This document shows, piece by piece, positions 1 through 64,000 of a stretch of 64,000 bases of DNA. The position numbers were made by a program, and so were the translations under genes. The notes beneath the pieces are model-generated. The model was not told the origin of the DNA, ran no database searches, and was given only the letters and a program-made list of their open reading frames with translations. The DNA is taken from the NCBI GenBank assembly GCA_044892505.1, contig CM097882.1:428978001-429042000 (forward strand). The letters run 5' to 3'. The stretch comes from Schmidtea nova (taxonomy: Eukaryota). Position 1 is the first letter of the stretch. The number at the start of each line of letters is the position of its first letter.

Positions 1-354
1 ATTATTTGACACTTGATAGTTTCAAAGTTCTAATTTCAACGAATCATAGCTGATGAAAGTTGAAATGGTTGACAGGTAAGTTTACCTTGAGAAGGATAAC
101 TTTGTTTTTATCATATGTAGAGGTATTGGATAAATGAAAGTATAAACATATAAAATAGGTGAGAAAACGTTCTTAAAGTAATTTCTTAATCTTTTGGGTG
201 CAGTCTGATAGAGAAATTATTTCTCTATCTGACTGCGTGTATGTTTTGAAGTATGATAATTCAGATAGAATACTTATTGTCTATACATCGGTTTTCATAG
301 TTTAAAAGTAACTATGATACAAGTAGGTGTGCACACCTACTTGTTACTCATAGC

Positions 355-3300
355 CAACACCGATATTAGATTATTTGGCGCCCTTGGCAAACTGAAAAAA
401 TACGAACAAAGAAATGACAAATATAGAAGCACTATTAAAATTTTATTTTTCTTGCTTTCAGGCTGGAAAATTTATCAATTATATTGTCAAAACTTAGACT
501 ACTAGTTACATCAAATTCTATTGATAAAATACTTAAATTAGTTAATCTTTCTTGGCCTATTGCCGATCTTAAATAATTTTTGATTAATTTCATTTTGTTG
601 AATGCTCTCTTGCTAGAAGCAGATGTCACCGGTAATGTTAGAAATATTCGTAATATTATTTCAACATTTGGATATGATTATTTCATATCCAAATTGTAAC
701 TAAATTGAAGAAGCTGCAGTGGAGTTGGGAAATTTTGTTTAAAATGTTCTGCTGTGAGATATCTAAAACTACATATTTCAGAGCAAAATTCTTCAACATT
801 TAAATCATTTCTATATCTTAACGCCAAATTTGTTGCTGCATTTTGAAGGTCTTTAGAATCAGCTTCAAAGAGATTTTTAGTGACTAAACATTTGAAGTCT
901 TCATTTATAAGTATGATTTCTGAATATCTAGAATTTAAATTTTCCTGTAATATCTCAAATACCTTGTCAATTTCACAAAAAATATTTCTTTTTTAGATAA
1001 TACGTAGACAGTATCTGCATTTGTATATTTCGGATTTGGCTTTCTAAAGCGACTATTCGGCAATATGTTCAAATTCTTTGCGTTTTCCTCAGCTGTTTTA
1101 AAAATATCGTCTCTTTGTCAGTGGAATTTTGCGAGATTTTTGCAAGAGCCTCACAAACTCTATTTATTTGTGTTACTACTGATTCAACATGTTTTGTTTT
1201 CGATGACCACCTTGTAGAACTGTGACCTTTAAGAGCTATTTTGAAAATCAACATAAGAACTTTCCAGCGATTTACAGAATGTGAGAAAAAACTGAAAAGT
1301 TAATGAATGTTTGAGAAAAATGTTACCATGCACGAGCTGCTAGTAGCTGCCTTTTTATCACACAAATTTAGACAGTATGTCGAGCACCGTATGAAACGTG
1401 CAAACTCATTTTCTTTAATGATTCGAGCTCAAACTCCTTTATGAATTCCTGACATATTCGCACCATTGTCATATGATTACCCTTTTGCTTTACCTTTTAT
1501 TTACCCTTTATTTCAGGTCCATCTTTAGCAATTTTGTCAATATCTCAGCGGCTAATACTCTTCCAGTTTTCTCTTCTATCTGAATAAAATCAATACAACT
1601 TTCTTGAATAGAAACTTTGCCATCTTCAATGTAAACGTAGCGGATAATTTTAGACATCTGTTCCTGATGGGAAATATCAAGCATTCCATCGAAGAGTATC
1701 GAGTAATATTTTGACGTTTTCACTCTATTCATAATTGTGCTTCTTACTTTATCTGCCATTAAATTAGTAAACTTGTTCTGGATCTTGTTTGATAAGTAGT
1801 TTACCGAGCCAGCTTTGTGATCTTTTAAATGGTTTTCCAATGTAGAATTGTACTCACTAAGTAGTTTAATGAGAGACAGGAAATTATTTAAGTTCGCGTT
1901 GTCAATCTGATCACTAGATCCTCGCAAAGCTAAGTTATTTTTAGCACAAAACAGAATTGCATCTAAAATCATTTTTAAAATACTACGTCACGTTTTCTTT
2001 TCACTCAAGTAAGCTTTTTGCAAACCGTCGTCAATTAATCCTCCTAATTTAAGACGTTTTTCCATTTGCTTCCAGCTTAGATAAGTTTTACGGTGCTCTT
2101 GGGAATTTTCGTATTCTAAATTTCGAGGATTTAATTTTTTCCAATTGTTAAAGCCTAGTTTTGGGTCTCCTAATTTTGACATTGAATTGCATTTTCGAAA
2201 TAAAATACATCGAAAACTGTAAAGTTTCTTTTCTTCTCCAGAATATATAAGCCAAATCCTTTCTAAACATTCAACATTAACTAATTGTTTTATAAACCAG
2301 TTCTTTGTAAATTTTCGACCATCTAAAGAACAACTTTCAGAAAAATTCGAGTTTTTACCCTGATCCACTCCATTCTCAATAAAATAACATCTTACTTGAT
2401 TATTTATTGTTGGCCAAGAACTTGGATTATTTTTATTTATTTCCGACATTAATGGTTTTTCTTTGGTATTGTTTTCATCTGTTATAATTAAGGGCGGTAC
2501 ATTTGTCTGCTCAACCTCAACTACTACGCATTCAGATTCCAGTAACTTAAAAACCAATTCATCTGTGCTGTTGACTTTGGTCACTGAATCTCGTACACCT
2601 GCTACATCATTTGATTCTAAACCTCCTCCGTTTCTCAGCCAGTTGGACAGTGTATGAGATTGAATTAAAGTTTGTTCCTTACGAACTTTCTTTAATTTTC
2701 GATTATCGGCTCCAGATGTTTTCTTTTTCATTTTTTGTTTCTTTAAATAAAATAAACTTTAGTGTACTAAAATAAAATAAACTTTTGAGTATATTTATAT
2801 AACTTACTTTTGTCAATTATTTGTTGGGAAGTATGGGTGTTGTTAAAAAATTTGTTATTGACTCTAGGGATGGATATAACCCATACGGCAACATAAACGT
2901 TATTTACCTTACCCATCTACCCATAGTTGCTCGTCGGTAATCTATGTTGGTAATGTATATGGTGGCGGGAATCCAGTGAGCATGTGAGCTTCGTTGCCAA
3001 AACTACTCCTCCATGTATCCTCTCTTTCAGGTTTTTGCTGCCGATAGAAGGTCTTACGAGTCTATCTACTCTCTATTTCCAATGGTCCTTCAAATTTATC
3101 AAGTCTTTCGTATGTAAATTTGACCTGCACTCAAATTGTGTGCTCCCTTTGAGATGCATCTTTTTCATCGTTTCTCCATAACTCGACCGACTTATGAAAA
3201 GTGGTTCGTATGGCTACTTTATATGCTTTCATATCCTATATTGTTTCATGCTATTTTCCAGCTTAATTTTCTTATGAGTTACCGTGTGTTTTTGATTTTA

Positions 3301-3588
3301 TTTTGACGTATTAAAACAAAATTTAAACCTCAATTCTAACAGCCCAACATATTATATAAAAAAGTCAACAATATAATTTAAAAAAACCTTCTAGAGTCTA
3401 GATGAATTTATTTAATGTTGGAAACCGATTGGTTTCTACAAATTTTTAACATACGGAATTTTAAAAAATTTTTTGAACAAAATTCACATATCTTATAAAA
3501 TAATTTGAATTTTTTCCAAAAAAATGCGCCCCTTAGCCATTTGCGCCTATGGCGAATGCCATACTTGCCACCCTTAGTCCCTGGACTG
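355..3588 (-). mobile_element. hAT DNA transposon (ZMYM1/DUF4371-like transposase), decayed
   Basis: Flanked by ctcatagc (347-354) and ctcatagt (3589-3596), an 8-bp TSD with one mismatch. The empty site ttgtta-ctcatagt-tactttg is seen in another copy of the target repeat near 27051-27072. The TIRs match only weakly. Confidence 0.75.
435..2731 (-). pseudogene. hAT transposase in pieces (TTF zinc finger, DUF4371-like core, hAT dimerization domain)
   Basis: Fragments read: WLIYS..LYSFRCILF..GFNNWK (TTF-like); LALRG..NNFLSLIKLL..YLSNKIQN..YYSILFD..SHQEQMS; HSSTRWSSK; SASSKRAFNKMKLIKNYLRSAIGQERLTNLSILSIE. These are split by stops and frameshifts. Confidence 0.85.
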
Positions 3589-4662
3589 CTCATAGTTACT
3601 TTGCTGAAATTATTCATTTTTTCATTTAGCCCTTTTTTAAAATGGCTATCAGGTAAGTTTTTTTATAAAGATATCTTTTAATACTTCTATTTTGATCTTA
3701 CAATGATATAAGATCACTAGAAGCTTTAAAAGTTTACTTATATTCTTCAATTTTAATTTGATTTTATATTTATTAGCTTTTTAGAAAAATATGATTTTTA
3801 TGATGTTTTTTGGAAAAATTGTACATTACACGTAAGTAAAAATATTTTTTAACAATAGTTTATTAATGAAATTAATCAGTCTCCGAATATTTTTGTTCTT
3901 CATTTATTTTTATTTAATTTTTAAATACTTTCTAGGAAATCATGATTTTTCTAACATTTTTTGGGAATTATTTTTATTTAACGAAAGTTAAAAAATAATT
4001 AAGAATTAAGAATTATTATAATTATCATAATTACATAAAGATTTTCTATTTTTGTAATATTTTTTGGATATTCAAAAAAAATAATTTAATTAAGCTTAAT
4101 TTTTTATTTCAAGAATTGCCAAATTTTATTGTCATGCATTATCTCATACTTCAAAATTATCTAAATTGCAGTTTAAATATGTTTAATTGTCTATAATTTG
4201 AAAATAATTAGACGGAATTATTTTTTGGCTACTGAAAATAGAAAGATTTTTCAAAATAATTTTTGGAAATATATGAAATTTTATATTAAAATAAAACTTA
4301 CAATGTTATTTATCCATATTCTCGACAGCTCCCCTAGGAAATATTTTAAATATTTACCCAAAAACCATATTTTAAAAATAAAAAAAATTATTATACTTCT
4401 TTTAATCGCGAAACAAGATGTACCCTTAAAAGTTTGCATGCAATTTTCATTATGTGTTGCGTTTGTGTGTATTATTTATTTTTTCTTACAGATTGTCTAA
4501 CACAATAAAATTTTTAAACTACGAAATATCAAAATTTAACACCTATATAAGTTTTCATTTGCTATTGGTTATTTTTAATTTATATTATAGAACCTATTAA
4601 TGCATGAAACCAGGTGTATGAACTTCTGTGCATGCGCTATTTACTTTTACTTGCGTCTGTGT

Positions 4663-7600
4663 TAGGGTCAGCAAAAATTCCAAAAATTTTTAATCCCGGG
4701 GATTCCCGGGATTTTGTCTTTTCTTTTTAAATCAATGAAACCAGGTTCATAAATATGAGTGGTATTAGTTTTTTATCGACAAAATCAATATTTCTTGGTA
4801 TAGGTTAATAAAAAAAATTCATTTATTTTGTTTTAAAATATAGTATAAACAAATAATCTTACATAATAAATAATATTTCATTTAAAAAGGAAGATTCACA
4901 CATTGTGCTCAAAATATATTCACAATTTAAAAATTAAAGGATCAATTATTTATTTGTTGAAAATACGACCTTAAAATGCTTAATGTATCAATCGTTTCAT
5001 TATTTAGCCGACTCCGAATTATTAGTACATCGAACCAGCAACTGAAAATGCCCGTCCCGACTCTATACTTGTGGGTTTAATCGTCATTAAAAAATTGTAA
5101 ACTCTTTGCAGATAGTCCCCTCTGTGCCACCACTTTCGAATAACGACTTTTCTTTTTGTAGTTTTTATAATGTATTTTCAACTCTTGTTGTAGGTTTTCT
5201 AGCTGATATAAAACCTTTTTCCAGGACTTGATTCAATTGCTTACTCGTATACTTCTCCTTATAAAGTATATCTTCATCGCTTGATATTTCCCTAATATCA
5301 TCAAAGGCAGCGGCTCCCTTAATAACTCCGGCTGCTAAATCGGTTGCATGCAATCTCTGAAGAAGCTCCAACATAAGTTTTTGCTTTTGGAATTTGTGGA
5401 TGGTACAAAAGCTTCAGTTATTTTCATTGAATCATTATGACCGTTGTGCAGATATTGAGCTAAGCTGCTTAATTGAGTTCTTCTCTCTTTAATTCGAATA
5501 ACTAAAGCTGAAAAATTTTCTCGACTGATGTTTGAATTTTGTTTTTCCAGCTTTTTCAACATAAATTCTAATGCAATATCGGCGGTTATTAAATTAGCAT
5601 CGCGTCGACAAATTGCATCAACTGTTAATTTAATTGGACTCAAAACATTAACTAAATCCAAAACAATTTTATACTCATATTCGTCCATTTTTAACGAATC
5701 GTCAATGGTGAAGTCAATCAGTGCCTTTTTTATACAATTTTTTAACATACAGAGTAGGCTACTCCGTCGAGTTTTACAATCACTTTTCAAATGAATGACC
5801 TTCCCAAAATCAATTTTCACATATTTTTGTAAATAATTGTCGTTTTTAGTTGGTGATCTCTTAAACATATGAACAATTTTTCTAACTTTTTTTATGACCG
5901 GTCCAATCATTTCATGGGTTATTGTTACTTCAGATGTTTCCTGATTCAAATTATTATCAACTCCAAAATTATATTCTTCACAATCGCTTTCGCTGTTTTC
6001 AGATTCAAAATAATTTGCTTCCTTATCGTCATCTTCACATTCCAAATTTTCAATAACGTTGCTTTCATTTTCAAATTCAGATAATTCTGAATGGATGTAT
6101 GGCTTGTATAGAACCGAAATTATAGCCAGATGTATGGCATGTGCAAAGCACAATTGTTGATTTGTTGGTAAAATTTTTCCTACTTTCTTCATCATGTTTG
6201 CTCCATCGGTTATAATACAAGCAATACTATCCTCGAGATCGATTTCAAACAATGAAAGTCTTTCCTTGAGTAGTAATACACACTTTTCAGCTTGTATCGA
6301 ACCAAAAATTTGGATTAAACCCAAATTCCAAAAATTACTTTCGGCATGGTGTAAATTTAAGTTCATATAGCGACAGTTTCGCAATGAGGTCCACTAATCA
6401 AAGTAAATAGAAAACTTTGAACCATTAATAATTTTATCGCCTATTTCATTTATGGCATCGTTTCTGATTTTCCTACTAAAATCTAACACTATTTTCCTAA
6501 TAGTATTAAGCAATTTTTGGACATTGTTAAATCTTCTCGCAACCAATCCGGCTCGTATATCGACAGACTTACAAATGACATTGAACGATATTGGATCTTT
6601 AGCTACTATGCGGGCAAGAACTTCAGAGAAATTATCCTTTCTCATCGTTGTGGAAAAATAATTCGTAATTTTAAGTCGCTTAGTTTGTGTTTCTTCTATT
6701 GATGTCGATAAACTTGATGATTTCATTTTTAAGTCGATTTTATGTATATATGAGAAATGGGAGTGCAGTCCTTTTGTTGAGCCGCCATTGATTTTCAATA
6801 TTTTCACGCATGTCGAATATTTTCGAAGAAATAATTTTTCACTTCGCAGTTTCGCTTTCTTTATCTCGCAAAAAATACTTCCATATTGGAGCTGTGCTGT
6901 TGAATTCAGTGTATTTGGATTCTGACGTCATGATTCAGGCCCCTAAAGAATTATTAAATTAAGTGTAAATTAATTCTTTTACTGATAGTGTTTGCTTTAC
7001 TTACATATATTTAAATTTGGATTGAAACGAATCTAGAATATATAATTTAAGATATTTTAATGATGATTATTTAGAATACTTACGTATATTTCTCTAAATT
7101 TGGATTGAATAGAAAATAATAATTAATAATTTATTGTTCAGATTTTTATGTTTACAAGGTAAAAAAATCATTTTGTAAAATAAAAAAATCGTTTTGCAGA
7201 ATAAAAAGATCACTTTGTAAAATAAAAAAAATCATTTTGTATTTTAAAAAAATCATTATGTATAATAAAAAAACCACTCCGCAAAGAAATATTTTAGAAT
7301 GTAAAAGAACAAAATATTCATAAATACATTATTAACATTTTTAACTATTATTTAATAAATTTAATACTGTAATATTAAATTGAAATCGTTCAATATAGTG
7401 ATTTTTAAACCCATATGGCTACCTACACACCCCGTAAAAAACAACTATCTGAAGATAAAAAGATTAAAAGACTGAACACACTAAATTACTGTATAAAATA
7501 CTGATTTAACAAAATATGTAATTATATTACATTATTTCCATTTACACAAACGCAATAATGTATAAAATTAATGAATATCATTTTATAATGAAATATAAAT

Positions 7601-8220
7601 TATCGCACTTCGAACCTCCGTTACAAATATGCAAGAAATAATATACTTATATTTTACACGCGAATTAAACATCAAAAGCATCAAATAAAAAGTTAAAATC
7701 TAAAAAAAATATTACCATTTCGTGTATCTATAGATGAAAACGAATTTGTCATGAGGTTTAACAAATTTTCAGAGATAAAAAAGTAAAAACCCAAAATTGT
7801 TAAATGAAAACAACAAGAAATGCAATACGAATGATAACATTTTGTTTTTTAGATAAATTTCGTTTTTTAGATTTTTACTTTCCTTATGAATTTGATCGCG
7901 CTCTTATTGTTTCATTTTGTTTGTTTTTGAATCCCTTTTTCCTTACTTATTTATTTTGTAATTACGCGGTTGTGTAGTTATTTATCTACACTGACAACAA
8001 AAATAATTTTCACACACTAATAATCAAAAAAGTTGTACCAACAATAATTACTGAATGACTTAGATAATAAATACTACATTTATTGATATGCATTTATCTC
8101 ATTGCTTCAAATCATACCAACATAAAAATTATTGTAATCCCGAAATCCGGGATTGTTTTAAACGAATTCTGGGGTTTCGGGATGGTGAAATTATAGAGGA
8201 TCCCGGGATTGCAAACCCTA
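4663..8220 (-). mobile_element. hAT DNA transposon with BED-finger transposase, decayed
   Basis: Termini TAGGGTCAGCAA and (reverse complement) TAGGGTTTGCAA, with subterminal CCCGGGATT repeats. 8-bp TSD gtctgtgt (4655-4662) / gtctttgt (8221-8228). The empty site gcgtctgtgtgcatg is visible near 29237. Confidence 0.85.
5165..6931 (-). pseudogene. hAT transposase, fragmented
   Basis: BED motif WKYF..C..C..LHSHFSYIH; FSIYFD; ITDGANMMKKV; CFAHAIHL; CKTRRSSL; C-terminal pieces. Several frameshifts. Confidence 0.85.
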
Positions 8221-9205
8221 GTCTTTGTGCATGATTGGTAGTTTGAAAATTATAAAACTATCAATTATTTGGAATTTTTGATAATTGATTGCAAGTTGTA
8301 CATTAGAATTGTCGCGAGTTGGAAATTTGTTTGTGTAATTTTCGAAATTTTATATAATAATAGAATTTGAAATTTATCCTTTTGAATATCTGTATGGTAA
8401 TATAATTGATAAATAAACCCAATTATTGTGAATAATTTACAAATATATGGGGCAACTAAATATATCTGGTATCAGAAATGGTGCTAAAGTCTGTTGTATA
8501 TCTGTATAACCAAAATCCGATTTCTAAGTCAGTAAAAGAATAGAAATAAATTCATCTTCAAAATTGAAAATGGATTTATCCTTGTGTAGGATAGTTTCTG
8601 TATCAATATCAGTAAAAATCGGGTTGCAGATTTATTGACAGAAAATTCTTTCAATATAGTAATTCCCGAATTTTTCAGAGATTGATATTAGTTGGATTCA
8701 ATGGACAGAAAAACTTTATATCTTTCTTATGGTCTTGTGCGAAAACTCTCCTGTTTCCTATTAAAATAACAATTTTACGATTGATTTGAATAAGTTGTTA
8801 TCATGTTTAACTCGTCTGACTCTATATCAACTAAATAAGATTCTAAATTCCAAAGATAATAATATGCATTTTTATTATTTAAACAAATTTACTTAAGACA
8901 TTTTTAAAAATAACTCAAATAGCAATTTAATACAAATTCAGCATCAAACTAAAATTTTAAACTGGTTATAAATTTAAAGATTTTACTATTTCATCTAAAA
9001 GATTTTCAATACTTTTTAGAAGAATGTTTTTAACAATTTTTTAAGCTTTAATTTTAAATTTCCATTAAGTTTATAGGCATCTTCACAAATTAAAAAATAT
9101 TTTTAAAACAGTTTACAATTTTAAATAAATTCTTGGATTTTAAGCAATAAAATTTTAATCGTTTTTTGTAGATTATTGCTCACAATTATAACATGAATTT
9201 TCAAG

Positions 9206-10574
9206 TTAGAATGTGAAAACTGTGTTGACACTTGGAGTAGAACTCGGTGTTAGAAAATAAAGTATAAAAGAAACTTTGGATAGTTTGAGTATAATGTCTA
9301 TAAAGGAGTCTATATAGAGTTCGTGTTAATAGAACGAGGTTGAAGTTCATGACAATTATACCGATAATAATTACCTGGAATTGTAAAGAATTTAACCAGA
9401 TTTGAAGGTTCACCGCATTCCTTGCCATTCTCTGTATCGAGCAATGTACAAGGTATAATCTGTATTGAATATTGTTCATTTAATTTGAGATCGGTCAAGG
9501 TGAATGATGTTGCATCTGAATAGGACGAAGTGATTATAATTGAATGATATTGAATATAATTTACCCGTTCTTGTACTCGTCTTGTCAGTGGGCTGTTGAC
9601 TGTGCCAGTAAGTAATGTCATAATAAATCGGACATTTCCTTTCTCCGCCATAATCCCATTTGATGAGTTTGGAAGTGTTACGTTCTGATGAAATGTTATG
9701 TAACATAACATTTGACAAATCTATGATAAATTATTTATACGAAATATTTTCCCACAACGATTACGTACTTTTGGTCTTCGTTGTATTACAGAGTGGATTG
9801 CTTGGTGGGGATGACCCTGCATCATTGAATACTTCAATTGTAAAACAGTATGAAGTGCATTCCTGTAGATCCCCTACATTGATTTCGGCTTTATCAGTAG
9901 TTACGTTTATTGTGGTATTCAAATTTGTGATCTTGTATCCCATAATTGGAATTCCGGGGTCTTTCTTTTCAGGCGCACTCCATTTAAAGATAAAATAATC
10001 AAGACCTTTTTCTTTCAAAGATAAATATAATCTGGAAGTTGGTGCTAAATACGATAATGGCAATGAAATAATTTCATATCCTCTTCTTACCTTTCATAGT
10101 AAATGAGATTGTCTCCCGTGCAATGTTTTGTTCTCCGAATACGTTTTCCCCGTAGATGTCCACAGAAAACGAATTTATGTTGTTTGGAATGCTAATGAAA
10201 ATTTTATTTGTTTCTTTAAATTGAATGTCTGTTAATGCATTATTAAGGCATTCTTTTGTATCCGTGGACAATTTTGAGTTCTAGAATGAAGAATTAAGAT
10301 AATAACCAAAATATAAATATAAAGTGTCCAACAAAGTGTTATATTTCATTGTAAATATTTGGCCTGTGGCCCATACAAAATGTATACATAGATTATGTGA
10401 GACTTACTGATTGAATTTTATAAATATTTCTTAAAACACATTTTGAAAGGTTCTTGATACTGACAGCATAAGAAAGAATGTTGCCCTGATATGATCCACC
10501 AATATCCCATTGTAATGTCAAATGTCGTGTACCCCACGCCATTGACGCATTGAGGTTTTTAATTGTAATCTTTT
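9206..10574 (-). CDS. 3' six exons of a fibronectin type III repeat surface protein, copy 1; 5' exons not resolved
   Basis: Phase-consistent GT-AG model: 10408-10574, 10091-10280, 9769-10044, 9565-9684, 9375-9515, 9206-9309. FN3 motifs LQW..SY.V, FKWSAP..GYKI..LQECTSYCFTI and IKW..YDITY..LKLNEQYSIQI. Hydrophobic C-terminal tail. Confidence 0.75.
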
Positions 10575-11114
10575 CTGATATAAAATAAACAAATAAAATT
10601 CTATGAAATTCGTAATTTAAATAAAAATAAAATATTGCGCACGTCCTGCCAACACAACCTTCAACACGGAATCACTTATCTCAGTGTGAATAAACATAGG
10701 ACAGCTTGTACTATTCAACCGTTTCAACAAGAATATTCATTGTTATCATTGTTTGTCATTGTTAGCTTCATCATTTAATTAATATAACTCCCCGCATATG
10801 GACTGGTCTTTTAAAGAGTAAGGTTTCCTAAATTCGAATTACCAATGAATCCTTTCCTGTGTACAATCTTGTAAAATGCAAACCAATTGTGCAAGACAAA
10901 ATATTATAATCTGAATCTCTCAATCGCTATAGTTCGGAGAAACCTTTCCGGTGAACTTTACTTTACTTTCTGCAATATATCTCATATTTTATACATATTT
11001 GATTTTGAAAGCCAACCTCAAAACCGAACTCAGAGATTTCATATCGAAGTTCTGTTGAGATCACTTCGTTTTATTTATGTTGAAAAAGTAAAAAAGAGAA
11101 GCAGAAACAGTCAA

Positions 11115-11365
11115 ATTATTTGACACTTGATAGTTTCAAAGTTCTAATTTCAACGAATACTAGCTGATGAAAGTTGAAATGGTTGACAGGTAAGTTTACC
11201 TTGAGAAGGATAACTTTGTTTTTATCATATGTAGAGGTATTGGATAAATGAAAAAATAAATATATAATAGGTGAGAAAACGTGCTTAAAGTAATTTCTTA
11301 ATCTTTTGGGTGCAGTCTGATAGAGAAATTATTTTTCTATCTGACTGTGTGTATGTTTTGATGTA
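11115..11365 (+). repeat. ~250-bp direct duplicate of window positions 1-250
   Basis: attatttgacacttgatagtttcaaag...ctgactg matches 1-250 with few substitutions. Confidence 0.85.
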
Positions 11366-11389
11366 CACCTGGTGTCAAGCATTAAAAGT

Positions 11390-12308
11390 AACTACACCTG
11401 GTTTCATGCATTAAAAATTTCTATAATATTAATTAAAAATTAGCAATAGCAAATGAAAACTTATGTAGGTTTTGCATTTTGATTTTCGTAGTTAAAAAAT
11501 TTTAATATGTGATAGACATTCTGTAAGAAATAATAAATTATACATACAAACGCAACACATAATGAAAACTGCATGCAAACTTTTAAGGGTGTTATTTTTT
11601 TCGCTATTAATAATCCTATAATAAAGTTATTTATTTTTAAAAATATGGTTTTTGGGTAAATATTTGGAATATTTCCTAGTGTAGTTATCGAGAAAATGGA
11701 TAGATAACATCGTATGTTTTATTTTAATATAAAATTTCATATATTTCCAAATATTATTTGCAAAATCTTTTCGTTTTCAGTAGCCAAAAAAATAATTCCA
11801 TCTAATTATTTTAAAATTATAGACAATTAAATATATTTACACTGCAATTTAGATCATTTTGAAGCCTCAGATAATACAGGACAATAAAATTTGCCAATTC
11901 TTGAAATAAAAAATTAAGCTTAATTAAATTATTTCTTGGAATATCCAAAAAATATTTCAAAAATAGAAATAATTATAATAATTCTTATTAAAAATGATTT
12001 TTTAACTTACGTTAAATGAAAATGATTCCCATAAGATTTAAAAAAATCATGATTTCCTAAAGATTTTTTAAAAATTAAATAAATGTAAGTGTAGAACAAC
12101 ATATAAAATCGAAATATTAGGAGAACGATTAATTTCATTAATAAACTTTTGTTAAAAAATAATTTTACTTACGTTTAATATAAAATACTTCCAAAAAATT
12201 TCATAAAAAAATCATACTTTTCTTAAAAGCTAATAAATATAAAATAAAAATAATATTGAAGAATATAGATAAACTTTCAAAGCTTCTATAGTGATCTTAT
12301 ATCATTGT
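11390..12308 (-). repeat. Copy B of the palindrome-headed repeat, split by the Maverick (remainder at 26828-26990)
   Basis: Reverse complement of the body at 3589-4615 and 27060-28080. Joining 12308 to 26834 restores gcttctatagtgatcttatatcattgtaagatcaaaatagaa, as in intact copies. Confidence 0.85.
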
Positions 12309-12651
12309 AGTAGGCAGTTATGTGGAGCATGAGTCATCGCCGAACAAAGGAAAGGACGTCACCCCCGGGGTAGGAAAAATTTTTATGACTCATCGGCATG
12401 ACTCATCGGTATGACTCATCGATGAATCGTCGATGACTCATTTCAAATTTGAATTTTATGACGTCATCGATGACTCATTTCAAATTCAAATTTTAAATTT
12501 GAATTTCCAAATGTTCAAATAAGGTCAAACCTTCAAACAAGGGTATCATTCGAAAGGTCTTTGAGAGGTGCACACAATGGTCATACCCTCGAAGGTTTAT
12601 GGAGGGTCCTTAACCTTCAAGGGGTCAAATATCTTCAAATTTTTTCAAACC

Positions 12652-12688
<37 letters not shown>

Positions 12689-13721
12689 TTCGAAAGGTAT
12701 TTGAAGGGTGAGTATGATGGTCATACCTTCGAAGGTCTATGGTGGGTGCTCAACCTTCAAAGGGTACAAAACCTTCAACCTTTTTCAAACCTTGTGTGTA
12801 ATATATCAAACAAAAGGTAATTTAGATGTGCACACAATGGTCATACCTTCGAAGGTCTATAGTGGGTTCTCAACCTTCAAGGGGTCAAAAACCTTCAAAA
12901 ATTTTTAAACATTACTAGTTCTATATCATTCGAAAGGTATTTGAGAGTTGAGTATGATGGTCAACCCTTGAAGGTGGGTGGTCGACCCTTGAAGGGTCCA
13001 AGGTTCAAAACTATGTAATATATGTATCAAACAAAAGGTAATTGGAAATTGAGTATGATGGTCATATTCTTGTGTGTGTATGTGTCAACCATATAACAGT
13101 ACGCATTCAACGCGCGTGCAACGCGCATTGTGAGTCCCTTCCGTGTGTAAGCCATTGNNNNNNNNNNNNNNNNNNNNNNNNNNNNNNNNNNNNNNNNNNN
13201 NNNNNNNNNNNNNNNNNNNNNNNNNNNNNNNNNNNNNNNNNNNNNNNNNNNNNNNNNNNNNNNNNNNNNNNNNNNNNNNNNNNNNNNNNNNNNNNNNNNN
13301 NNNNNNNNNNNNNNNNNNNNNNNNNNNNNNNNNNNNNNNNNNNNNNNNNNNNNNNNNNNNNNNNNNNNNNNNNNNNNNNNNNNNNNNNNNNNNNNNNNNN
13401 NNNNNNNNNNNNNNNNNNNNNNNNNNNNNNNNNNNNNNNNNNNNNNNNNNNNNNNNNNNNNNNNNNNNNNNNNNNNNNNNNNNNNNNNNNNNNNNNNNNN
13501 NNNNNNNNNNNNNNNNNNNNNNNNNNNNNNNNNNNNNNNNNNNNNNNNNNNNNNNNNNNNNNNNNNNNNNNNNNNNNNNNNNNNNNNNNNNNNNNNNNNN
13601 NNNNNNACTTATAAAAAACTAAAATTTAAATTATTAACATTTATTAAATATCATTTATAAAATAACATTTATAAAATAACATTTATGCATATCGTGCACT
13701 GTCAATTCTCCAAATTGGAGT
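12309..13721 (+). repeat. Left TIR of the Maverick (includes an N gap at ~13158-13606)
   Basis: 12309-13157 is the reverse complement of ~25878-26827, and 13607-13721 is the reverse complement of 24365-24480. It contains internal ~120-bp modular subrepeats and an (AT)n tract. Confidence 0.9.
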
Positions 13722-14275
13722 TCGTCATCTTTCTCAAATTCTACCTTTATACAAAACTGAATTTTTACAGAACTCATCTGCGAAACTGTTAAATTTAATT
13801 TATTAATTAAAATATCTGGAACAACAACAATTTTTAAGTTTAAGGATGATACATCCATTTTTAAAATTATGTGGGAATCGTTTAAGTCGGAAATAACCTC
13901 GACATTTCCGCATCCTACTTGATTAATTAAATTATTATTAATTATTTGATCATCATCATCACTGATTTCGATGATTTCATCGTCATTGATTTCATCGTCA
14001 CTTATTTCAATTATTTGATATTTTTGAGGAATTGAATCCTCATTAAAAATTTTTCTTTTATTATTATTTAAATTATTAATTAAAATATTTAGGTTATTAT
14101 TTAATTGTTTATTAATATTAATTAATTCATTTATTTGATTGTTATCAAGTATTGGCTCTTTGTTAATATTTTGTACTTGGTCTGGTATTTGTTGATTAAT
14201 TATTGTTTGCTGGTTAAGTGTTTGCTGGTTATGTATTGAATATACTTTATTAAAAAGTGATTTTTTAGATGTCAT
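13655..14275 (-). CDS. Maverick accessory protein, N/Q/I-rich, with two acidic SIM-like motifs
   Basis: Open 206-aa ORF with IIEISDDE and IIEISDDDD. TATA-like tract about 35 nt upstream. The C-terminus lies inside the TIR. Confidence 0.6.
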   Translation of the reverse strand: MTSKKSLFNKVYSIHNQQTLNQQTIINQQIPDQVQNINKEPILDNNQINELININKQLNNNLNILINNLNNNKRKIFNEDSIPQKYQIIEISDDEINDDEIIEISDDDDQIINNNLINQVGCGNVEVISDLNDSHIILKMDVSSLNLKIVVVPDILINKLNLTVSQMSSVKIQFCIKVEFEKDDELQFGELTVHDMHKCYFINVIL

Positions 14276-15198
14276 TTACTGACTCAAATACAGTGTTTTT
14301 CATAAAATTGTATATATGTATGTTATCAATAATATTACAATTAGGGCATAAAAGGTGGGTGATACCGTTTTACTTATAAGAGTAATACTTTTCCATAATG
14401 ACGTGGCAGTCATTATGGGAAGTACTGTTGCAGTATTGCGGGTATAAATTGCCTATATAACAAGAAATAAAATATTAAATTCAAGTATAAAAAACATTTT
14501 ATTTACTTTTAACATATTACGTAATGATTTACAAAAACTATTACGTATTATATTAAAAGTTTAAATAAAAATATTTGAAATTTTCAAAATAACTTTTGAT
14601 AATATTTTTTCGCTATAAAGTAAAATTATTCTATTTTTCGTTATATAAAATATTGTGACTGTAAATTATTAAAAATAATATGTTATCATAAAATTATCGT
14701 TCATAAAAAGGTTTCATAATCATAAATACATTAATCATTTCTTTTTCATAAATAAATCATTTTTATAAAAAAAATCATTTTATAAAATAAAATCATTTTA
14801 TTTTCATAAATAAATAAAATTCATAAATAAATAATTTCTTCTTCATAAAAATAATGGTCATAAATAAATCATTTTTATAAAATTAATTCATAAATAAATC
14901 ATTTTCATAAAATTATTAAATAAACCATTTCACATTAATAAATCATTTCATCTTCATCAAACTAATGGTTAAAAAATTCATAAATAATTTCATCTTCATA
15001 AAACCACTTGTCATAGATCATTTTCTTAAAATATATAAATCATTTCATCTTTAATAACTTAAATTTAACCATTTCTCTTCATAAATAAAACATTTAATTT
15101 TCATAAAATTCATAAAATTTTTAAAATATTATTATTGTTTTATAATAATATTATCAATAATTATTATAAAATAATAAAATATTTAATAATATATTTTC

Positions 15199-15622
15199 TT
15201 AGACATCATATAAAAAATAATCAAAATATTTACATTTTTTCGATCCAATCGTTAATCCAGCAGCATTAAAATTTGATCCATTACAAGTAGAACCAGCTGC
15301 ATTCGGGGCATAAAAACGAGAACCAGCAGTAATTTGAGCATCAGTTTGACCATAATTTATTATATTATTAATTTCAAAAGATAATTGTCAATTAAAATTA
15401 ACAATAATAAAAGTAAATATACCATTGACTCTATTTCCAATGACTCCATTTCCAATGACAGATCCGTTGTTATTTGAGATAATGTTCGCGATATTGTTCG
15501 CTATATTAACTTCTAATAATATTAAAAATAAATAAGTAAATAAATAAAAAGTAAAATTTACCATTGACTCCAGCTCCCTATGATTTTCGAGCAACTCGTC
15601 CTTGATTCATTAAGTTATTCAT
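15199..15622 (-). pseudogene. Spliced Gly/Asn-rich Maverick accessory gene with ARKS motif
   Basis: Exons 15562-15622, 15423-15512 and ~15199-15350, joined by phase-1 introns. Intron 1 is a 49-nt GT-AG; the intron 2 acceptor reads TG rather than AG. In-frame TAG at 15578-15580. CCAAT (15724) and TATA (~15690) upstream. Confidence 0.5.
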
Positions 15623-16097
15623 TTTTGTTTTAAAGAGTTGATAATAGATTTTGAGATTAAAAGTGACGAAATAGTACAAGTATAGACTATATAAAGCAGA
15701 TAATTTCAAGTTTTATTAACCATCCAATCAGAATCGAGATAGGATAGGGAAATAAATGCGCACATACTGCATGTTTGTTTATGTGACGATAGTTGTTATG
15801 TGACTACATAAAGACATGTAAGTTCACAACCCCACGTGTCTTTATGTTGTGACTTTATCGACAGAGGCTTTGTTGATGTCATCATGCTTTATGATATACA
15901 TGTGACGAATAATTTAATAATATTTATNNNNNNNNNNNNNNNNNNNNNNNNNNNNNNNNNNNNNNNNNNNNNNNNNNNNNNNNNNNNNNNNNNNNNNNNN
16001 NNNNNNNNNNNNNNNNNNNNNNNNNNNNNNNNNNNNNNNNNNNNNNNNNNNNNNNNNNNNNNNNNNNNNNNNNNNNNNNNNNNNNNNNNNNNNNNNN

Positions 16098-16290
16098 TGA
16101 CTATAGATCAAAAATTTTTTTTTTTATAAACAATAACACAATATTTCGGCACAGTGTTATTGTTTTGTGCCGAAATATTGTGTTATTGTTTATAAAAAAA
16201 AAAATTTTTGATCTATAGTCATTATGAGAATTATTGATAATAATAATAAAAAAAGATCAAAGGTGAAAAAAGATAATTATAATAATAATA
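16098..16290. mobile_element. Fold-back fragment of a Penelope-like terminal repeat inserted in the Maverick
   Basis: Near-perfect inverted repeat at 16099-16220 (gactatagatc...gtgccgaaatattgtg...gatctatagtc). Same family as 35600-35730 and 46040-46200. Confidence 0.55.
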
Positions 16291-16354
16291 ATAATTGTAA
16301 AATAATAAAAAACATTAATACACATTATTAAAATTTATTAAAATAACAATACAT

Positions 16355-16771
16355 TTATTGCTTTAAATAATCAATAACTGCACTCAAACATCCTTTATAG
16401 GCACACATACTATGGTCATTATATGGACATGAGATATTTTCTGGAACATCTTCAAATTCTTTAAAATTATATTTAATTAATCTTAATTTCGGAAAATATT
16501 TCTTCAAAACTTGCAACTTTTCATTATCTGTAACATAGAAAATAGCTCCTTTATCTATAATATCATCCATAATACATTTTGGGCAAAAATAATCTTGTCC
16601 TTCAAACCATTCTAAACGATCAGGCCAGAAAGATAAATCACTGTATATATAATACTGAGGTGTGAAAATACTATTTACATTCATAATACATAATTCCTTA
16701 ATAGTTGTTCCTACAATGTCATTATAACCGTAAATATCAATAAAATAACAAGTTATTTTTTACAATAACAT
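16355..16771 (-). pseudogene. Maverick-associated small protein (possible DnaQ/DEDD-like fold, Cys/His-rich C-terminus)
   Basis: ATG at 16771 with a premature TAA at codon 4, then in-frame IDIYGY..IKELCI..WFEGQDY..FYVTDNEKLQVL..CPYNDHSMCAYK. The family is recognised from motif recall only. Confidence 0.45.
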
Positions 16772-16788
16772 TTATTAAACTAAATCGT

Positions 16789-17167
16789 TTATAACATTGA
16801 TTTTAACCATGCTAGGCAATGTTGTCCATAAGTGATTGTTAATGGATGTTGATACCGAATTCTATTATACACAATAGGTTTACCAATAGTTTGCAATTTT
16901 CGAACAAGTAAATTTGGATAATAATATCCAAAGGGATCAAATACATGTATTCGATCTGGTTTCACGTAAACAGCAATCCAATGTTCACCGCCCAAAGTAG
17001 AAGTGTGAGTATTTACAATGATAGCTTGATTCATTTTCAAATAAGGTATTTTATCTAACGGAAAAACTCCAATAAATTGGTTTCCCAATAGTTTTTTACC
17101 TTGTTGTAATACCTGAATAGAACTAATTAAAAAATAAATAATTATTCAATTAAAAAACTTACTCCAT
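16789..17167 (-). pseudogene. Adenain-like cysteine protease, spliced, catalytic Cys mutated
   Basis: join(17163-17167,16789-17122) with a 40-nt GTAAGT..AG intron gives MDSIQVLQQ... Motifs IVNT..GEHW, FDPFG and Q..LTITYGQHC, where TAT replaces the expected TGT of CG.xC. Confidence 0.85.
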
Positions 17168-17258
17168 AATAATAATAATTATAATAACTTTGGTTATTTA
17201 TACTGCTCAAACTAGTATCGTTTAAGCTTTGCTCAAGCTAATAATGTTTGAGCTTTGC

Positions 17259-18478
17259 TCAAACAAGTACTGTGCGATTGGCAGTTATTTTTACTTCATT
17301 TTCAAACAATCCATACATAAATACATGAACCGGTTCCTCAATGGGTTTTGCAAACTTTATATCTAGCCTTAAATTACCATTTTGAGGGATTTGACTTTGA
17401 TTCAAATCAAAATCGGGAGCCAAAACAAATGTAAAGAATGGATAACTAGATTTAAATTCATCTAGACCTATACCACAATTCAAGTTTTTATCCAAATAAC
17501 CTAGATTTCGGACAAGACTTTGCATATATGTGGCACTAAATTTATCATTTTCAAAATCTTGAGTATAAGTTTCTCGATAATCGGTATTTTTCGACAATGA
17601 TAATGAAGTCACATTAAAGTGTTTGAATGTAGATGAAGATTCAACATATGATCCGTTATATTGATTTTCAGTTTGAAAAGCTACAAGAATGAAATTAGGC
17701 ATTCTTCTATCTCCAAATATTTGCTCCTTGTAAAATGACGATGCACCTTTACCGATTGCAAACGATACGATTTCTTTGGATTTTATCGGATAAATTGCAT
17801 GTTTGCTATTTAAACCAATTTGATGACCAGCCAAAACTGAAGATTCACTTCGAACTCTTCGAACCATTAATTTATCGTCTACTAATTGTATTATTGGTTT
17901 CCCAGTTGCAGATTTCAATGATAATGCAGAATCAGATCGCTTCAATCTAATATGTACATTAACTCCAGGTAGTAAGTATTTAGGTTGATCCATAAAATCA
18001 AGTTGTAATGACGAACACATGTTGAAAAGTTTTGATCCCTTGATCCACTTTTTTCTATCGTCACTTGCACCATATTCCATGGGAGTAAGACAAGTTTCTT
18101 TTGAATCATTCGTATAATTTAAAATAGTTTCGATTATTGCCTTGTGTGCATATGTATTGTTTCCACCCTCAATTTTTATATTATTAAATCCAAGAATTAC
18201 ATCTTTAAAAAGTGTATGAAACAAGTAATTATTAGGTACTCATCACTCGCATCAACTAGAGGTTTTTTATCTTTATCTACAACTTTGACCGTAACGGATA
18301 ATAATGTATCGTTCAAATCCAAATATTCGGTTTGTGAACCGTTAATGTAAAATTCAACATCATTTCTACTATCTGTAATAGAATTCCTTAGAAACACATC
18401 TTCAAACACCCCATATTCAATAACTGCTTGAGGGCTTGGTCGATCAAAAATACATAATTCAGATTTACCGCAAATCAT
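17259..18478 (-). pseudogene. Maverick major capsid protein (PY, double jelly-roll), one frameshift
   Basis: KSELCIFDRP..VEFYING..YLDLNDTLL..PNNYLFHTLF..YAHKAIIETILNY..FKHFNV..GNLRLDIKFAKP. Frameshift at ~18230. Confidence 0.9.
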
Positions 18479-18823
18479 TCTTCAAATATAGTTCCATGAC
18501 CTTTCATTCGTTTGTTTATACGCTTTCGTTTACGTCTTGGTCCTACTGGTACAGGTTCCGGTTCATTTTTTGAAAACATATTTGTAATTGAAGGAAGCAT
18601 TTGTGTTACAGCAGGTATAGCTTTATTAACTGCGGCCAAAGCATTTGTTTTCAATGATGGTAATAATTTATTATCTTTCATGATAACGTCCTTGGCAGTA
18701 TTCATTCCAAAATCTCCCAATAGTTTTCAACCAACCTGATCCATACTGTTTACCTACAAAATACGGTAATTCACCACCAGTTTGGCTATTACTATACAAA
18801 GAAACTATATCGGGATTACTCAT
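18475..18823 (-). pseudogene. Small Maverick QxGxG-motif virion protein, one frameshift
   Basis: MSNPDIVSLYSNSQTGGELPYFVGKQYGSGWLKTIGRF / GMNTAKDVI..RRKRKRINKRMKGHGTIFEE. ATGA overlaps with both neighbours. Confidence 0.7.
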
Positions 18824-19833
18824 CGTTTTTTTCGAAAATGTAGAGTTAAATGAGTTTTTGAATTTTTGGAAAAGTTTATTAATCTTCCACTATCATCCCT
18901 GATATTTATTTCTATATTGTTTATACATGAATTCGAAAGCGATAAATACATTGGATTTTCTACTTGTATTTGAACAATTTCATCTTGTTCGTATTTTTCG
19001 ATCCATATCGATTTTAGTATAGGAACCAAAGAATCACCAACAATTATGGGTTCGATAATGTTAGTATATATGAATAATTGCTGATGAAGTTTAGTTAATT
19101 TCAGTTGACGAATACCAAAAACGACATTTTTACCACTAAATGTATCCTTATCTAATCCGAATGTATTGACCAGGTATTTATCAAATTTCACTTGAGTAAT
19201 GTTTTCATTGAGTTTGAATTTGAACAATTTATTTAATTCAACAATAGTAAAAATATACGAACAATTATCGGAAACATATTTCTGTAATTCATCTAGTTGC
19301 GTTATATACAAGTCATCCTTGAATGTGAATACATGTTCTTCTACTATATTATAAGATATACTAAAATTAAATATTTCTTCTTCTTTACTACCAATTTTTT
19401 GCGAAACATTGAATTCACATTCTTCTGAATTACATGTCATTGTCAGTTTATTACTTCCCATTCGTTTTGCTTCATCAAGATTATTAAATGTAATTGTATA
19501 AGGAGTAATATTACATGTGAGAATTATTCTTCCACTTCGATGCCACATTTCGATTTCTGGATCAATAGTGTGAGTTGGAACATTTAGCTTACCACTAGCA
19601 TTATATATCGAGAAAAATGCATTTGCAACAGTCGTTTTTATTTGTTTGTAAAAAATTTTACATTGACTATAAAATGAAAAAGGTTGGTAAACAAATGTAA
19701 AATCCAATAGAGCAACTTCCCAATTTCCTTGTAAATAAATAGGATTTTGTAGATTGACCATGAATTTACTTGCGGTATTATCTGGATGGATATTCGGGCA
19801 ACTATTGCTCGGTAAAATAGTGTAAAAATTCAT
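18820..19833 (-). CDS. Maverick minor capsid protein (penton, PX)
   Basis: Open frame MNFYTILPSNS..HPDNTASKF.V.L..PI.L.GNWEVAL..LFIYTNIIEP.IVGD..P.L..NP.Y..IEINIRDD.GR..F..LTLHFRK. Confidence 0.88.
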   Translation of the reverse strand: MNFYTILPSNSCPNIHPDNTASKFMVNLQNPIYLQGNWEVALLDFTFVYQPFSFYSQCKIFYKQIKTTVANAFFSIYNASGKLNVPTHTIDPEIEMWHRSGRIILTCNITPYTITFNNLDEAKRMGSNKLTMTCNSEECEFNVSQKIGSKEEEIFNFSISYNIVEEHVFTFKDDLYITQLDELQKYVSDNCSYIFTIVELNKLFKFKLNENITQVKFDKYLVNTFGLDKDTFSGKNVVFGIRQLKLTKLHQQLFIYTNIIEPIIVGDSLVPILKSIWIEKYEQDEIVQIQVENPMYLSLSNSCINNIEINIRDDSGRLINFSKNSKTHLTLHFRKKR

Positions 19834-20874
19834 TTTACTATGTTTTTTGACGATATCCATGATGGTTCTTTATATCCATGCCACTTGACATAGTATTGTT
19901 TATCCTTACCTACCATTTTAGTCTTCAAAAGTTTTTGATTTCTAAATATTGTCGGAGGGGGAATAACTTCTAATTTTTGTTCATAGAATTTCCCACTGAC
20001 TATATTGTTATCAGAGTCAGAAATAGTATACATGGCAGGATTCTGGACTGTGTTGACCTTCGATATTTTAAATACCTCATCACTCCAATTACTATCAAAA
20101 TTTTTAATGAATGGCGATGCACTAATTTTACTAATTCGAACATGATCACCAATTTTATATTTTGGTTTCTTTATTATTATTTCACTCAAGATATTTTCAG
20201 TATTAACTACTTCAGCAGGTTTCCTGCTATTTATACCTCAATGAGCAGAATGATTATAACTATGGATCATTTGTGGTAAAACATTAATTCATGTTTTATT
20301 ACCTTGATGTACAAAATAATTTTTGAGACGATCTCGTAATGTACGATTAAATCTCTCGACATGGGCTGCTTTGAATTTCGAGAATACCGAGTAATGATTG
20401 ATTCCCTTAATAACTTCCTTGACTTTACTGTTGTAAAATTCCTTTCCTAATGTATATTAAATATATAAATTTTTATTTAAATTTACCCAAATCGGTTTGT
20501 AAATTTGTTGGACGATCCTTTTTCATCATTGCTTTGATCGCGATTGCCATGTCATTAGCTGATTTAGATTTTACTGCAATAGCCCGAGCAAATAGACTGT
20601 AAACATCAATAAATGTTAAAATATACTTGTATCTCTTGTTAATTTTTGAATACAGAATCATTTCCATCAAATCCATTTGCCACAAATCATTGATTCTATA
20701 CGTTTTATATTCTCGTGTCGGAAACCGTTTCAGCATCGGTTTGTTTAGATTGTATGTAAGTTGCCCCGATAACCAACTTTGTGTCTGTTGTTTCGACTTC
20801 TGTACTTTTTGCCTTAACTTTTCGACTCCACCGAAACCGGCTTCGTCTTTTGGGTTCGTCCAGATCTTCTCCAT
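19830..20874 (-). pseudogene. Retroviral-type (rve) integrase with C-terminal chromodomain, disrupted
   Basis: W.NPKDEAGFGG, LWQMDL, YKYILTFIDVYS, LQTDLGK, K..HVERFNRT, YKIGDHVRI, QYYVKWHGYKEPSWI. Frameshifts and stops between ~20190 and 20480. Confidence 0.92.
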
Positions 20875-20926
20875 TACAACAAGAAGATTTATAGTTTAAA
20901 TTTAGATTAGGTAATGATTCACCCAT
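20705..20926 (-). CDS. Small ORF overprinting the integrase 5' end
   Basis: ATG 3 nt after the upstream stop (TAA ACA ATG). 73 aa MGESLP..SSCC..KRRSRFRWSRKVK, overlapping the integrase in another frame. Confidence 0.35.
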   Translation of the reverse strand: MGESLPNLNLNYKSSCCNGEDLDEPKRRSRFRWSRKVKAKSTEVETTDTKLVIGATYIQSKQTDAETVSDTRI

Positions 20927-20929
20927 TGT

Positions 20930-21470
20930 TTATGACTTTCTTTTTCCCAATAGACCAGCACCACCTAATAATGATAAAGCTAGGGGTAACAAAGCTGCGA
21001 TGAATCCTCCTTGTTGTTTATATATTATTTTGCGCATAAGTTTTTTATTTTTTGTTTTTACAAGTGATAACAATGGTTTCTTGTGTTTGTTCAAAACCCT
21101 ACGATTAGATGGAGTTAGATTCATTTTACCTCTAACGACTTTAATTAAAATAGCGAGTAAATCATCAATGACGTAATTGGGAAACGACTGAAGAATACCA
21201 ATTCTTCTAACACTGGGGGCTTTAGGCAATGCATTAAAAAACGGAAAACTCCGATGATGTATTTGTTTAGGATTAGATTTCAAATTAGTGGGAATTTGAT
21301 TTTGTTTGTGAAAATTATCCATAATTAGTTTTTTCGAAGGAGTATAACTGGTTTTAGAAACGGGTTTTAAAACTGATTTCTTTGTTTTCTTTGTTTTCTT
21401 ACCCACTTTTTTTCATTGTGTTTCTAGCCTTTATCAATCGCTCAAACCTTACTCTAGATTTCATTAACAT
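20930..21470 (-). pseudogene. Basic core-like protein with an adenovirus pX-like C-terminus
   Basis: K/R-rich ORF ending KQQGGFIAALLPLALSLLGGAGLL. The probable start is near 21464-21470, with a frameshift in an A-run at ~21410. Confidence 0.7.
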
Positions 21471-21490
21471 TATTACTACTGTAAATATAT

Positions 21491-22097
21491 TTAACTTTGT
21501 TTATAAACCATGGCTCCTTCCTTGTTGAAAATATCAGTTCGAACTCTTAAATCATCACTGCATTGTTGGGTGAAATCAAGGAAAAGATATTCATGAGGAG
21601 CTTTTGTAGCATCTTGAAACGCATCAATCAAGAAATTTTCGATTAGAAGGGTATGCTTGTCTTGCCAGAAAATCAATAACTGTTGCATCTCTAGGATTTT
21701 TAAAAACAACAAGATATTGAACATTCAAATTCCTGGTTCAATGACTACCGCCCTGATGAAATAAATTCTGAGTAATAAAAATAACTGTAACACTCTTGTG
21801 TTAAATTGTTAAAATCCTTTTCTTTATTTGCTTCTTGATACAAATCATCAATAATAATCACATTCCCTTCTCTTAATCTAGATGACCAATTTTTAACGAA
21901 ACCTTTTATGATTGTCATTTTTATTTTACAAAACTGATCTTGAGTCATTCCATGTTCATCATCAGCGCCCCTATGCCAATAAATTTTATTAAACTTTGAT
22001 TTGAATAATTTAGATTGTAATAATTTACAAACAAACAAAGTTTTCCACTACCGCTCGGGCCGACAATTTGGTAAACTACATCATTTCTTAATTCCAT
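21491..22097 (-). pseudogene. Maverick packaging ATPase (FtsK-HerA/A32-like), frameshifted
   Basis: MELRNDVVYQIVGPSGSGK(T) with a 1-nt deletion in Walker A; Walker B IIIDD; IFITQNLF; LNVQYLVVFKNPRD; YLFLDF.Q..LRVRTDIF. Confidence 0.92.
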
Positions 22098-22186
22098 GTT
22101 TGTAATTATTTATTAGTATTATTATTGTTTATATTGATTAAAATATTAATTATCTTTTTGTTGTTACATTTAAAATATTTTTATTA

Positions 22187-22639
22187 ATGATTAGAAACAT
22201 TAATTACAAGGGTAAGACAGATGTGTCACACATGAAATTCCCAGCAAATTGTCGATAGAAGTGGAAAGTACCCAATAATATACTTTAAGACAGGTAGATA
22301 TAGAATAATGGGATGCAAGGAATTTATTAGTGATGAAAAAGTAAAGTTTCATGATTTAACAATACAATCGATAACTGTGACTGCAGATTTAGGATTTATT
22401 TGTAATTTAAATGAATTATCTAAATTGATTCCATGTGTTTATGAACCAGAATTATTTCCAGCTTTGAGATATATAAATATAATCCAATGTGTATCAATAT
22501 ATTTGCAAGTGGTAAAATAGTCATATTAGGATTAAAAAACAAAGACTATGCAAATATAGTAGATAATATTATTAATGATATAAAATCAATTATAGAAGGT
22601 AAAGCCTTTGTTGATTTCATACTAACATGTGACTCATGA
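22187..22639 (+). pseudogene. TATA-binding-protein-like gene inside the Maverick, two frameshifts
   Basis: Reconstruction: MIRNINYKG..IIYFKTGRYRIMG..KFHDLTIQSITVTADLGF..YEPELFPALRYIKYNPMCINIFASGKIVILGLK. This aligns by eye to TBP KFLDFKIQNMVGSCDVKF..YEPELFPGLIYR..LIFVSGKVVLTGAK. Frameshifts at ~22240 and ~22475. Confidence 0.85.
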
Positions 22640-22674
22640 CTGCAAAAACCCTGCAATAGAAATGCACGATTCTG

Positions 22675-22778
22675 ATTGGTTAAGTGTGTATTTATTGAAT
22701 AAAGACATGTTATACATAATCGAATCTGATTGGTAGAATGTATGTATTATTTTCTTGTGTGTTACTTTGGTATATATA
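22675..22778 (+). promoter_or_regulatory. Pol II-type promoter: two TCTGATTGGT (inverted CCAAT) boxes and a TATA box
   Basis: ATTGG at 22675 and 22729, TATATATA at 22771, ATG at 22815. Confidence 0.55.
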
Positions 22779-22814
22779 GAATGAACATTTTGAAATCATT
22801 TATAATTTTTTGCA

Positions 22815-23536
22815 ATGTTTCTAAAATCTACTTTAGTTAAATACGGTAAAGTTTTAAATTTTTCATTTTTCATTTTTATAATATTTATTTACAGATAAAT
22901 TGATGGCCGTACTGTTCGGCAAAATGGAGGAGATGTTTCCAAGCCTGATGTCTAAACTAATTTTTCACTCTTCATTATTATAGTATTTATTTTTTAGATA
23001 AATTGATGTCCGTAGTGCTAGCCAAGCTTGAGGAAATCTACCCAAAACTGATGCCAACATTGATATATACAGCACCAGAGATGTTTCCACACAAGATACA
23101 ATGCCTGACCGGAATCGATATCAACCAGGTCGTGCTTGATCACCTGGCCAATCGGGATACCGAATTACCATATATGGCTGAGCACATCTTGTGCGCATAT
23201 CAATGCGGCCATTGTATGGAGAGCATCCAGAAATTCCATATCTGGGTGTTACGGAACGCCCTCAACCACTATGAATCAGAAATTAAAAAATTGGAAACAA
23301 TCAATGAGGAGGAACCTAAAGAAATATGGCCGAATGCAACACAAGATTCGACTGATTGCATGGATCAAAATCCGGACTGTGACAAATCTACGGATTGTCT
23401 ACCAACTCTCGATGGACCATATCCGCTGGAATGCGATCAGTCGACAAATTGCGATGAGTCGACAGAATCCCCAGAATCGCCAAATTGCGATGAATGCCAT
23501 CGCAAAATTGATGATAATGTTGACATGGTTCAATAA
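22815..23536 (+). CDS. Spliced Maverick accessory protein (Cys/His core, acidic Cys-rich tail), unknown function
   Basis: Exon 22815-22845 (MFLKSTLVKY-G|gt) splices in phase 1 to AG at 22997 into the 177-aa ORF. An alternative acceptor at 22894 gives a short paralogous peptide. Confidence 0.6.
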
Positions 23537-23918
23537 ATGTTTTTGGGTTATTATATTTTAGATGTTATCATTTTTATATGTTGTCATTTTTTGTTATAAT
23601 TTAATAAATGTTTATTTATATATGTCTTCGTTTTTATTTTAGTTTATTTTTATTTATTTAAAAGTAAAATCAAGTAAAAAATTCACAAAGTAAAATAATT
23701 TTTAGTCTATTTTAAAGTAAAAATAAAAGTCTTTAAAGTAAAATCAAGTAAAAAACTTTTCAAAGTAAAATAACTTTTAGAAAGTAAATAAGTGTCTGCG
23801 AAAAGTTTTTTAATTCGAAAAAATAATTTATAATATGATATAAAATACAGTAATTAAACACACACATGCATGCAAACAAAGACATGCAGACATAGTGCAG
23901 TTTGAATGCATCACTTTG

Positions 23919-23949
23919 ATTGGACAAAGGCATTAGTCGTCACTATAAA
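23919..23949 (+). promoter_or_regulatory. Inverted CCAAT plus TATAAA promoter
   Basis: ATTGG at 23919-23923, TATAAA at 23944-23949, ATG at 23988. Confidence 0.5.
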
Positions 23950-23987
23950 TACAAAGACATTTTGAAGATATTGTCACAATTTTAAAA

Positions 23988-24403
23988 ATGCCAGCACGTA
24001 AATCAACTTATGACATCAGTGAAGAAAGAAAAATCAATAATGAAGTTAAACCCGTACAAATGTATAACGATTACAAAATTTATTTCTTGGTTCGAGAAAT
24101 ACCTTTTCGTTTATCGTATCCAGTGAAATTAACAAAGTCATATATGACAATTTAGCTGCAAATCTAAGTAAAGAAGATGTTTTTGCACTAAATAAAGTTT
24201 TATTCAAAATCAATAATAATTTAAGTTGCAAGGAAACTATATGGATCAACAACCGAAAAACCCGTTTCCATGATGTCTTTCAATCTATCGATTACAAGGA
24301 TCAAGAAAATTGGTTTATTACCATAATCATACAGAGATATAAAATCAATACAAAAGATGTTATTACTCCAATTTGGAGAATTGACAGTGCACGATATGCA
24401 TAA
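23988..24403 (+). pseudogene. Maverick accessory gene starting MPARKST, one frameshift
   Basis: Frame 1 MPARKSTYDISEERK..IPFRLSY, shifting at ~24110 to SEINKVIYDNLA..PIWRIDSARYA*. The stop lies inside the TIR. Confidence 0.55.
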
Positions 24404-24728
24404 ATGTTATTTTAGAAATGTTATTTTATAAATGTTATTTAATAAATGTTAATAATTTAAATTTTAGTTTTTTATAAGTTTTTTATAAGTTTTTANNNNN
24501 NNNNNNNNNNNNNNNNNNNNNNNNNNNNNNNNNNNNNNNNNNNNNNNNNNNNNNNNNNNNNNNNNNNNNNNNNNNNNNNNNNNNNNNNNNNNNNNNNNNN
24601 NNNNNNNNNNNNNNNNNNNNNNNNNNNNNNNNNNNNNNNNNNNNNNNNNNNNNNNNNNNNNNNNNNNNNNNNNNNNNNNNNNNNNNNNNNNNNNNNNNNN
24701 NNCTGAGCAAACTTTGGCTATTTGTTGT

Positions 24729-24860
24729 GCATTTTATTTTTTTCCTAACAGCGTCTGTGTGCGCTTATTTCTTAACAGCGTCTGTGTGCGCTTATTCAAT
24801 ACGCGTCTGTGTGCGCAATATGTTTTTTCTTCTAGCGTCTGTGTGCGCAATATAATTTGG
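24729..24860 (+). repeat. Four short repeats with core GCGTCTGTGTGCGC
   Basis: The motif recurs four times at ~27-36-nt spacing. Confidence 0.8.
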
Positions 24861-25141
24861 AATTTATTATCTCTCGATTCTTGTTTTTCTTGGATTTTAG
24901 AGTTTGAGAATTTGATTTGATTGATTATTTTTATTGATAATTGAATTGTAGGAATATGGTTTTGTTTTATTATTCCAATGAATTTTTGTGATGGTTTCGA
25001 TTATGGAATTTAGAGGAAGCTTTGAATTTGATTTGAATTTAGTTTTATAATTTGGAAGTTATTATTACTGGATTCTTGTTTTTCTTCGATTTTGATTTGG
25101 ATTGAAATTAAAACGTTAATTTCAAAGTGTGAACTATTTGA

Positions 25142-25513
<372 letters not shown>

Positions 25514-26521
25514 NNNNNNNNNNNNNNNNNNNNNNNNNNNNNNNNNNNNNNNNNNNNNNNNNNNNNNNNNNNNNNNNNNNNNNNNNNNNNNNNNNNNNNN
25601 NNNNNNNNNNNNNNNNNNNNNNNNNNNNNNNNNNNNNNNNNNNNNNNNNNNNNNNNNNNNNNNNNNNNNNNNNNNNNNNNNNNNNNNNNNNNNNNNNNNN
25701 NNNNNNNNNNNNNNNNNNNNNNNNNNNNNNNNNNNNNNNNNNNNNNNNNNNNNNNNNNNNNNNNNNNNNNNNNNNNNNNNNNNNNNNNNNNNNNNNNNNN
25801 NNNNNNNNNNNNNNNNNNNNNNNNNNNNNNNNNNNNNNNNNNNNNNNNNNNNNNNNNNNNNNNNNNNNNNNNNNNNCAATGGCTTGCACACGGAAGGGAC
25901 TCACAACGCGCGTTGAATGCGTACTGTTATCTGTCTTACACACAAGAGACTCACAACGCGCGTTGCACGCGCCTTGAATGTGTACTGTTATATGGTTGAC
26001 ACACATACACACACGCAAGAATATGACCATCATACTCAACTTCCAATTACCTTTTGTTTGATACATATATTACATAGTTTTAAACCTTGTACCCTTCAAG
26101 GGTCGACCACCTACCTTCAAGGGTTGACCATCATACTCAACTCTCAAATACCTTTCGAATGATATATAACTTGTAATGTTTAAAAATTTTTGAAGGTTTT
26201 TGACCCCTTGAAGGTTGAGAACCCACAATAGACCTTCAAAAGTATGACCATTGTGTGCACATCTCAATTACCTTTTGTTTGATATATTACACACAAGGTT
26301 TGAAAAAGGTTGAAGGTTTTGCACTCTTTGAAGGTTGAGCACCCACCATAGACCTTCGAATGTATGACCATTGTGTGCACATCTCAATTACCTTTTGTTT
26401 TATATATTACACACAAGGTTTGAAAAAGGTTGAAGGTTTTGCACCCTTTGAAGGTTGAGCACCCAGCATAGACCTTTGAAGGTATGACCATCATACTCAC
26501 CCTTCAAATACCTTTCGAATG

Positions 26522-26552
<31 letters not shown>

Positions 26553-27028
26553 GGTTTGAAAAAATTTGAAGGTTTTTGACCCCTTGAAGGTTCAGGACCC
26601 TCCATAAACCCTCGAGGGTATGACCATTGGATAGACCTTTAAAAGACCTTTCGAATGATACTCTTGTTTGAAGGTTTGACCTTATTTGACCTTTGGAAAT
26701 TCAAATTTAAAATTTGAATTTGAAATGAGTCATCGATGACGTCATCGCGATGAGTCATAAAAAATTCTACCCCCGGGAGTCATTTCCTTTGTTCGGCAAT
26801 GACTCATGCTCCACATAACTGCCTACTCATTGTAAGATCAAAATAGAATCCTTAAAAGATATCTAGATAAATAAAATTACCTGATAGCCATTTTTAAAAA
26901 ATGGCTAAATAAAAAATAAATGTAAATGAATAAATAAAACAATAATCAAAGTAACTACGAGTAACAAGTAGGTGTGCAAACCTACTTGTATCATAGTTAT
27001 TTTTAATGCTTGAAACCAGGTGTATTAT

Positions 27029-28080
27029 ACAAGTAGGTGTGCACACCTACTTGTTACTCATAGTTACTTTGTTGAATTTATTTAATTTTTCATTTAGCCA
27101 TTTTTTTAAATGGCTATCAGGTAATTTTATTTTTTTAAGATATCTTTTAATGCTTCTATTTTGATCTTACAATGATATAAGATCACTATAGAAGCTTTAA
27201 AAGTTTATCTATATTTTTCAATATTATTTTGATTTTATATTTATTAGCGTTTTAGGAAAATATGATTTTTATGATGTTTTTTGGAAGTATTTTACATTAA
27301 ACGTAAGTGAAAATATTTTTAACAATATTTTATTAATTAAATTAATTAGTCTCCGAATATTTCTATTATATTTGTTATACACTTATTTTTATTTAAGTTT
27401 TAAATACTTTTTAGAAAATCATGATTTTTTTAACATTTTTTTGGGAATTATTTTCATTTAACGTAAGTTAAAAAAATCATTTTTAATAAAAATTATTATT
27501 ATTATTAAATAAAAATTTTCTATTTTTGAAATATTTTTTTGGATATTCCAAATAATTTAATTAAGCTTAGTTTTTTATTTCTAGAATTCCTAAATTTTAT
27601 TGTCCTGCATTATCTTAGACTTCAAAATGTTGTAAATTGAAGTGTAAATATGTTTAATTTGAAAATAATTAAACGGATTTATTTTTTTGGCTACTGAAAA
27701 CAGAAAATTTTTCTAAATAATTTTTGTAAATATGTGAAATTTTATATTGAAATAAAACTTACGATGTTATCTATCCACTCTCTCGACAACTCCCGCAGGA
27801 AATATTTTAAATATTTATCCAAAAACCATATTTTAAAAATAAATAAATTTATTATAGCCCTTTTAATCGTGAAATAAGATGTACCCTTAAAAGTTTGCAT
27901 GCAATTTTCATTATGTATTGTATTTGTGTGTATAATTTAGTTTTTCTTACAGATTGCCTATCACATAATAAAACTTTTAAACCACGAAATATCAAAATGT
28001 AACACCTACGTAAGTTTTTATTTGCTATTGGTTATTTTTAATTTATATTATAGACACTTAATGCATGACACCAGGTGTAT
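27029..28080 (+). repeat. Copy C of the palindrome-headed ~1.1-kb repeat, head-to-head with copy B
   Basis: Perfect palindrome at 27029-27054, with a variant palindrome at 26964-26989. The body matches copies A and D. Confidence 0.85.
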
Positions 28081-28144
28081 GATAGTTCAGATAGATAACT
28101 TATTGTCTATACACCCGTTTTCATAGTTTAAAAGTAACTATGAT

Positions 28145-29240
28145 ACAAGTAGGTTTGCACACCTACTTGTTACTAATAATTACTTTGTTAAATTTTTTAT
28201 TTATTCATTTACCCATTTTTTAAAAATGGCTACCTCGTAAGTTTATTTATAAAGATATCTTTTAATGCTTCTGTTTTGATCTTACAATGATATAAGATCA
28301 CTATAGAAGCTTTAAAAGTTTATCTATATTCTTCAATATTAATTGGATTTTATATTTATTAGCTTTTCAGTAAAATATGATTTTTTATGAAGTTTTTTGT
28401 AAAGATTGTACATTACACGTAAGTAAAAATATTTTTTAACAATAGTTTATTAATGAAATTAATCAGTCTCCGAATATTTTTGTTCTTCACTTATTTTTAT
28501 TTAATTTTTAAATACTTTCTAGGAAATCATGATTTTTTTTAAATTTTTAAGGAATTATTTTCATTTAACGTAAGTTTAAAAATCATTTTTAATAAGAATT
28601 ATTATTATTATTATTAAATAAATATTTTCTATTTTTGTAATATATTTTGGATATTCCAAGAAATATTTTAATTAAGCTTAATTTTTTATTTTATAAATTA
28701 CCAAATTTTATTGTCCTGTATTATTTATGACTTCAAAATGATCTAAATTTCAGTGTAAATATGTTTAATTGTCTATAATTTGAAAATAATTAGACGGAAT
28801 TATTTTTTTGGCTACTGAAAACGGAAAGATTTGCAAAATAATTTTTGGAAATATATGAAATTTTATATTAAAATAAAAAATGCGATGTTATTTATCTATT
28901 TTCTCGTCAACTCCCCTAGGAAATATTTTAAATATTTACACAAAAGCCATATTTTAGAAATAAATAAATTTATTATAAGACTTTTAATCGCGTAAAATAA
29001 TGTACTCTTAAAAGTTTCCATGTAATTTTCATTATGTGTTGCGTTTGTGTGTATATTTTATTTTTTCTTACAGATTTTCTATCGCGTAATAAGACTTTTA
29101 AACTACTAAAAATCAACAGGTAACATCAACATAAGTTATCATTTGCTATTAATTATGTATTTTGCATATTATAGAACCTTTTAATGCATGAAACCATGTG
29201 TATGAACTTATGTGCATGCGCTACTTACTTTTACTTGCGT
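28145..29240 (+). repeat. Copy D of the palindrome-headed repeat, tandem to copy C
   Basis: Variant palindrome at 28145-28170. The body and tail match 3589-4662. Confidence 0.85.
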
Positions 29241-29637
29241 CTGTGTGCATGATTGGAAATTATAAAATATCGATTTTTTGGAATCTTTGATAATTAATTT
29301 CAATTTGCACATTAGAATTGTGGCGAGTTGGAAATTTGTTTGCTTGAATAAGTTACGTTGCTGAAAGTCGTGTAAATTTCGAAATTTTATATAATAAAAG
29401 AATTTGAAATTGATCCTTTTGAATATCTGTATGGTAATATAATTGATAGATATGTTTTTAACAATTTTTTAAGCTTTATTTTTAAATTTCCATTCAGTTT
29501 ATAGGCTTCTTCACTAATTAAGAAAATGTTTTTAAAACAGTTTTTACAATTTTAAATAAATTCTTTGATTCTAAGCAATAAAATTTTAATTGTTTTTTTG
29601 TAGATTGTTGCTCACAACTATAACATGAATTTTCAAG

Positions 29638-31008
29638 TTAGAATGTGAAAACTGTGTTGACACTTGGAGTAGAACTCGGTGTTAGAAAATAAAGTATAAA
29701 AGAAACTTTGGATAGTTTGAGTAAAATGTCTATAAAGGAGTCTAAATAGAGTTCGTGTTAATAGAACGAGGTTGAAGTTCATGACAATTATACCGATAAT
29801 AATTACCTGGAATTGTAAAGAATTTAACCAGATTTGAAGGTTCACCGCATTTCTTGCCATTCTCTGTATCGAGCAATGTACAAGGTATAATCTGTATTGA
29901 ATATTGTTCATTTAATTTGAGATCGGTCAAGGTGAATGATGTTGCATCTGAATAGGACGAAGTGATTATAATTGAATGATATTGAATATAATTTACCCGT
30001 TCTTGTACTCGTCTTGTCAGTGGGCTGTTGACTGTGCCAGTAAGTAATGTCATAATAAATCGGACATTTCCTTTCTCCGCCATAATCCCATTTGATGAGT
30101 TTGGAAGTGTTACGTTCTGATGAAATGTTATGTAACATAACATTTGACAAATCTATGATAAATTATTTATACGAAATATTTTCCCACAACGATTACGTAC
30201 TTTTGGTCTTCGTTGTATTACAGAGTGGATTGCTTGGTGGGGATGACCCTGCATCATTGAATACTTCAATTGTAAAACAGTATGAAGTGCATTCCTGTAG
30301 ATCCCCTACATTGATTTCGGCTTTATCAGTAGTTACGTTTATTGTGGTATTCAAATTTGTGATCTTGTATCCCATAATTGGAATTCCGGGGTCTTTCTTT
30401 TCAGGCGCACTCCATTTAAAGATAAAATAATCAAGACCTTTTTCTTTCAAAGATAAATATAATCTGGAAGTTGGTGCTAAATACGATAATGGCAATGAAA
30501 TAATTTCATATCCTCTTCTTACCTTTCATAGTAAATGAGATTGTCTCCCGTGCAATGTTTTGTTCTCCGAATACGTTTTCCCCGTAGATGTCCACAGAAA
30601 ACGAATTTATGTTGTTTGGAATGCTAATGGAAATTTTATTTGTTTCTTTAAATTGAATGTCTGTTAATGTATTATTAAGGCATTCTTTTGTATCCGTGGA
30701 CAATTTTGAGTCCTAGAATGAAGAATTAAGATAATAGAGCCAAAATATAAATAGAAAGTGTCCAACAAAGTGTTATATTTCATTGTAAATATTTGGCCTG
30801 TGGCCCATACAAAATGTATACATAGATTATGTGAGACTTACTGATTGAATTTTATAAATATTTCTTAAAACACATTTTGAAAGGTTCTTGATACTGACAG
30901 CATAAGAAAGAATGTTGCCCTGATATGATCCACCAATGTCCCATTGTAATGTCAAATGTCGTGTACCCCACGCCATTGACGCATTGAGGTTATTAATTGT
31001 AATCTTTT
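29638..31008 (-). CDS. 3' six exons of the fibronectin type III repeat gene, copy 2
   Basis: Nearly identical to 9206-10574 (offset ~20432-20434), with the same splice sites and a few amino-acid changes (E>K, A>T, F>S, K>N). Confidence 0.72.
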
Positions 31009-32045
31009 CTGATATAAAATAAACATAAATAAAATTCTATCAAATTCGGAATTTAAATAAAAATAAAATATTGCGCACATCCTGTAAACCCAGTCTTGTC
31101 ATTTCTTCCACAGTAAAAAGTTATGAGTATGCAATTTTAAGAATTAAAATTCTTATATTCAAGAAATTTAGTTGGGGTTTTTTCTTTAACCTTTCTCAGT
31201 TTTCTAAAAGAACCTCCAATTTGGCACAAAGTATATTTCTGGTTGTCTTTACTTCCTTTTATGTTTAAAATTAAAAAAAATATATTCAACTGTATAAATT
31301 GAAATTTTCAATATTATTTATTGAGAGGTTTCTGTAATATTTATTCGGCAATAATCACAAGGTATATTATATTTGAAAAATTAATTTAAATCAAAATTCT
31401 TAATTAAGAATGAAAACAGTTTTTGGCACCTTGTAATAATGGCTATTATCATCAAATACTTTAATCTCATTGACATTTAATAGTTTTACTATTTTATTTA
31501 TACTTTATCTGATAAAAATGAAAATTAATTAATGACTATTATTTTAAGTTTATTATATATAAATAAATATATTTGATATATTGTTTTATTTTTATTCTTG
31601 CAGAAATGGTTATAATAATAATTATAAAACTATTAGAAATATCAATAAAACATTTGGTTAGAATTAATATTAAAAAGAAAACATTAAAAACTTTTAAATA
31701 AAACATTAATGACGTAATATTAGCTNNNNNNNNNNNNNNNNNNNNNNNNNNNNNNNNNNNNNNNNNNNNNNNNNNNNNNNNNNNNNNNNNNNNNNNNNNN
31801 NNNNNNNNNNNNNNNNNNNNNNNNNNNNNNNNNNNNNNNNNNNNNNNNNNNNNNNNNNNNNNNNNNNNNNNNNNNNNNNNNNNNNNNNNNNNNNNNNNNN
31901 NNNNNNNNNNNNNNNNNNNNNNNNNNNNNNNNNNNNNNNNNNNNNNNNNNNNNNNNNNNNNNNNNNNATGTATAACTTATATATAATTAAATTAAAAATA
32001 TATACTTATTTATAAACAGTAGTTTGAATAATGGAATAAAATGGT

Positions 32046-33844
32046 AGAAGATGAATTTAGATAAATCCAAGCAGCACCAAGTATATAAGCAGAAGATGAA
32101 TTTAGATAAATCCAAGCAGCACCAAGTATATAAGCAGAAGATGAATTTAGATAAATCCAAGCAGCACCAAGTATATAATCAGAAGATGAATTTAGATAAA
32201 TCCAAGCAGCATCAAGTATATAAACAGAAGATGAATTTAGATTAATCCAAGCAGCATCAAGTATATAAAGAGAATGTGAATTTAGATAAATGCAAGCAGC
32301 ACCAAGTTTATAAAAAGAAATCGCAAGAGAAGATGGAGCTCAAAAATGTTAATAAAATGCAGCCTCCAGCAACAACCCTTTATATTTTTAATAAAAATCT
32401 TTGGCTGTTTATGTTTATTTATTCAGTCACGATAATTGGTGTCAGAAGACCTGATAATTCCCATCTTCGAAGTTCTCACAGTACAATGACGAGTGGAAAT
32501 TCAAACTACAACACCCAAACCACTGCAGAAAACTCAGGAAAGCTAAAAGTATAAGATGACTTGACATATATCGATCGAGTTAAAGGAAGATTTAATGAGG
32601 ATTTCTATAAAAATTCTCTCGAAGTTATGAAAGATTTCAAAGCTCAAAAATTAAACGCAGTTGCGGTGACACATCCCAATCCAAATGATATGACAATAAG
32701 TATCATTTATTATATTTATATAAATAAAATTGTATTAATATTTCTCACAATTTTATATATATTATTTTATAAATATTGTTTAACATATATTATATCATTT
32801 AAATTTACACTTCCCGAATTTTTTATCCCGCCTCTCTTCCACCCTTTAACTACAAACAACACCCATAATCCTAACCTAGATCCAACACACAATAACGATT
32901 CTTTCGCCAAAACCACACCGATACTACCAGCCTATATCCTCACGCGTTTTAATAACATAATACGAGAAATCGCCGTTACTTCCGATCTACACACAGACAT
33001 TGCCACATCGCTTCGCATTGACAAGACCTCATTCTACGTGTCATGCAATGGTTCTTTAGTCTCCTCTTCTACCCAGCTACAGTCTAATTCAATCTTGGAC
33101 ATCAAATGTCGCATCCTAGGAGGCGGTAGAATCACAACAGAGTCATCTTCCTCATCCGTATTTCGTCCCATACTGTTTTTCTTAGATCAAGACGGTACAC
33201 CTTCCTCGTGGTTTCGCATTTTTGAAGCCCGCACATCTTCTTTCCAGAAATCACGAGCCGATTACCTCCTTGACAGTTTACCCGCTGAGTTAATAGCCGA
33301 GCTTGCTCAGAAAATAGCAAATGCCCTTGATTCTGATAGCCCATACGAGAAATTAAAAGGACTTATAGTATCCAAATATACCTCATCACAGACCCAAGCT
33401 CTAAAGAAACTCTTGGCGCCACAGATTTACTCAGGGCAACAACCTAGTCTCTTTTTGGGTGAGATAATTCGTTTAAATGATGAGGCAGAAAGATGAGCAG
33501 AAGATGAATTTAGATAAATCCAAGCAGCACCAAGTATATAATCAGAAGATGAATTTAGATAAATCCAAGCAGCACCAAGTATATAATCAGAAGATGAATT
33601 TAGATAAATCCAAACAGCACCAAGTATATAAACAGAAGATAAATTTAGTTAAATCCAAGCAGCATCAAGTATATAAAGAGAATGTGAATTTAGATAAATG
33701 CAAGCAGCACCAAGTTTATAAAAAGAAATCGCAAGAGAAGATGGAGCTCAAAAATGTTTATAAAATGCAGCCTCCAGCAACAACCCTTTATATTTTTAAT
33801 AAAAATCTTTGGCTGTTTATGTTTATTTATTCAGTCACGATAAT
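32046..33844 (+). mobile_element. Internally deleted LTR retroelement (Gypsy-type gag) with 45-bp tandem repeats in its LTRs
   Basis: Direct repeats at 32046-32436 and 33497-33844. Primer-binding site (PBS) TGGTGTCAGAAG at 32437-32448, complementary to a tRNA-Leu 3' end. The gag-like ORF is truncated by a deletion into the 3' LTR. Confidence 0.75.
32486..33496 (+). pseudogene. Ubiquitin-like domain-Gag fusion ORF
   Basis: ATG at 32486 with one TAA at 32552-32554. UBL at 32930-33124 ending CRILGG, followed by Gypsy Gag-like WFRIFEAR..LLDSLP..YEKLKGLI..KLL..GQQPSLFL. Confidence 0.65.
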
Positions 33845-33868
33845 ATATATATATATATATATATATAT

Positions 33869-34627
33869 AGGCCTGAATTTACCTTTAGGCTGACAAGGCT
33901 GAAGCCTAGGGCCCAAAATTTTGTATTATTATTATAAAAACTTATTACATCTTTTAATTATTTGCAGATTATTATATTTATGTAATATAAGTAAAGAATT
34001 ATTTAGTTATATTACATATTTTATGTATAATATATAATACTTTTCCAAAGTCAAAATTTCACGAAAACACAATATTTTTTCAAATTTTTATTTAAAAAAG
34101 ACAATGTTGGCTTTGATTTTCTTCAACCGTTTACAAACAAAACATTAAAATCAAATCATTGTTTCAGATTACTGATTGTGTTTTTAAAGTCAGATGAAAT
34201 AGAATTAATAAATTAACCTTTTTGTGGAAATGTCTGGAAATAAATATCAAGCAATATAGTATTCTACGAATATAGTATTCTACAAAATACTTAAAAACTG
34301 TTGAGATATTTCCTATGAAACGTGAATGTGAAAGACGTTCTAAACCAAGTTTAGAAATAAGAGAGTAGCTACTTGCATGTGGATCAAGAGTGTACTCCGG
34401 AATTTCGTCAATGATGATGTTCAAAATCAGTGTATCATTGAGTACTAGTGATAGGCTTTTTCACCAATTCCAATACATTTTTTAAATGAGTCACATTTTT
34501 TCCAGAAAAAAATTGAGCTTTAAGAAGCATATAATAATGATAAAATCTTTGTTCTTTTTTACGAAGTTTGGTTTGCTGTTGTTACAAAGCCTAGCAGAGG
34601 TCACTGTAGGAGTAGACAATCGGCCTG
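33869..34627. mobile_element. Possible non-autonomous hAT remnant
   Basis: Ends TAGGCCTGAATTTACC and ..CGGCCTG, with subterminal GCCTAG motifs. No TSD is visible (the left flank is (AT)n). Confidence 0.35.
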
Positions 34628-34689
34628 CTTAAATGTTGCGGCAGTTCACAGCAGAAATATTTCAGTTGTACCTGTCATGAATAAATATG

Positions 34690-34930
34690 AGTCAAAGGGT
34701 AGTGAAAGAATAGAATTTTAAAGAATCTCTCAAGGAGCTCAAAGCATTCGGTTTGTTTAGAGGTATTAATATTCCAGTATTTATTATGAATAATGCCCGA
34801 ATACATCATTTTAAGGAGCTTGAAAAGGACGAAAAGTTTCTCAATTTAACATCAAGTACTTCCTCTTCATTATATTTTTTCTTATTAAAATTTAAAACGT
34901 ATTTTCTGTTTGGAAAAGTTTAGCTGTAAT
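34690..34930 (+). pseudogene. Tc1/IS630 (DDE_3) transposase fragment
   Basis: FIMNNARIHH and a degenerate YLPPYSPFLNPIENVFSVWK. Confidence 0.6.
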
Positions 34931-35601
34931 GGGGGGTGCTTAGACTCTACTAATGGTAAATTTGACAAAATTATTGATGATCATTAGGATCGTTTTACAG
35001 AAAATGCTAGGATATCCGAATACACGAGAAATCCTTCTTGAATAAATTGATTTAACTTTTAAAAATAAATATTTTTTTACAAAATTTTGCAAAACAATAA
35101 TAATAATTAACCATAGAACAGTCTATGAAAAAGATTTGTAAAAAATAAAATGTTAATATTAATTTTAAGTCACAAAACAATGGGTTAGCTTACTTGGCAT
35201 TTAAATTATTTTAGTAATTATTAGAAATTCCCTGGGACAATATGTCCCTACAGTATTGAAAGGGTTAATAATTTTTAAAAAATGAGATAAATTTTTTAAA
35301 TAATTTGATCTTGGTTTGGTTGTGTTTAGTAATATTAACTTTTGCAGCCTACTTTCATGTGCCTTTTCATTGTAGAATGTAAATTGTGAATATCTGTTTC
35401 ATTCAATTGCTTGTTTGTAGAGTGTGCTTGTTAAACACACTGCATTTCAATTTGTAATGTTTAGATATTTTATAAATTATTTTATAACTGTTTAATAAAT
35501 AAAGTTTTTGAGTTAATGAATAGGAATATTTACAGGAATTATTTATCATTAAGATGAATCAAAAATAATTGGTAAGTTTATTAATTATGAATTAAAAATA
35601 A

Positions 35602-35636
35602 TACACTTGATAAAGGCTGTGCCGAAATATTGTGTA
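35602..35636 (+). ncRNA. Putative minimal type I hammerhead ribozyme (U3-A8 core variant) in a Penelope-like terminal repeat
   Basis: TACAC-TTGATAA-A-GGC(TGT)GCC-GAA-ATAT-T-GTGTA: stem I 5 bp, stem II 3 bp, palindromic stem III. Confidence 0.55.
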
Positions 35637-36503
35637 CTTATTTAAAGAAATTTTGATCTATGGTCTTACCATTATGGGAATTATTGATAATAATATTTAA
35701 AAAAGATCAAAGGTGAAACAAAAGATGATATTTTTATTTACAATTATATACTTATTTTCAATTAATTTTGAAACAATTAAATTCTATACAAGTTTGATCG
35801 TGTTTTTTATTATAGGGTGTTGTGTTGGTATCTGAATTTTTTTCTCAAGAAATTCATATTAAGTAAAACAAGATTTTAAAAATAGATAAATTGGCGTGTT
35901 GTAATTATTATGATTTTATTATAAAAAAGCAATTGAATGAAACAGTGTATCCTGAGCTTGTCAGCTTGTTCACCAATTTTTTCATTCCGATACACCAACA
36001 CACAATTAATGGCACTAAACGACACTAAAGATTCTTAATAATAAATCGAAAAAACTAACGTATAAAAAATTAACATAAAACAAGACCTTATAATATAAGC
36101 AGATAGAAAAATTAGCGAGAAAAGAGAAATAAATAAATATACAACCACAGTTCACAAAGTTTCTATAATAAAAAAGACTAACAATTTGACATTAAATATG
36201 ACCCTAAATATTTATGTTAAAAAATTAATGAATATATCTGATGCTTCCTTGACATCAACTATTTCACGTAGACAAATTCATTGAAATATGTAAATTATGT
36301 TTACAATTTTTTATTTGAATAATTTCTTATTTTTTTCATGAATAAATTATTCATATTTTTTTTAAATATATTTCTAAAATTTATGAAAAAATAAGGAAGT
36401 TAAAATTTAACATTAAAAAATACAAAGCAATTGATAAGGTTTTATTTAATTTTCATGACGGTCTTATCAATTGTGTATTGGTGTACTATGAAATTTCTAT
36501 CTA

Positions 36504-36716
36504 CAGGTACGGACAAAAAATAAGGACACCTGCATTTGTTTATCTGAATTAAAATATATGCACTTATTTATGTGAACTCGTTTAAAGTTTCATGCTTCTG
36601 AGTTACATTATTGACAATGGGAAAAAGATCAGATTTAAGTCAAGACCTACGGGAAATAGTGATAAGATATTTTAAGGAGGGAAAATCATTTCGTGCAATT
36701 CCTGACATTTTACTTT
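36504..36716 (+). mobile_element. 5' fragment of a Tc1-like transposon (TIR plus HTH start)
   Basis: TA|CAGGTACGGACAAAAAATAAGGACAC, then ATG at 36617: MGKRSDLSQDLREIVIRYFKEGKSFRAI. Confidence 0.7.
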
Positions 36717-37279
36717 AGTGATTCAAATTATACCCTTTAATTTTCCTTTTATTATCTTGAAAGTGTGCTTTTTGTTATAATTGTAGCTCATTCAAAGTTA
36801 TTTTTCATAATTTAGTTATCTCAAACTGATCTAGTTTAAATGAGCATACCTAGTGCATATATATTGTGAATGTTAATTATTAATAAGTATTAAAAAATTA
36901 CTTGTGACTATTGTGGTAGAAGTTCGAGTAGTTGGCAAATAGGAACCTGAAATTGGTATTAATGATTTATATATATATTAAAATATTGGTTATCATTTAT
37001 CATTTATCATAATAATATATTTTTTAATCTAAACCTATCGAAATTATGTATATACTAAAAGGCCGTTGACAGTAAATAATGGTATAAACAAAGTTGCGTA
37101 AGATTGTCGGAAAAAACGAAAGAAAGAGAGAAAGATGTTGAAAACTAAAGTACTTATATATTAAAGGATAAGTTATGAAAATTGAGGAAAGCAAAAACAT
37201 TGAATTTTAAAAATTTGGTCAAAGTATAAAAAGAAAGTAGGAGTACATGTCAGGTCTTTGTCGCTACCCCCGCGATAAC

Positions 37280-37315
<36 letters not shown>

Positions 37316-37519
37316 TACTATATATGGACTAAATATATCCATTGACAGAATTTTTTTCGAAGTTCCCCTTCCTTACCTAAACAAAGAGGTATTAATATAT
37401 ATATAGAAATATTTATAGACAAGGGCATTAAAGAAATTTTTCCAAGTCTGCGATGACTCATAATCGGAAAGACAAACGCCCTCTTGTTTAAATATAGTTT
37501 TAACGCCATATGAATTTTG

Positions 37520-38310
37520 ATAAGTTTAAACAAAGACTTATATTATTATTATTTTATAAATCTTATTATATGAATTTAATGTGTGTATGTGAGTTAATCA
37601 TGCATATGTATTCCATTTTCGATATATTTTTATTATTTGATAAATATTATTATGTTAAATTGTTGTGTATTTGTGTCAGTCATGCACGTGTATTGCAAAT
37701 GTATTGCATTTGTATTACATTTGTATTGTATTTTTGATATTTTATTATTATTTGATAAATATTATTATGTTAACTTGTTGTGTGTATGTGTGTTAGTCTT
37801 GCCCCCGTATATAGCACTATGATTGTACTTTCATTACATTTTTATTATTTTATTAATATTATATGAAATTGTTGTGTTTTAATCATGCACGTGTATTGCA
37901 TTTATATTACATTTTTTGTTATTTTAATTATTATTTTAAAAATATTATTATTTGAAATTGTTGTGTATATGTGTGTTATTCATGCATATGAATTGCATTT
38001 TTGATATTTTATTATAATTTTATAAATATTATTATGTGAAATTGTTGTGTGTATGTGTGTCGGTCATGCACCGGTAATGCACCTTTATTGCCCTTGCATT
38101 GCATTTTTTGTTATTTTATTATTATTGCAGAAATATTTTTATTTGAAATTTTTGTGTGTATGTGTGTCATTCATGCATATGTATTACACTTGCATTGCAT
38201 TTGAATTGCATTTGTGTTGCAATTTTAATAATTAATTATTATCTTATTTATATTATTATGTGGAATTGTTTTGTGTATGTGTGTTAGTCATTCACATGTA
38301 TTGCACATGT
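37520..38310 (+). repeat. Degenerate ~110-120-bp tandem repeat
   Basis: Recurrent tattattatgt..ttgttgtgtatgtgtg..tcatgca..gtattgca units. Confidence 0.7.
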
Positions 38311-38929
38311 NNNNNNNNNNNNNNNNNNNNNNNNNNNNNNNNNNNNNNNNNNNNNNNNNNNNNNNNNNNNNNNNNNNNNNNNNNNNNNNNNNNNNNNNNN
38401 NNNNNNNNNNNNNNNNNNNNNNNNNNNNNNNNNNNNNNNNNNNNNNNNNNNNNNNNNNNNNNNNNNNNNNNNNNNNNNNNNNNNNNNNNNNNNNNNNNNN
38501 NNNNNNNNNNNNNNNNNNNNNNNNNNNNNNNNNNNNNNNNNNNNNNNNNNNNNNNNNAAATATGTTCAAGTAAAATTATTTGATAAAAATGAGCTTTTAA
38601 GCCAAAAGACCATCCCAAAATAGGTTCTACTAGCAAGAGCTCTGATAATTTGATACGAATGAGTAAATTTATATTTGTATCATGATATTGGTAATTTGTT
38701 AATTAATTTTCTGGGTATTTTATTAAAAGTCATCTAGTAAATGACCTTTTTATATTAAAATATCAATTTTATATGATAGTATTTGTTCCTGTAGGAAGCT
38801 TTTAATCTCAAAAACCATTACAAAATCAGTTTTACTGCTACAATTATGTTACCAAGAGGCTGTCACTATGATAAATAAAAAACTAAAAACTTTGAATATC
38901 AACATACTATATTGCCTGTAAATACACAT

Positions 38930-40300
38930 GAGCAGATATGATACTAAAAAAATCATTACACACGAAATATTCCTACACTAGTACAAAGATACATACAAAA
39001 TACATATAAATTTATGATACACACAAAATATCATTACATACAGGAAATATAATCATACTATAATGCAAAAATACACACAAAATATCAAAAATACATAGAA
39101 ATTCATCACACATACAAAATATCATCACATATGTGAAATATAATCACAAATTGTTATCATATTATAGTGCGTTAACATAAAAAATACATATAAAATCATT
39201 AAAAATACACATGAAATATTAGAAATACATAGAAATTCATCAGATAGAAAATCATCACACACATCAAAATTGTCATTGAAATACTATGAAAGTGTTTCAG
39301 TGAATATTGTGAAATATATGTGCAAGTAAGAAGCTTTCACAATTTGTGTCTGTTACCGGATAAAATTGAGACACTGTGATAATGTAATTGATTGAAGCTC
39401 ATAATGGGTTATGCTAATGATTGATTGTCATTGAAATTGTAACAGTAATATATGTTTGAATAATAAGCTCTGGTAGATAAAAACCATCACAAAAGAGGTT
39501 CTGCTACTAAAGGTTCTGCTAGAAAGTTTCTTGTAATAGATAACATTGATTAAAATTTAACAATAATAATGATTGATATATGAATGAAAATACAGTATGA
39601 AGCTTTAGTAGATATAATCCATCACAGAAGAGGTTCTGCTACTAAAGGTTCTGTTAACAAGGTTCTGCTATGATGAAAATTATCAAAATAAAATATACAA
39701 ATTCAATTACAAAACACGTGTGCATCACAAATATATCGAATTACACAATTTGAATAAAGCCATTTTATAAGAATTTATACATACAATATTATAATGAAAA
39801 CTCAACAAAGTTATTTAATATAGATGGAAAATACAAAATTAATTACAAAACATGTATGCATTACAAACACACCAGCAAACCAATTTTTCAATCAAGTCAT
39901 TTTTGTAGGAAATTAAATTTTATCTCTACAAAATTAAAATGAAAACTTAATTAAGTTATTTGAAATAGGTGAAATATAAAATGTTGATTACAAAACATGG
40001 ATGTAATAATAACACACCAATATACTAAATTTCTAATCAATCCATTTTGTAGAAATATAAATTTCATATATGCAATATTACAATAAAAACTCTTTAAAGT
40101 TAATTTATATAGACAAAAATGCAAATTTATGTACAAAACACTTGTGAATTAAAAACAATAAAAATATTTATATACAATAAAAATATTTTATATAAGTTAA
40201 ATATGCAAATTTAATTACAAAACATGTGTGTATTAAAAGCACACCAACACGTTAAATTTACAATCAAGCCATTCTGTAGAAATTTAAATTTTATGTTGTG
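38930..40300 (+). repeat. Cluster of degenerate tandem repeats
   Basis: aaaatatcattacatac units (38930-39260), ggttctgcta units (39490-39670) and aattacaaaaca..caccaa units (39700-40300). Confidence 0.6.
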
Positions 40301-40639
40301 TATTGTGTTGTGCACGCATGTTTTGTACTAAAAATTGCATTACTCGTCTACATAAAATAACTTATANNNNNNNNNNNNNNNNNNNNNNNNNNNNNNNNNN
40401 NNNNNNNNNNNNNNNNNNNNNNNNNNNNNNNNNNNNNNNNNNNNNNNNNNNNNNNNNNNNNNNNNNNNNNNNNNNNNNNNNNNNNNNNNNNNNNNNNNNN
40501 NNNNNNNNNNNNNNNNNNNNNNNNNNNNNNNNNNNNNNNATTGATTCGTTAATGACGCTTAAATAATATGCTATTACTTGGAAACAACAAAGGCAGTTTA
40601 TTTTAGATTAATTTCTTAAAAAAGCTCCTTTTATTTTAA

Positions 40640-43600
40640 ATATTAATATCCACAAATTCAATGGAAGAAGTGTTGTGGAAGGAAAAATGGCTGGAGGATA
40701 TCAAGGGTTGGTTAGTAATGATTTACCTAAATCCTGTTGTTATTTTCAATTTATTATTAACGACAGTAGCACTTACTTTATGGAAGGATTTCAAGAATAC
40801 TGATATAACTGATTTAGAAGATAAAATTTGGTTTATTGATACATTTGCCTCAAAGAAGTCAATTCTAGATAAATATTTGAGCTTGCTTATGTGAAGCAAC
40901 TGGATAAAAATTTTTGACTTTTGATCTGAGGATTAATATTCTATTAGATGACGTTCTAGAATGTGGAATTTCAAAGGAGAAAATTTTAGGATCAACTTTC
41001 GTAAATTCGGTACACGGTGATAGACTAGAGATAAATTTATTAAATCCATATATGTTAAGAGAGGAAATGAGATTAATGGCAAAAGACTTTGAATCTAAGG
41101 ATTGCACAGAAAAAAAAACAAGTTGTTAGTGAAATTCAAGCCGTTGAAAAGAATTTATTCCAATGTGGTTCAGAATAATAGTCCACAGTGGATGATTAAT
41201 TCATCCAAGAAACCATTTCTTCAAAATAATCGATATTTTAATAATCCATATCAAAATAAGTCAATGCAAATGGAAAGAGTTCCAGACAGCTAGACCAATC
41301 ATTGTGCAGTCCAGGGATGAAACGATTGATAGTGATTCAGAAAAAAGACATCAACCAGTAGTTTCGTTGAAACACATCGCAAGAAAATTATACAACTAAT
41401 GTTGCGGATTACCAGAACCTAAAAATTAAAACAAGGTCAGTGTTTTTGTTGCGGTGAAAATTCCCATTAAAAGATATTTGTTGCAAGTCAGGTCACTTAT
41501 TTAAGTATTTTTATTTATTGAAAAATAATAATCAGAGGAATACTGAACGAAAAGTTTATTGTATTCATTATGAAGATGATGGTTGTAAAGAAACCACGAT
41601 AAAACTAATATTACATGAAATTGATGATCAAAAAACCAATAAGACCCTGTTACATACATTTCGTAAGTAAGGTCGAGACAATAATTGACCAAGAAATTAA
41701 ATGTTATTAACAATGTGATGTATAAAGAAAGATGATGGTGGAAATTGGAGTAAGATTAAGATTAATAAGGCTGAAATTGAGACGTTGTGGGACACTGGTG
41801 CATTAATTAGTGTAATGAGCTAGCGGTGTTAAAGAGTAATAGGTTGTCAATCTCTAAGAGCCAGCAAATTTCTTTTGAGTGGCTTGTTTTCTACAGAAAA
41901 TGAGAAATCTTTTGGAAGTGTAATATTAGAGTCAAGGTGGAAAAAATAAAATAAGAAAGTTGAATGTTGTCATTGTTAGAAATATTTCTCAGGACTTTTT
42001 GTAAGTGTAGATACGATATGTCAATTTGGTTTGGTATTTAAAGAAATAAATAACATTGACGCTTCGTTATTAAAAGAACAATATAATGATGAAAACAAAG
42101 AAAAATTTGCATTGCAAAGTTCGAATTTTGAAAAGAAATCATCTTTTGGACAAATTATTTTGAAGTTCAGAAACATTTTATGGCACCCAGAGTAATTTAG
42201 GCCATTTGAAAGTAATTCGACATGAAATAAAGACAACTTGGTCTTCTATATTGTAGAATCCGCGTAGACAACCAATTTTTCTAGAAAATAAAATTGACTA
42301 GTTAGTTTGAAATTTATTGAAGGCAAGAATAATCAGAAAATGCCAGGGCCCCTACAATTCTCCAATCGTTACTGTTGGGACAAAGAATGGTTCAATTCGT
42401 ATGTTTTTAGATTTTAAAAGACTAAATTCAGTGACTGAAAATTTTTCTTTTCTAATGTCAGACATGCAATTAGATTGTACAGTTATGTTTTAATAGATTG
42501 CCATTCAGTTTGTTAAAAGTTCCTACCACATTTCAGAGATTAATGAATCAAATATTAGAAGGTTTAGTTTTTAAAGGAGTAGTGTTTTATCTTGACAGCA
42601 TTTTAATATATGATCAAAACCAAGAAGAGCATGACTGAATCATTGGTGACGTATTTACTCGTATTAAAGAAGCAGGACTCATTCTATAAAAATGAATTGA
42701 ATTATATTGGTCATACACTCAGTAGGAAATGTGTTCATACAAATAAAAGAAAAAGAAAAAAATTGAAATGGCTGTAGAACCACAATGAGTGTCTCAATTT
42801 AGGTCATTTACAGAGAATTGTATTAAATATTTCTTTTATTAAAATAATATGGGTGAGAACATCACCAAATGTATTAATAAATATTCTATTTGTGTGAAAA
42901 TGAAAATTGAGCGAGGAAGAACAAAAGAAATTTTATTGCCAAGATCAGGAGTAAAGTTTTCAGAACAGATAGTTTTCATTATCGCTAATATAGAAATATC
43001 CAAATGGAAAAAGAAATATTTAGTGGTGATTATCGGTCGATAAGTAAACTAGTGAGTTAACGCAACTACAGGGCAGTATGAGAATACTATCGTAAATGTT
43101 TTCTTGAATAATTGGATATACCGTTTTGGTAAACCAGATAGCCTATTGACAGATAGAGATAAAATCTTTGAATGTTTATTGATGCGAGAATGGATGCAAA
43201 ATTTTGGAATACGACAATTTTTAGTTGACCATATCAACATCAATCAAATGGGATTGCTGAACAAACAATTTGATTAGTAATAGATATGATTACAACTTTG
43301 TTGAAAGAATGATGTAAAGAAATTAATTGGTGTGAACTTCTGTTGAGAGTTGAATTTTGCTTAAAATACAACTTAGCAGAGCTCAATTGGATTTTCACTT
43401 TTTGAGATTGTATATGGTCGAAAGATAAATTTAATTTCAAATTCAGGACATACACAACATTTAAAGGACGAATTTTCAAAATTAGTGAAACAAAATTTAT
43501 CAAAAACTGCAAAATCGATGGGAAAAAGAGAAAAAAATAAAAGAGAATTTTCAAGGTGTGAGAGAAGGATTTGATCAGAATAGAACCTCTTAAACGGAAA

Positions 43601-43750
43601 AAGGACGACATTTAATATGAAGGACCTTATGAAATTTTAAGATTTGTGTCCCCTCGATAAGTCGGACTAAATTCCCAAATACATTGAAATCTAGAAGGAT
43701 CGAAGAGCTTAAGCGCTGAGAGCTTAATGAAGATTGGGAGAGGGACGAAT
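40640..43750 (+). mobile_element. Highly degenerate Gypsy LTR retrotransposon interior
   Basis: Fragments: protease LWDTGALISVM; RT pieces (QGPYNSPIV, IRMFLDFKRLNSVT); integrase pieces (FGKPDSLLTDR, NGIAEQ, YEGPY). Purine tract near 43735. Confidence 0.8.
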
Positions 43751-46039
43751 ATTAAAAGCATGTTAATTGTGTAATTAATATGTTGTTTTAATGTTCCTAC
43801 ATTTTGTGTTATAAATATACAATTTTGAATTCGTTAAATGATTGAATCAAATATTATTACTAAAACTGCTTGCAAACTTTCTATTTCTTTAACCGTAATA
43901 TGAAAGAAAATCACTTAAAAACATTTAGTCACTTAAATTATGGAAAAAAGAAAGACAGCGGACAAAAATTCTGATTGTAAATCCAAGGACTCTCTTTGAG
44001 TTATCAAGAAAATTAGGAGATAATATCGTAAGAATTTTTAGTTATAGATTTAAAATTTTTATAGAATCAGAATGTAAAAAATTATTATTCGCATATTGCC
44101 GATTTTTCCAAAATTGCCTTTAAAATAAAAAAATGTTTAGGAAAATGCACTTGATGCTTGAAGTGAGAAAGCATTGAAAAATGTAGGTATTGAAATCTTT
44201 TATCATCTTCAACTTTGATTTTTTTATTTACAATTTATTATAAATTTTATTATTACAATTTTATTATACATTTCTTGGTGTTAACACAAATTTTTGGCAC
44301 TGCTAAAAATTGCAGTAAATAAAAGCATTTTAATCTTTAGACTNNNNNNNNNNNNNNNNNNNNNNNNNNNNNNNNNNNNNNNNNNNNNNNNNNNNNNNNN
44401 NNNNNNNNNNNNNNNNNNNNNNNNNNNNNNNNNNNNNNNNNNNNNNNNNNNNNNNNNNNNNNNNNNNNNNNNNNNNNNNNNNNNNNNNNNNNNNNNNNNN
44501 NNNNNNNNNNNNNNNNNNNNNNNNNNNNNNNATAAATGTAATGAATAAATAATTATTAATATTAATATTAATGATATAATTTTAGATAATAATGCAATTA
44601 CTTAATATATCATAGTTATATTTTGCAATGAAAATAGCAAAAAGAATTTAATATAATTTGTGTTTGTAAAGTCACGACTGATGAATCACAAGGAGAATAA
44701 AGGCTCTGATTCCCATCAAGCAATTATGCGAAAACAGTGACTAATAACATCAATGCTACGCTACCATTGGTTACGGATGTCCATGGCAATTAGATGTAAG
44801 TTATTATATAAGTCAACGAAATAAATTTCACACGTGATTTAGAATTTCGCCAATTACCTATTATATTTTTATTTTATATACCTTTGTTTTTATTTCCTAA
44901 AGTTTCATTGAATTTCGCCTCATTGTGATTCTAAAATTCAAATTAATCGGTTTGCATGAGCAAGCGGTAATTAAGTTCACTAAGGACTGTAAAATGTTCA
45001 TGTAACATGCTTAAACATTTGAGTAAAATTAAAATTCTAAAATTTTGTTCGAGTCCTAGATAATTCTTTGCGATGTGTATGAAAATGAGAATCATTTTCC
45101 AATTTAATAAGGAAATTATAAATCTCCTGTTAGGTTTTCACGAAACTCCCGCATTCCACTAATTGAACACGTTGATAAAAAACAAAAATTAAATGTCAAA
45201 TTTTACAATTCGTCTTTAAATATTTACAGAAACGCTTTTGAGATATTTATCAAAATGTTTATTAATGAGATATTTATCAAAATGTTTATTAATTTAAGTC
45301 AGTTTGTATAGACCGAAATTATTTTTATAGCTTTTATTAATTATCTAATTAAATGAATTTAAAATATAATTTAAATAATACTCATTCAAATATGCATTGA
45401 ATCAACTAAAATTAAGTAATCTTTTTCACATTTGATCTTTTTCGATTTCATTCTATCAGACAATAGATAACAAAATTCTATTCAACGCTTCTTTTTTAAT
45501 GTGGTATTTATTAGTATTATTTTTATTTTATTATTGAAAAATGGCAGTGCCGAAAATCCGTTTAGAAAAAATTGTTTTTTGATTTATTTGAAAAACTAAA
45601 TATAAATAAAATTGATTGGTAAATACTTGATGAAGACAGCCGAAAATGAGTTATATAAAATTAAATTACAACAAACCTTTTCAAATTAGGAGGATCTTTT
45701 TTTGATAATAGAAATAGTGTCATTTTTAACTTTTCATTTGAGATAAAATTACACTTACCGTTTGTTTTGGTGTTGAGACCTTGTTTTGAATTGGTATTGA
45801 CAGTNNNNNNNNNNNNNNNNNNNNNNNNNNNNNNNNNNNNNNNNNNNNNNNNNNNNNNNNNNNNNNNNNNNNNNNNNNNNNNNNNNNNNNNNNNNNNNNN
45901 NNNNNNNNNNNNNNNNNNNNNNNNNNNNNNNNNNNNNNNNNNNNNNNNNNNNNNNNNNNNNNNNNNNNNNNNNNNNNNNNNNNNNNNNNNNNNNNNNNNN
46001 NNNNNNNNNNNNNNNNNNNNNNNNNNNNNNNNNNNNNNA

Positions 46040-46200
46040 CTATAGATCAAAATTTTTTTTTATAAACAATAACAAAATATTTCGGCACAGCCTTTATCAA
46101 GATACACACTTGATAAAGGCTGTGCCGAAATATTGTGTTATTGTTTATAAAAAAAAATTTTTGATCTATAGTCATTATGAGAATTATTGATAATAATAAT
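46040..46200. mobile_element. Head-to-head Penelope-like terminal repeats with a hammerhead motif (+ strand 46106-46138)
   Basis: Inverted arms around the spacer atacaca. ACAC-TTGATAA-AGGCTGTGCC-GAA-ATAT-T-GTGT. Flanked by N gaps. Confidence 0.55.
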
Positions 46201-48438
46201 NNNNNNNNNNNNNNNNNNNNNNNNNNNNNNNNNNNNNNNNNNNNNNNNNNNNNNNNNNNNNNNNNNNNNNNNNNNNNNNNNNNNNNNNNNNNNNNNNNNN
46301 NNNNNNNNNNNNNNNNNNNNNNNNNNNNNNNNNNNNNNNNNNNNNNNNNNNNNNNNNNNNNNNNNNNNNNNNNNNNNNNNNNNNNNNNNNNNNNNNNNNN
46401 NNNNNNNNNNNNNNNNNNNNNNNNNNNNNNNNNNNNNNNNNNNNNNNNNNNNNNNNNNNNNNNNNNNNNNNNNNNNNNNNNNNNNNNNNNNNNNNNTGTT
46501 GAAATTGTTATAATAAAATATTATCATAAAACAGGGTTTGTCAAATTGAGTCTTATAATGTAGTCTATGAATTTCGTTATTTGTGCCAAAATTTCATCGC
46601 AGAAAAATAATTCAAAATGGAAATAAAGGAATTCATAGAGTTTCCCCGTCTCGATTGTCATGACCTACGAACGTATATGTGAGAAGCCATGTTAACTCTA
46701 AGATGCCTTAAGTACTTCTTTAGCACAATCGCTGTGTAATCACAAACTTTTTGTTCTAAATTTTCTCAGTGGGTAATATGATATTGATAGTTAGTTTTCT
46801 ATTCTTTGTTTATAAAATGAATATCATCGTTATCTTCACTATTGCATTGTTAGATGACAAGAAATATGGTGGACCCTATTATAGCGAAAATAGATATGAT
46901 GAGTCCAGATATGACACATGAGCCATTGGACCCCTTTTAGAAAAAATAAAGAAGTGGTATTTTCTTAATTCCTAATTTAGTACGACTCTGTTATTTTTGT
47001 GATTTGTATTGGAAGTTCTCATGCATAATATTATCAAGATTGTCAGTAATGTCAAAGATGTCAGAGAATTGTATGTATGAAGGGCTTGAATATTCAGACT
47101 TATTTTATCACATAAAGCAAAATAGCTTCCAGATGGAAATGTTTTGAGTTGAGTGTGACCTCTTTTACTGGGTGGTTGATTATCGGAGATAAGTTTATAA
47201 AATCTTTATAGGTTACACATTTCGCTTATTTAAATGAACCTTTCGGTGTGTGAAAGCATTAAACAGAGAATCGCAAAATAAAAATGAATATGTAATATAT
47301 GTCGGAGAATATTTTAGCTTTTGAATAAAGGGCTCTAAATGGGAGTCAGAAAGTAAAACAAAACAAAATAGCTCTTTCCTAAGCTGGTTTTTGGAGATTT
47401 TGAAGATCTTTCTTTTGTTCGCATTTTGGATATATTTAAAAGACATCTTATCGAACTTAGAAAGCGGTTCTCTGTTTGCTTTCAAGATCTTAATTCACGT
47501 ACTGTAAGTTGGGTTGTGAATCACTTGAAGAGTGGCATTTCTGATGTAGCAGAAGAACATGGAGAGTTTGCTGAGGTACTTCTTGAACTTTGCTAAAAAA
47601 AGTACGAATTAAGTTCGAGTAAAACGAAAATTAGTCAACTTTCTAGATGTCAAGAACTGCAAAGACTTTCCAAATTCTACACGAGAAAGCGATAGAAAAT
47701 AAAGTTACTTTTATCAGCAACTTAACTTTATGAGCATGGCTTTCCAATCAAATGTGATTCCAAACAATACGCAGAAATCCACGGACCCCAAAGTCAGCTT
47801 TGACATTAGAAAACCCAATTTTGATGTAATTGAAATGATACAAAATAATTTCACCTAAAACGAAGCTATATTGTTTTCAGTGAAATTCTTTAGTTCCGCA
47901 ATGACATTTTGATTACCATGTGAATCACGAACCTTGTTTTTAGTAACAATTATCTAAGAAATTAGTTTAAATTTTAAAGGAGAGAACAAATTTACATAGA
48001 TTGCCAGGCATATATGCCTAGCGTGATGTCTATAATGTCATACGGATGATGTAGCGATCTACGTGCTAATTATGTACACTATCTACTTTTGTTTATTTTA
48101 TGCTTTCAAATTTATAAATGGAATTTTCTGTTTCAATTCGAGGGGGTGATATAGTTGTTTAAAATATACTCTGGGTAATACATAAAAAATAAGTTACCCG
48201 AGTTCCGTCATAAATTATAACTACGATTAATCTACTTCGAATGAGTTCAATTTACAATATGCAATCCAAACATCGTGTTAATAGTTCTTGAGAATGAATA
48301 ATAATATTTAGTTAAACTAAGTAATCACGGCGAATCATACATATAAACGTCATACTATGCAGGAAGCTCTCTAGTTACGCGGTATTTGGGATATACAATT
48401 TTTTGCACTAATTCTGAATCTTACATGGCACCAATTAA

Positions 48439-48681
48439 CCCCTTTACCGGTAGACCCGAGTATACTCGTCACACGAAAGACATATTAGGAAGCCAAACTT
48501 TACAACAATACTAAAAACTGTTTTATTTGTTATTAGTTAGTTAACTGTTATTCGTTATTAGTTGTTCGTTATTGTTGATAACGATGATTGAAAAAAAATT
48601 AAAAAATTAAATTTTTTTATAATCGCCAATAAAGTCGCCAATTAAGGGTCGATTTCAAAAAAAAAGTTGACGGTAAAGGGG
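48439..48681. mobile_element. piggyBac-type MITE (243 bp)
   Basis: TTAA TSDs at 48435-48438 and 48682-48685. Perfect 11-bp TIRs CCCCTTTACCG / CGGTAAAGGGG. Confidence 0.85.
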
Positions 48682-49051
48682 TTAATTGTGCAACTCGAGA
48701 GTTACCTGATAAAATTTTAAACTGTTTGAAGCAATTTTTCGTCAATCAGTTAAAAATCTTTTTTTTTAATTTCAATTTTTTATATTAAAAAATCTCAATA
48801 CAAAAATATTAAAAACAAATTAATCAATTACATAATTTATTAACTAATTATTAAAAAAAGAGATCAAAAGTGAAAAAAAATTAAAGATGGAAATAATTAT
48901 CGATTTATAAATAATTATCGATTTATAAATATAATTATTATTTTTAATTTAATTTTTTATCTAATAAATCAATGAACTTTAAAAGATTATATATATATAA
49001 TTATTATTTTTAATTTAATTTTTTATCTAATAAATCAATGAACTTTAAAAG

Positions 49052-49087
<36 letters not shown>

Positions 49088-51199
49088 AAATTTACATACA
49101 GTATGAAATGTATATTATATTTCCGGACAGGGGGAGTAATAAAATACTGTCAATTAAATAAAACTAACCTTTACAATATAAATCTCCAGTAAAACAAAGA
49201 AACCAACTAAATTCCTCATCGAATCAAAACAAACGAATTCCGCAATAAGATACTAAGAAAAATGAATAAAACAAAATTAATATTTATTTATATTAATTTT
49301 ATAATGAAATGTTTGTTTACATAATATCCTAATTTTGCATTGTCTGAATACGGAATGTTGACAATGCAAATTACCGAAATTTCGAACACGGCTGCGAGAA
49401 TCTGGTGAATAATCGCGCTCGCAACATCATTCAGTTGCGATTCGATGGTGGTGAATTTATAAATAAATTCTATTCGATTCGAAAAATAGGATGTAGATTT
49501 TGTTTTAATAATATATTATTTTTAAAATTAAATGACTGATTAATAAAATATTAGTTAAAGCGAATTTTGACATTTTATAAATTGAATGATTTTTAAATAA
49601 TGATTCTTAAATAAATGAACTTTTGCACTTTCGGTAAATTAATTTTCTTTCTTATTCGTTTTCTGTTTTATTCTCCTTTATCTGCTCGGTTGAAGGTAAA
49701 TATTTCTGGTGGGTTATTGGTAAATAAAGGAAAACTAATTATCGCGGCTATCCTCAATAACCTCGCATATAAATGTTGAGGTTCCCAGAATCTCAACTTG
49801 GTATCTTATATAAATAAATAAAATAACACTGGTTTTTTGTATTTGTAAACATTTGTTTTTTGTAAACAATTTTTCTATTTTTAAAAGTTCAAACAACAAT
49901 TACTATTTTTAGAGTCATCTTTATTCCCAGCATCCCTGAAGTTAAAAATGCATTAATCCATATCGGGTTGATACCTGTACCTCATTTATACTATTAATTT
50001 TCTAATAATTTGTTAATATCTGTCCGTTTCTTTATTATTTATTTTTTTGTTTTAATCGATTTAGAATTTTTTTAATAATCTTACCGTTACATACTTTTGT
50101 TAATGTATCTATAAAAATTTCTTTATTATTTATTTTTTTGTTTTAATCGATTTAGAATTTTTTTAATAATCTTACCGTTACATACTTTTGTTAATGTATC
50201 TATAAAAATTGAATGAAACGCGATGTAAAATTATTTCACACAAGATAATTGATATCATCCAATGTATTAGTTAAGTGAAGTAAATCTGTTATGTTATGTG
50301 TCAAAAAGATAAAGGATTATTTTATATTTTTCATATATTTCACAAATTCCTTTAAGGCAATAATTTGTGTTTTCATAATCATTTTATCAAATTTTGTAAA
50401 AGAATTGTATATGATGTTTAAAGAAATGAACCTATAAAATTTGTTAAATTATATCGAATATTAAATATTAACATTTAATATTATTATTAATCTATTATCA
50501 TTTTGATATAATTATTATTCACTTATATTTTGATTTATATAANNNNNNNNNNNNNNNNNNNNNNNNNNNNNNNNNNNNNNNNNNNNNNNNNNNNNNNNNN
50601 NNNNNNNNNNNNNNNNNNNNNNNNNNNNNNNNNNNNNNNNNNNNNNNNNNNNNNNNNNNNNNNNNNNNNNNNNNNNNNNNNNNNNNNNNNNNNNNNNNNN
50701 NNNNNNNNNNNNNNNNNNNNNNNNNNNNNNNNNNNNNNNNNNNNNNNNNNCATGGCACTAAAATAATTAAAAACAAACGCCAATCCAAATATATGTTCTG
50801 CACAATATATTTCGAGAACTTAATTCTCTTCATCAGGTGCTACTCAATCTTTCATTTAATATATAAATCAAATAAATCGATTTATTAAACAAATTAATAT
50901 TAATTTTTATTTGAAAAAATGGTCAGTCTTGTCCAAAGTATGTGGCATTTCACCCATGAAAAGAAACTAATATCAAAAATTTGTAGTAATATTTTTTTTT
51001 AAAAATCAAGTTTAAACTACTATAACTTTCTGAAATTATTAATGTTGATTTTAAATCAATTTACTAGTTTAATTTTTAAGGTTGGGTTAATATAAAAATC
51101 ACAAAAGTAAAAAGAAATAATAATAAAAGCAAAGAAATATCGAAATAAATAAAAGTACAAAAATTAATTAAAATTTATCAAAAATCTAAAACTAACATT

Positions 51200-51900
51200 C
51201 ACCGGGGAAATGGGTATGGTTGAATGCCAAATCAAAAGACAAATCCAAAAATAATGATAGAAATTTAGTAAGAGGTCTCCAGAGAAAATTATGTAGTAAA
51301 AACAAACTAATTAAAATGAATTAATCGCTCAATGGGAAGCCAGAGACAATGGGAAGCTCAAGGCAATGGGAAACCCGAGCGCAGTAGAGACCCGTTAGAT
51401 CAAAGGCGGGAGATTGCGCATTGCAATTAGGGAGAATCCACGCAAGTGCCAACATAATAATTTGTTGATGGATCAATTAAGACAGAGATTTACTAACTTT
51501 TTGGTTGTTGATAAAATTTAATTTGCATTTGCGATTTGTATAAAAAGTAGCGCAAATTAAAGGATGGGTCGAGAAACCGAGAGATTGACGGACAGAAAGT
51601 TATTGAAATTTATTGAAATTAACCAAGAGAAAGAAGAGAGAACATTGCGAAATTCGAAAAGACAATAAAAAAAGTGATAAAGATATCTTTGTAACCGTCC
51701 TAACGAGAGGATCAAGTCCGATTAAGAACGAAAGTGCAAATTGTCGAGAGCGTACATCATATTGATTAAAACAAGTTTGGATAAATTGTAAATTGTGGTG
51801 ATCATCAAATAAATTGTTCTGTGTTGGGTTTCATTGATTTTTGATAATTAAAGGACACGAGGAGTCAGTCTTTAAACCGATCTTAAACAACACAATAACA
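51200..51900 (+). repeat. Possible solo LTR, related to 53700-54420
   Basis: Shared motifs aatgggaa..cccgag and aattgtaaatt..ttgggt..ttgatt..acac..agtcag. The boundaries are uncertain. Confidence 0.35.
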
Positions 51901-52589
51901 ATCCAACACTACTTTAACTTTCTGAAATTATTAATGTTTATTTTAAATAAATTTACCAGTTTAATTTTTAAGAAAATAGATGTAAGATTTTTAATGATTT
52001 TATTTTAATTTAAGAAAGAAAAATATATTAAGTTTTATAATTTTTCACTTTTGTAAAACTGGGTGATTCCCTAGTAACAGTAAGTGCGTGTGGCCTAATT
52101 ATTATTTGTAGACAAAATGTCAAGTTTTGTCGAACTCCATTATCATCGGTTAGATTTTATTAAGGAGATAACTTCCCATAATATACACCAACAGTCTGTA
52201 ATTAATGGTCACAAAGACATTTATTACAGGCAGTTTGTGAGTAATAACTATTAATTATGTTTCTTAATCATATTTTAAAGCTATTTTAACATATTTTAAA
52301 TTTATTTAATATTTTAAGTTAAATATCTATTTATTTTATAAATATAATTTTTAGATATTTATGAAATACTGAAAAAAGTAAGTCATTATAATTTTTATTC
52401 GGCAATAAAATTACATGAGCTTATTTACATGTCCCCCAAGATTTCCTCTTTGAAAAAAGACTTTGGAAAGAACCGTTTTAGATGATCATAATAACTTTTG
52501 AAATGAAAACATGATCCTTTATCTAATTCTTCCTCCATAAACCTTTTGACTGATTCCATCCGAATTTTGTAATCAGTGGTGCTTTATCT

Positions 52590-53240
52590 TCAGTTGCCGT
52601 AACGTCTTTTCTGATAGGCCCTTTTAATTTACTAAAAAAACTTTCTATGGAGTTTAGAAAGAGGTTATAAGGTGGCAAGCATTTGATATAATTATTTTGC
52701 TAAGTAACATTCACGTGGATAGAAGCCTTATCGTGTATCAAATAATAATGCGTTCCATCCAGTTTTTCTGATAGTTCGTCTCTAAAGCTTTGATAGCTTT
52801 CTTTCTTAAATGATCCCAAAATCACTTTATGGTGAACTGGACCATAAAGGCTTATTGTGAGTACCAGTGATATATTAGCACCTCTACTGGTAGGAATTTG
52901 AGCAGAGTCTCTCAACTTTTCTATTTCATCCGCATGTTTGATTTGTCCATATATTGAAGCTGCATTCGTTGATTTAGATACACTTATCATCAGTCAAACA
53001 TTCTTTGAGAAGTTTTCTAACATAATCTGATCTGTTTTGTAAAACTCTTTCAGAGTTTCGATCTATAATACATGGGTGTACCTTCTTGAAGATTAATAGC
53101 ATATTTTTCCAAAATCTGGATATTGTTTTTGTGGACACATTGCAACTAATTATATCCAGGAAGTTTTTCATTTCTTCCAAAGAAGCCCAATAATTGTGGT
53201 CCACAAAATCTAATAATTGTGTTTCATTATTTGATTTATT
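52590..53240 (-). pseudogene. Tc1/IS630-like transposase, degenerate
   Basis: VSTKTISR..FIDECSFN..RGANISLVLTIS.YG..IHDKASIH..LPPYNLFLNSIE (DDE pattern). Contains stops and frameshifts. Confidence 0.75.
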
Positions 53241-56085
53241 AGACTGATATGTTTTTTGTTAATTTGTTTTGTCTGTGTTTTTTCGTGTTTATTTCTTGCA
53301 TTTATTCACTTTATATTTAAATTTTGTTTTAATTTATTTTTCTAATTATTTTGTTTCTAATTATTTTTGTTTCACATGATGTTTTTCTCAGATATCTGAG
53401 TATTCTTCTTGCGCGGTCTCTACATGTTATGTCAGCGCTCACTTACAAATTCATGGGNNNNNNNNNNNNNNNNNNNNNNNNNNNNNNNNNNNNNNNNNNN
53501 NNNNNNNNNNNNNNNNNNNNNNNNNNNNNNNNNNNNNNNNNNNNNNNNNNNNNNNNNNNNNNNNNNNNNNNNNNNNNNNNNNNNNNNNNNNNNNNNNNNN
53601 NATTGTTCGAATAGGTACGAAATAAAATATAATGCACAAAAACAAAGTCCAAAATAATAAAAATATCAAAAAGCAATAATTAAAGTGCAACATTAATTAA
53701 AATTCCGGAAAAATAAAAAATAAATATTTAGTGGGGAAAACTGGATGGGCGGATGCCAAATGATGAGACGAATCCAAATATAATAATATAAATTTAAGAG
53801 GGGTCACTAGAAATAAATATTAGGAAAATACAAAGTAATTACAATAATTAATTATCTAATAGAAAGCCCGAGCTAATGGAAAACACGAGTTCAAAATAAA
53901 GTAATTGAATTTGAGAATCCAATTAATTAAATCTAATAAAAACCCGAGCTGTGTGGGAAGTCCAAACCAAAAACAAAATAATTAGATTACGAAGGATCAA
54001 TAAATTTTAAGGAAACTCTGACAGATAAGAAAAATCAAATTTTAAAAACAATTTAATTAATTACAGAGATATTCTGGGTAAAGAGGAAAACTTTACTTGG
54101 ATGACAAGATTCAATGAGAAGGACTCACTTAATTATAGTGACTGGGATCAATATAAAAGATGACAAATTTCCATCAATACGAGAATTTTTGAAAGGTCAG
54201 TAGACTAAACGGTAGTATCAGCAAATAAAATAAATTTCGTATACTAGAAAGGGCAATCTCCCATTGGAATGACCAACTCCTAATGCAAGAAAGTGCAAAT
54301 AAGTAAAGAAATGTTATTCACAATTGTAAATTTTGTGCTAAATTGAATAAAAGTTATTGTATTGGGTAATCTTGATTGATTTTAAATAAGAACACTAAAG
54401 TCAGAAAATAATACTGACTTAAATTAAAAACTCAACAAATTTATAAAATGTTGCTGCATAACGTGGTTAAGTGCCGATAAGAACCTGATCCAGCTTCTTA
54501 CAAGACAGTCAGAAAAAGACGCTATTCATCTACCAGAACGCTTCACTATCTCAGAACTAATTCCACCAAAGATGAGCGGAAATTACCAAGAAGTAAGAAA
54601 GAACAATCGAGGAAGACACGATGGCGCGAGGTGAGGTTTCTCGGTCAGTTTAAACAAGTAAAATTGAACCTCGACAAGATTGAGTTATCGAAATTATTTG
54701 AGACAATCTGTTTTTGTTATATTTATGAGCGAGATTTAATAATTTAATTGCTATTAATTACTATTTAATGTTTTCCTATGTTTTATCATATTAAATCTAG
54801 TATTAACTTCGTTGTTTGTTTTCTCATGTGCGGTTGGATTAGAACAGGAGTATAAGATATGAAAGTAAAAAGTTCGAGCTATTAAGTTAATTGCGGGAGA
54901 TTTATTGAAACACAATAACGATACTCACTAGATAATTATACGGAAGAAAAAAAAAGAAAGCAAAACAAGACAAAAACGAGAAATTTTCCATCTTCTTCAA
55001 GTTGTAAGACTAAAATAAACAGAATATTCATTCCATTTAGACAAAAAATTTCAGACAAATCCATCATATAAAATTTCAAAAACGATTCAATTTGGTGACT
55101 TCAAATAGAAATATTTTCAGAAATAATGTATGAAAAAGCATGAAATTTTACTGAATTACCAATAAATTGTCCAAAAAGTATGTTTATATTTACGAATAAT
55201 TAAATATGATTCATGCAAACTCTTAAAATGTGTATTAGTGGTTATAAAATTGAAATTAAAAATGTTAATAAAATTGAAATTAAAAATGTTATAAAATTGA
55301 ATATCGATAATTCAGGTTTCAAATGCAAATTACATGAATGTCGCAAGGAAAAGATTACATGTAATAAGTCTTCTTTTACGTGTTTTAAAAAATTTTCTTT
55401 AAAATGATCTCATTATAATTTTGTCAACCAGACCTGTAAATGACAAAATCTTCCACATTCGTGACATGTACTAAGGAAATATAAAAACAAACTAAAAAAT
55501 GGCCAAACCTAAGATCATGTCAACGTCAAATTGCAAATCACATATTATAAGAAAAATTTGAATGAAACAATGATTATTTCCAGTTAATGGCAAGCTTATA
55601 AGAATATTCACACATGAATATCATCGAAATGTAAAATATCCAAATAGAATTATTCATAAAATAATAACGATGACCTCTAAAATTATGCATTATGAAAAAT
55701 ATTAATGAAATCTTCAAAGTTATGATTACGTCACAATGAAACATTATTATGTAATGGTAATAAGGGAAAATTACCCCAGAGGGAATCAAATCGAAATAGT
55801 GAAATCAGTAGCCATATTAGATAAAAAATAGATTGACAGTAAATTATGCAAAAATGATTGATATTAATTTCCGACAAAATATTAAAAATTTAATGCAATC
55901 ACTAATAAAATTGTCATAATGTTGTAAAATATTATGCAAAAGTAAAAATTTTTCATAAACACGGAAGACGACAATAAAATAAAAACTAAAATGTTTATTA
56001 AATGCACCTATATTTACACAAAATGGAACATAGAGGATCGTCACAAATAACAGATAATACAAATTTTATTTTATATAAAAATATT

Positions 56086-59049
56086 CTAATCTTCGAGCCA
56101 TTCAGAAGTCGGCTTCACGTCATCATAATCAATATTTGTACCCTTCATAAAGCCATCATCATTGGTAGGGTTGTCAATATATTTCGAACTCTTAACATTC
56201 TTTCTCGTGTCCCTCGAGTAATGATTAGGTGCCCTGTTACTGGAACCATCGCACAAAGCTCTCAACCAATCAGGACACTCCTGATTCGCTTCCTGCAGCT
56301 TACTAACAAGGCCTTGCGCCAAACCAATGTCTTTCATTTCATCAAAAAAGCTAATTGCTCGGCCAACATTTCCACAGCGGCCGGTCCTGCCAATCCGGTG
56401 AACATATGTATCGATCGTGTCGGGCATATCGATATTGATGACATTATCGACCTTCGGAATATCGAGCCCTCGGGCAGCAACATTTGTAGCAACCATAAAA
56501 TTAACTCGGCCACTCTTGAAATCATTCAAAGCGATTTCTCTCTGTTCCTGTTCTCGGTCACCGTGAATTGTTGTCGCTTTAAATCCCAAATATCCGAGCT
56601 TGATTCCCAAAAAGTCCGCCATTCGCTTACTCTCAACGAAGATCAGCGTTTTCTCATCGGGAATCGTTTTAATATACTCAATAGCAGTGTTAATTTTTTC
56701 CCTTTGATCCGATTGGATAATTTCCTGTTTCACGTCGCTATTCGCAGAACCAACAACTCCAACTGCCAGAAACAGATAATTCTTCAACAGGTTTCTCGCT
56801 AAGTTCTGTATTTCATTGGGAAAAGTTGCACTGAACATCGATATTTGTATCGATCGATCTTCACCACTAAAATTGGCTTCATTATAGATTTTTTGCACAC
56901 TTTCATAAAATCCATCCGAATCGAGCATCCTATCGGCTTCATCGAGAACAAAAAATTGTAAATATCTCAGGGACAACCAAACCAGTTCCAGGAAATGTAT
57001 CAAACGCCCAGGAGTCGCTACTAAAATATCACAGCCTCCTGTTGCTTGGATATTGCGACGGGACTTGTTCATTTCTATCCCCCCGTAAATGTAAGCACAT
57101 TTGACGTTGGAGCCTCTACACAAATGCCGAGCAGCTGTGAATATCTGTCGACAAAGCTCTCTCGTTGGTGCCATTATTAACGCTTTTGGAAATGCAACAG
57201 CTGATGTCGTTGTAGATTCACTCGTACTCGCACTCAGTGACTTAATTATTGGAATAAGAAAAGCTGCAGTTTTCCCTGAACCGGTTTGAGCGCATGCCAT
57301 TAGATCGCGCTTATTATCGATTATTGGGACTGCATATTTCTGTACAGGAGTGAGTTTGGAATATTTTAAATTATCGATGTTAGATAGGAGAAATTCGGGT
57401 AGATTGAGACTACTGAATGAATTCAGTGATTGAGGTGCGTCATCGCCTGTAACTTCTACCGGGATTTTATCATAATTATCGAAATTAATACCAGAATTCA
57501 CATGGAGTTCGTAATCTTCCTGGTTGTCATCAGGAATAAATGTTGCTCGTTTAACTGCGATTGGAACAGTGGAATCGTCATTATCGACTTGTTCCTTATT
57601 ATTAATTTGATGATCGGGTTTTTGGTTACGATCTGAATTCATTTTTGACGAATAAGGCATATTTCTTTCAGTTAACGTAACAGTTCTATTAAAATCACTA
57701 CAAAAATCATCATTTTCATTATTAGATCTGTTATTTGCATTATTTTTTCCATGAAAATTTTCTGATTCGTAATTATTTCTTTCTCCGTTATTTTCTCTTA
57801 AACAACCTCTATTATTATTACTAATTCTTTGCTCTCTGTTGAATTCCTCTCGACGTTCATCCCATGATTCATCATTGTCCATTTTTCTATTTCTCAACCG
57901 ATCTTTTTCACGTGAATCGTCACGCTTAAAACAATCGTAATTTTCATCGGTTCTTTTTCGATTTTCACGCGAATCTTCTCGATTGCGCCGGTTTGATCTA
58001 TGATTTTTGTCGCTACTATCACGTGAATCGTCACGGCGATTTAAATGTTTTCGATTATCTCTTGAATCGTCACGGTATTTTTTTCGATTTCTTGAATCAT
58101 CGCGATAGCTTCGACGATCTCTTGAGTCGTTTCGAGACCTTTTATTATAATCAAGCGAGTCATCGCGGCGAGATTTACGTTCCCTTGAATCGTTACGGCG
58201 GCTTTTATAATCCGTTGATTCATCTCGGCGTTTTTTATATTCCAGTGAGTCGTTTCTACGTTTTTTATGATCTATTGAGTCATCGCGGCGGGATTTACGT
58301 TCCCTTGAATCATGGCGACTTTTCTTTAAGTCCCTCGAATTGTCACGATTTTTCCTATATTCCAATGAATCATCACGATAATTTTTCCTCTCTCTGGCTT
58401 CCTCTCGCTTGTAATCATTTGTTTTATTAAGATATCTATCATTTCTTTCAACAGGACTTTTTTCTCTTCTATCGTAATTTCTCTCATTTTTATAACTAGC
58501 TTGCTCACTTTCGGTAGTTTTTTTCTTTTCCCAGTTGTTTTTATTGTCCTGGTAACTTGATTTGTTATTCCTATCATTGCTATTATAATTATTCCTATTA
58601 TAATTCGTATCACTAGTCCCATTCCTATTCTCAAATTCTTCCACTTTTCTCGTTGCGAATCTATTCGTTCCTCTATTTCCACTAAATCCCCCTCGTTTCT
58701 CAAAAGATGGACCATTTGAATTATTCATATTATTGTCTTTGTTATAATTGTTACTAACATTAAATCTCGAAATTGGTTCAGTTGTTGTGTTGTCACCATT
58801 TGTAGTTACTTCATTGTCACTGCCGAATCCATTTTGAGATTTCGAGTCACTTTTATGGCCATTTGTGTTGTTACCAGCAACTCCAGAAGCAGTTTTACCT
58901 AAAAGAAAAAAAATCATTTGAGAAATATTGAAAAATAAAGTGAAAAATACCCCATGCTCCCCATTCTTCGTCACTGAGTCCTGAAATTATAGTCATTAAA
59001 AGCTGTAAAATGCTCAAAAAAATGTTTTCTTACCATCATTAACCGACAT
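56086..59049 (-). CDS. vasa: Vasa DEAD-box RNA helicase (952 aa; join 59034-59049, 58951-58980, 56086-58898)
   Basis: Two phase-1 GT-AG introns (53 and 52 nt) give MSVNDGLSDEEWGAWGK.. All helicase motifs are intact (AQTGSGKT, PTREL, TPGRL, DEAD, SAT, HGDR, ARGLD, HRIGRTGR). Vasa-type residues ADFL and GRCGN.GRAISFFD, and an acidic Trp-containing end (SEWLED), distinguish it from PL10/DDX3. Confidence 0.93.
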
Positions 59050-61358
59050 GATAATTTTTAAATGACAAAGGTTGTAGATTGATTTAAACAAATGAACTTC
59101 TTATGAGTTTTTAATTTAATAATTAAAATATATCTATGTGATACGCTGCTTTTCTGAATTAAAATTTTGCATAATTTTTTTAAATGAATAATTCAAAATT
59201 TAATTCTTAGTAAATTTGTATATGATTACAATTTTTATGATATAAAATGAGTTTATAAGTCATACAGTGATTAAATTTTAATTATGTAACATAATAAAAA
59301 TAATTTTAATTTACACCACTTTAAATAAAATTTAATTTTTATAATATAACCGTGATTCGGTTAGAAGTTAAAATATTGTGACTAAGACCTAGATGAAAAT
59401 AATAGTAAATACACTATTGTTGTGTAATCGGTTTGATTGAACACAAACTGTTAATTAATTAATTGTTTTTGAATAGGATTAATGGAAAGGCTGATATATT
59501 TAAATTTAAAGAGTTCTTTATTTGACATAAATAACAGATTTACTTCATTAGTAGTTATTGCTTAGCAAGTAGTACTATTAAATTAATAATTTATTATTAC
59601 AATTATCATAAGATTAGGTGCCTAGGACATACGAAACTCTTTACTGGGAGTTAAATATAGTTCTTTGTTTTTAAATATATTTTTTTGTATTAAACCTACA
59701 TTTATTTAAGGAAATATTACATAACATCAAGTTTGTGACATTTGAATTCATTTTAATTACATAATCAAAATTTTAGTAAATTTTGTCGTGAAATTATCAA
59801 GATGTAATTATTTTAATTCCTTAGATATTTTAATTAATTTTTTAAACTTTAAACAAACGTAATTATCATCGAAAACTATTTTTTTTCAATAAATTGTCAA
59901 AAAAAAGATTTATTATTGAGTTCAAATTAATTTGTAATTAACATAATAAAATTTAAATAAGTCAACAATCATAAATAAATGATCTTATTTTAAATTAATA
60001 AAAGTCTAAATCATTAAAAATTATTAAACGTGACATTATGATTTTAGTGGCTGAAGCCATCGATATTTGATGGATGAGAATTTTAAATCAACTCAAATTT
60101 AAAGAATATTTTTAAAAGTATACAAATGATCATACAAAAAATAGTGTATTAAAACAACCAAAAATGTTTTTTTATCATTCCCAAAATAGATTTTCCAAAT
60201 AATGTTTTTTAAAATTGTCCAAATAAATTTTTCATTTATCATAAATCATCAAAGATCAAACAATTGCCAATTTGAAAATTTAATTTATTTTTTCGGCAAA
60301 TGGAATATCTTGAAAAAGAGAATAATCAGAGTTAAGTGACTTACAATTTCAATCGGTGTAACTTTCGATTCATTTAAAAAAATTTTAGCTTGTTCAATCC
60401 GTAATTAGTTGACTGTCTGTTATATCGTTTTTGAGATAATATCTTTGATTGAGAACTAATTTCTCAGATAGATCTTTGAAATAAAGAGCAATACGACTTC
60501 TTGAAACCCGAATATACTCTCAAATTATATACTTCATCACAATTGCAAAATTGAAATAATTTTACTTCGCAAATCAACACGCACTCCGATACGCCCGCTA
60601 AACAAAACCCCACCGCAATTATACATAACATTACGATTTGTGTTTACTCGCCTGCAATTCATATATTAAATGTTTACAACTAAGTGATTATAATTGGAAT
60701 TATTTTTTCTAAATTCAATATTTGTCTTTACTAATTGCTGGGTTGTCTAAAATGATTCAAAAATAAAGTTAAAAGTGTTGGTTTGCTACAAAAACTATAA
60801 CTATTGGTGGGTAATTTGGAATGCGCGAAAACTAATTACCGTTGCTCTTTACCAATAACCTCACATATAAACATTGAATAACCATGCTGTTGGCAGTTAC
60901 ATTGTAACGTTGGTAATACATCAATGGGTTGACATTCGCAAAAAGTGAGCGTCGCATGAATCAAAATTATAATAGACCGAATGTCGCGAGTGGGTTTAAG
61001 GGCGACCGATAGAAGGTGTTTTGTCCATTTTCGTCACTTCATGCACTATAACTATTAGCAGCAACGATATCAAAATCATTTTCGGTATCCATTAAATAAA
61101 TAAAATCAACTACTAAATTTATTAAATTTGAAAACTACACTCTTTTCTAGTAATATATAAACAAAAACTTGAAGGCTATTCTTCTTTAATTCTGATGTTG
61201 ATTTAAATGCTGGCTAATTTTTAAATAAGAAATAACATATATTTTAAGGTTAATTTAATTAATTAATTTAAGATGTTTAAATAAAAATTTATGATATCTG
61301 ACAAAATACAATTTAAATGTTTATTAGCAATTTTAATTTAAACGTGAATTCTACCCTT

Positions 61359-64000
61359 TCATCCCCCTTCTTTAAATTCTTTAATCTTTTCAATATTCCT
61401 GATTAAAGACTTTCCACATTTATCTCTCAGCATATAACTACGATCGTGTATTCGTTTTGTTACCGTGTATGGTCCTTCATACCTATCTTGATCCTTGTTT
61501 CGTATTTCTCGTTTGATTAACACTTTGTCTCCCACTTCAAACTTCCTTGCAGTTGTTGTTTCGTCATTTAGTCTTACTTTCAATTTTCAATGCTATTTCT
61601 TTTCTGTTGATTCTACTATCACTATACCATTTCGATCTATCAATTCTCCTACCAAAAACAATTTCAGCTGGACTTACTCCCGTTGTTTTTTGGATTGTCG
61701 CGTTAAGTGTATATTCTATATCTGGAATAAGATCTGCCCAGTCTTTTGCATTTCCGTCTTTCAGCGATGCATTAATAAAATCTCTTATTGTCCGGAATTG
61801 TCTTTCGATTATACCATTCGTATTATGATGATATGGACTCGAATACACTATTTCGATCCCTGATTTCTTGCTTATATTCTTTATGCTATTCGCTTCGAAT
61901 GTTTTCCCGCAATCTACATGTAGTTCCTTGGGTGCCCCAAATTTTAGAATCCAATTGTTTAACAATATCTTCCCAATTGTCTCTTCATCCTGTTTATTTA
62001 TTGCTGTTAGCGAAATGTATTTACTGTAATGGTCGATTATTGCGCAAATGTATCTTTTCCTGTTAAATGTTTCTTTCATTGGGCCACAGATATCCATATA
62101 TATTTTCTCGAAAGGTTCTGATGCTTCAAGTACTTTTGATTTCTCTTTCATCTTTGTAGTTACAACTTTAACTTTTTGGCACGATTCGCAGTTTGATATT
62201 GCTGTTTTTACCTCATTTATTAAATCTCTCATATCAAAATTGTTTTGGATGTATTTGATAACTTTATCAACTCCGGCATGACATAATAATAAATGTGTTT
62301 TCTCAATCATTTCTCTTCTTTTACTTTCTGGTATCCATATTCTTTTTTCTTTGGTGTAAATAATGTTATCTTCTATTATAAACCTTTTACTTGGTTGAGT
62401 TCTTATTTTATTTTTAATGTCCTCTATTTCTTCACTATTTCTTTGCCATTCTTCTCCTTTCCCTTCAGTCATTATACTTAACAATCTGGTTTTCATTCTT
62501 CCCATTTTAGGATTATCGTGATCCATAAGGCATTGTACACATGTGCCACACGTTTTCCTCGATAACATGTCTGCGTTAGCATGTAATGTACCTTTTCTAA
62601 ATTCCATTTTTATATCAAGGCTGCTTAAATAGTTTATCCACGTCTGGAATTGAGCTGTAATTGGCTTCTTTGTTGTTAGCATAAACGTTATCGCCTTATG
62701 ATCTGTACGTAGTGTGAATCTTTTCCCATATAAATAGTGGTTGAAATGTCGACAAAAATAGTATATAGCCAGAAGTTCTTTTCTTGTAATACAATAACCC
62801 CTTTCATGGTCATTCATCGCATGTGATCCATATGCGATAACTTGCTCATATCCCATGTCATCCTTCTGTGATAAGACTGCGCCAATCGTATCAAAACTTG
62901 CGTCCGTATCCAATATGAATTCTTTCTTAAAATCCGGAAATACCAAGATCGGTGCGGTTATTAATGCCAACTTCATATTCTCGAAAGCCTGCTCACAATT
63001 TTCATTCCATATTATTTTGTCGCTATTTTTACCACATATACTCTCTAAAGCTCTTGACTTTTTTGCGTAGTCTTTAATAAACCTTCGATAATAGTTGCAG
63101 ATGCCCAAGAAACTTCTTAAATTTTTCACACATTTTGGCCTTTGGAATGATTGAATAGCTTCAATTTTGCTTTGATCAGTTTGAATGCCGCCTTTATTTA
63201 TAATATGGCCTAAGAATTTCACTTCACTTTTCAGTATTTGACATTTTTCTGGGTTAATTCTTAGTTTAGCATCCGCAATTTTCTGCAATACTCTTTCCAG
63301 CAGTTTATAGTGTTCTTCCATTGTATTCGTAAAAATTAATATATCGTCCAAATAAACCATTACTCCGTCTTTCCATAAATCCTTTAATATCTTCGTCATG
63401 AGCTCTTGAAAAGTGCCTGGTGCTGCTGCGATGCCAAATGGCATTCGATTAAAACAGAATTGTCCCTCTTTCGTTGAAAAAGCTGTTTTCTCCTGTGATT
63501 CTCTATCCAATTTTACCTGATAGTATGCGTTTCCAAGGTCAATGGAACTAAAATATCTAGTTCCATGCAAAGCATCTAAGATCTCGTCGACATTTGGCAT
63601 CGGGAACGCTTGCCTTTCAGTAATTTTGTTAAGTTGTCTAAAGTCCAAACAAAGTCTGATATCCTTCTTTTCTTTTTTCCATACGCACACTAAGGGGGTG
63701 TTCCAAGGTGAATTACACTTCCTTATAATATTATTATCCTCCAGATTTTTAATGGCCATGTTTATTTTCTCTTCCAAGTTTATAGGCTGCCTTCTTGGCT
63801 TTATCATTATTGGTCCACCAGTTGTTTCAATTTTATGCTCAATTAAATCAGTGCATCCAATATCCCACTTGTCAGCCATAAAAACACATTTATTTCTCTT
63901 GATAATTTCTAAAAGAAATTTATCTTCTTTTACTTTCAACTTCTCTATTGCATATTGGAATCTTTCTTCATTTGTAATATTCCTCCCAAATTTAGCATCA
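61359..64000 (-). mobile_element. Gypsy/Ty3 LTR retrotransposon pol (RT-RNase H-integrase), continuing beyond the window
   Basis: Open 791-aa frame with RLCLDFRQLN, YLDD, TDAS, HH-CC and the DDE core. The GPY tail is in another frame (frameshift at ~61570). Polypurine tract AAAGAAGGGGGA followed by TG at 61361-61360 marks the 3' LTR start. Confidence 0.95.

Follow-up and report, generated by a model that had tools for sequence, protein, structure and literature searches.

Among the beta- and gamma-herpesviruses, TBP mimics include BcRF1 of EBV and UL87 of HCMV, and the TBP-like proteins of the Nucleocytoviricota work with a viral RNA polymerase. According to the sections on ORF24 in PMC12529657, the KSHV protein ORF24 is a viral TBP-fold mimic with a non-canonical TATA-like motif (TATT) before virion genes; it departs from TBP at V122, T124, V161 and L205 (Table 1 therein), is without the acidic TFIIB residues and, by prediction, does not bind TFIIB. 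The ORF24-type mimics are the closest known system to the TBP-like gene described here (TBPL).

It has long been an open question in what way capsid and integrase genes are controlled in Mavericks, and whether these elements pass through a viral life cycle. The list of eight vertebrate Maverick core genes in PMC8097293 and the adintovirus gene section of PMC8502044 contain no TBP, and one supplement of the latter gave no TBP match; "TBP" stands as a bare label in the Fig. 5 legend of that paper and its preprint, for MELD viruses and elements akin to them, with no analysis alongside. In their relevant passages, PMC11131425 and 10.64898/2026.06.19.733378 mention VLTF3 only and PMC12209930 describes a divergent cellular TBP, and a text search of PMC11161782 and PMC11296320 for TBP, TATA and promoter was empty. 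The literature covered, with most subscription journals, Repbase and figures outside it, yielded no description of a Maverick TBP paired with a cognate motif.

A broken TBP-like gene in a Schmidtea nova Maverick

The window, that is, the whole stretch of 64,000 nt of Schmidtea nova DNA that was analyzed (contig CM097882.1), contains an element that shares with Mavericks/Polintons (adintoviruses) an A32 ATPase, an rve integrase, an adenain protease, a DJR capsid protein (the capsid match is weak, E 0.002), a PolB-position ORF, here reduced to remnants, and flanking long inverted repeats. Its features are given below in window coordinates; motif sites are from a motif scan unless stated otherwise.

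12489..13721, no strand: left long inverted-repeat arm (repeat analysis)
13715..14453, minus: remnants of the 5' part of PolB, other PolB parts missing in the window copy (sequence comparison)
16355..16759, minus: orfX, a conserved ORF with Cys/His residues, weakly similar in fold to DEDD exonucleases (fold search)
16786..16793, minus: TATAAACG motif 5' of orfX
16789..17202, minus: adenain-like protease (Pfam), an exception with TATAAAT (17202) before the gene instead of the motif
17259..18478, minus: major capsid protein (MCP) in two pieces (DJR-like domain, E 0.002)
18513..18520, minus: TATAAACA motif 42 nt 5' of the MCP ATG, within a small ORF
18820..19869, minus: conserved 349-aa ORF (PZ), likely minor capsid by position
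18918..18925, minus: TATAAACA motif 5' of a small basic ORF
19830..20895, minus: rve integrase with chromodomain, fragmented (Pfam)
19897..19904, minus: GATAAACA motif within the integrase 3' end, 5' of the 349-aa ORF
20927..20934, minus: CATAAACA motif 5' of the integrase
20930..21470, minus: basic PW-like ORF, named by position
21015..21022, minus: TATAAACA motif 5' of a small ORF (20708-20926)
21491..22097, minus: A32-like packaging ATPase, fragmented (Pox_A32, E 1e-6 on an unbroken copy)
21498..21505, minus: TATAAACA motif 5' of the PW-like ORF, within the ATPase 3' end
22098..22186, no strand: divergent ATPase/TBPL spacer of 89 nt, without CCAAT and TATAWAW
22126..22133, minus: TATAAACA motif 36 nt 5' of the ATPase ATG, candidate TBPL site (spacer alignment)
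22187..22639, plus: TBPL, broken near 22240 and 22475 (frame pieces, Pfam, unbroken natural copies)
22640..24403, plus: accessory ORFs (22961-23536 and 23949-24403), with ATTGG/TATAAAT upstream
24365..26715, no strand: right long inverted-repeat arm (repeat analysis)

This Maverick is dead: ATPase, integrase and MCP are fragmented, and PolB is present as three short remnants only. In other copies of this genome the PolB-position ORF is 1,270-1,430 aa long and has no DNA_pol_B_2 match, whereas that of a distant Maverick, L127, matches at E 4e-46. The PW-like ORF presumably deserves its name, given by position, and the 349-aa ORF, which from its position we take to be a minor capsid protein, had no Pfam and no PDB match.

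The TBPL start codon (22187, plus strand) and that of the ATPase (22097, minus strand) are 89 nt apart, in agreement with the ~90 bp divergent spacer of the original prediction. Also as described there, the spacer is without a CCAAT box (neither CCAAT/ATTGG nor TATAWAW occurs on either strand of 22098-22186) and accessory genes have such boxes, ATTGG being found at 22675, 22729 and 23919 before accessory ORFs; TATAAAT at 23944 precedes an accessory ORF as well. The window copy of TBPL consists of three frame pieces. Judged against unbroken natural copies 93-97% identical to it, frame-breaking deletions lie near 22240 and near 22475, and as the unbroken copies are 155 aa long, a gene of ~150 aa with two frameshifts had been correctly foreseen. 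The two larger pieces match Pfam TBP (E 3.6e-6 and 3.8e-4), and the unbroken natural copy P0001 (155 aa), which was the query for searches and folding, matches TBP (PF00352) at E 2.2e-14. The reported likeness to TBP repeat 2 was found again, with YEPELFPA, IFASGK and both repeat-2 Phe present in the window. The apparent lack of the first Phe region is partly due to the window copy's own break; unbroken copies keep the position as a conserved Lys-Pro where TBP has Arg-Phe. The window copy is a broken member of a conserved TBP-fold gene of the Maverick/Polinton lineage.

Several other features of the window and its relatives were recorded. The orfX model (pLDDT 84.5) resembled DEDD exonucleases and Maelstrom domains only weakly (E 0.002-0.02); its Cys/His residues are invariant, and the gene is conserved beside TBPL in many relatives. 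An intron-like sequence, GTAAG ... TTCAG, directly follows the protease ATG (17167-17100, minus strand) and is conserved in five copies (window, L105, L116, L118 and L120), and short palindromic repeats of the TTGAGCAGAGCTCAAA type lie 5' of the protease. The 349-aa gene is duplicated in tandem in L037 (5610-7684), with a motif site near each copy, and ORFs of the ubiquitin-conjugating, dual-specificity phosphatase, RING and C2H2 zinc-finger types lie in or beside related elements (L037:225-722, L033:3975-4316, L121:6339-7169 and L076:1495-1908). Outside the element, the window contains a 966-aa DEAD-box helicase ORF (56086-58986, minus strand; Pfam DEAD, E 8e-43), and the element flanks hold decayed ORFs with the appearance of hAT-like transposases (435-2758 and 5335-6927, minus strand) and a DUF7041 gag-like ORF (32555-33496, plus strand).

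Fold, conservation and origin of TBPL

The AlphaFold model of unbroken TBPL (66-row alignment) has a pLDDT of 94.3 and a pTM of 0.83. Foldseek gave 44 matches at E<=0.001, every one a TBP entry, and the top VIA structure is TBP (Z 12.3, rmsd 2.4 over 141 residues; the first non-TBP row has Z 6.2). TBPL is thus modelled with the TBP saddle fold of the PF00352 family, as the original prediction had supposed. Repeat 1 keeps its strands and has no helix of >=4 residues before residue 79 in the model, so that two full repeats are not seen, and the G125-Q158 span has a median of 19 aa in TBPL vs 32 in cellular TBP and 27 in the wider TBPL family. The missing repeat-1 helix is a docking surface for TFIID-type partners in TBP.

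Residues were counted in 116 homologues, in yeast numbering anchored on P0088, at sites from Table 1 of PMC12529657 supplemented from general knowledge. In these counts, which are inflated because the homologues were collected with the TBPL protein and its profile, three intercalating Phe are kept (F116 in 116/116, F190 in 115/116 and F207 in 116/116) and the fourth is lost (F99>P in 112/116); the DNA face carries V122>R in 115, T124>M in 116, N159>S/T in 116, V161>T/S in 114 and L205>N in 116, and the sequence retains an acidic TFIIB stirrup (E188 in 116/116, E186 as E/D in 110/116). The DNA-facing surface therefore appears, from these substitutions, to be conservatively rewired. TBPL shares with cellular TBP/TRF (PF00352) the fold, the YEPELFP stirrup and F116/F190/F207, and differs by an identity of only ~25-29%, six conserved DNA-face changes, a shortened repeat 1 and a long branch between them. 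With the Nucleocytoviricota proteins it shares a TBP fold borne by a virus (the top match in BFVD was to Heterosigma akashiwo virus, at E 7e-8 and 17% identity), but no viral RNA polymerase is encoded in the Maverick elements examined here. With the herpesvirus mimics it has in common a virus-encoded TBP fold, polar changes at V122/T124/V161/L205 and a non-canonical box. ORF24, however, has 752 aa and several domains and belongs to a viral complex, whereas TBPL is a bare 155-aa saddle for which no partner subunits were found; TBPL keeps E188 and is without F99 and the repeat-1 helices, whereas ORF24 is without acidic TFIIB residues; and the box is TATAAAC in the TBPL lineage vs TATT in herpesviruses. 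The Pol II-binding N-terminal and the C-terminal domains of herpesvirus vTAs are absent from the 155-aa single-domain ORF, the search having left out longer fused forms, and EBV BcRF1 is a weak fold match (E 0.013). TBPL is not a member of the herpesvirus family of late TBP mimics, but it probably works like one.

In the TBPL search of this genome 15,685 candidates came up and 150 were scored; the open frames in most of these run to 160-170 codons. This genome holds a very large Maverick expansion of several subfamilies, with TBPL 55-95% identical; a first look gave 12,500-15,700 candidates with TBPL, ATPase or capsid as the query, 150 being scored in each case, and these figures are not copy numbers. 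Among seven unbroken TBPL copies from different subfamilies, dN/dS was 0.10-0.37 in 21/21 pairs, values biased downward because unbroken copies were chosen; TBPL appears from these comparisons to be under purifying selection. The intact copies that had been proposed as a check thus exist, and the synteny was recovered too: TBPL stands head-to-head with the ATPase in 19 of the 20 own-genome loci picked by ATPase alone (20 listed of 150 scored). From 101 candidates the protein search gave 92 matches, of which the first 78 were short relatives (39-76% identity), and a profile search reached a wider group of longer relatives, one of which, L076, adjoins an ATPase and an integrase. Core Maverick genes adjoin TBPL in 29 of the 56 metagenome loci, and in 10 more a shared accessory gene alone does; the other 17, all on contigs of 3.1 kb or less, show neither. 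An ATPase-based scan independently recovered L125, which also carries TBPL. In the viral contig collection no relative of TBPL, ATPase or MCP was found, apart from one weak, unrelated-looking locus, and the phage collection gave no match to the ATPase. With its predicted fold, the signs of selection and loci in this genome and in metagenomes, TBPL answers to the element-specific TBP that had been postulated, conserved family-wide.

The head-to-head position, seen at 42 of the 43 own-genome starts looked at, where the spacers measure 81-114 nt, did not hold up as a general argument. In 15 metagenome loci with both genes, TBPL lies upstream in the same direction in 12, at the run end in one, and divergently in only two, at >=384 nt; TBPL directly follows orfX in 14 metagenome loci. 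The layout was accordingly rejected as a mechanism, and because it is not conserved outside this genome the motif described below, not the layout, carries the argument. TATAWAW precedes 11/18 TBPL genes and CCAAT 6/18; in the main subfamily of this genome neither TATA nor CCAAT lies 5' of TBPL.

In addition to its canonical TBP gene (L087), the host has a duplicated paralogue (L088/L089) and two divergent intron-poor TBP-family ORFs (L090 and L091). In a quick tree, with NCLDV TBP left out as in all our TBPL trees, the 13 cellular TBP rows, four of them from the host, are separated from all TBPL rows by a long branch (1.88, SH-aLRT 100), and a grouping of TBPL with two exons of host TBP was not rejected by the AU test (p 0.305). 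Distances in the TBPL tree are correlated with those in the ATPase tree (rho 0.87 with 15 elements, 0.82 with 11 and 0.74 with 8), which suggests long residence and not strict co-divergence, because kin share both genes; the two trees differ in places.

The [TCG]ATAAAC[AG] motif before the core genes

The spacer alignment contains one conserved block, TATAAACA on the ATPase strand (window 22133-22126). It was present in 18/20 ATPase-picked own-genome loci, at -32 to -37. We then scored 120 nt upstream of script-picked start codons at 24 loci of 22 lineages, including three own-genome subfamilies, chosen by us from those fetched. [TCG]ATAAAC[AG] occurs on the sense strand before 70 of 76 core genes, the windows not being independent since they come from related elements and shared studies: ATPase 15/15, PW 10/10, integrase 10/11, 349-aa ORF 7/7, small ORF 7/7, capsid 9/9, protease 4/6 and orfX 8/11. 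With the ATPase discovery set left out the count is 55/61. The antisense motif was found in 0/76 core windows, shuffles gave a mean of 2.9 and a maximum of 8, and the rate in host DNA is ~0.013 per window. An unbiased screen of the windows had ATAAAC as its top hexamer. TBPL itself (0/18) and orfY (1/9) account for one motif in 27 TBPL/accessory windows. For ATPase, PW and orfX, 30/33 sites lie at -31 to -40, and the dead window copy keeps eight sites along its core run. A non-canonical AT-rich element had been postulated for the spacer, and TATAAACA is such an element, present also before nearly all core genes.

The first base is C or G in 17/73 sites and A, giving AATAAAC, in one; the last base is G in 10/73. 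TATAWAW in core windows is not above shuffles (21 vs 18.0). Inside upstream genes the motif is read in two frames, as Ile-Asn or as Tyr/Asp/His-Lys-Gln/Arg, and Ile-Asn is written ATA-AAC in 16/28 cases in the last 45 codons vs 6/84 elsewhere (25 ORFs, p 1e-7); since two frames are used and the Ile-Asn codons are fixed as ATA-AAC, the constraint acts on DNA. Exceptions are the protease, with TATAAAT in the window, in 4/4 own-genome copies and in L065/L067, and orfX, with canonical TATA in 3/11. A rough look near the PolB 5' end of five own-genome copies found no motif in any (5/5).

The distant Maverick L127 (ATPase 37% and capsid 23% identical), on a contig filed in a bacterial MAG, encodes a 186-aa near-canonical TBP (P0277; 11568-12125, minus strand) with four Phe and canonical N69, V122, T124, N159 and V161. 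P0277 was placed between TBPL and the cellular TBPs in a quick tree, and a protein search found no close homologue. In L127 and its relative L126, whose contig is cut and on which no TBP was seen, the motif is present in 1/15 core windows and TATAWAW in 9/15 (3 antisense), a contrast from one pair with one TBP-bearing contig, not a series. Searching this genome with the L127 capsid gave, among 150 scored, only the same family at 24-27% identity and no TBP-less Maverick.

A putative early-to-late transcription switch

We consider it likely that TBPL binds [TCG]ATAAAC[AG] in place of host TBP and thereby switches on the core genes as a group. The observed part of this explanation comprises the fold model, conservation, selection, the motif and its placement. 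TBPL and the accessory genes would be made first, from host-type promoters (TATA, often CCAAT). TBPL would then sit on TATAAAC, ~30-40 nt before each core start codon, and recruit host TFIIB and Pol II through its kept acidic stirrup, while without the repeat-1 helices it would no longer be tied to TFIID-type partners; expression of the core genes would be "late" as judged from gene class only. As in the herpesvirus vTA system, a non-canonical TATA-like motif precedes virion genes, with TBPL as its putative cognate protein. In the sections of PMC1636458 on the TBP-TATA contacts, the N-proximal repeat of TBP touches the box in its 3' half, a place at which the yeast variant examined there disfavours C. 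The most altered repeat of TBPL may therefore face the deviant base, i.e. the rewired N-terminal repeat would meet the C at the box's 3' end.

The motif could instead be a weak TATA box for host TBP/TFIID, or for some divergent host paralogue, with TBPL tuning, repressing or doing something else. TATAAACA is one mismatch off the TATA consensus, the C(-25) TATA variant has been crystallized with plant TBP (entry record of PDB 1qn3), plain TATAAAT occupies the same place in some core genes, and at least three additional TBP-family genes are present in the host (L088/L089, L090 and L091). Under such a reading drift to a better TATA would be expected, yet the C is held in 70/76 windows, the first base is relaxed to C/G, TATAWAW stays near its shuffled count, and the motif is lacking in the element whose TBP is canonical-like (L127; 1/15 windows with L126), which makes this reading rather unlikely. 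The strict strand and fixed start-codon distance fit a core-promoter element better than a host forkhead-type factor that would tie element expression to host cell type. The forkhead consensus RYAAAYA fits ATAAACA and occurs in 67/76 core windows, but the other usual forkhead core, GTAAAC, is at chance (4/76 vs shuffles 4.0) and the sites that end in G do not conform; we regard a forkhead reader as highly improbable. A TBPL acting as a decoy, sequestering TFIIB or blocking host promoters, or repressing the element's genes at the motif, is very unlikely: the loss of one intercalating Phe and both repeat-1 helices could leave a non-productive complex, but the DNA-facing substitutions are invariant, not decayed, and a matching motif lies at promoter distance before each gene.

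It is scarcely probable that the motif serves RNA processing, termination or packaging instead of acting as a promoter, or that the machinery of a helper virus reads it as in virophages. ATAAAC is close to AATAAA and in many cases sits in the 3' end of the gene before it, and virophages and PLVs reportedly share helper-virus promoter motifs. The motif nevertheless precedes the ATPase, which here has no upstream gene on that strand, and where it overlaps an upstream gene it lies in the coding part, ahead of the stop. AATAAAC is avoided (1/73), no AG lies between motif and ATPase ATG in the window, and the intron-like protease sequence points to nuclear host transcription; roles as poly(A) signal or splice acceptor were rejected. 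As for a one-off host TBP retrocopy or a decayed passenger, the named refuting case for an element-specific TBP, the window copy is indeed broken and the AU result is compatible with an old host origin; purifying selection, presence across diverged lineages and the long branch in the quick tree speak against it, so that a recent retrocopy was rejected and the probability of this reading is close to nil.

With TBPL as the reader of the motif, the window Maverick would likely have had a private early-to-late transcription switch. We suggest tentatively that animal Mavericks widely carry their own TBP, and that TBP and promoter co-evolve as an orthogonal pair (rewired saddle with TATAAAC, canonical saddle with canonical TATA). 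If the proposal is true, TBPL would prefer TATAAACA over TATAAAAG, and as an altered-specificity TBP made by nature it could be instructive on DNA reading by the saddle. A TBP of the element's own, together with its matching box, offers a concrete, testable control point and an aid to annotating gene starts. The 155-aa single protein would then be the smallest known viral late-transcription switch on host Pol II/TFIIB and a convergent parallel, in an unrelated virus realm, to herpesvirus late transcription, and integrated Mavericks would run a true viral gene cascade.
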